A stretch of DNA of 64,000 nucleotides from positions 337,101 to 401,100 of the forward strand of contig NIVC01000946.1 in the NCBI GenBank assembly GCA_002269645.1, given 5' to 3'. A program made the position numbers and the translations under genes. Numbering within the stretch: position 1 is the stretch's first letter; the number at the start of each line of letters is the position of its first letter. The DNA is from Macrostomum lignano. Taxonomy: Eukaryota. The notes under the pieces were generated by a model. The model worked only from the letters and a program-made list of their open reading frames with translations. It was not told where the DNA came from and searched no databases. Shown piece after piece: positions 1 to 64,000 of this stretch.

Positions 1-1
1 C

Positions 2-1534
2 GACCAGTCGACCGTAGCCAAATGGTTGGCGCCATTGCGCATCGGTCGAGTCTGTTCGAACGATCCCGAGCGTCTAGTTGCTATGCGAACCGATTTCGAA
101 CGCTTGCGCAAAGACGCGCAGGCTAGGGGCCTGTTCAAGCCCAGCTTAGTGTTCTACGCCCTGATGCTGGCCCACATATTCGCATTGGAGGCCATTGCCT
201 ACGCCTGTCTGCGCTTCTGGGGCACCGGCTGGTTGCCTTACATTGTGGCGCTGTGCCTGTACGCTACGGCGCAGAGTCAGGCTAGCTGGCTGCAGCACGA
301 CTTCGGGCACTTGTCGGTGTTTCACAATCGCCGATGGGACGGCTGGCTGCACCAGCTCACTATGAGCTATTTCAAAGGCGCCTCAGCGCACTGGTGGAAG
401 CATCTGCACTATCAGCATCATTCCAAGCCGAACGTTATGAATAAAGATCCCGACGTTCGCATCCAGCCGCTGTTCGTTGTTGGGAAAACTATGCCGAAAG
501 AGACTGCGGCTAATCCTAAAAGTCCATACGTGCCCTATCATTTCCAGCACAGGTATTTCTTTGCCATCGGACCGCCGCTGCTGTTCCCGGTGTACTTTCA
601 AATTGCCACTTTCAGGCACGCCCTTTCGCGTCGCTGCTACGTTGATTTGGCCTGCATGGCCCTGTTCTTTGCCAAGATCGTTGTACTGTACCGGCCGCTG
701 CTGGGTCTGGGCGGCGCTTTCCTTTATTACTTCCTGGTGCGGATGATCGAGAGTCACTGGTGAGTGTCGTGTTTGTTAGTTTTGAATGTGTGCATGCCGA
801 TATGTCTGTTATTAACTAGCATGTTATGTTCGATAGTTTACCTGCTAGACTGTTCACTGGTTAGATTATTTACCTTTAGATAGTTCACCGGTTAGATTGT
901 TCACCTATTAGATTGTTCAACTGTTCGATTGTTCACCTATTAGATTGTTCAACTGTTCGATTGTTCACCTGATAGATTGTTCACCTGTTAGATAGTTCAC
1001 CGGTTAGATTGTTCACCTATTAGATTGTTCAACTGTTAGATGGTTAACCTGCTAACTAGTTCACCTGTTAGATAGTTCACTTGTTACTCGTAGATAGTTC
1101 ACCAGTCAGATAGTTAACTATGTAGCTTAACCTTCTAGTACCTTCACCTGTTAGACAGCAGCTTCACCTCAACTTTCTCTGTCTCCAGGTTCACTTGGGT
1201 GTCGCAGAGCAACCACATCCCCATGGAGATTGAGCACGACCGCGCTGAGCCTTGGCTGGCCCTTCAGCTGCACGCCACCTGCGACATCGAGAAGTCGCCA
1301 TTCAACGATTGGTTCACCGGACACCTGAACTTTCAAATCGAGCACCACCTGTTCCCAACAATGCCACGTCATAACTATTACAAAATCCAGCCGGATGTGC
1401 AACACCTGTGCCAAAAGTACGGCATCCGGCACGAGATTAAGCCGCTGTGGCGAGCCTTCTGCGACGTTATCGGATCGCTGCGCCACTCTGGCGAAATCTG
1501 GCACGCGGCTTATCACGCCCATCATATGGACTAA
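2..1534 (+). CDS. FADS2-like: Front-end (delta-5/delta-6 type) fatty acid desaturase, 5'-truncated by the window; join(2..759,1189..1534)
   Basis: All three His boxes are present (HDFGH, HYQHH, QIEHH). The GTGAGT donor at 760 and the TCTCCAG acceptor ending at 1188 join to give [16 protein letters not shown], as in FADS proteins. Stop TAA at 1532-1534. The frame is open from base 2 ([10 protein letters not shown], the region just after the cytochrome b5 domain). Confidence 0.95.
830..1145. repeat. Degenerate ~11-22 bp tandem repeat (gattgttcacc/tagatagttcacc) inside the desaturase intron
   Basis: Repeated gattgttca / atagttcacc units visible in the sequence. Confidence 0.8.
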
Positions 1535-1918
1535 GGCTGCAGTGTTCGATTGTCTACTGTCAGTAGCTGATCGGCACATCGGGTGGACTACTTGAGGAGA
1601 TATTTTATTGTTTCACGCACCATTTCGTGTGCTGTCATGTTTGTGGATTATATTAATTAATATACATATAAGTAATATTATGGAACTCAGCGTCGAACTT
1701 TATTTTTGTTGGACTATGAGCCAATTTGATATGCCGTTCATTTATTGATTTTGCAAACTTATTCTGTTATGTGTCTCATCTTTGTCATTTTTATTCTGTC
1801 GCAATCGGATGCTAAATAGGTTATTATTATAGCTTAAGTTTTCTTGCTTTTGTTTTTCTGTATTTTGACATCCGCATTCTTGTGCGTCTCTACAAATGCT
1901 TTGCTAGCCTGATGTATG

Positions 1919-1924
1919 AATAAA
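1919..1924 (+). terminator. Candidate polyadenylation signal of the desaturase gene
   Basis: AATAAA ~385 nt after the stop, at the end of a U-rich 3' UTR-like stretch. Confidence 0.5.
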
Positions 1925-2022
1925 TATTAATTTAATTTTTCCCCGATTTTAAATATATTGTTGAGCGTGTTTCCGGCAAATCCAGGCATCGGAGAAAGCT
2001 CGAGGTCTATATGTACATTCGG

Positions 2023-2210
2023 AAAGATATTGAGCCAGTGAATCTGTATTCTAAATGTACATTAGGGGAAGAGATTGAGCCAGTGAATCTGTGGTCTAAA
2101 TGTACATTAGGGGAAGAGATTGAGCCAGTGAATCTGTGGTCTAAATGTACATTAGGGGAAGAGATTGAGCCAGTGAATCTGTGGTCTAAATGTACATTAG
2201 GGGGAAGAGA
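2023..2210. repeat. 40-bp minisatellite, ~4.5 copies
   Basis: gattgagccagtgaatctgtggtctaaatgtacattaggggaaga repeated. Confidence 0.9.
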
Positions 2211-2979
2211 TTGAGTTAATCACTTAAACCAGTGCTTATTAGCTCTTTAACAGATAGATCTCTAATATATAACTGATAGACCTTAAAATTGGTGAAATTG
2301 CCAACTGACATTGTTTTGATAATTATTGACAATTTATTTCAGCTTTTTTATTCAAATTGCGGCCATTTTTATACTTAAAAAGAGTTTAAAAATTTCTGCA
2401 CTCTTAGCCACGATTTTTTTCTGCTTTTTAATCGTAAAATCTACCCCTATAAACTCTTGTGCACCTACTTTGCCGCTGCTGAAACTCAAAATCTAACATG
2501 CAGATGCGCCATTCCGATCTGTCTTGGGGCGTTTTTTAACTTTGTTTTCTTTACTTATTGCTGCTAATCTTTAGTTTGATTTTTGTTTTGTTAAAAATCA
2601 CTTCGTTAGAGACTATCCCAGTGTCATTAAATTATTTTATATTTATTATATCTGTCATATTTAGCATTGACTGTTGTCATTTGTACTTAAATTGATGAAA
2701 ATATAAACGCTTCTATTTTGTTTACTGTTGGTGAGCTTCTCCCTTTTATTGCACTTTTATTGTATACTCGCATATACTAGTATCAATAACGCTTATGCGC
2801 TTTTACACAGCATACGCTAAGGAAGGTGTTGCACTTCTAAATGCTTTTGTTGAAATTTAAGAAGCAATCATGTTTATATTGAGGCTGACTTACTGATACC
2901 TTATTTAAAGTACTTCATGTACCTAATTGATTATGCAGAGCGATTTCAATTTTTATTTCAGTTTTCAAAAGGTTTATTG

Positions 2980-3530
2980 GTCTGGTCAGGATTGGGTAGG
3001 CTAGAGTGTCTGATTGGTCAGGATTGGGTAGGCTAGAGTGTCTGATTGGTCAGGATGGGGTAGGCTAGAGTGTGTCTGATTGGTCAGGATGGGGTAGGCT
3101 AGAGTGCGTCTGATTGGTCAGGATGGGGTAGGCTAGAGTGCGTCTGATTGGTCAGGATTGGGTAGGCTAGAGTGTCTGATTGGTCAGGATTGGGTAGGCT
3201 AGAGTGTGTCTGATTGGTCAGGATGGGGGTAGGCTAGAGTGTGTCTGATTGGTCAGGATGGGGGTAGGCTAGAGTGTGTCTGATTGGTCAGGATTGGGTA
3301 GGCTAGAGTGTGTCTGATTGGTCAGGATTGGGTAGGCTAGAGTGTGTCTGATTGGTCAGGATGGGGGTAGGCTAGAGTGTGTCTGATTGGTCAGGATTGG
3401 GTAGGCTAGAGTGTGTCTGATTGGTCAGGATTGGGTAGGCTAGAGTGTGTCTGATTGGTCAGGATGGGGTAGGCTAGAGTGTGTCTGATTGGTCAGAATG
3501 GGGTAGGCTAGAGTGTGGCTGATTGGTCAG
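2980..3530. repeat. 26-29 bp CCAAT-containing minisatellite
   Basis: tctgattggtcaggat(t/g)gggtaggctagagtgtg units. Confidence 0.92.
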
Positions 3531-4269
3531 GATTTCTATTATATTCATTTATATCAAACGGCTTTGATATAATTACTTGGAATGGCAATTTTACCCATTG
3601 GTATAAAAGCAAGAATTGTATTTTAATATCTATACTACAACAAAAGCATGAATACCTTTTGTTGTCTATTATCTTAGAATACTGACTTAATACTGCACTT
3701 TTATTCAAAGTACTTATGCTTCTATGTGATGATATATTGTGAGTCTATGTATTGCAATTTTGTCAATAATAATTTTTGCAGGCATGAGAATAAGATCGCT
3801 TTTAAGCATAAATCGCTCAGTTACAATCGTACCCATATACACGATCGTCTATATTCGGGTTTTGTATTGAAGAAGTTATTTTTATTCGTAATTTAAATAT
3901 TTTTTCTATCAGCTTTTTATCTGTTTAGTGTTGAATTTAGCAAAGCAAAAAGCACATCTTTATCTTGTCCTGCATTACCCAACTATTGAGAATAACTGCT
4001 TTGATTAAGTGTTACATTTGCTTGCTTTTGCCATTGGTATTCAAAATTGGATGCTTAGTATTTACTGTTAGTAGTATTTTGCCATTTTTAGTTTTAAGTG
4101 GCGCTGCTTCTACAGTGGTTTGTAGTCTATTATTACACCTGTACCCTGCCCCAATTGTTATAATAATAAACATCTAGCTGCTAACTGTCGCTGCGAACTT
4201 ATCCTTTGCGATCAAGTAGAAAATTTTGTAATTGATATGCTTATCATATCCGGCTGATAGGGTCGTGTC

Positions 4270-4683
4270 AGTATTAGAGTGTGGTGATGTCTGATTGGTC
4301 AGAATGGGTAGGCTAGAGTGTGTCTGATTGGTCAGAATGGGGTAGGCTAGAGTGTGTCTGATTGGTCAGGATGGGGTAGGCTAGTGTGTCTGATTGGTCA
4401 GGATGGATTAGGCTAGAGTGTGCCTGATTGGTCAGGATGAGGTAAGCTAGAGTGTGCCTGATTGGTCAGGATGGGGTAGGCTAGAGTGTCAGATTGGTCA
4501 AGATGGGGTTGGCTAGAGTGTCAGATTGGTCAAGATGGGGTTGGCTAGAGTGTCAGTTTGGTCAGGATGGGGTAGGCTAGAGTGTGCCTGATTGGTCAGA
4601 ATGAGGTAAGCTAGAGTGTGCCTGATTGGTCAGGATGGGGTAAGCTAGAGTGTGCCTGATTGGTCAGGATGGGGTAGGCTAGT
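4270..4683. repeat. Second array of the same minisatellite family as 2980-3530
   Basis: Same tctgattggtcaggatggggtaggctagagtgtg unit, more diverged. Confidence 0.9.
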
Positions 4684-4817
4684 CTCTAAAGTTCCGTCAA
4701 CAAACTGATCGTTGTTATAAAAATGTTAGCTTAGTATCATTTACTAAATCATATTGCATGCTCAGGTGCATCTCTGCCCATTTGGCAGCACCTAGTTACA
4801 CCTAGCTACTTACCCGA

Positions 4818-5234
4818 ATGGACTCAAAGCCTAGCGGCCAACAGCAGCAGCGCCAGCCAACCTCACTTGCCAGCGGCAGCGGCGGCCTCTTTAACTGGCT
4901 ATTCGGCCTGAATCCGGCCAGCTATCCTCGCTCGGTGAATTATTATTCTAGCTACGCCAGCGAAACCGCCCCGCCCTCGGCTGATGCAGGCGTGCCCACT
5001 ACTGTTAGTAGTAGAGACAGCAGCGATTCGCCTAACTATTCACTTCCGGCCACTGCATCCAGCGCCTCTCCTATACTACTGAGCCAGATGACGTCAGCCG
5101 CTCAGTCACCTTTAATTAGCATTCACGGCGGCGACGAGTCTTTGAAATCGGCCGCCGAACTGTTCGGCGCTCGCCGACGTCGCGACTCGGAAATGTTTCG
5201 CGATTTGAACGCTAATGCGCCCAATAATTTCTAG
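4818..5234 (+). CDS. Hypothetical 138-aa Ser/Ala/Pro-rich protein, intronless
   Basis: ATG-to-TAG ORF in a GC-rich island with codon usage like the neighbouring genes; non-repetitive; ends in RRRRDSEMFRDLNANAPNNF. Confidence 0.6.
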   Translation: MDSKPSGQQQQRQPTSLASGSGGLFNWLFGLNPASYPRSVNYYSSYASETAPPSADAGVPTTVSSRDSSDSPNYSLPATASSASPILLSQMTSAAQSPLISIHGGDESLKSAAELFGARRRRDSEMFRDLNANAPNNF

Positions 5235-5999
5235 GCGTAACTGATCGTACGGTGGGGTAGCGGGTTCAGAAGTAACGAGAATTTCGTTCTGCATGAGTAA
5301 CCTAAATCGAATCTATCAGCCTGTATGCATCAGTGATGACTCTACATGACAGTCCAGACCTCAAGATAAAAATATTACAACAGTTTTTTGTCGGCTTGTT
5401 CTCTAGACCTGAAAAAACGTTGAGAACTTTACTGACTAGACTAAAAAGTGCTTATAAGTGAGGCTATGGAACTTTTGACACAACAAATAGATTGTCATGG
5501 ACAGAAACTTTTCATTATCATGGCGCCGGTCTGGGTTGGCAAACTTCGGCCCGCGAAGCCTCTCTATCCGGTCCTCGTGTCCTTTGTAACTTCACAATAG
5601 CAATCTTCTCTCTCCTCTCTTCTCCCCTCTCCTATTTCATCAATTCTCTCCTTTTGTCCTCTGTCTTCTCAGGTTCTCTATCTGGCTTTTGCCGACCCCT
5701 GATGTCACCGATGCATGCAGGCGAGTTGCCATCCATTGGGTGATCATGGTAGTACCGGTTGTTCTGTCTATTCTAAAGGCTATTCTTAATTCTACTATAT
5801 TCTATTTTATATACTCTGCGCTATCTAATGACGAAATTTCTGTGTCCGCTATGTTTAGTTTTTCAGTCCGCACTATACTTTCTACTTATATCAGTAGACG
5901 AACTCGGACATACATCCTTTAGTGTTGTAGTTAGCCAAGCACAAAGAAGAAGTAAAAAGAAGGATATCACCAATCCGGTATACTTGGCAACTCGAATGG

Positions 6000-6192
6000 A
6001 TCAGCCCATGAAGGCCAACCTCCCCCCCCCCCCTAAGGCACAGAGATTGTACATGCCTGACGACTGAAATGTCAGAGTCGCTGTACACCCTGTGTGAGCG
6101 TGTGTGTGAGTGCTGTGCCTGCGTACTGTATTGGCGCGCTTGTATTGTGCTTAGGAGTCAGCGGAATGGGCAGACTTGCCGTCAGCTCTGGT
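6000..6192 (+). mobile_element. Diverged partial copy of tRNA-derived SINE family 1
   Basis: Shares ccatgaaggccaacc..aaggcacagagattgtacatgcctgacga..gtcgctgtacac..attggcgcgcttgta..gagtcagcggaatgggcag with the copies at 28480-28720 and 51180-51735. Confidence 0.8.
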
Positions 6193-6714
6193 TTTGAGAC
6201 GATGTCGTCGTCTAAGGCGTTGCGCCATGGTGCAATGTTATTATGGTGGATTATGCTCGTAAATTTACTATTGAAGTTCACAGACAACGGACCAAAGCTA
6301 CATTAAGTTTGCGATAAGACCCATCTGCGATGTGTGTAATCATTTTTTCGCTTTTTAAATCGCTTTATATTCGAGTTGATCGTGAGTTAAACGTGTAAAC
6401 AAGCGCGTATTATATTCGCATAATAATATTTCATAATTGCGAGTCATCGTTTTGTACAGCAAACTAAGTACATCGCAACCTCTGCTGCGTGCACTGTAGG
6501 TCGCTTTAAATCTTGTGATATTATATAGCAAGCACCATTGAGTAACTCTTAATAGTAGTTAAGCTCCTCAATACAGTAATTATTGTAATTTTATCCATGC
6601 TATCAAAACATTTATGCTTGTAAAAATAAACATTTTCGAGTCATTTTACATTATTCTAGATATTCTGTTCATTTTGGTTGTTTCAATTGCTCCGTCATAC
6701 AAAATTAAATCTCC

Positions 6715-7745
6715 TGATTGGCCACAGTCTTGTCTTATCTTTCCTAACTGATTACCTTCCTTCCCCTGGACCTCTGATTGGCTGCAATCTCCCCTACCTC
6801 AATTCTTCTGATTGGCTGCAATCTTTCTCCCCCCCCCCTCTAGTGCCTCTGATTAACTGCAATCTCCCCCCCCCTTAGTGCCTCTGATTAGCTGCAATCT
6901 CCCCCCTTTAGTGCCTCTGATTAACTGCAATCTCCCCCCCCTTAGTGCCTCTGATTAGCTGCAATCTCCCCCCTTTAGTGCCTCTGATTGGCTGCAATCT
7001 CCCCCATAGTGCCTCTGATTAACTGCAATCTCCCCCCTTAGTGCCTCTGATTAGCTGCAATCTCCCCCATAGTGCCTCTGATTAACTGCAATCTCCCCCC
7101 TTAGTGCCTCTGATTGGCTGATATCCCCCTAGTGCCTCCGATTGGCTGCAATCTCCCCCCCTTAGTGCCTCTGATTGGCTGCAAGCTCCCCCTTAGTGCC
7201 TCTGATTGGCTGATATCCCCCTAGTGCCTCCGATTGGCTTAAATCTCCTTCCCCTTAGTGCCTCTGATTGGCTGATATCTCCTTCCCCTTAGTGCCTCTG
7301 ATTGGCTGATATCCCCCTAGTGCCTCCGATTGGCTGCAATCTCCCCCCCCTTAGTGCCTCTGATTGGCTGCAAGCTCCCCCTTAGTGTCTCTGATTGGCT
7401 GATATCCCCCCTAGTGCCTCCGATTGGCTGCAATCTCCCTCCCCCTTAGTGCCTCTGATTGGCTGCAAGCTCCCCCTTAGTGCCTCTGATTGGCTGATAC
7501 CCCTCCTAGTGCCTCCGATTGGCTTCAATCTCCTTCCCCTTAGTGCCTCTGATTGGCTGATATCTCCTTCCCCTTAGTGCCTCTGATTGGCTGATATCCC
7601 CCCTAGTGCCTCCGATTGGCTGCAATCTCCCCCTTATTGTCTCTGATTGGCTGCAAGCTCCCCCTTAGTGCCTCTGATTGGCTGCAATCTCCCCCCTCAG
7701 TGCTTCTGATTGGCTGCAATCTTTGCTGCTCTAATTGGCTGTACT
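6715..7745. repeat. ~30 bp CCAAT-containing minisatellite directly upstream of receptor gene A
   Basis: ccccttagtgcctctgattggctgcaatct units. Confidence 0.92.
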
Positions 7746-7930
7746 TCCCACCTTCCCATCCAAGCCTGTGATTGGCTATGGCATTTCTCTCCCTCTTCCA
7801 AGCCGCCGCCTTTCCTTTCCCCTCCATGCCCCTCCAGCCAATCTAAAAGTGCAGTGTAGTACACTGAAAACACTCGCGGCGCCAATCCAATTTATGCGGC
7901 TTGCCTCGGCCGTCAAGCAGCTGCGCCGAC

Positions 7931-9031
7931 ATGCAGCTTAGCCGATGGCCGCTGCCTCCGCCCGCACTGCTGTTGCTTTTCCTGACCAGTTTGCGGTCCA
8001 ACTGCATGGTCGCCGCCGCAGAGTCCACCGCTATTGAATTTGAAATCGCCGCCTCCGACGCGGCAATGTCGGAGCTGACAGCCCAGTCTGGATCTGGCGG
8101 CAGTCGATCAGTTGACCAAATCCTGCAACTGTGCATGCGCCAATCGCCCGAACTGTTCTGCGCCTGGTTCTCCTTTCGAGTCAGTCGATACCCGACTGGG
8201 CACAGTTTCCCCAATTCGTCTTCAATGCTTTCGTATAGTGACGAGTTTCTGTTCACCTGTTTCAATGAAGTGAAGTTCGGCTGCAATCGCAATGCAAAAT
8301 GTGCACCTAGTCGGCGTCTTGTCGGCCTTGACGTCACCCACGAGTGCTACTGTTCCTGCGCCTTCTTCGGCAGTAACAAAGGCTTCAATCGCTACTTTCA
8401 GAAGCAGATGAAGCGACAGCAATTACCAACCAATGGCTATAGCGGTGACATTGGCCGGGTCTATCAGTGCTCCAGCCTGTGCGACCATGAGCCTGTCTGT
8501 GTGAATAGCTTCGACGAATCGCCGGCGATCTGCAGCATCTACGACAGGCACGCCTCCAGCCCGTGGTCCGTGGCCTCCCTGACCCTGGGCATCGCGGCCG
8601 TGCTTGTCACCCTGTCCTATCTGTTGAATGCTGTGCTGAAAGGCCTGCTGATGTCCGTCTGTCCGAAGTGGCGCCGTTTGCGCCGCCTGTTCCGTCGCTG
8701 CTCCCCGTTCGGTCGTGCAAGGCGAAGCAACCGCAGCAGGCGCGACAACGAAGGCGAAGCCGACGAGGACCAGGCGGATGAGGAGGAGGAGGAAGAGTTC
8801 GACAGCGCCGAGCCAGAACCGACGGTGCGTCGGCAACTGGAGCCGTCGATGATAATGCCGCTGCGTTTGCTCAGACCGGCGCCAGTCGCTCCGCCGCCCT
8901 ATGAGGCAGCCGTGGCCCAGTCAGATGCCGCTTCAACAATGATTCCTCTAGCCCCGCCTCCGCCTTACACAGAGCGGGATCAAAATAATGATTGTAGTAG
9001 CAGTCCTGTCACTGCTGGATCTACCTGGTGA
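7931..9031 (+). CDS. Type I membrane protein A (366 aa): signal peptide, Cys-rich ectodomain ending in a half-LDLa-like motif, one TM helix, acidic tail with two PPxY motifs
   Basis: First in-frame ATG at 7931. Hydrophobic leader PALLLLFLTSL; CDHEPVCVNSFDESPAIC; TM VASLTLGIAAVLVTLSYLLNAVL; PPPYE and PPPPY. Clear paralog at 12393-13229. Confidence 0.85.
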   Translation: MQLSRWPLPPPALLLLFLTSLRSNCMVAAAESTAIEFEIAASDAAMSELTAQSGSGGSRSVDQILQLCMRQSPELFCAWFSFRVSRYPTGHSFPNSSSMLSYSDEFLFTCFNEVKFGCNRNAKCAPSRRLVGLDVTHECYCSCAFFGSNKGFNRYFQKQMKRQQLPTNGYSGDIGRVYQCSSLCDHEPVCVNSFDESPAICSIYDRHASSPWSVASLTLGIAAVLVTLSYLLNAVLKGLLMSVCPKWRRLRRLFRRCSPFGRARRSNRSRRDNEGEADEDQADEEEEEEFDSAEPEPTVRRQLEPSMIMPLRLLRPAPVAPPPYEAAVAQSDAASTMIPLAPPPPYTERDQNNDCSSSPVTAGSTW

Positions 9032-9129
9032 GTACGGCTTGTAATGTACATGCAGATATGCTTGGGTTTGTGCTTTCGAAATTCATTCGATAATTATTCG
9101 ACAAATGAGACGACAGGTTGGAAATGTCT

Positions 9130-9718
9130 CTTGGAGCAGGTCTTGCTGGAGCAGAGAGCGGAGCAAGTAAGAGATAGGAGCAGGTAGAAATAGGAGCAGG
9201 TAGTGAGCGGAGCAGGTAGAGAGCGGAGCAGGTAGAGAGCGGAGCAGGTAGAGAGCGGCGCAGGTAGAGAGTGGAGCAGGTAGAGAGTGGAGCAGGTAGA
9301 GAGCGGAGCAGGTAGAAATAGGAGCAGGTAGAGAGCGGAGCAGGTAGAGAGCGGAGCAGGTAGAGAGCGGAGCAGGTAGAGAGTGGCGCAGGTAGAGAGC
9401 GGAGCAGGTAGAGAGTGGAGCAGGTAGAGAGCGGAGCAGGTAGAAATAGGAGCAGGTAGAAATAGGAGCAGGTAGAGAGCGGAGCAGGTAGAGAGTGGAG
9501 CAGGTAGAGAGTGGAGCAGGTAGAGAGTGGAGCAGGTAGAGAGCGGAGCAGGTAGAGAGCAGAGCAGGTAGAGAGTGGAGCAGGTAGAGAGCAGAGCAGG
9601 TAGAGAGCGGAGCAGGTAGAGAGCGGAGCAGGTAGAGAGCGGAGCAGGTAGAGAGCAGAGCAGGTAGAGAGCGGAGCTGGTAGAGAGCGGAGCAGGTAGA
9701 GAGCGGAGCAGGTAGAAA
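9130..9718. repeat. 17-bp purine-rich minisatellite
   Basis: agagcggagcaggtaga units. Confidence 0.92.
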
Positions 9719-10364
9719 GCGAATAGAAATATTATAAAATGTAGAGCTTCGCACTGTCTTTTCTGAAAGCAAAGAAAATTGCATATACGAGTATGCCTAT
9801 CGAAAAGGTGAATTACTTTAAACTACTTTCCCCACTGCAGACAATCCGCTGAACATTGCTCATGCCAACGTTGCCTGCAGACTATTCAGTCTCAGTATCT
9901 AGTCCAGGTGAATCTGTTATTGGTCATGACGCCTACTGATGCACTTCGATTTTAACCGGCTTTTAATGCTCAGATTTAGTTATTTTGTTTGTTATACAAG
10001 CAGAGGACACTCTTCTGCTTAGAGGATATCTGACCCAGTGGTCACGATAGGCTTGCATGACGTAATGTACAATGTCTATAGATTGCCACATACAAGGTCT
10101 CGGAAAAATATTGCATGTAATTATTATACATTGAGTCCCTGCCCTGGCTCTAGTCATTCTTTTCTATGTATTCGCTTTTGTGTTACTTAACTTATAGTGA
10201 AAACTCTTTTTTAAATAAAATATATGTTTGTCGGTTCCTATAAATTGATCATTTTTTGTTCAATTAGCCTTGAGCGCAGTCTTTGTTTGCACTCTATTCT
10301 CAACTATTTAATATTCAATTTGTAGGTGCGTTATAGTCTAGATCCTTATACAAAGACTTAGGCT

Positions 10365-11335
10365 GAGCTGCTGGGCCACCCTCCCAGATCCTCAGTTGCT
10401 GGGCCAGCCTCCCAGATCATCAGTTGCTGGGCCAGCCTCCCAGATATTCAGTTGCTTGGCCAGCTTCCCAGATATTCAGTTGCTTGGCCAGCTTCCCAGA
10501 TACTCAGTTGCTTGGCCAGCTTCCCAGATACTCAGTTGCTTGGCCAGCTTCCCAGATATTCAGTTGCTTGGCCAGCCTCCCAGATCTTCAGTTGCTTGGC
10601 CAGCTTCCCAGATACTCAGTTGCTTGGCCAGCTTCCCAGATATTCAGTTGCTTGGCCAGCTTCCCAGATATTCAGTTGCTTGGCCAGCTTCCCAGATATT
10701 CAGTTGCTTGGCCAGCTTCCCAGATACTCAGTTGCTTGGCCAGCTTCCCAGATACTCAGTTGCTTGGCCAGCTTCCCAGATACTCAGTTGCTTGGCCAGC
10801 TTCCCAGATATTCAGTTGCTTGGCCAGCTTCCCAGATATTCAGTTGCTTGGCCAGCTTCCCAGATATTCAGTTGCTTGGCCAGCTTCCCAGATACTCAGT
10901 TGCTTGGCCAGCTTCCCAGATATTCAGTTGCTTGGCCAGCTTCCCAGATACTCAGTTGCTTGGCCAGCTTCCCAGATATTCAGTTGCTTGGCCAGCTTCC
11001 CAGATATTCAGTTGCTTGGCCAGCTTCCCAGATATTCAGTTGCTTGGCCAGCTTCCCAGATATTCAGTTGCTTGGCCAGCTTCCCAGATATTCAGTTGCT
11101 TGGCCAGCCTCCCAGATATTCAGTTGCTTGGCCAGCTTCCCAGATACTCAGTTGCTTGGCCAGCTTCCCAGATATTCAGTTGCTTGGCCAGCTTCCCAGA
11201 TATTCAGTTGCTTGGCCAGCTTCCCAGATATTCAGTTGCTTGGCCAGCTTCCCAGATATTCAGTTGCTTGGCCAGCTTCCCAGATACTCAGTTGCTAGGC
11301 CAGCCTCCCAGATCTTCAGTTGCTAGGCCGGCCTC
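10365..11335. repeat. 28-bp minisatellite
   Basis: cagttgcttggccagcttcccagatatt units, ~34 copies. Confidence 0.95.
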
Positions 11336-11346
11336 CAAAATCCTCA

Positions 11347-11849
11347 CCCGACGAAAACGGTACCCAGGCCAAGAAGCGTCCCGGAGTCCCTTGCGTCGCC
11401 CCATAGTCGTTTCAGACGCGTTGCAGATGACACAGGTCCAATAGGAAAGAAGTGATTCTAAATGACTTTAAAACAACGAGATGTCAGAGTCGTATTTGAG
11501 GCGTTCCAAAGTCGCATTAGAGTCACTAAGTTGTGTTTGAAGCGCATTTGCGTCGCTTGATAAATTAGAGTCAAATTTCTGGCGTTTCAGTGGCGTTCTG
11601 CAGTCGCATAAAAGTCGCAGAAGAAGCGCTTTAGCGTCGCTGTGGAGTCGTTAGTGCGTCACTTCTGAGGCGTTCTCAACGCGTTACAGAGTCGTTACTA
11701 TCAGAAAACGCATGCTCATCGACTCAGAAGTGATGCACTAACGATTCTACAGCGACGCTGAAGAGCTTCTGCGACTTTTTGGCGATTTGTACCGTGACAT
11801 CTCAAGTGACCCCGGGACGCTTCTTGGCCTGGGCACCGCTTCCATCGGG
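11347..11849. mobile_element. Non-autonomous foldback/MITE-like element with ~47-bp imperfect terminal inverted repeats and an internal hairpin
   Basis: 11347-11393 (cccgacgaaaacggtacccaggccaagaagcgtcccggagtcccttg) is the near reverse complement of 11803-11849. Inner arms 11610-11669 and 11723-11779 are also inverted. No coding capacity. Confidence 0.7.
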
Positions 11850-12014
11850 CAAGGAACACTCAGTTTTAGCCTGGACTCTTTTACGATTCTACAACTCACG
11901 TGCCGCAATTGTGATGCAAATAAAAGTTACAAGAGTCGCCCCAGACGCACAAGAGTCACTAGAGAGTTGTTTGCAATGACTTTAGTGACTCTTGTCACGG
12001 TATCGTTTTCAACG

Positions 12015-12205
12015 GGTCAGTTGCTGGGCCATCCTCCCAGATCCTCAGTTGCCGGGCCAGCCTCCTAGATCCTCAGTTGCTGGTCCAGCCTCCCAGATAC
12101 TCAGTTGCTGGGCCAGCCTCCTAGATCCTCAGTTGCTGGACCAGCCTCCCAGATACTCAGTTGCTGGGCCAGCCTCCTAGATCCTCAGTTGCTGGTCCAG
12201 CCTCA
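12015..12205. repeat. Continuation of the 28-bp minisatellite family of 10365-11335
   Basis: cagttgctgggccagcctcccagatact units. Confidence 0.9.
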
Positions 12206-12392
12206 GATGCCAGATTTTTCACTGATTTAAAGTCACTCAATTTTTAACTCGGATTTCGCTCATATTGATTTTTTCAGTAAGCTTGATTTATTTAAATTTT
12301 TTTTCTAGAAAACATTTTGCTTTTAGCTTTTACTTTTGCCATTATAACTTTTCCAGCTACCTTGGCTTAAGAATATTAAGCACAGAAATACA

Positions 12393-13229
12393 ATGTCGCA
12401 CCCTGCGTCACAAGCAATACTACTAGTCTCATTAGTACTGCTGCCGTTGGCTATTTATGCCGTTGAAATCAATAGCAAGCCAGATTCCGCAGCCGCCAGC
12501 AACGCCACGTACTCGAACCTGACTAGCGAAGATTTGAGCTCGCTGCCGCTGTCCGAACGGACTGTGGCCGGGGCGCTGCGGCTGTGCCAGGAGAAATCGC
12601 CTGGCGAGTTCTGCGCCTGGCTTCGAGTCGATCCCGACACGGAGCTGGTGAGCGGCGGCGCCTGCTTCAACGAGGCCAAGCACTCGTGCAATAAGATTGG
12701 CTACACTGGCAGCAAGAATAATCGGCGGGCTTATCGCTATCTGACCTGCGGCGGCTGCGACTCCTGCGCTAGCGAGAAAGCCACGAGTAACTGCGATACG
12801 CCTGACAGCAACTGCACTCTGCTCTGCTACTGCAGCTGCGGACAGCGGCTTCTGAGTGGCGGCTCCTCCAGCGATTCCTCGGCCTCCTATAATACTACTA
12901 TTGGCGACAATTGGCACTTTGCTTATCCTTGCACCGGAGTGTGCGATAAGAATTATAACTGTCCAGGCTATGAAGACGAGAATGCGCTCATGTGCGATCA
13001 TCTGTATTCTACTGACATCAAATGGTCGTGGGATGCGTTTGTTAAAATGTTTGAACGACCGCAGATTAAAATATTGACTGCTTTTCTGGTCCTGTGCTTA
13101 CCGGTTATGGTGCTCCTCATGCTGAATAAGAAATACCGCTGGTTGCCTTGGATGCTTAAACACCCGCCCCCGCCACGTTCCAGCGCTGATAGCGCCCTGC
13201 TGGCTCAGCAGCAGTCTGCCAACACCTAG
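12393..13229 (+). CDS. Type I membrane protein B (278 aa), paralog of protein A, with a short cytoplasmic tail
   Basis: Signal peptide AILLVSLVLLPLAIYA. Shared blocks LRLCQEKSPGEFCAW / LQLCMRQSPELFCAW, CFNEAKHSC / CFNEVKFGC, CYCSC and CDKNYNCPGYEDENALMC. TM ILTAFLVLCLPVMVLLML followed by KKYR. Confidence 0.85.
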   Translation: MSHPASQAILLVSLVLLPLAIYAVEINSKPDSAAASNATYSNLTSEDLSSLPLSERTVAGALRLCQEKSPGEFCAWLRVDPDTELVSGGACFNEAKHSCNKIGYTGSKNNRRAYRYLTCGGCDSCASEKATSNCDTPDSNCTLLCYCSCGQRLLSGGSSSDSSASYNTTIGDNWHFAYPCTGVCDKNYNCPGYEDENALMCDHLYSTDIKWSWDAFVKMFERPQIKILTAFLVLCLPVMVLLMLNKKYRWLPWMLKHPPPPRSSADSALLAQQQSANT

Positions 13230-13374
13230 GGTGCATGCGTAGCCTGTGTGCACCCAGGTTGCATTGCCCAGGATTGGATTTACAATAGGTGGATTAATAG
13301 GTTAACTAGTGAGAGAGTCAATTACCGGTAAGGAAATGGATTAGTGGGTCTGGACTTGATAAATGAATGGATGA

Positions 13375-13790
13375 ACTAGATTATCAGGTTATGAAATGGA
13401 TTAACGGGTGTGGAATTGATTAATAATGGGTACATGAAATGGATTATCAGGTTGGGAAATGGATTAACGGGTGTGGAATTGATTAAGGGGTAGGTGAAAT
13501 GGATTATCAGGTTGGGAAATGGATTAACGGGTGTGGAATTGATTAAGGGGTAGGTGAAATGGATTATCAGGTTGGGAAATGGATTAACGGGTGTGGAATT
13601 GATTAAGGGGTAGGTGAAATGGATTATCAGGTTGGGAAATGGATTAACGGGTGTTGAATTGATTAATGGGTACATGAAATGGATTATCAGGTTGGGAAAT
13701 GGATTAACGGGTGTGGAATTGATTAATAATGGGTACATGAAATGGATTATCAGGTTGGGAAATGGATTTTTGGCTAACTGGGATGGATTA
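13375..13790. repeat. ~60-bp minisatellite downstream of gene B
   Basis: aaatggattatcaggttgggaaatggattaacgggtgtggaattgattaa... units. Confidence 0.9.
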
Positions 13791-15675
13791 ACGAACGGGG
13801 AAGTGGATTAACGTGTACGCGGAATTAAGTGAGGTTGATTAACAAGCATAAAAATGGATTAATAGATAGTATTAACATATCTAGGAAGACAACGGGTTGT
13901 AGTTTCAAGAGATAGATTAAAATGTAGTAGAATTGATCAACTGTTTCTAGTTGAATTAAATAAGTGTGATAAAAGTTGAATTGACTGTTTGTAAGGTTGA
14001 GCACAAGTTTATTAGCAATTTTGCTATTAGCAATTAGAGTGCGATGTCTTAGCGAAACACTGTATAGACTAGTACTCGTATTCGCTTTCGTTTTCACTTC
14101 CGATATTTATTTTACTTGTACAATAGTCTTTTATCAATCCTCCTTTCATTGCAACAGTTTTAAATTGACAGGTTCATGTAAAGTCAATTTGACAACGGAA
14201 TATTAATGGGTATAACAAAAAATGACTGATGAAAATTTAAATCGATAACAAAAAAATCTGCTTTTGTAGGCTGCTTTTTAGTTTGGCTTATTTAAAAAAA
14301 TCTTTAACTTTGTTATACCGTGTCCGCAAAATTTTCCGGTTTAGAAGGTTTCCGGGTTTGTAAAAATATAAAAAAACAGTCTAATAAGCTACTCGTATAT
14401 GCCAGCTTTTCATTCGGTTTTCTAAGCGAACCATTTGGCCCTAGATGTGACCCCTCGGCCATAATTGCCTTTTGCTAACTTAACTGCATAAATAGGCATA
14501 GAATCTGATATTCTTGATCAATAAACTTATTGCATTGAAAGCCTATATTACCGTCTTACTCTTCTCAGTAATGAATCTCTTAAAAAATTTAAGCATAAGT
14601 GACAGAATTTGGCGAACCGTTGTGATTGTCTGACCTTAAAATCCGGCTGAGTCCGGAGTCCTCTTGCCCTGGGTGCCTCTTCTCCCGACCCCTTGGCCTG
14701 GCCCCCAATAATGAGCTGGATAGGCGATGCCCTTGGGTTGGCAGCAATAGAGGTGGACGGTCTTCCCGCCTGGAGTCTCCCCCTCGGATACAAGCCTTCC
14801 AGACTCACTCCAAATTAGAGCTGGGTAGTGAAAAGCCTTGAGGCTCGAGACCTACAGTTGTCGGATTCTGTATAGGATCGCTCTTGGTAATTAGCTGCCC
14901 AGACTCGCTCCAATAGTTTAAGCCATTTCCAAGGTTTAGGAGTAGTTCCTCACTTGGACCGCTTTCAGTAGTATCCCAAACTTTTCGTTTTCAAATTTCT
15001 CTGCGCACACCCAAAAGACTTGCTGGCTGGGGGGGTGGTCTGGGTGGATTCGGTCCTAGCACCGTCCCTGATTCCACTGTTGGTTTGGCGGTGTCTTGTA
15101 CCATAGGCTTGAAGTCCCTCGCCCCTTCCCTAGCTTTAAGCTGGGGCCCAACTAAATTGGTATTTGGGTATCTCGGGTACACAGTCTTATCTGTGCCCTT
15201 GGCAGTGCCCTCTGCGGCAGAGCCCCTCCCAGGGCTGATCCGCGGGTAGCTAAGCTTCCCACCCCCGTTTAACAACAACCTTAAAATATCAAAGCTTCAT
15301 TTTAAAAGCTTCATTAATTCTATAATTTTTTCTATGCAGATTTGAATTCATCATTTTCGTTACACCTGATCTTATTGTTTATATTTGTTTGTTTCAATTC
15401 TTCGTTTTATTTGCAATGTACGGTAAAAAATTGAAAAACCTCCCCTTTTTTCTTCGCCATACTTCGCTTAACTTAACTACTGAATATAATAAGTAGTATG
15501 CTGCACTGTTTTTATCTTTTTAATTCTATTTTTAATATATGACATGCGTTTTGCTTGGAATGAGAACGGCTTTTCCCATGCAGTGTTGTACACAAACACA
15601 TGCACTGACTCTTTGGACTCCGCTTCTCTTGTACAACCGAAATTTAAAGAATTTTACGCTCTAGATACTGAAGGA

Positions 15676-16547
15676 ATTGGTCTGCACACTCGATACCTGC
15701 TCCTCAGTCACACCTGATCATTGGTCTGCACACTCGATACCTGCTCCTCAGTCACACCTGATCATTGGTCTGCACACTCGATACCTGCTCCTCAGTCACA
15801 CCTGATCATTGGTCTGCACACTCGATACCTGCTCCTCAGTCACACCTGATCATTGGTCTGCACACTCGATACCTGCTCCTCAGTCACACCTGATCATTGG
15901 TCTGCACACTCGATACCTGCTCCTCAGTCACACCTGATCATTGGTCTGCACACTCGATACCTGCTCCTCAGTCACACCTGATCATTGGTCTGCACACTCG
16001 ATACCTGCTCCTCAGTCACACCTGATCATTGGTCTGCACACTCGATACCTGCTCCTCAGTCACACCTGATCATTGGTCTGCACACTCGATACCTGCTCCT
16101 CAGTCACACCTGATCATTGGTCTGCACACTCGATACCTGCTCCTCAGTCACACCTGATCATTGGTCTGCACACTCGATACCTGCTCCTCAGTCACACCTG
16201 ATCATTGGTCTGCACACTCGATACCTGCTCCTCAGTCACACCTGATCATTGGTCTGCACACTCGATACCTGCTCCTCAGTCACACCTGATCATTGGTCTG
16301 CACACTCGATACCTGCTCCTCAGTCACACCTGATCATTGGTCTGCACACTCGATACCTGCTCCTCAGTCACACCTGATCATTGGTCTGCACACTCGATAC
16401 CTGCTCCTCAGTCACACCTGATCATTGGTCTGCACACTCGATACCTGCTCCTCAGTCACACCTGATCATTGGTCTGCACACTCGATACCTGCTCCTCAGT
16501 CACACCTGATCATTGGTCTGCACACTCGATACCTGCTCCTCAGTCAC
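15676..16547. repeat. Near-perfect 44-bp minisatellite, ~20 copies
   Basis: ggtctgcacactcgatacctgctcctcagtcacacctgatcatt repeated without spacers. Confidence 0.97.
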
Positions 16548-17509
16548 GCCTAGTGGGACACCGAAAGTATCGCAGTATCTGTGCTGAGCATCCTGCTGTC
16601 TGCCCTTGGCTTCATCATATGCTTCTAGACTTGTCCCATCCACTCACGCAGTGTAGACAGCGGCCCTGACTCTCATTAGGGGCTTAGCTGACCGCAGGAA
16701 AGACATCAAATGCTAGGGTTAGGATGTTCTTCAGGAAGTGTACATGTAGCTCGTAGGGTCTGTTGGTCTGTTGGAAAGTTGTCTCCTGAGTTCACAGCTA
16801 ATAAAAGCTGACGAAGAGTGACTCCAGATAGCTTTTTACACATATTTAGAAGGACAACATGTGATTACAATCCGTTTAGCTCTTTACGTAGTGAATCAGT
16901 AAAAGGTAACTCAATATAAGATACATGTTAACAACGTTAAATAATTTGACCTTACATGTATATTTCACAAATATTAATAGTTGAATCGTGAAAATTGTTT
17001 CTTTGAAAGTTATTAGTTTATTACTTGATAATCTTAATTCTATTTTGTGGGTTTCAGTTCAGACAGCAAATAAAATTGATTTTTCCAAAAGGAATAGTAG
17101 GATATAGTTTAGATTATCAAATATTCTAGGTAGTATCAAATGACAAATTTGACAAAAACAGAAAATAACTTTTAAAAATGGTCAGGCACAAGACTATATG
17201 GATTTAAATATTTTATCACAGGCCTGTGGAATTTTCATTAATTCATTTTGCCGTTGAAAATATATGCGTCATAGAAACTGTTACTTCACCAGCTTAGCGG
17301 CAGCTTTCAAACCATTTGATAAAAAATATATTTTAGTTAAGCCGTGGATTGGCCTGCTGCCTGGCTTGACTCCACAATGCCAGAGGCTCTCTGCAAAAAT
17401 AGTTGTTTAAAAAAACCTGGGCTTGTGAATTACGAACAATACACAATAATTAATTCAGTAGTATCTAATATAATATATTATTTTCTATCCCTTTCTTACG
17501 CTCGTAACA

Positions 17510-17950
17510 CGCCCGTGTCACTTCTCTATGGTCCCAATTATATAGCCAGCTATCCTCGTGATCGGGGTTGATTTGTCTATGTACATTAGCCAAACGCCGC
17601 GTGAAAGACAGTGTACATAGCTTAACTAGAGAATATTCTTATCTTGTCCACCTCCCCTGACTTTCTAAGCACGTCGTCACTTCTGTGTGTACAAATTTTT
17701 TGCCAGCTTTCCTCGCGCTTTGAGGTTGGGGGTTACGCTGTCAAAGTGCGCCATTAGCTAACCGCCGCCCGAAAGACAATGTAGTGCTATAATATATTCT
17801 TCTCTTGCCTCTGACTTTCTAAAAAAGACCTTGTCACTTCTGTATTCGTCTATTCGTCCCAATTTTATTGCCAGCTATCCTCGCGTTCTGGGGTTGAATG
17901 GGGATTAACTGCCAATGTACATTAGCTAACCGCCGCGCGAAGGGCTATGT
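17510..17950. repeat. Three degenerate tandem copies of a ~160-bp unit
   Basis: Anchors gtcacttct, gccagct(a/t)tcctcg and cattagc(c/t)aa..cgccgc recur in order three times. Confidence 0.7.
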
Positions 17951-19118
17951 ACATCCACAGCTATTCATGAACTGTTTAAAAAGTTATCACGTGATTTTGA
18001 CTTTAAACGATCGAGTGAGTTCTCTCTCCATCTTTAGTCAATTACGCAGAAAATGGTAGGGATTTGCTTTACTTGCTTCTTAGTAACAGTTCGTGCCCAA
18101 TGAGCTATAGATTTTTTATTCCAATTAAAATCAAAATTAAAAAAACTCACCGAAATTTTCTTCAACTGCCGAAGTCGCCACAACTTCTGCTCTTCTTCTT
18201 TCTTCTTCTTCCTGTGCTCCTCGATCTGAAGCGGAAGATTAAAAGACATCTTGTCACTGTGTTATTTAATTTTAGCGAAATTTGATCGCGACCTTAAAAT
18301 TCATTTTATCAACCAGAGTATCTTCTGCATTTTTTATAAATCAATATGCCCTTGATTGAAGGGTTAGAACGACGAAGACGTTGCAAGGCCAAGAGGATCT
18401 TTGCATCCAGATTCCCATCCGTCCTCTGTGGCTTCATCACGCAGCTTTTCTTTATCCCCGATTCCAAATAGGATGCGAGCAACCCTCTTTACTCTCCTCT
18501 CCGTTTTAGATGGCTATTCAAGCTTATAAAGTATAGATGGCATATATAGTTTATCTGCAATCCTTTACTCAACCGCGGGAGCAAGAAGTTAAAATTAAAT
18601 TGCACTTTTAAAGCGTCATAGCTAAATAGCAAGATAGAGCAAGCTTCTAATGAGATATTTCGTGTCGCTAAGAGGGACAAGAGAGACTTGGAAACTGACC
18701 AATTGACATGTCTGGACCGAGCCCGCAATTCAGTTCTAAGCCAAGTACATGTAAGTGTGTCACGCAATCCAAGCCCTGTTTCGGTGCGTTCAGTTTAGAC
18801 TATTAAACTATTCAGACGACATTCATTTTACTATACTCAGTACATGTACAGGTACGAGTATACTAAACATTTGGATGTTTACGGGACGGGAGGGACTTTT
18901 CATTGTATAGGACAACTGTGCCCTGGGGGCTTTCTGGCATAGCTGGCTGATATGGGAAAAGAAATTGCCGAAAATTGGGCAATCAGTCAACCAAGCTTTA
19001 CCCTTTAGTTCTCAGAAGATCAAGCCTGCAGCTCTTATATTTATATAAGTACGAGTTTATATTATATTTGTATGTTAGTATTAGGTTTATAAAGAATTGG
19101 CCAATTCAGACAGATCAA

Positions 19119-19386
<268 letters not shown>

Positions 19387-20352
19387 GGAGAGTCGCTGGA
19401 AAATGCATTACTGAGATAGAAAGTTTCCAGCTTATTGGGACACTAAATTCCAATGATATCACCCTTTGGATTTCTGACAATTGAAGTCTTCAAAAATATT
19501 CAGCTTAGCCAGGAGTTTATTTAATGCGCAGCTAGATAAGCGTAAATATTTATGATGAAGTATATAGGTTGGATAGTGTGCTGATTGCAGAAACAGAACT
19601 TTACATTTTTATGAATAGGCTAGCTAGGTGAATTAGGGTCAACATGCGTGCAACATTTTGTCTGATGTTGAGACTGTGAAAATACTTAATTAATTATTGG
19701 ATATCACTAAAAGAAACAAAAAATCAAATTTTGTGTAGATCCATTCCAAATACAATTCTGAGTAGGTCTTATTAACAATATAGAGAGTATGGAATCGGTA
19801 CCTTCCGTGACGAAGTTTTCAATAAAAAATTCTGTTTGTTATTATTGCACTCTTTGTTGCTCCGTGAAAAAACCCCGAAAAAACTACTGACCACAGATAC
19901 TAAAATAACTAGGATGGGCCACTCAGGCATATATACTTAGTAAAACAGCTTTCTACTTTTTCAGTAGCAAAGATGAATACATAAGCTATTATATAAAAAT
20001 TAAGGCAGCTGAAATGACTTTGATAAGTTTAGAAGCCCAGCTTGCAGGCGTAAACAACTTGGTTCAGCAATAATGTACATTGGCCAGTCCACTAAATGTA
20101 CATGGTAGCTTTAGGCTGGAATTCCGAGAAAGGCAAAAAAATTGGGGCGGGGCGGGGCGGGGGGTAATGTGGAAAGACGCGGTTGGAGGGTTTAGGCTGG
20201 GGGGTAGAAGCCAATAAATGAGCCTTGGCTTTAAAAATACATTAAAATGCTTCTGTTTAACTTACTACTGAACTGAAAGTAGCCTACACGCATATGTGCT
20301 GAGTGGCCCATCTAGTTATTCTAATATTTGTGGTACTGATCAAGCGTTCGAA

Positions 20353-21786
20353 TCAGCCGCGACGGCTGGCCAGGATCCAGATTGTGGCCACCAAGTTCAG
20401 CAGGCAGTAGATGACGAAGAACATTCTGTCCAGCACGATGCCCATGTACCGCCAGGTGTTGGCGAAGCCCGACCCGCCCTCCGGCGGCGGGTGACGGCAC
20501 GCCGACTTATTCGTCATTATTGTTGGCGCGGTCGGAATTGCCGCCTCCTCGGTTCCGGCGTCGCAGTCGAGATTCTCATCCTGTCCCTCGTCGTCCTTGG
20601 TGCCGTCGTTGTCTCCGTCTCCCTGATCGGCCCTCGCGCCGGACGTTGGACTGCGCGGATTCATGCGGAACGACAGCAGCTTGACGCGGCCATTGTGATG
20701 CGTGGCCCGGAAGCCGACCAGCGGGCCCAGCCGGTAGCAGCAGGCCGTGAGCCAGGCTGGCGGGCAGAAGTCGTTCGGCTTCAAGCTGATATTGTAGGCC
20801 GCGATGACCATGAGTGTGCACAGGCCCACTAGGCAGACTGTCAGGCAGAAGTACACTCCTAGGACCGGAACGGCGTCGCCTGAGCGGGGAATGTTGTCGG
20901 CGATGAGTAGCAGGAACACCACCAGGGACAGCAGGATGGTGGTGGAGTAGGCGATCCGCTCGCCGCACTCGGTCGGCAAGAAGAAGGAGAACGCGGCCAG
21001 CCAGGCCAGCAGCATGCAGGGGAACAGCATGTAGGCCTGGTGGAACAGGTACTTGCGCCGCAGCCGCAGCTGGAACACCACCTCGGAGTAGATGGCCGGC
21101 TCGGCGCTCTCGTCAACTCCGATTTGTCGAGGCGTCAGCTGCGTGAACGCCGGGAAGCCGGTGACCTCCCATTCGCCGTTGCTGGCTGACTCGAACGCGT
21201 GATCGTTGGCGTCGCCGGCCTTGCGGGTGAGCAGGAAGTTGCTGGTGTCCTTCGTCCAGCTGCTGAAGGTGATGTTGCAGCGCTGGCTGTCGTAGGGGAA
21301 GCGGCTGATGTCGATTCGGCAGAAGGACTTCAGCAGGGCCTGGGCGCCCAGTTTGACCCAGCCGTCGCTGCGCACCCGAGCCGTGGACTCGCCGTAGATG
21401 AACATGCCCTCCTCGAAGTTGCCGTGCAACGACTCGTAGAAGATGAGGTCCGGGTACCAGAGCTCCTCGGATTTGATGGCGAACTCGGTGACATTGTTGA
21501 ATCCGGCCGGGTCCCACATCAGGCGGCAGTCTCGCCAGGTTGACTCAATCCACACGTCGACGCTGAGCATCTGGGTTGGCTCGTCCAGGTCGAACAGCTG
21601 GTAGAGCAGCATGTCCTGGCCGACCTCGAGTCGGTCGCCCTGCTTGCAGATCGGCATGGCATTGCTGTTGTATCCATCGAACAGGCTGGTCAGAAGGTCG
21701 TCGTAGATGGTCTTCGCGGCAACGGCCTTGGCATCGCAGGGCAGCAGCAGAAGTAGCAGCGGGAGGTGCAGCAGAATCCGAGGCAT
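20353..21786 (-). CDS. Nicotinic acetylcholine receptor-like Cys-loop ligand-gated ion channel subunit, non-alpha type, predicted cation-selective, intronless (477 aa)
   Basis: ATG at 21786 followed by a signal peptide (ILLHLPLLLLLLPCDA). WYPDL, Cys-loop CRIDISRFPYDSQRC, SSWT loop B, LRLRRKYLF pre-M1, M2 ECGERIAYSTTILLSLVVFLLLI and M4 VLDRMFFVIY are all present. No vicinal Cys in loop C. Confidence 0.93.
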   Translation of the reverse strand: MPRILLHLPLLLLLLPCDAKAVAAKTIYDDLLTSLFDGYNSNAMPICKQGDRLEVGQDMLLYQLFDLDEPTQMLSVDVWIESTWRDCRLMWDPAGFNNVTEFAIKSEELWYPDLIFYESLHGNFEEGMFIYGESTARVRSDGWVKLGAQALLKSFCRIDISRFPYDSQRCNITFSSWTKDTSNFLLTRKAGDANDHAFESASNGEWEVTGFPAFTQLTPRQIGVDESAEPAIYSEVVFQLRLRRKYLFHQAYMLFPCMLLAWLAAFSFFLPTECGERIAYSTTILLSLVVFLLLIADNIPRSGDAVPVLGVYFCLTVCLVGLCTLMVIAAYNISLKPNDFCPPAWLTACCYRLGPLVGFRATHHNGRVKLLSFRMNPRSPTSGARADQGDGDNDGTKDDEGQDENLDCDAGTEEAAIPTAPTIMTNKSACRHPPPEGGSGFANTWRYMGIVLDRMFFVIYCLLNLVATIWILASRRG

Positions 21787-23431
21787 TGTCAGAGAGATTG
21801 CGCCAGAATAAATCGGTGCAACTTTCAAGTTTAAAGCGGTGACCTGGGAATCTCGGGCAGCTGGGCAGGGCAGAAGGTTTCGGCAAGAATGGTGATTATT
21901 TATCAGTATTCCAGGCCGAGCGTTCTCTTAGCTTGCCGCCTGCTTGCGTCTTGCGATTCTGTCCAATCTGGGGCAGCGAAGCCGCTTGTTCCAGTTTCTA
22001 GACTTGTTTCCAAGCTAAAGTCGCGGCACACCAGCATCGGTTTTTAGGGCTGGCCTGGCTTCTGGCTTGCACGGACGCGCACTTTTTATTATCGACTCCC
22101 CCTCCCTCCCCTCCTCTTCCTCCGGCCCCTCAATGCTTGGCGACCTTGCTTGGCGTCAAATGGAGAGCAGGATTCGCCGGGAACAGAGAGAAAGAGAAAG
22201 ATGTGGGGCCGGCACAAGGGGAGGCAGGGAGGTGCCGTACGCAGCCTCCACCCAACCTGACACACTAGCTGCATCTATCTATCTGCTGCCTGTCCAAAGC
22301 GGCAAATCTCAAGCGCCATTAGTCTCTCTTCGACGCGTCGCTTTCTTTCTCTGTTCTCATGCGTCTTCTCCCCCTCTGTATCTCAAATCCGTGTACTTGT
22401 ACACCATCTAGTTTAGTCCCTATAGCTGCTGTTGAACTGAGTACTGTAGAGGCTCGATAGACAACGGATCGGAGTTGGCCATTGTGCTGATATAATTTGG
22501 CTATTCATTTCTAGCTCCAACTTTCATGCTATCCGGCTCTAGCAGTGGGTGGATAGGTAATCTATCTACCTATCTATAAGTAGTATTGTTATCTACTAAC
22601 GGCTTGGCTCCGTTGTAGCTTCAGAGATATTTTCTGAGCAGAGTAGCCAAGGAGACCGCTAACGTAAATCTGGAGTTATCGGCCTCTTCCCCACTCACAA
22701 AGCTTCCACACAGCGGGGATAGGAGGGGAGTTTCAGCGATATAAAAGTCTACTAATTTAACATAGAATTATTTTGCTCTGGTGAAACCAATTTTAAAAAG
22801 ATTGGCCTTTAATTTCTTAGCTTCTCAACAGAGATTAGAAATTGAGAGAAATCGCGAATGAAAATGAGGTTGTTAACAGTAGCTTTTCCAGGTTTTGTTT
22901 CACAGGTCTCCTTGGAACAGCTCTCGGGCAGCAGTTGATTTTAGCTGATTAATGATTTATGACAGGCGAGGACAATGCCCAACCACACACTGGACGCTGA
23001 GAGGATTGTGGGGCCGAAATAATTTCTAGTTGTGCGCTTCTGTAGTAGATGTGAGATACCCACTGATCCTAATTATAGTCATGTTAATCCCAAGGATTAT
23101 GTTCCTTGGCAAATTTTAGCTCGTAGGAGGCAGGAGGCACCAATGAGCCGAGCCGAGCCATTTTTATTGTTTTTAGGCACAGGACATTGCCATTGTTACA
23201 TAGAATATAAAATCAGCATAGAATCCTAATTCCACATCTACCACAGAAAGGTAAAACTTATAAAAAGATGAACATTGGGTCTGCCTTCTATCAAAAGCAA
23301 GAACAGTTTTTGTGCTGAAACGATAAAACACTCCTATCTCCGTAATGTATTTTCTTCCGAAAATTTTTCCAAGAAACGTTGTTTCCCATCCTTCTATTTT
23401 AGTAGTCCTTGGATGAGCCAAGGTAACTTAC

Positions 23432-53720
<30,289 letters not shown>

Positions 53721-54215
53721 CAGCTGCTACGTGAGTCCGGAATTTCGTCCGATTTGGCAATCAAGTCAAAAAAGCTGCCTCGTTGCTTCCAAGACAAGAA
53801 AGAGTTTAGACAGAGTTTATTTTACTAATGCGCAACATTGCTTTCTCAGGCTTGACGGAGAGATGAAATACAACTTGGAGTGAGAGCGGGTGGGGCCGTT
53901 TCCGGCTGTGTGCACTCAAGTTCGAGATGGTGCACTGCATGCACACTGTACACCGAGCTCTCACCCTGTCCATCTGCCTCTCTTGCTCTCTCTCACCCTC
54001 TTCTTTCCCTCAGACTGGCTCGTACTGCGCCCCGCATCCATGTGAAACGTGAGTGCATTTCTGCGAGCAAATCTTTCTCGTTTCTACGCTCGCAAGAATA
54101 GATTTTTCCGCTCAAAAAGCAGAGAGAGAACAATAGGGAGGTAGGGCTTGAGTATATTTGTTTGAGTGGAGCTTTCCGTCATGGCCACTATTAGCAAGGC
54201 CAGATAAAGTATGCT

Positions 54216-54486
54216 AGTAGTATAGAAAAAGACGCTTCTAGACCCAGAGCACTTTTTTAATGACCGTTTTAAGGGTCTAGAGGGGGGACACGGGGGGTAA
54301 ATAAAAAAACACATCTAAACACCATTAATACATCTAATCACCCATAATCACCCCTAACAATAAAAATCACTTCCAAACACTTCCAAACACTCCCCAACAC
54401 CCCCCTCGCGTCCCCCCTCTTAAGACCTTACAAACGGCCATTAAAATAAGGTCTGATCTAGAAGCGTCTTTTTCTATACTACTACT
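54216..54486. repeat. Inverted repeat of the Polinton-type terminus (arms ~54216-54298 and ~54400-54486)
   Basis: agtagtatagaaaaagacgcttctaga at 54216 versus tctagaagcgtctttttctatactactact ending at 54486. Confidence 0.85.
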
Positions 54487-54958
54487 CTACCCAACACTTC
54501 CAACACTTCCAACACTTCCAACACACCCCAACACTTCTAACACTTCAAATTCTCTATAACCCCTCGCACGCGCCGCAGGCGCGAAGGGGCACAGTCTGAC
54601 CCAAACTGAGTCATAGAAAAGGAACAGTGTTTAACTATCTTAAAGCAGCTCACAAAAAGAAAAACTTTGCATGATCACCCCAAAGGGTCGCAGACAGTAT
54701 AATGACTAACGTGGGAATTCGGGTTTCTATTATACTCATCATTTACCGAAGCGCAAACCTCAGACTCAAACTGGCTACAACAGGAAGGTGAGTTGCTTAC
54801 TCATGAAAAGCGCTTTTATTATTTTCAGCACTCCACCCCAAGCTTTAATTGTGTGTATAAGAATGATGAAATCTAAAAAACTAGCCACAGCAAATAGTCT
54901 CTTATTTATGCACAACTCCTAATATCTGTCTTTTACAAGAACTAACAAACGTATTATC

Positions 54959-55846
54959 ATGGCATCATCGAAAGAAGCAAGGATATCATCTATTGTCGAG
55001 ATTGCTACGAATTTATCAAGGAAGGATAAGTCATTAATTGGTTGCCGACTTAAAGACTTCTCGGAGAAGGAATTGGAGGCCTTACATGATAGTTTAGAAA
55101 AGTTGGATGGGGTGAGTGAAAAGAAGCCGACCACCCAAAAGAGGAAAGAGAAAGGTTATGTGGAGAATGTGCTAGAGACAATCTATCAGAAGTTAGAGGA
55201 GAACGAAGATAGAGGAGTTAGTGTGTGCGTGGAAGCGATTACACAAGGCCTATCCTACGTTGGTCTCAAGCTTGAAGGTACGACCAAACATGATTTGATT
55301 GAAAGATTTAAGAAAATAAAGTCATCTATTGAAGCTCTATCGATTGCTAAGGCAATGATGCAATTTGAGCAGGGTAGACTTATCTACTATTTAAGCACGA
55401 AGTATCGAATGACAGAGCGAGAGCTGGCCGACTCATTCAACATAACCAGCCGGAAGGTTGAGGATTATAACAAATACTATCAACTCTGCCTTGAATACCC
55501 GGGTTTAATTTTTTCTACCTATTCAATGGGCATAGTAATTAATTATAGTGCTGCGATTTTCAAGAAGGCAAACAACGATGCCAGGTTTAAGGAACTTCTC
55601 AAGATGCAACACGAGACAGTTGCTTTGGTTTTGAAAGATGGCAGTCCTGAAGAAAAGCAAGTTCACCAGTGGTATGAAGACAGTAAGTGATTGCTTCACT
55701 ATTGTGGTAATGTAAGTAAGTTCATATTTTTTAAAGCTTGCTTTTATATTGTAGCTTTCAACGAAGATCCTGACGCGGAAGACAAAGCTGAGAGCGCCGC
55801 CGAAGTCCGAGAGATGTTCGAAGGAGGAAAATGGGTTAAGAAGTAA
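54959..55846 (+). CDS. Putative HTH DNA-binding protein of the element; probably spliced, join(54959..55682,55755..55846)
   Basis: 243-aa ORF with an HTH-like MTERELADSFNITSRKVEDY segment. A GTAAGT donor at 55683 and a TTGTAG acceptor at 55754 extend it in frame with TFNEDPDAEDKAESAAEVREMFEGGKWVKK*. Confidence 0.65.
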
Positions 55847-55887
55847 ATAATTTGCGTGCTATTTCCATAACTATTAAACTGACAATC

Positions 55888-56000
55888 TTTTTAGTGTATA
55901 CATGAATTTTTCTCATAGCTTAGAAAAAATCATGTGTGTGTGTGCACCAAACTCTTTTAGTGTATACATGATTTTTTCTAAGCTATGAGAAAAATTCATG
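55888..56000. other. Pair of 34-bp imperfect palindromes in flip and flop forms
   Basis: 55901-55934 is the exact reverse complement of 55967-56000; both are preceded by ttttagtgtata. Confidence 0.9.
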
Positions 56001-56289
56001 TGCTGTTATAGACACAATGCACCGAGGACAGAGAGAAAAATGGCCATTCATCGAATAAAAAGCGTCCATTGTGCTCCAGCGGAGCAGGCCATTTGTGCCA
56101 TCGGGCACAGCCCGCGAACCATAGGTTCATTTTTGGATAGAGAATCTTTTGTGTTTGCGTCTTCTTTATTTTCTATACAAAAAAGAGTAAAAAAGAGCTA
56201 TAAAATAAAACCGCTCGAGATGCTTGCACACTACCCTTTTCTTTAGTGTCTGCAACTTAATTTTTCTGTTACTAAAAATAGAACAAAAA

Positions 56290-56625
56290 ATGACACACGT
56301 TACACATATGCAAAATCTGAACGAATTGCAGGTAGGAGACCCAGTTGAATACCGAGGTGAGGGTCTTTTTGATGTGGTTGGTACAGCAGCGAATTTCGTT
56401 AAAGACAATATGGGTCTTATAGGCCAAGCAGGCTCTGCAGCAGGTTCTATAACAAACGCTGTAAAGGGCGGAATCGAAGCAGCGAGGGCAGTAGAAGAAC
56501 TAAAGAAATTGAGAGAATTTAACGACACCCTCTCACAAATAAAAGCAATAAAAGATTTGAAACTAGCGCAGGAAACAACTCAAGCCGCACAACCAACAGA
56601 AACCCCACGAAAAGCACACCAATAA
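56290..56625 (+). CDS. Small putative virion (core/membrane-active) precursor protein, 111 aa
   Basis: ATG at 56290; the YRGEG/LFDVVGTAANFVKDNMGLIG segment looks like a GxG protease site followed by an amphipathic helix; located just before the pX-like gene. Confidence 0.55.
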   Translation: MTHVTHMQNLNELQVGDPVEYRGEGLFDVVGTAANFVKDNMGLIGQAGSAAGSITNAVKGGIEAARAVEELKKLREFNDTLSQIKAIKDLKLAQETTQAAQPTETPRKAHQ

Positions 56626-56709
56626 GTAATAAAGATATTCAGGATTTTAATAAAATGTTAACCACAATTAAAGGCGGAAAAGGATTAAAGAAATTTTAAC
56701 AATATAAAA

Positions 56710-57669
56710 ATGGACTCAGTTAATGACGAAAAACGGCTATATTTTATAGGAGAAATTGTAGATACTTTAAATCTAGACGATAATAAACATAGTCACGCAA
56801 TGTTAAAAAGATTGGATCGCTTAGGCAAAAAATTTGACTACGACATCAATACATTTAAACTTGCTGCGAAATATGCACAAGAAGGAAGACCAATATCCTT
56901 TAAGAATCATGGTAGAAATTATAGGCTGACAGACTCCGATGTAAAATTTTTATTGGAGACTCACACTAAAAAGGACGGCGGGTTGTTACCCATTTTACCA
57001 ATTCTTTTAGGACTTGGGGCAGCTGGAGCAGCTGGTTTAGCAGGAAAAAGAATTCATGATAACATAAAACAGTTAGGAGAATTAAAAGCAAAAGAAGGGG
57101 GTATATTACCCCTCGCAACTTTGCTCCCAATAATTTTTGCAGGAATTGGAGCAGCTGGAGGAGTCGCTGGAGGAGCGGCTGGAATTGCAAAAGCAGTAAA
57201 TGACAAAAAAGCCGCGGATGAAAAAGCCAAAAGAGAGGCCGAATTTCAAAGACAGCAAATAACACAGGACGCACAATTCAAACAAAAACTTATAGATACC
57301 ATTAATAGTAGTTCAGCAACAGCAGAGCAAAAAAGAAATGCAGAAGCTAAATTAGCAGCTGGAAAAGGTTTAATTTTAAAAGGAACGACCCAAGGAAGCG
57401 GAGTTGTCGCAGATAAACTACAGGAATTTGGTCAAACTTTAGAAAAAACGGGTGAGAAAGCTAAAGGATTTTTTGACAATATTGGATCCAATTTTAGACC
57501 AGCTGTTCAGAAAATTTTTAATAAGTTAGGAAAAGATTTTAACATCATTGAAAAACATGATGGAAGCGGATTATATCTCGAAATGCGACCAAAAGCAGGT
57601 TCAGGAATTTTCTTAAATTCAAACGTTATGGGAAACGGATTGCTATTACCAAAAGCAGATCTCGAATAG
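56710..57669 (+). CDS. Adenovirus pX(mu)-like / adintovirus-type core protein precursor, 319 aa
   Basis: KKDGG/LLPILPILLGLGAAGAAG and KEGG/ILPLATLLPIIFAGIGAAGGVAGGAAGIAKAVNDKK motifs, plus repeated GKGLIL / GSGLYL / GSGIFL / GNGLLL motifs. Confidence 0.72.
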   Translation: MDSVNDEKRLYFIGEIVDTLNLDDNKHSHAMLKRLDRLGKKFDYDINTFKLAAKYAQEGRPISFKNHGRNYRLTDSDVKFLLETHTKKDGGLLPILPILLGLGAAGAAGLAGKRIHDNIKQLGELKAKEGGILPLATLLPIIFAGIGAAGGVAGGAAGIAKAVNDKKAADEKAKREAEFQRQQITQDAQFKQKLIDTINSSSATAEQKRNAEAKLAAGKGLILKGTTQGSGVVADKLQEFGQTLEKTGEKAKGFFDNIGSNFRPAVQKIFNKLGKDFNIIEKHDGSGLYLEMRPKAGSGIFLNSNVMGNGLLLPKADLE

Positions 57670-57753
57670 GCTCCTGGGGGGAGGGTCTGGACACCAAAAA
57701 CACAAAATTAAAAAATCAATAATTCAAACATTATATAAATTTTATTCTATAAA

Positions 57754-60700
57754 ATGGAAGCAATTTTAGCTCAAATCGACAACCCTGAACTTAGAGCGCA
57801 ATTAATAGCTCAAATCGATGCACAACGAATTGCCGATAGGGCTGAAATAGAAGCAAGAATTAGGGCAGAAAATGAGATACGTTTAGAAAGACAATTAAAT
57901 GATATTAATAACCCCCAACCACAAGGACAAAATGGAGCTGAAGTAATATATATAGATATAGATATAAATACAAATTATAAAGAATATTTTAAACAAATGA
58001 AAGATAAATTAAAGACTATATTAAACAATTATACTATAAGGCCAAATAACAAACGACAGCCAATTAAGTATAAAATAGAAGTTGAAACAGAATTTAAAAA
58101 ACCAAATATTCTTAATGCAAATTCAGAAATTGAAGTAATAAATAACTTTTCACAAGAATCATATAAAACATTATTATCACTGGGAAATTACAACAATCAA
58201 TTCGATCAAATAGAAGCTGAGTTTGATGAATGGATAGATAAGATGACAGAAAACGGATCTGGGTTTATATTTGTTTCATGCAATTCAGCAACAGTAAAGA
58301 TTGCACCCATAGAAATTCTTAAAGGACGATCACATATGAAGCTCAAATTTAAATCACCTATGATTATAAATCCAGACAATAAAGATAATAAATGTTTATT
58401 ATGGTGTTTATTAATTCATAAATATCACAATCAAGTAGAATCACACATTAATAAAATATATAATTATAGACAATATGAGGATGAAATAATAATGAAAAAC
58501 ATATCATACCCAGTAGCAATAGATGATATATATAAGATTGAAAAAATGAATGGTTTAAATATTAATGTGTTTACAATTGAAGAACCAAAAGATCTAGAAG
58601 AAATTTTAACCGATCCAGAATGGTATAAGAAAAGGTGTTATCTTGTTAAGCCAGCAACTGATATAACAGCACCAGATCAAATCGATCTTTTGTACATGCA
58701 GCGCGAAAATGAAACACATTATATATACATAAAGATATTAGTTCTTTTTTAAGAGAAAATAGAAATAGATATCCACTATGTAGAAATTGTTTTACATTTA
58801 AAAAGGATGAAACAGCTCTTAAAAACCACCAACGATTTTGTTTAGATCACAAATTTACTAATGCTATAATGCCAGCATCTGAAGATGCAACCCTAATGTT
58901 CCAACAACATTATATGGCAGTTAAAAAACCAATAGTAATATATGCTGATTTTGAAGCAACAAATGTTCCCTTAAAAGAATCACAGACGGTATCTGATGAC
59001 GGTGAATGCACAAAAAAATTGGCACAACAGTTTCCGAATAGTTATTGTATATATGTACACTCCGTAGCTGATCATATATTTAAATCAAGGATGATTACTT
59101 ACCACGGTAATGATGCAGCTAAGCACATGGCAGAATCATTAGTAAATGTATTTGAATATATTCAAAATCAATATGATAAATTATCAAAAAATATTAATAT
59201 GACAAATAAGGATAGAGACAATTATAAAAATGCAACAAATTGTTTTATGTGCAAAAGATATTTAAGTAAGAAAAATAAGATACGAGAACATTGTCATCTA
59301 ACAGGAAATTATCGAGGGGCAGCATGTAGATCATGTAATGCAAAAGAAGGAAAAGGATGTAAGGAAATACCAGTATTTTTTCATAATGGTTCCGGATATG
59401 ATTTTCATTTCTTAGTTCGAGAATTGCTTCATTTAGGAAAGGATGAATATGAAATAAATATATTACCTAAAACATCAGAAAATTACATATCAATAACATA
59501 TGGTAAGAAATACTCCCATCTAGTTTTTCTAGATTCCTTGAGATTCTTATCAACATCTTTAGCAAATGTTGTTTCATCATTAGTTCCAAAACCATGGGAT
59601 TTAGAAATAGTAAAGAAAAACTTTCCAATCTTATTGAATCGTTTCAAAAAAGAAAAACTATCCGAGGAAGAACTAATGCTATTAACTCGTAAGGGCATCT
59701 ACCCATATGAATATGTAACATCTGAAGACGTATTTTTTCATACCGAATTACCACCCATAGAAAAGTTTTATTCAACATTATCACAAACAAATATAAGTGA
59801 ATCGGATTATGAACACGCTCAAAAAGTATGGAAATACTTTAATTGTAAAACATTTAAAGATTATCATAATCTATATCTTAAAGCAGATGTTCTCCTATTA
59901 GCTGATGCATTTGAAAACTTTAGGAATCATACATATGAGAATTTTAAAATTGATCCCGCATATTGTTTCAGTGCACCGGGATTAACATGGGCTTGTGGTT
60001 TGAAATACACAGATGTTAAGATTGATTTACTAACTGATCATGATATGTTGTTAATGATTGAGAGAGGAATTCGCGGCGGATTCTCAGGTGTACTAGGAGA
60101 TAGATATACTAAAGTAAATAATAAGTATCTTCCAAATTATAATAAAAAAGAAAAATCATCATATGTATTATATCTAGATGCAAACAATTTATACGGTGGT
60201 TGTATGAAACAAAAATTACCAATAGCTGATTTCCAATGGGAAGATGACCCCGATTATTACAAAAATATTCCCGAAGGAAGGGGCTGTATCGTAGAAGTGG
60301 ATTTGCAATATACTCGGGAAGCAAAAGCAAAAACATATAAATATCCTTTAGCTCCAGAGCATTGTTCAGTTAATGAAGATGATTTATCACAAACACAAAA
60401 AGATTATCTTAAAGCAGATAATGCAAAACATCTAGCAACAAAAAAATTAATATTAAATTTACATGATAAGAAAAACTATGTAGTGCATTATAAGCTTCTA
60501 CAATTTTATGAAAAAGGGATTAAAAGTGTCTAAAGTACATCGAACAATATCGTTTATTGAGGAAGATTGGTTAGCTAAATATATTGACTTTAATTCAAAT
60601 CAGAGACAGATGTCAAAAACAAATTTTGAGAAAGATTATTGGAAATTAATGAATAATGCTTTTTATGGAAAAACGGTTGAAAATATTAGAGATAGAACCC

Positions 60701-61740
60701 AATTCCATTTAGAAAAGGATATTGATAAAGCAAAGAAATATTTCTCAAAACCTAACTTTAAAGACTTTATAAAATTTGATGATAACTTTATGGGTATTCA
60801 TATGAGAAATAAAACAACAAAATTTCTTAAACCAATATTTATTGGAATGGTTGTTTTAGATTATGCAAAGCTGTAATGTATGAATATTATTATGATGTTA
60901 TAAATAAAACATGGCCAGATAACTATCCAATATATGCAGACACCGACAGTTTGGTATTTAAGGTTGAAACAGAGGATCGGGCAAAGCCGCGAACCAAAGG
61001 TTCGATGTCTATAAAGATATGGAAAAAATTAAGGATACATTGGATACCTCCGACTATCCGGATAACCATCCTTTAAAATCAGATCAAAATAAAAAAGTTG
61101 TACTTAAAATGAAAGATGAATTAAATAGCAAAATCATAACCGAGTTTATAGCAATAAGATCAAAATGCTATGCATTTAAGGTTTTAGGACAGGAGGGAGA
61201 GGTAAAAAAAATAAAAGGGTATCAAGAGCAGCAGTAAAAAAGATAACATTTGATGATTATAAAAACGTACTTTTAGATTACCTTAATACAATTGAAAATT
61301 ATCATGCTCCACAATATCGATTAAATTCAGATAAGCATCAGATGTTTGTCATCGAGACAGATAAAAAAACATTAAGTCCATTTGATGATAAAAGATATTT
61401 AGATGATAAAATTAAAACATATCCATATGGTTTAAAAGAAGAGATAAAAAATATGATAAAAGATAAAAAACAAAAAGAAGATATAATAAGTAAATATAAT
61501 GAATACAAAGCGGCAATAAATAATTATTATTACGATTGTGATTGTGAATCCGAATGTGATTGTGAATATAATACATTTCTAGAATATGAAAAAGATATAG
61601 ATAATTATTATTCAACATTTCCAAAAGAACTTAAAAAATTAAATAAGGAAAAAGTCTTGAATAACTGGAAGAGATTAACAGAAAAATTACTTATCGGGTC
61701 TGTAAAAACTAAAGCATGTAATTGTTTAGCAAATCATTAA
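57754..61740 (+). pseudogene. polB: Protein-primed family B DNA polymerase (pPolB), ~1330 codons, broken by five frameshifts (real lesions or assembly indels)
   Basis: VIYADFE (ExoI), REHCHLTGNYRGAACRSCN, FHNGSGYDFH (ExoII), KGIYPYEY, YLKADVLLLADAFE (ExoIII), GIRGG, YLDANNLYG (motif A), KLMNNAFYGK (motif B), YADTDS (motif C), LSPFDDKRY. Frame breaks near 58733, 60510, 60874, 61000 and 61220. Confidence 0.95.
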
Positions 61741-61827
61741 CTTCAATTTCATATATTATTGAGCACCAATTATCCTCACAGTCGGCAGGGTAACTTAAAC
61801 AATCCTTTATTTTTTTCCTAAGTTTTT

Positions 61828-62043
61828 TTATTTTTCTAACCAACTATCTATTTCAATTTCAATTACTATTTCAGCATAAACAATATCTTGTCTTAAAAAA
61901 CGTTTTCTTTTATCTATCTCATATCGGATGGGAAACATATCGTCCCCATACTCATGATATTTCTGAGATATAATTATATTTATTTTTTTATTAATATCAT
62001 TAAGTTCACGCTCTTTAGTGATAAGGATTTTTATCGTATCCAT
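61828..62043 (-). CDS. Small hypothetical protein of the element (71 aa)
   Basis: ATG ORF with the element's AT-rich codon usage, preceded by tataagaaaATG. Confidence 0.4.
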   Translation of the reverse strand: MDTIKILITKERELNDINKKINIIISQKYHEYGDDMFPIRYEIDKRKRFLRQDIVYAEIVIEIEIDSWLEK

Positions 62044-62058
62044 TTTCTTATAAAAAAT

Positions 62059-62389
62059 TTAGTCTTCGTCGTCATCCTCCCAAACAGCCGCCAATTTTAC
62101 AGTCCTATCACTCTTTTTATTATTTGTTTGTTTTAGTTTAAATTGCAATCCACCCTCGTTGCAGTATTTCATAACAAACGCTTTAGGTTTATTAATAACT
62201 AAAACAGGAAAATTTTTAACATCATCTCCGCTTAGACATAAAATTTTTGCCCATCTAATTGTAAAAATATTGATTGAAGCCAATAAATTTAACCTGTCTC
62301 AAACATAATATTATATTCTTTATTCTCCAACATATTGGGTGTGAGATAATTAATCACATTAGAATCGGTTTTGAACCAGCTCTCCATTT
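62059..62389 (-). CDS. Small hypothetical protein(s) of the element, possibly one frameshifted gene (MESWFKTDSN... / ...WAKILCLSGDDVKNFPVLVINKP...WEDDDED)
   Basis: Two abutting minus-strand ORFs in different frames. Confidence 0.35.
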
Positions 62390-62907
62390 TTAATCTAAAA
62401 AATAAAAAAAAATGAAAGACATTTATGTTTGTAATAAATGTAATGTGACTATGCACAGAGGGCAAACAGCAAACGGAGATATATATCATATGTGTTATTC
62501 ATGTTCTAAAATATATCAATTTGAAAAAACAAAAAAGATTGAAAACTCATATTACTATTTTAAAAAACAATTTTAAGAAATCTTACAAGAGACATTTCTG
62601 ATCCAATTTTAATTCCCGGAAATAATGTTTATTTATATAATAACTTTTTCCATTTAAATAAAGGAAAGGGATTAAGTTCGAAAGACTCCGAAAGGATTTT
62701 AATTTTAGTTGGATATTATTTCAATTTTCTTATTCGAGAGAATACAAAGTTTATAAGGATAGGTAACATACCTAACGAAATGTTACTGAAAAAGTCATTG
62801 GAATTTTTATGTATTGATAAAAAATTTAAACCTAGAATCAGAAGAGAGTTACCACTTTGGGAAGAATATATAACATATGCATTAAATAAATTAAACAACA
62901 TTAAGTT

Positions 62908-63521
62908 CTACAGCACTTCCTGACCGCGGGCTTTGTGCCCAGTAGCAATAGTTTCAGGTTCGTAAATGCCTAATGTTTCTATCGGTGGAGCTTTGGGTTT
63001 ATCGAGTCTCAACTCTTTTAATTCCATATCGGTAAAAGTTTCAACATCTAAAATTCTATTTCTATCTTTTAAATATTTTTCATATAATTCAACCGCGGTT
63101 GATAATTCATGAATCGTTATCTCTCCGTCATCCAATATTTTTTGCACATATAAATATAATGATTTTTATATTGCTTGGCAACATCTCTTAAAGATTTATA
63201 TTTTTCCTTTCTTTTTTTAAGATATAATTTAATTGCTAAAAGTATTGATAAGTTCCTGATCAATTCAAAACCTGATATTGAGCCAATTGAAATACCTAAA
63301 AATAATTGAGATAAATTAAGAGTTGGAATAGATTGTAAAATACCTAAAACGATTACACATAACATTGATAAGCTTCCAAATCCAATATTGAAAAAATCCA
63401 TATTTCTTATATGGTTTGAAACTCTTCTTACTTTTTTAGTATATAAATCATAATCATAGTTAATACGATCAACATTACTTAACATCTGACCTTTACGTTG
63501 GTTGAACCGGTCGCGTTCCAT
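62908..63521 (-). pseudogene. Two-TM membrane protein of the element, split by a frameshift near 63147
   Basis: ORF 63117-63521 has two hydrophobic helices (FFNIGFGSLSMLCVIVLGIL; LFLGISIGSISGFELI) followed by a basic stretch, and overlaps ORF 62908-63147 (QKILDDGEITIHELSTAVELYEKY). Confidence 0.55.
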
Positions 63522-63629
63522 TTATCTGCTTCAGATACCGACATTCTCGTCTATTTTTAATAGCACCAAAATGAATTCCCCACGCTCTTTGGGGATTTGT
63601 CCCGAGCTCAATAGGTATTGTATTGGAGT

Positions 63630-63857
63630 TTATTCTTTCTTTTTTCTCCATTTAAATCCTATTTTCCAAAACTCTTGAAGTATAATATGATTTTTTAATA
63701 ACTTAATTAATTCTTGAAGTTTCTTATTATCCTGAACATTTACAGTACTAAATAAAAATTTGGTATGAGATTTGAATGTTTTTATATTTGATTCTTGTTT
63801 AGGAATAGGAATAATAACATTATTTTGCCGCATCGATGGAGTTCTACTAAAAGCCAT
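63630..63857 (-). CDS. Small basic hypothetical protein of the element (75 aa)
   Basis: ATG ORF preceded by TATATAAAATG. Confidence 0.4.
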   Translation of the reverse strand: MAFSRTPSMRQNNVIIPIPKQESNIKTFKSHTKFLFSTVNVQDNKKLQELIKLLKNHIILQEFWKIGFKWRKKKE

Positions 63858-64000
63858 TTTATATATAAATATTTAAGTTATTTCGGTTTGTGGCCGTTCC
63901 AAATATGCGGTCGCAGCAAAATCATATCCTGCTGATGTGCTACCACAAACGGCTGCACACGAATAAAATGTGCAGCATCCGATCCTCGCAGTTCGAGCAC

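Follow-up and report, generated by a model that had tools for sequence, protein, structure and literature searches.

The window analysed here, a 64,000-nucleotide stretch of Macrostomum lignano DNA, contains one end of a Polinton/Maverick element, and within this element a pair of palindromes lies behind a small spliced gene (Table 1). The virus-like element proposed in the original prediction is borne out as a Polinton with AGTAGT ends, a 6-bp target duplication and an rve integrase. Because the window copy is cut off by the contig end, the full element was described from sister copies, which are 18-20 kb long and have AGTAGT ends, 6-bp target duplications and capsid-sized ORFs. One sister copy bearing the pair (C1867) retains both ends and the 6-bp duplication, and another copy (C2221) has both ends and no matching duplication. 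ORFs of 1324, 490, 261 and 175 aa are arranged as expected for a Polinton. Pfam names only the Endonuclease VII domain among the polymerase-, capsid- and protease-sized ORFs, and the three identities are ones that we take from familiar motifs and synteny. In copy C77, rve was matched at E 2e-7 (just below the cut-off) and Pox_A32 at E 4e-7 (above the cut-off). The polymerase of another copy is a single 1324-aa frame with an Endonuclease VII/HNH domain; the polymerase gene of the window copy is split into several frames. The nuclease domains found among the 14 ORFs of a full copy are the Endonuclease VII/HNH domain and an Eco47II-like domain. The Eco47II-like restriction nuclease ORF lies near the right end (L050, 8174-8689; E 2e-4, below the cut-off).

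Table 1. Features of the Polinton left end and the palindrome pair in the window (dot, no strand assigned).
Feature	Position	Strand	Basis or remark
Left end: AGTAGT terminus and terminal inverted repeat, with inward mirror copy of its own tip	54216..54490	.	Fold-back of ~270 bp
Accessory gene, exon 1; predicted HTH (residues 153-179) and long dimerisation helix (residues 110-149)	54959..55682	+	
Intron, 72 nt, GT..AG	55683..55754	+	Skipped in contigs of 4/4 RNA-like runs
Exon 2, acidic tail, stop 55844-55846	55755..55846	+	Sequence; agrees with C-terminus of P0001
Leader copy 1 (12-nt direct repeat)	55889..55900	+	Sequence
Palindrome unit 1, inverted (derived) copy	55901..55934	.	Comparison with sister copies
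Linker, 20 nt	55935..55954	+	Homologous in inverted and direct subfamilies; inverted in 0/14
Leader copy 2 (12 nt)	55955..55966	+	Sequence
Palindrome unit 2	55967..56000	.	Orientation as in single-unit, direct-pair and outgroup copies
Downstream ORFs: 111 aa without assignment; core-protein-X-like, 319 aa	56290..57669	+	Candidate regulation targets
Presumed protein-primed family B polymerase with Endonuclease VII/HNH	57754..61740	+	Pfam names nuclease domain only

The fold-back at the left end is found at both ends of full copies, with 288 arm matches genome-wide, and from copy to copy its two arms vary in concert; in a single insertion (L223/L224), the inner terminal arm has been partly overwritten by outer-arm sequence. 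The order of outer and inner arms is constant in the six full copies with both ends matched, indicating that there is no flip/flop at these ends. Outside the element, a minus-strand host gene at 37700-53700, which resembles an inositol-trisphosphate/ryanodine receptor, has introns filled with microsatellites, and some 500 bp separate the start of the Polinton from the first ORF-like segment of this gene.

The two 34-bp units are exact reverse complements of each other, as originally claimed, and the match can be extended by one base on either side to 36 bp (55900-55935 and 55966-56001). Each unit is an imperfect palindrome of a 13-bp arm, an 8-bp centre and a 13-bp arm with one arm mismatch; the identical leader before both units is likewise confirmed, and the period is 66 bp. 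At all eight orientation-informative positions, unit 1 agrees with the reverse complement of unit 2. The 36-bp match exceeds every other exact inverted repeat at 54501-64000 (gaps up to ~260 bp) and is not a chance product: the longest repeats in 100 local 2-mer-block shuffles reached at most 14 bp, with a mean of 11.6. Exact symmetry around the pair stops after 36 bp, the flanking repeats are direct and not inverted, and the pair lies internally, 1685 bp from the left terminus (54216).

The pair had been placed at the boundary between an HTH gene and a block of structural genes. It does adjoin the HTH gene, but it lies inside the 3' UTR of that gene, given the splicing and stop described below. 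The supposed structural block consists of an ORF without assignment, the core-protein-X-like ORF (Adeno_PX E 0.022, below the cut-off) and the polymerase; the capsid-module genes lie at least 10 kb further on, on the other strand. Just beyond the pair, at 56072-56135, three small GC-rich hairpins are followed by a T run (z -2.96); these hairpins are retained in copies with other cargo alleles and had no Rfam or tRNA match.

The accessory gene corresponds to a spliced database protein of Macrostomum lignano (P0001, 271 aa) with 98% identity. Splicing was seen in four runs from four studies, whose RNA status was guessed (none of the runs containing the sequence is registered as RNA) and whose reads may derive from any copy, and in three of the four the spliced contigs extend into unit 1, to 55929. 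The C-terminal 144 residues were modelled with a pLDDT of 90.6, and the N-terminal part was predicted as short helices of low confidence that matched generic bundles. A structure search with the model returned ParB-family DNA-binding domains in eight of the top 12 rows (KorB twice, SopB twice, Spo0J, P1 ParB, ParB-parS and VirB), aligned over about 80 residues at Z 5.7-7.1, all under the Z of 8 taken as the level of trust. The best match was KorB (Z 7.1, rmsd 3.3, 81 residues aligned); identities to the ParB-type folds are 9-14%, and other HTH proteins align over about 50 residues. Foldseek searches of the PDB and of viral models gave nothing at E <= 0.001, a profile search of PDB sequences gave nothing under E 0.07, and a feature-based atlas search returned only unnamed clusters at 0.91. 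Pfam named no HTH family at its cut-off in the window ORFs, 17 homologs or 48 of 93 distant representatives. Members of the protein family number 75 matches here in the genome and 93 clusters among public sequences, of which none of the 48 scanned carries a Pfam name; one scan of viral contigs for the DNA context of homologs from other organisms yielded nothing. In the model, the DNA-binding domain ranks closest to those of ParB, KorB and SopB, at modest Z.

The protein is also predicted to form an HTH homodimer. The homodimer score was 0.76, against 0.01 for the best of three controls, and the dimer runs agreed in at least 88% of contacts at pLDDT of at least 77, with an interface formed by an antiparallel helix centred on residue 127. 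In calibration, 21 of 30 solved pairs attained this mark but none of 23 single chains did; among eukaryotic proteins the figures were 17/29 and 0/30, respectively. A scan for heat-shock elements found none upstream of the window gene or of L049, with matches in L159 and L141.

Two pattern searches and a DNA search collected 14 two-unit copies, in all of which the linker is homologous and in none of which it is turned. In eight young copies (98-100% identical), some of which are duplicates of one insertion (C5134 has the flank of the window copy), unit 1 differs from the reverse complement of unit 2 by 0-1 mismatches. Three older copies have the centre of unit 1 inverted with 3-5 mismatches, mostly in the arms. 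In the remaining three, both units are direct, with 6-7 mismatches and a different centre common to both units. The inverted arrangement is confined to one sub-lineage (11/14 two-unit copies), with direct pairs in 3/14. In addition, three copies have a single unit, seven have a single palindrome with a 26-bp centre, and one is cut after the left arm.

The original prediction had proposed searching other copies for the motif and for flip/flop variation, and both parts gave a qualified answer: the motif is present in a minority (8 of 87 family left ends carry the pair), and inverted, part-inverted and direct states were found. Of five full-length copies inspected that lack the module, four show perfect 6-bp target duplications. 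Given this low carriage and the perfect duplications of site-less copies, the pair is not needed in cis for copying or integration. The two outcomes that had been named as speaking against the original prediction largely describe what was found, as related copies of full length lack the motif and the inversion arose locally. As a separate observation, the whole gene-plus-site module (54589-56260 in the window) is missing from many copies, with the corresponding joint present in 4/4 runs and with 27 exact matches to the junction; in L046 and L049 a distant allele that has a different palindrome takes its place.

These graded copy states fit a tandem duplication followed by a template-switch inversion of unit 1, which we consider the likely history from comparison of the copies. 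One palindrome would have been duplicated together with its leader, a segment of about 60-66 bp, and two direct palindrome copies would already give a long imperfect fold-back. A copying strand could then take the opposite arm as its template, so that the centre of unit 1 was inverted first and its arm mismatches were inverted later; unit 1 may have flipped locally on its own arms or been overwritten from unit 2. The hairpin formed between the units becomes more stable along this series, with z -3.37 for the direct form, -6.07 for the intermediate and -12.2 for the window form. Direct orientation is likely to be the older state, as an outgroup family with 54% protein identity has direct pairs with a centre that starts like that of unit 2. 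Arm overwriting is also visible in the terminal fold-back of the family, in the single insertion noted above. Published work shows that template switching at inverted repeats can invert the spacer and make the two arms alike (PMC8604942; PMC10710096). Since the site is nearly symmetric, a protein would bind it in either orientation, and the flip would be close to neutral. Of the flank trees, the upstream one omits the direct-pair copies and the outgroup (too little overlap) and the downstream one conflicts; the disagreement between the gene tree and the downstream tree points to recombination among the copies, and the trees do not settle which event came first.

The palindrome itself has a wider distribution than the pair. 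Its outer-arm pattern matches 121 sites genome-wide, compared with 0 for a control pattern, and tandem arrays of 1-24 units occur in other Polinton families and in gene-less derivatives. Direct arrays of 2-4 units, with a 40- or 60-bp period, stand behind 54%-identical homologs of the accessory protein in other Polinton families. When the 3' region of the window gene was compared with L141 or L144, the best eight alignments in each case all fell on the palindromes; the outer arms are constant letter for letter across this 54% protein identity, in flanks that cannot be aligned. Flipped units are rare in the other family (1/66 across 16 arrays). All 12 array loci examined, which were 12 of the first 15 contigs among the matches listed, lack the gene within 6-8 kb, and the 10 in which gene loss was traceable have a shared deletion. 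One gene-less copy (L207, G000:C1377:95511 onward) has 24 identical 60-bp units.

Behind more distant homologs lie different palindromes, including an 18-mer in 119-bp units and words based on CAGGAA, TCCAGAA and TCCTGGA. A repeated or long palindrome lies within 1 kb behind 9/15 gene lineages, compared with 1/90 shuffles and 2/36 Polinton body tiles, a score for which the thresholds were chosen after data inspection, the lineages are related and 6/15 did not score. Two starred protein clades (99/99) differ both in their predicted recognition helices and in their motif classes, a correspondence that amounts to two data points; moreover, gene and site, being neighbours, would be passed on jointly even if they did not interact. 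In L147, the ACATG array 3' of the gene is followed directly by 89-bp palindrome units of a different HTH clade, as in stacked cassettes. About 200 bp before the array in L144-L147 there are two words that we take to be TATA-like and similar to a Pol III box B, respectively, and ARAGORN found nothing in six loci, L144 and L145 included.

The reading favoured here, to which a probability of roughly 60% is assigned, is that the locus holds an optional cassette in which a gene for a predicted HTH dimer travels with its own putative operator array, most likely regulating left-end promoters, and that the flip is a near-neutral product of template switching. The bound dimer would make the array an optional operator or enhancer for the promoters of its own gene and of the unit encoding the core protein and polymerase, and the dimer could serve gene-less copies in trans. 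Among the options raised originally, a double operator for the HTH protein thus stands, in predicted form, as the best reading, and the hairpin end, resolution site and nicking origin do not. Against the double operator, the centre between the outer 10-mers is 14, 16 or 26 bp long, which sits uneasily with one rigid dimer, and the inner positions co-vary, as in a folded structure.

This compensatory change of inner positions between families is consistent with a different source of selection, namely that a host factor binds the palindrome, or that the DNA secondary structure itself acts, with the HTH protein binding elsewhere and the duplication and flip unchanged. The arrays also outlive the gene, in the 12 loci described and in gene-less single-site copies, and the right end of each unit reads CATGTG, presumably an E-box-like word. 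We nevertheless regard a host factor or DNA structure as rather unlikely, as the motif class switches with the protein clade and the outer arms stay identical across 54% protein identity where the flanks are unalignable. A further version, drawn by analogy, would keep the protein and alter its task: the spliced gene for a ParB-type dimer and a centromere-like array would form an exchangeable partition-like cassette, with clade-specific pairs, which tethers or licenses free copies and serves gene-less ones in trans. We give this idea a low probability.

The inversion might instead have been favoured for what it does in the transcript, where the 3' UTR would form a perfect RNA stem of 36 bp that could act as a Drosha/Dicer substrate or as a brake on the mRNA. 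The spliced contigs that enter unit 1 and the strong RNA fold (z -12.2) agree with such a role; miRNA-precursor models fit the shape, all of them below the gathering score (best 51.9 of 101 bits, Rfam), and template switching is a described way in which miRNA stems arise anew (PMC10710096). Pairs in direct orientation, single units and long arrays of direct units occur nonetheless, and the near absence of flipped units from the other family speaks against selection for a stem, so that this explanation seems improbable.

Most family members lack the pair, and hairpins are mutational hot spots, so the pair could also be functionless debris of local duplication and inversion. That verdict suits the flip and does not suit the palindrome, since a single site has been kept across Polinton families in unalignable flanks and repeatedly amplified; for the pair as a whole it is very unlikely. 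The 13+8+13 geometry is that of loxP and FRT sites, which raises the question of inverted sites for a tyrosine recombinase. The one arm mismatch, the centre sequence common to both units within each subfamily and the presence of at least 103 tyrosine-recombinase domains in the genome would agree. No recombinase was found among the 14 ORFs of a full copy, though, and none of the 103 matches lies inside the four full copies mapped; the linker is turned in 0/11 inverted pairs (0/14 two-unit copies), and the 8-bp spacer, fixed in the window family, gives way to 14- or 26-bp centres in relatives. Such recombinase sites are hardly credible.

The original proposal, that the pair is a hairpin telomere taken up by the element, a site for resolving concatemers or an origin for nicking, is equally hard to sustain: the pair does contain an AT-rich mismatched hairpin in both reverse-complement isomers and the Endonuclease VII/HNH domain of the polymerase might cut cruciforms, but the internal position, the direct flanks, the dispensability of the pair (8/87), the integration of site-less copies and the lack of any Pfam match to a resolvase, protelomerase or HUH protein among 14 ORFs (several without assignment) all stand against it. 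Sequencing-run contigs contained no strand-change joint at the pair, a result given no weight here because assembly into contigs merges exact repeats of 36 bp and loses rare variants.

The comparison with poxvirus telomeres is instructive on this point. Flip/flop telomeres, too, have an AT-rich mismatched hairpin that exists as two isomers, each the reverse complement of the other, and the concatemer junction is described as an inverted repeat between two resolution sites that is cut by a resolvase (PMC8956199). Here, in contrast, the isomers are not terminal, stand in tandem on one strand between direct flanks and are dispensable, and no resolvase was found. Hairpin-telomere replication in a Polinton is not what the pair shows.

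Closer parallels are found among binding-site arrays. Baculovirus homologous regions, the counterpart of IE1, comprise 64-bp units with a 24-bp imperfect palindrome (PMC4535591). The Polinton array resembles them in its short tandem units of ~60-66 bp with imperfect palindromes and in its proposed viral dimeric binder, and differs in being one dispensable array per element beside the gene of the candidate binder; no homology is claimed. The likeness to SopB with sopC and to KorB with its operator lies in the modelled ParB-type domain of an HTH plus helices (at modest Z) and in the layout, with direct repeats behind the gene and an inverted repeat inside every one of them (PMC3177203). Unlike plasmid partition systems, the Polinton cassette has a eukaryotic spliced gene and a dimer predicted to form through an antiparallel helix before the HTH, with no ParB N-terminal CTPase domain matched and no ParA among 14 ORFs. 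By analogy, the array would work most like baculovirus homologous regions or like sopC with SopB, and by the tests run it is a member of neither.

The element otherwise resembles Polintons with pPolB2 in its size of ~18-20 kb, terminal inverted repeats, 6-bp duplication, presumed pPolB with HNH/EndoVII, rve integrase and A32-type ATPase (10.1101/2023.08.22.554363; PMC11296320); that pPolB2 includes HNH domains is already established (10.1101/2023.08.22.554363). It differs from them in the optional spliced HTH gene and the palindrome array near the left end. No evident description of such a cassette in Polintons was found in the open literature, and repeat databases may hold such families.

As a mutation, the flip is ordinary. 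Where arms exceed 9 bp, template switching is reported to turn the spacer round and equalise the arms, ending in a perfect stem (PMC8604942; PMC10710096). What sets the window pair apart is that the change would have affected a palindrome already duplicated in tandem, inside a mobile element whose sister copies retain the intermediates, and this preservation makes it a clean example of template switching in such an element. The combination of a small viral predicted HTH dimer with a short, clade-specific candidate site lends itself to a direct binding test, for which the natural variants (the flip, the direct pair, the single unit and the sites of other clades) provide built-in controls. The outcome would bear on how Polintons control their genes and on how free copies may be kept in the nucleus.
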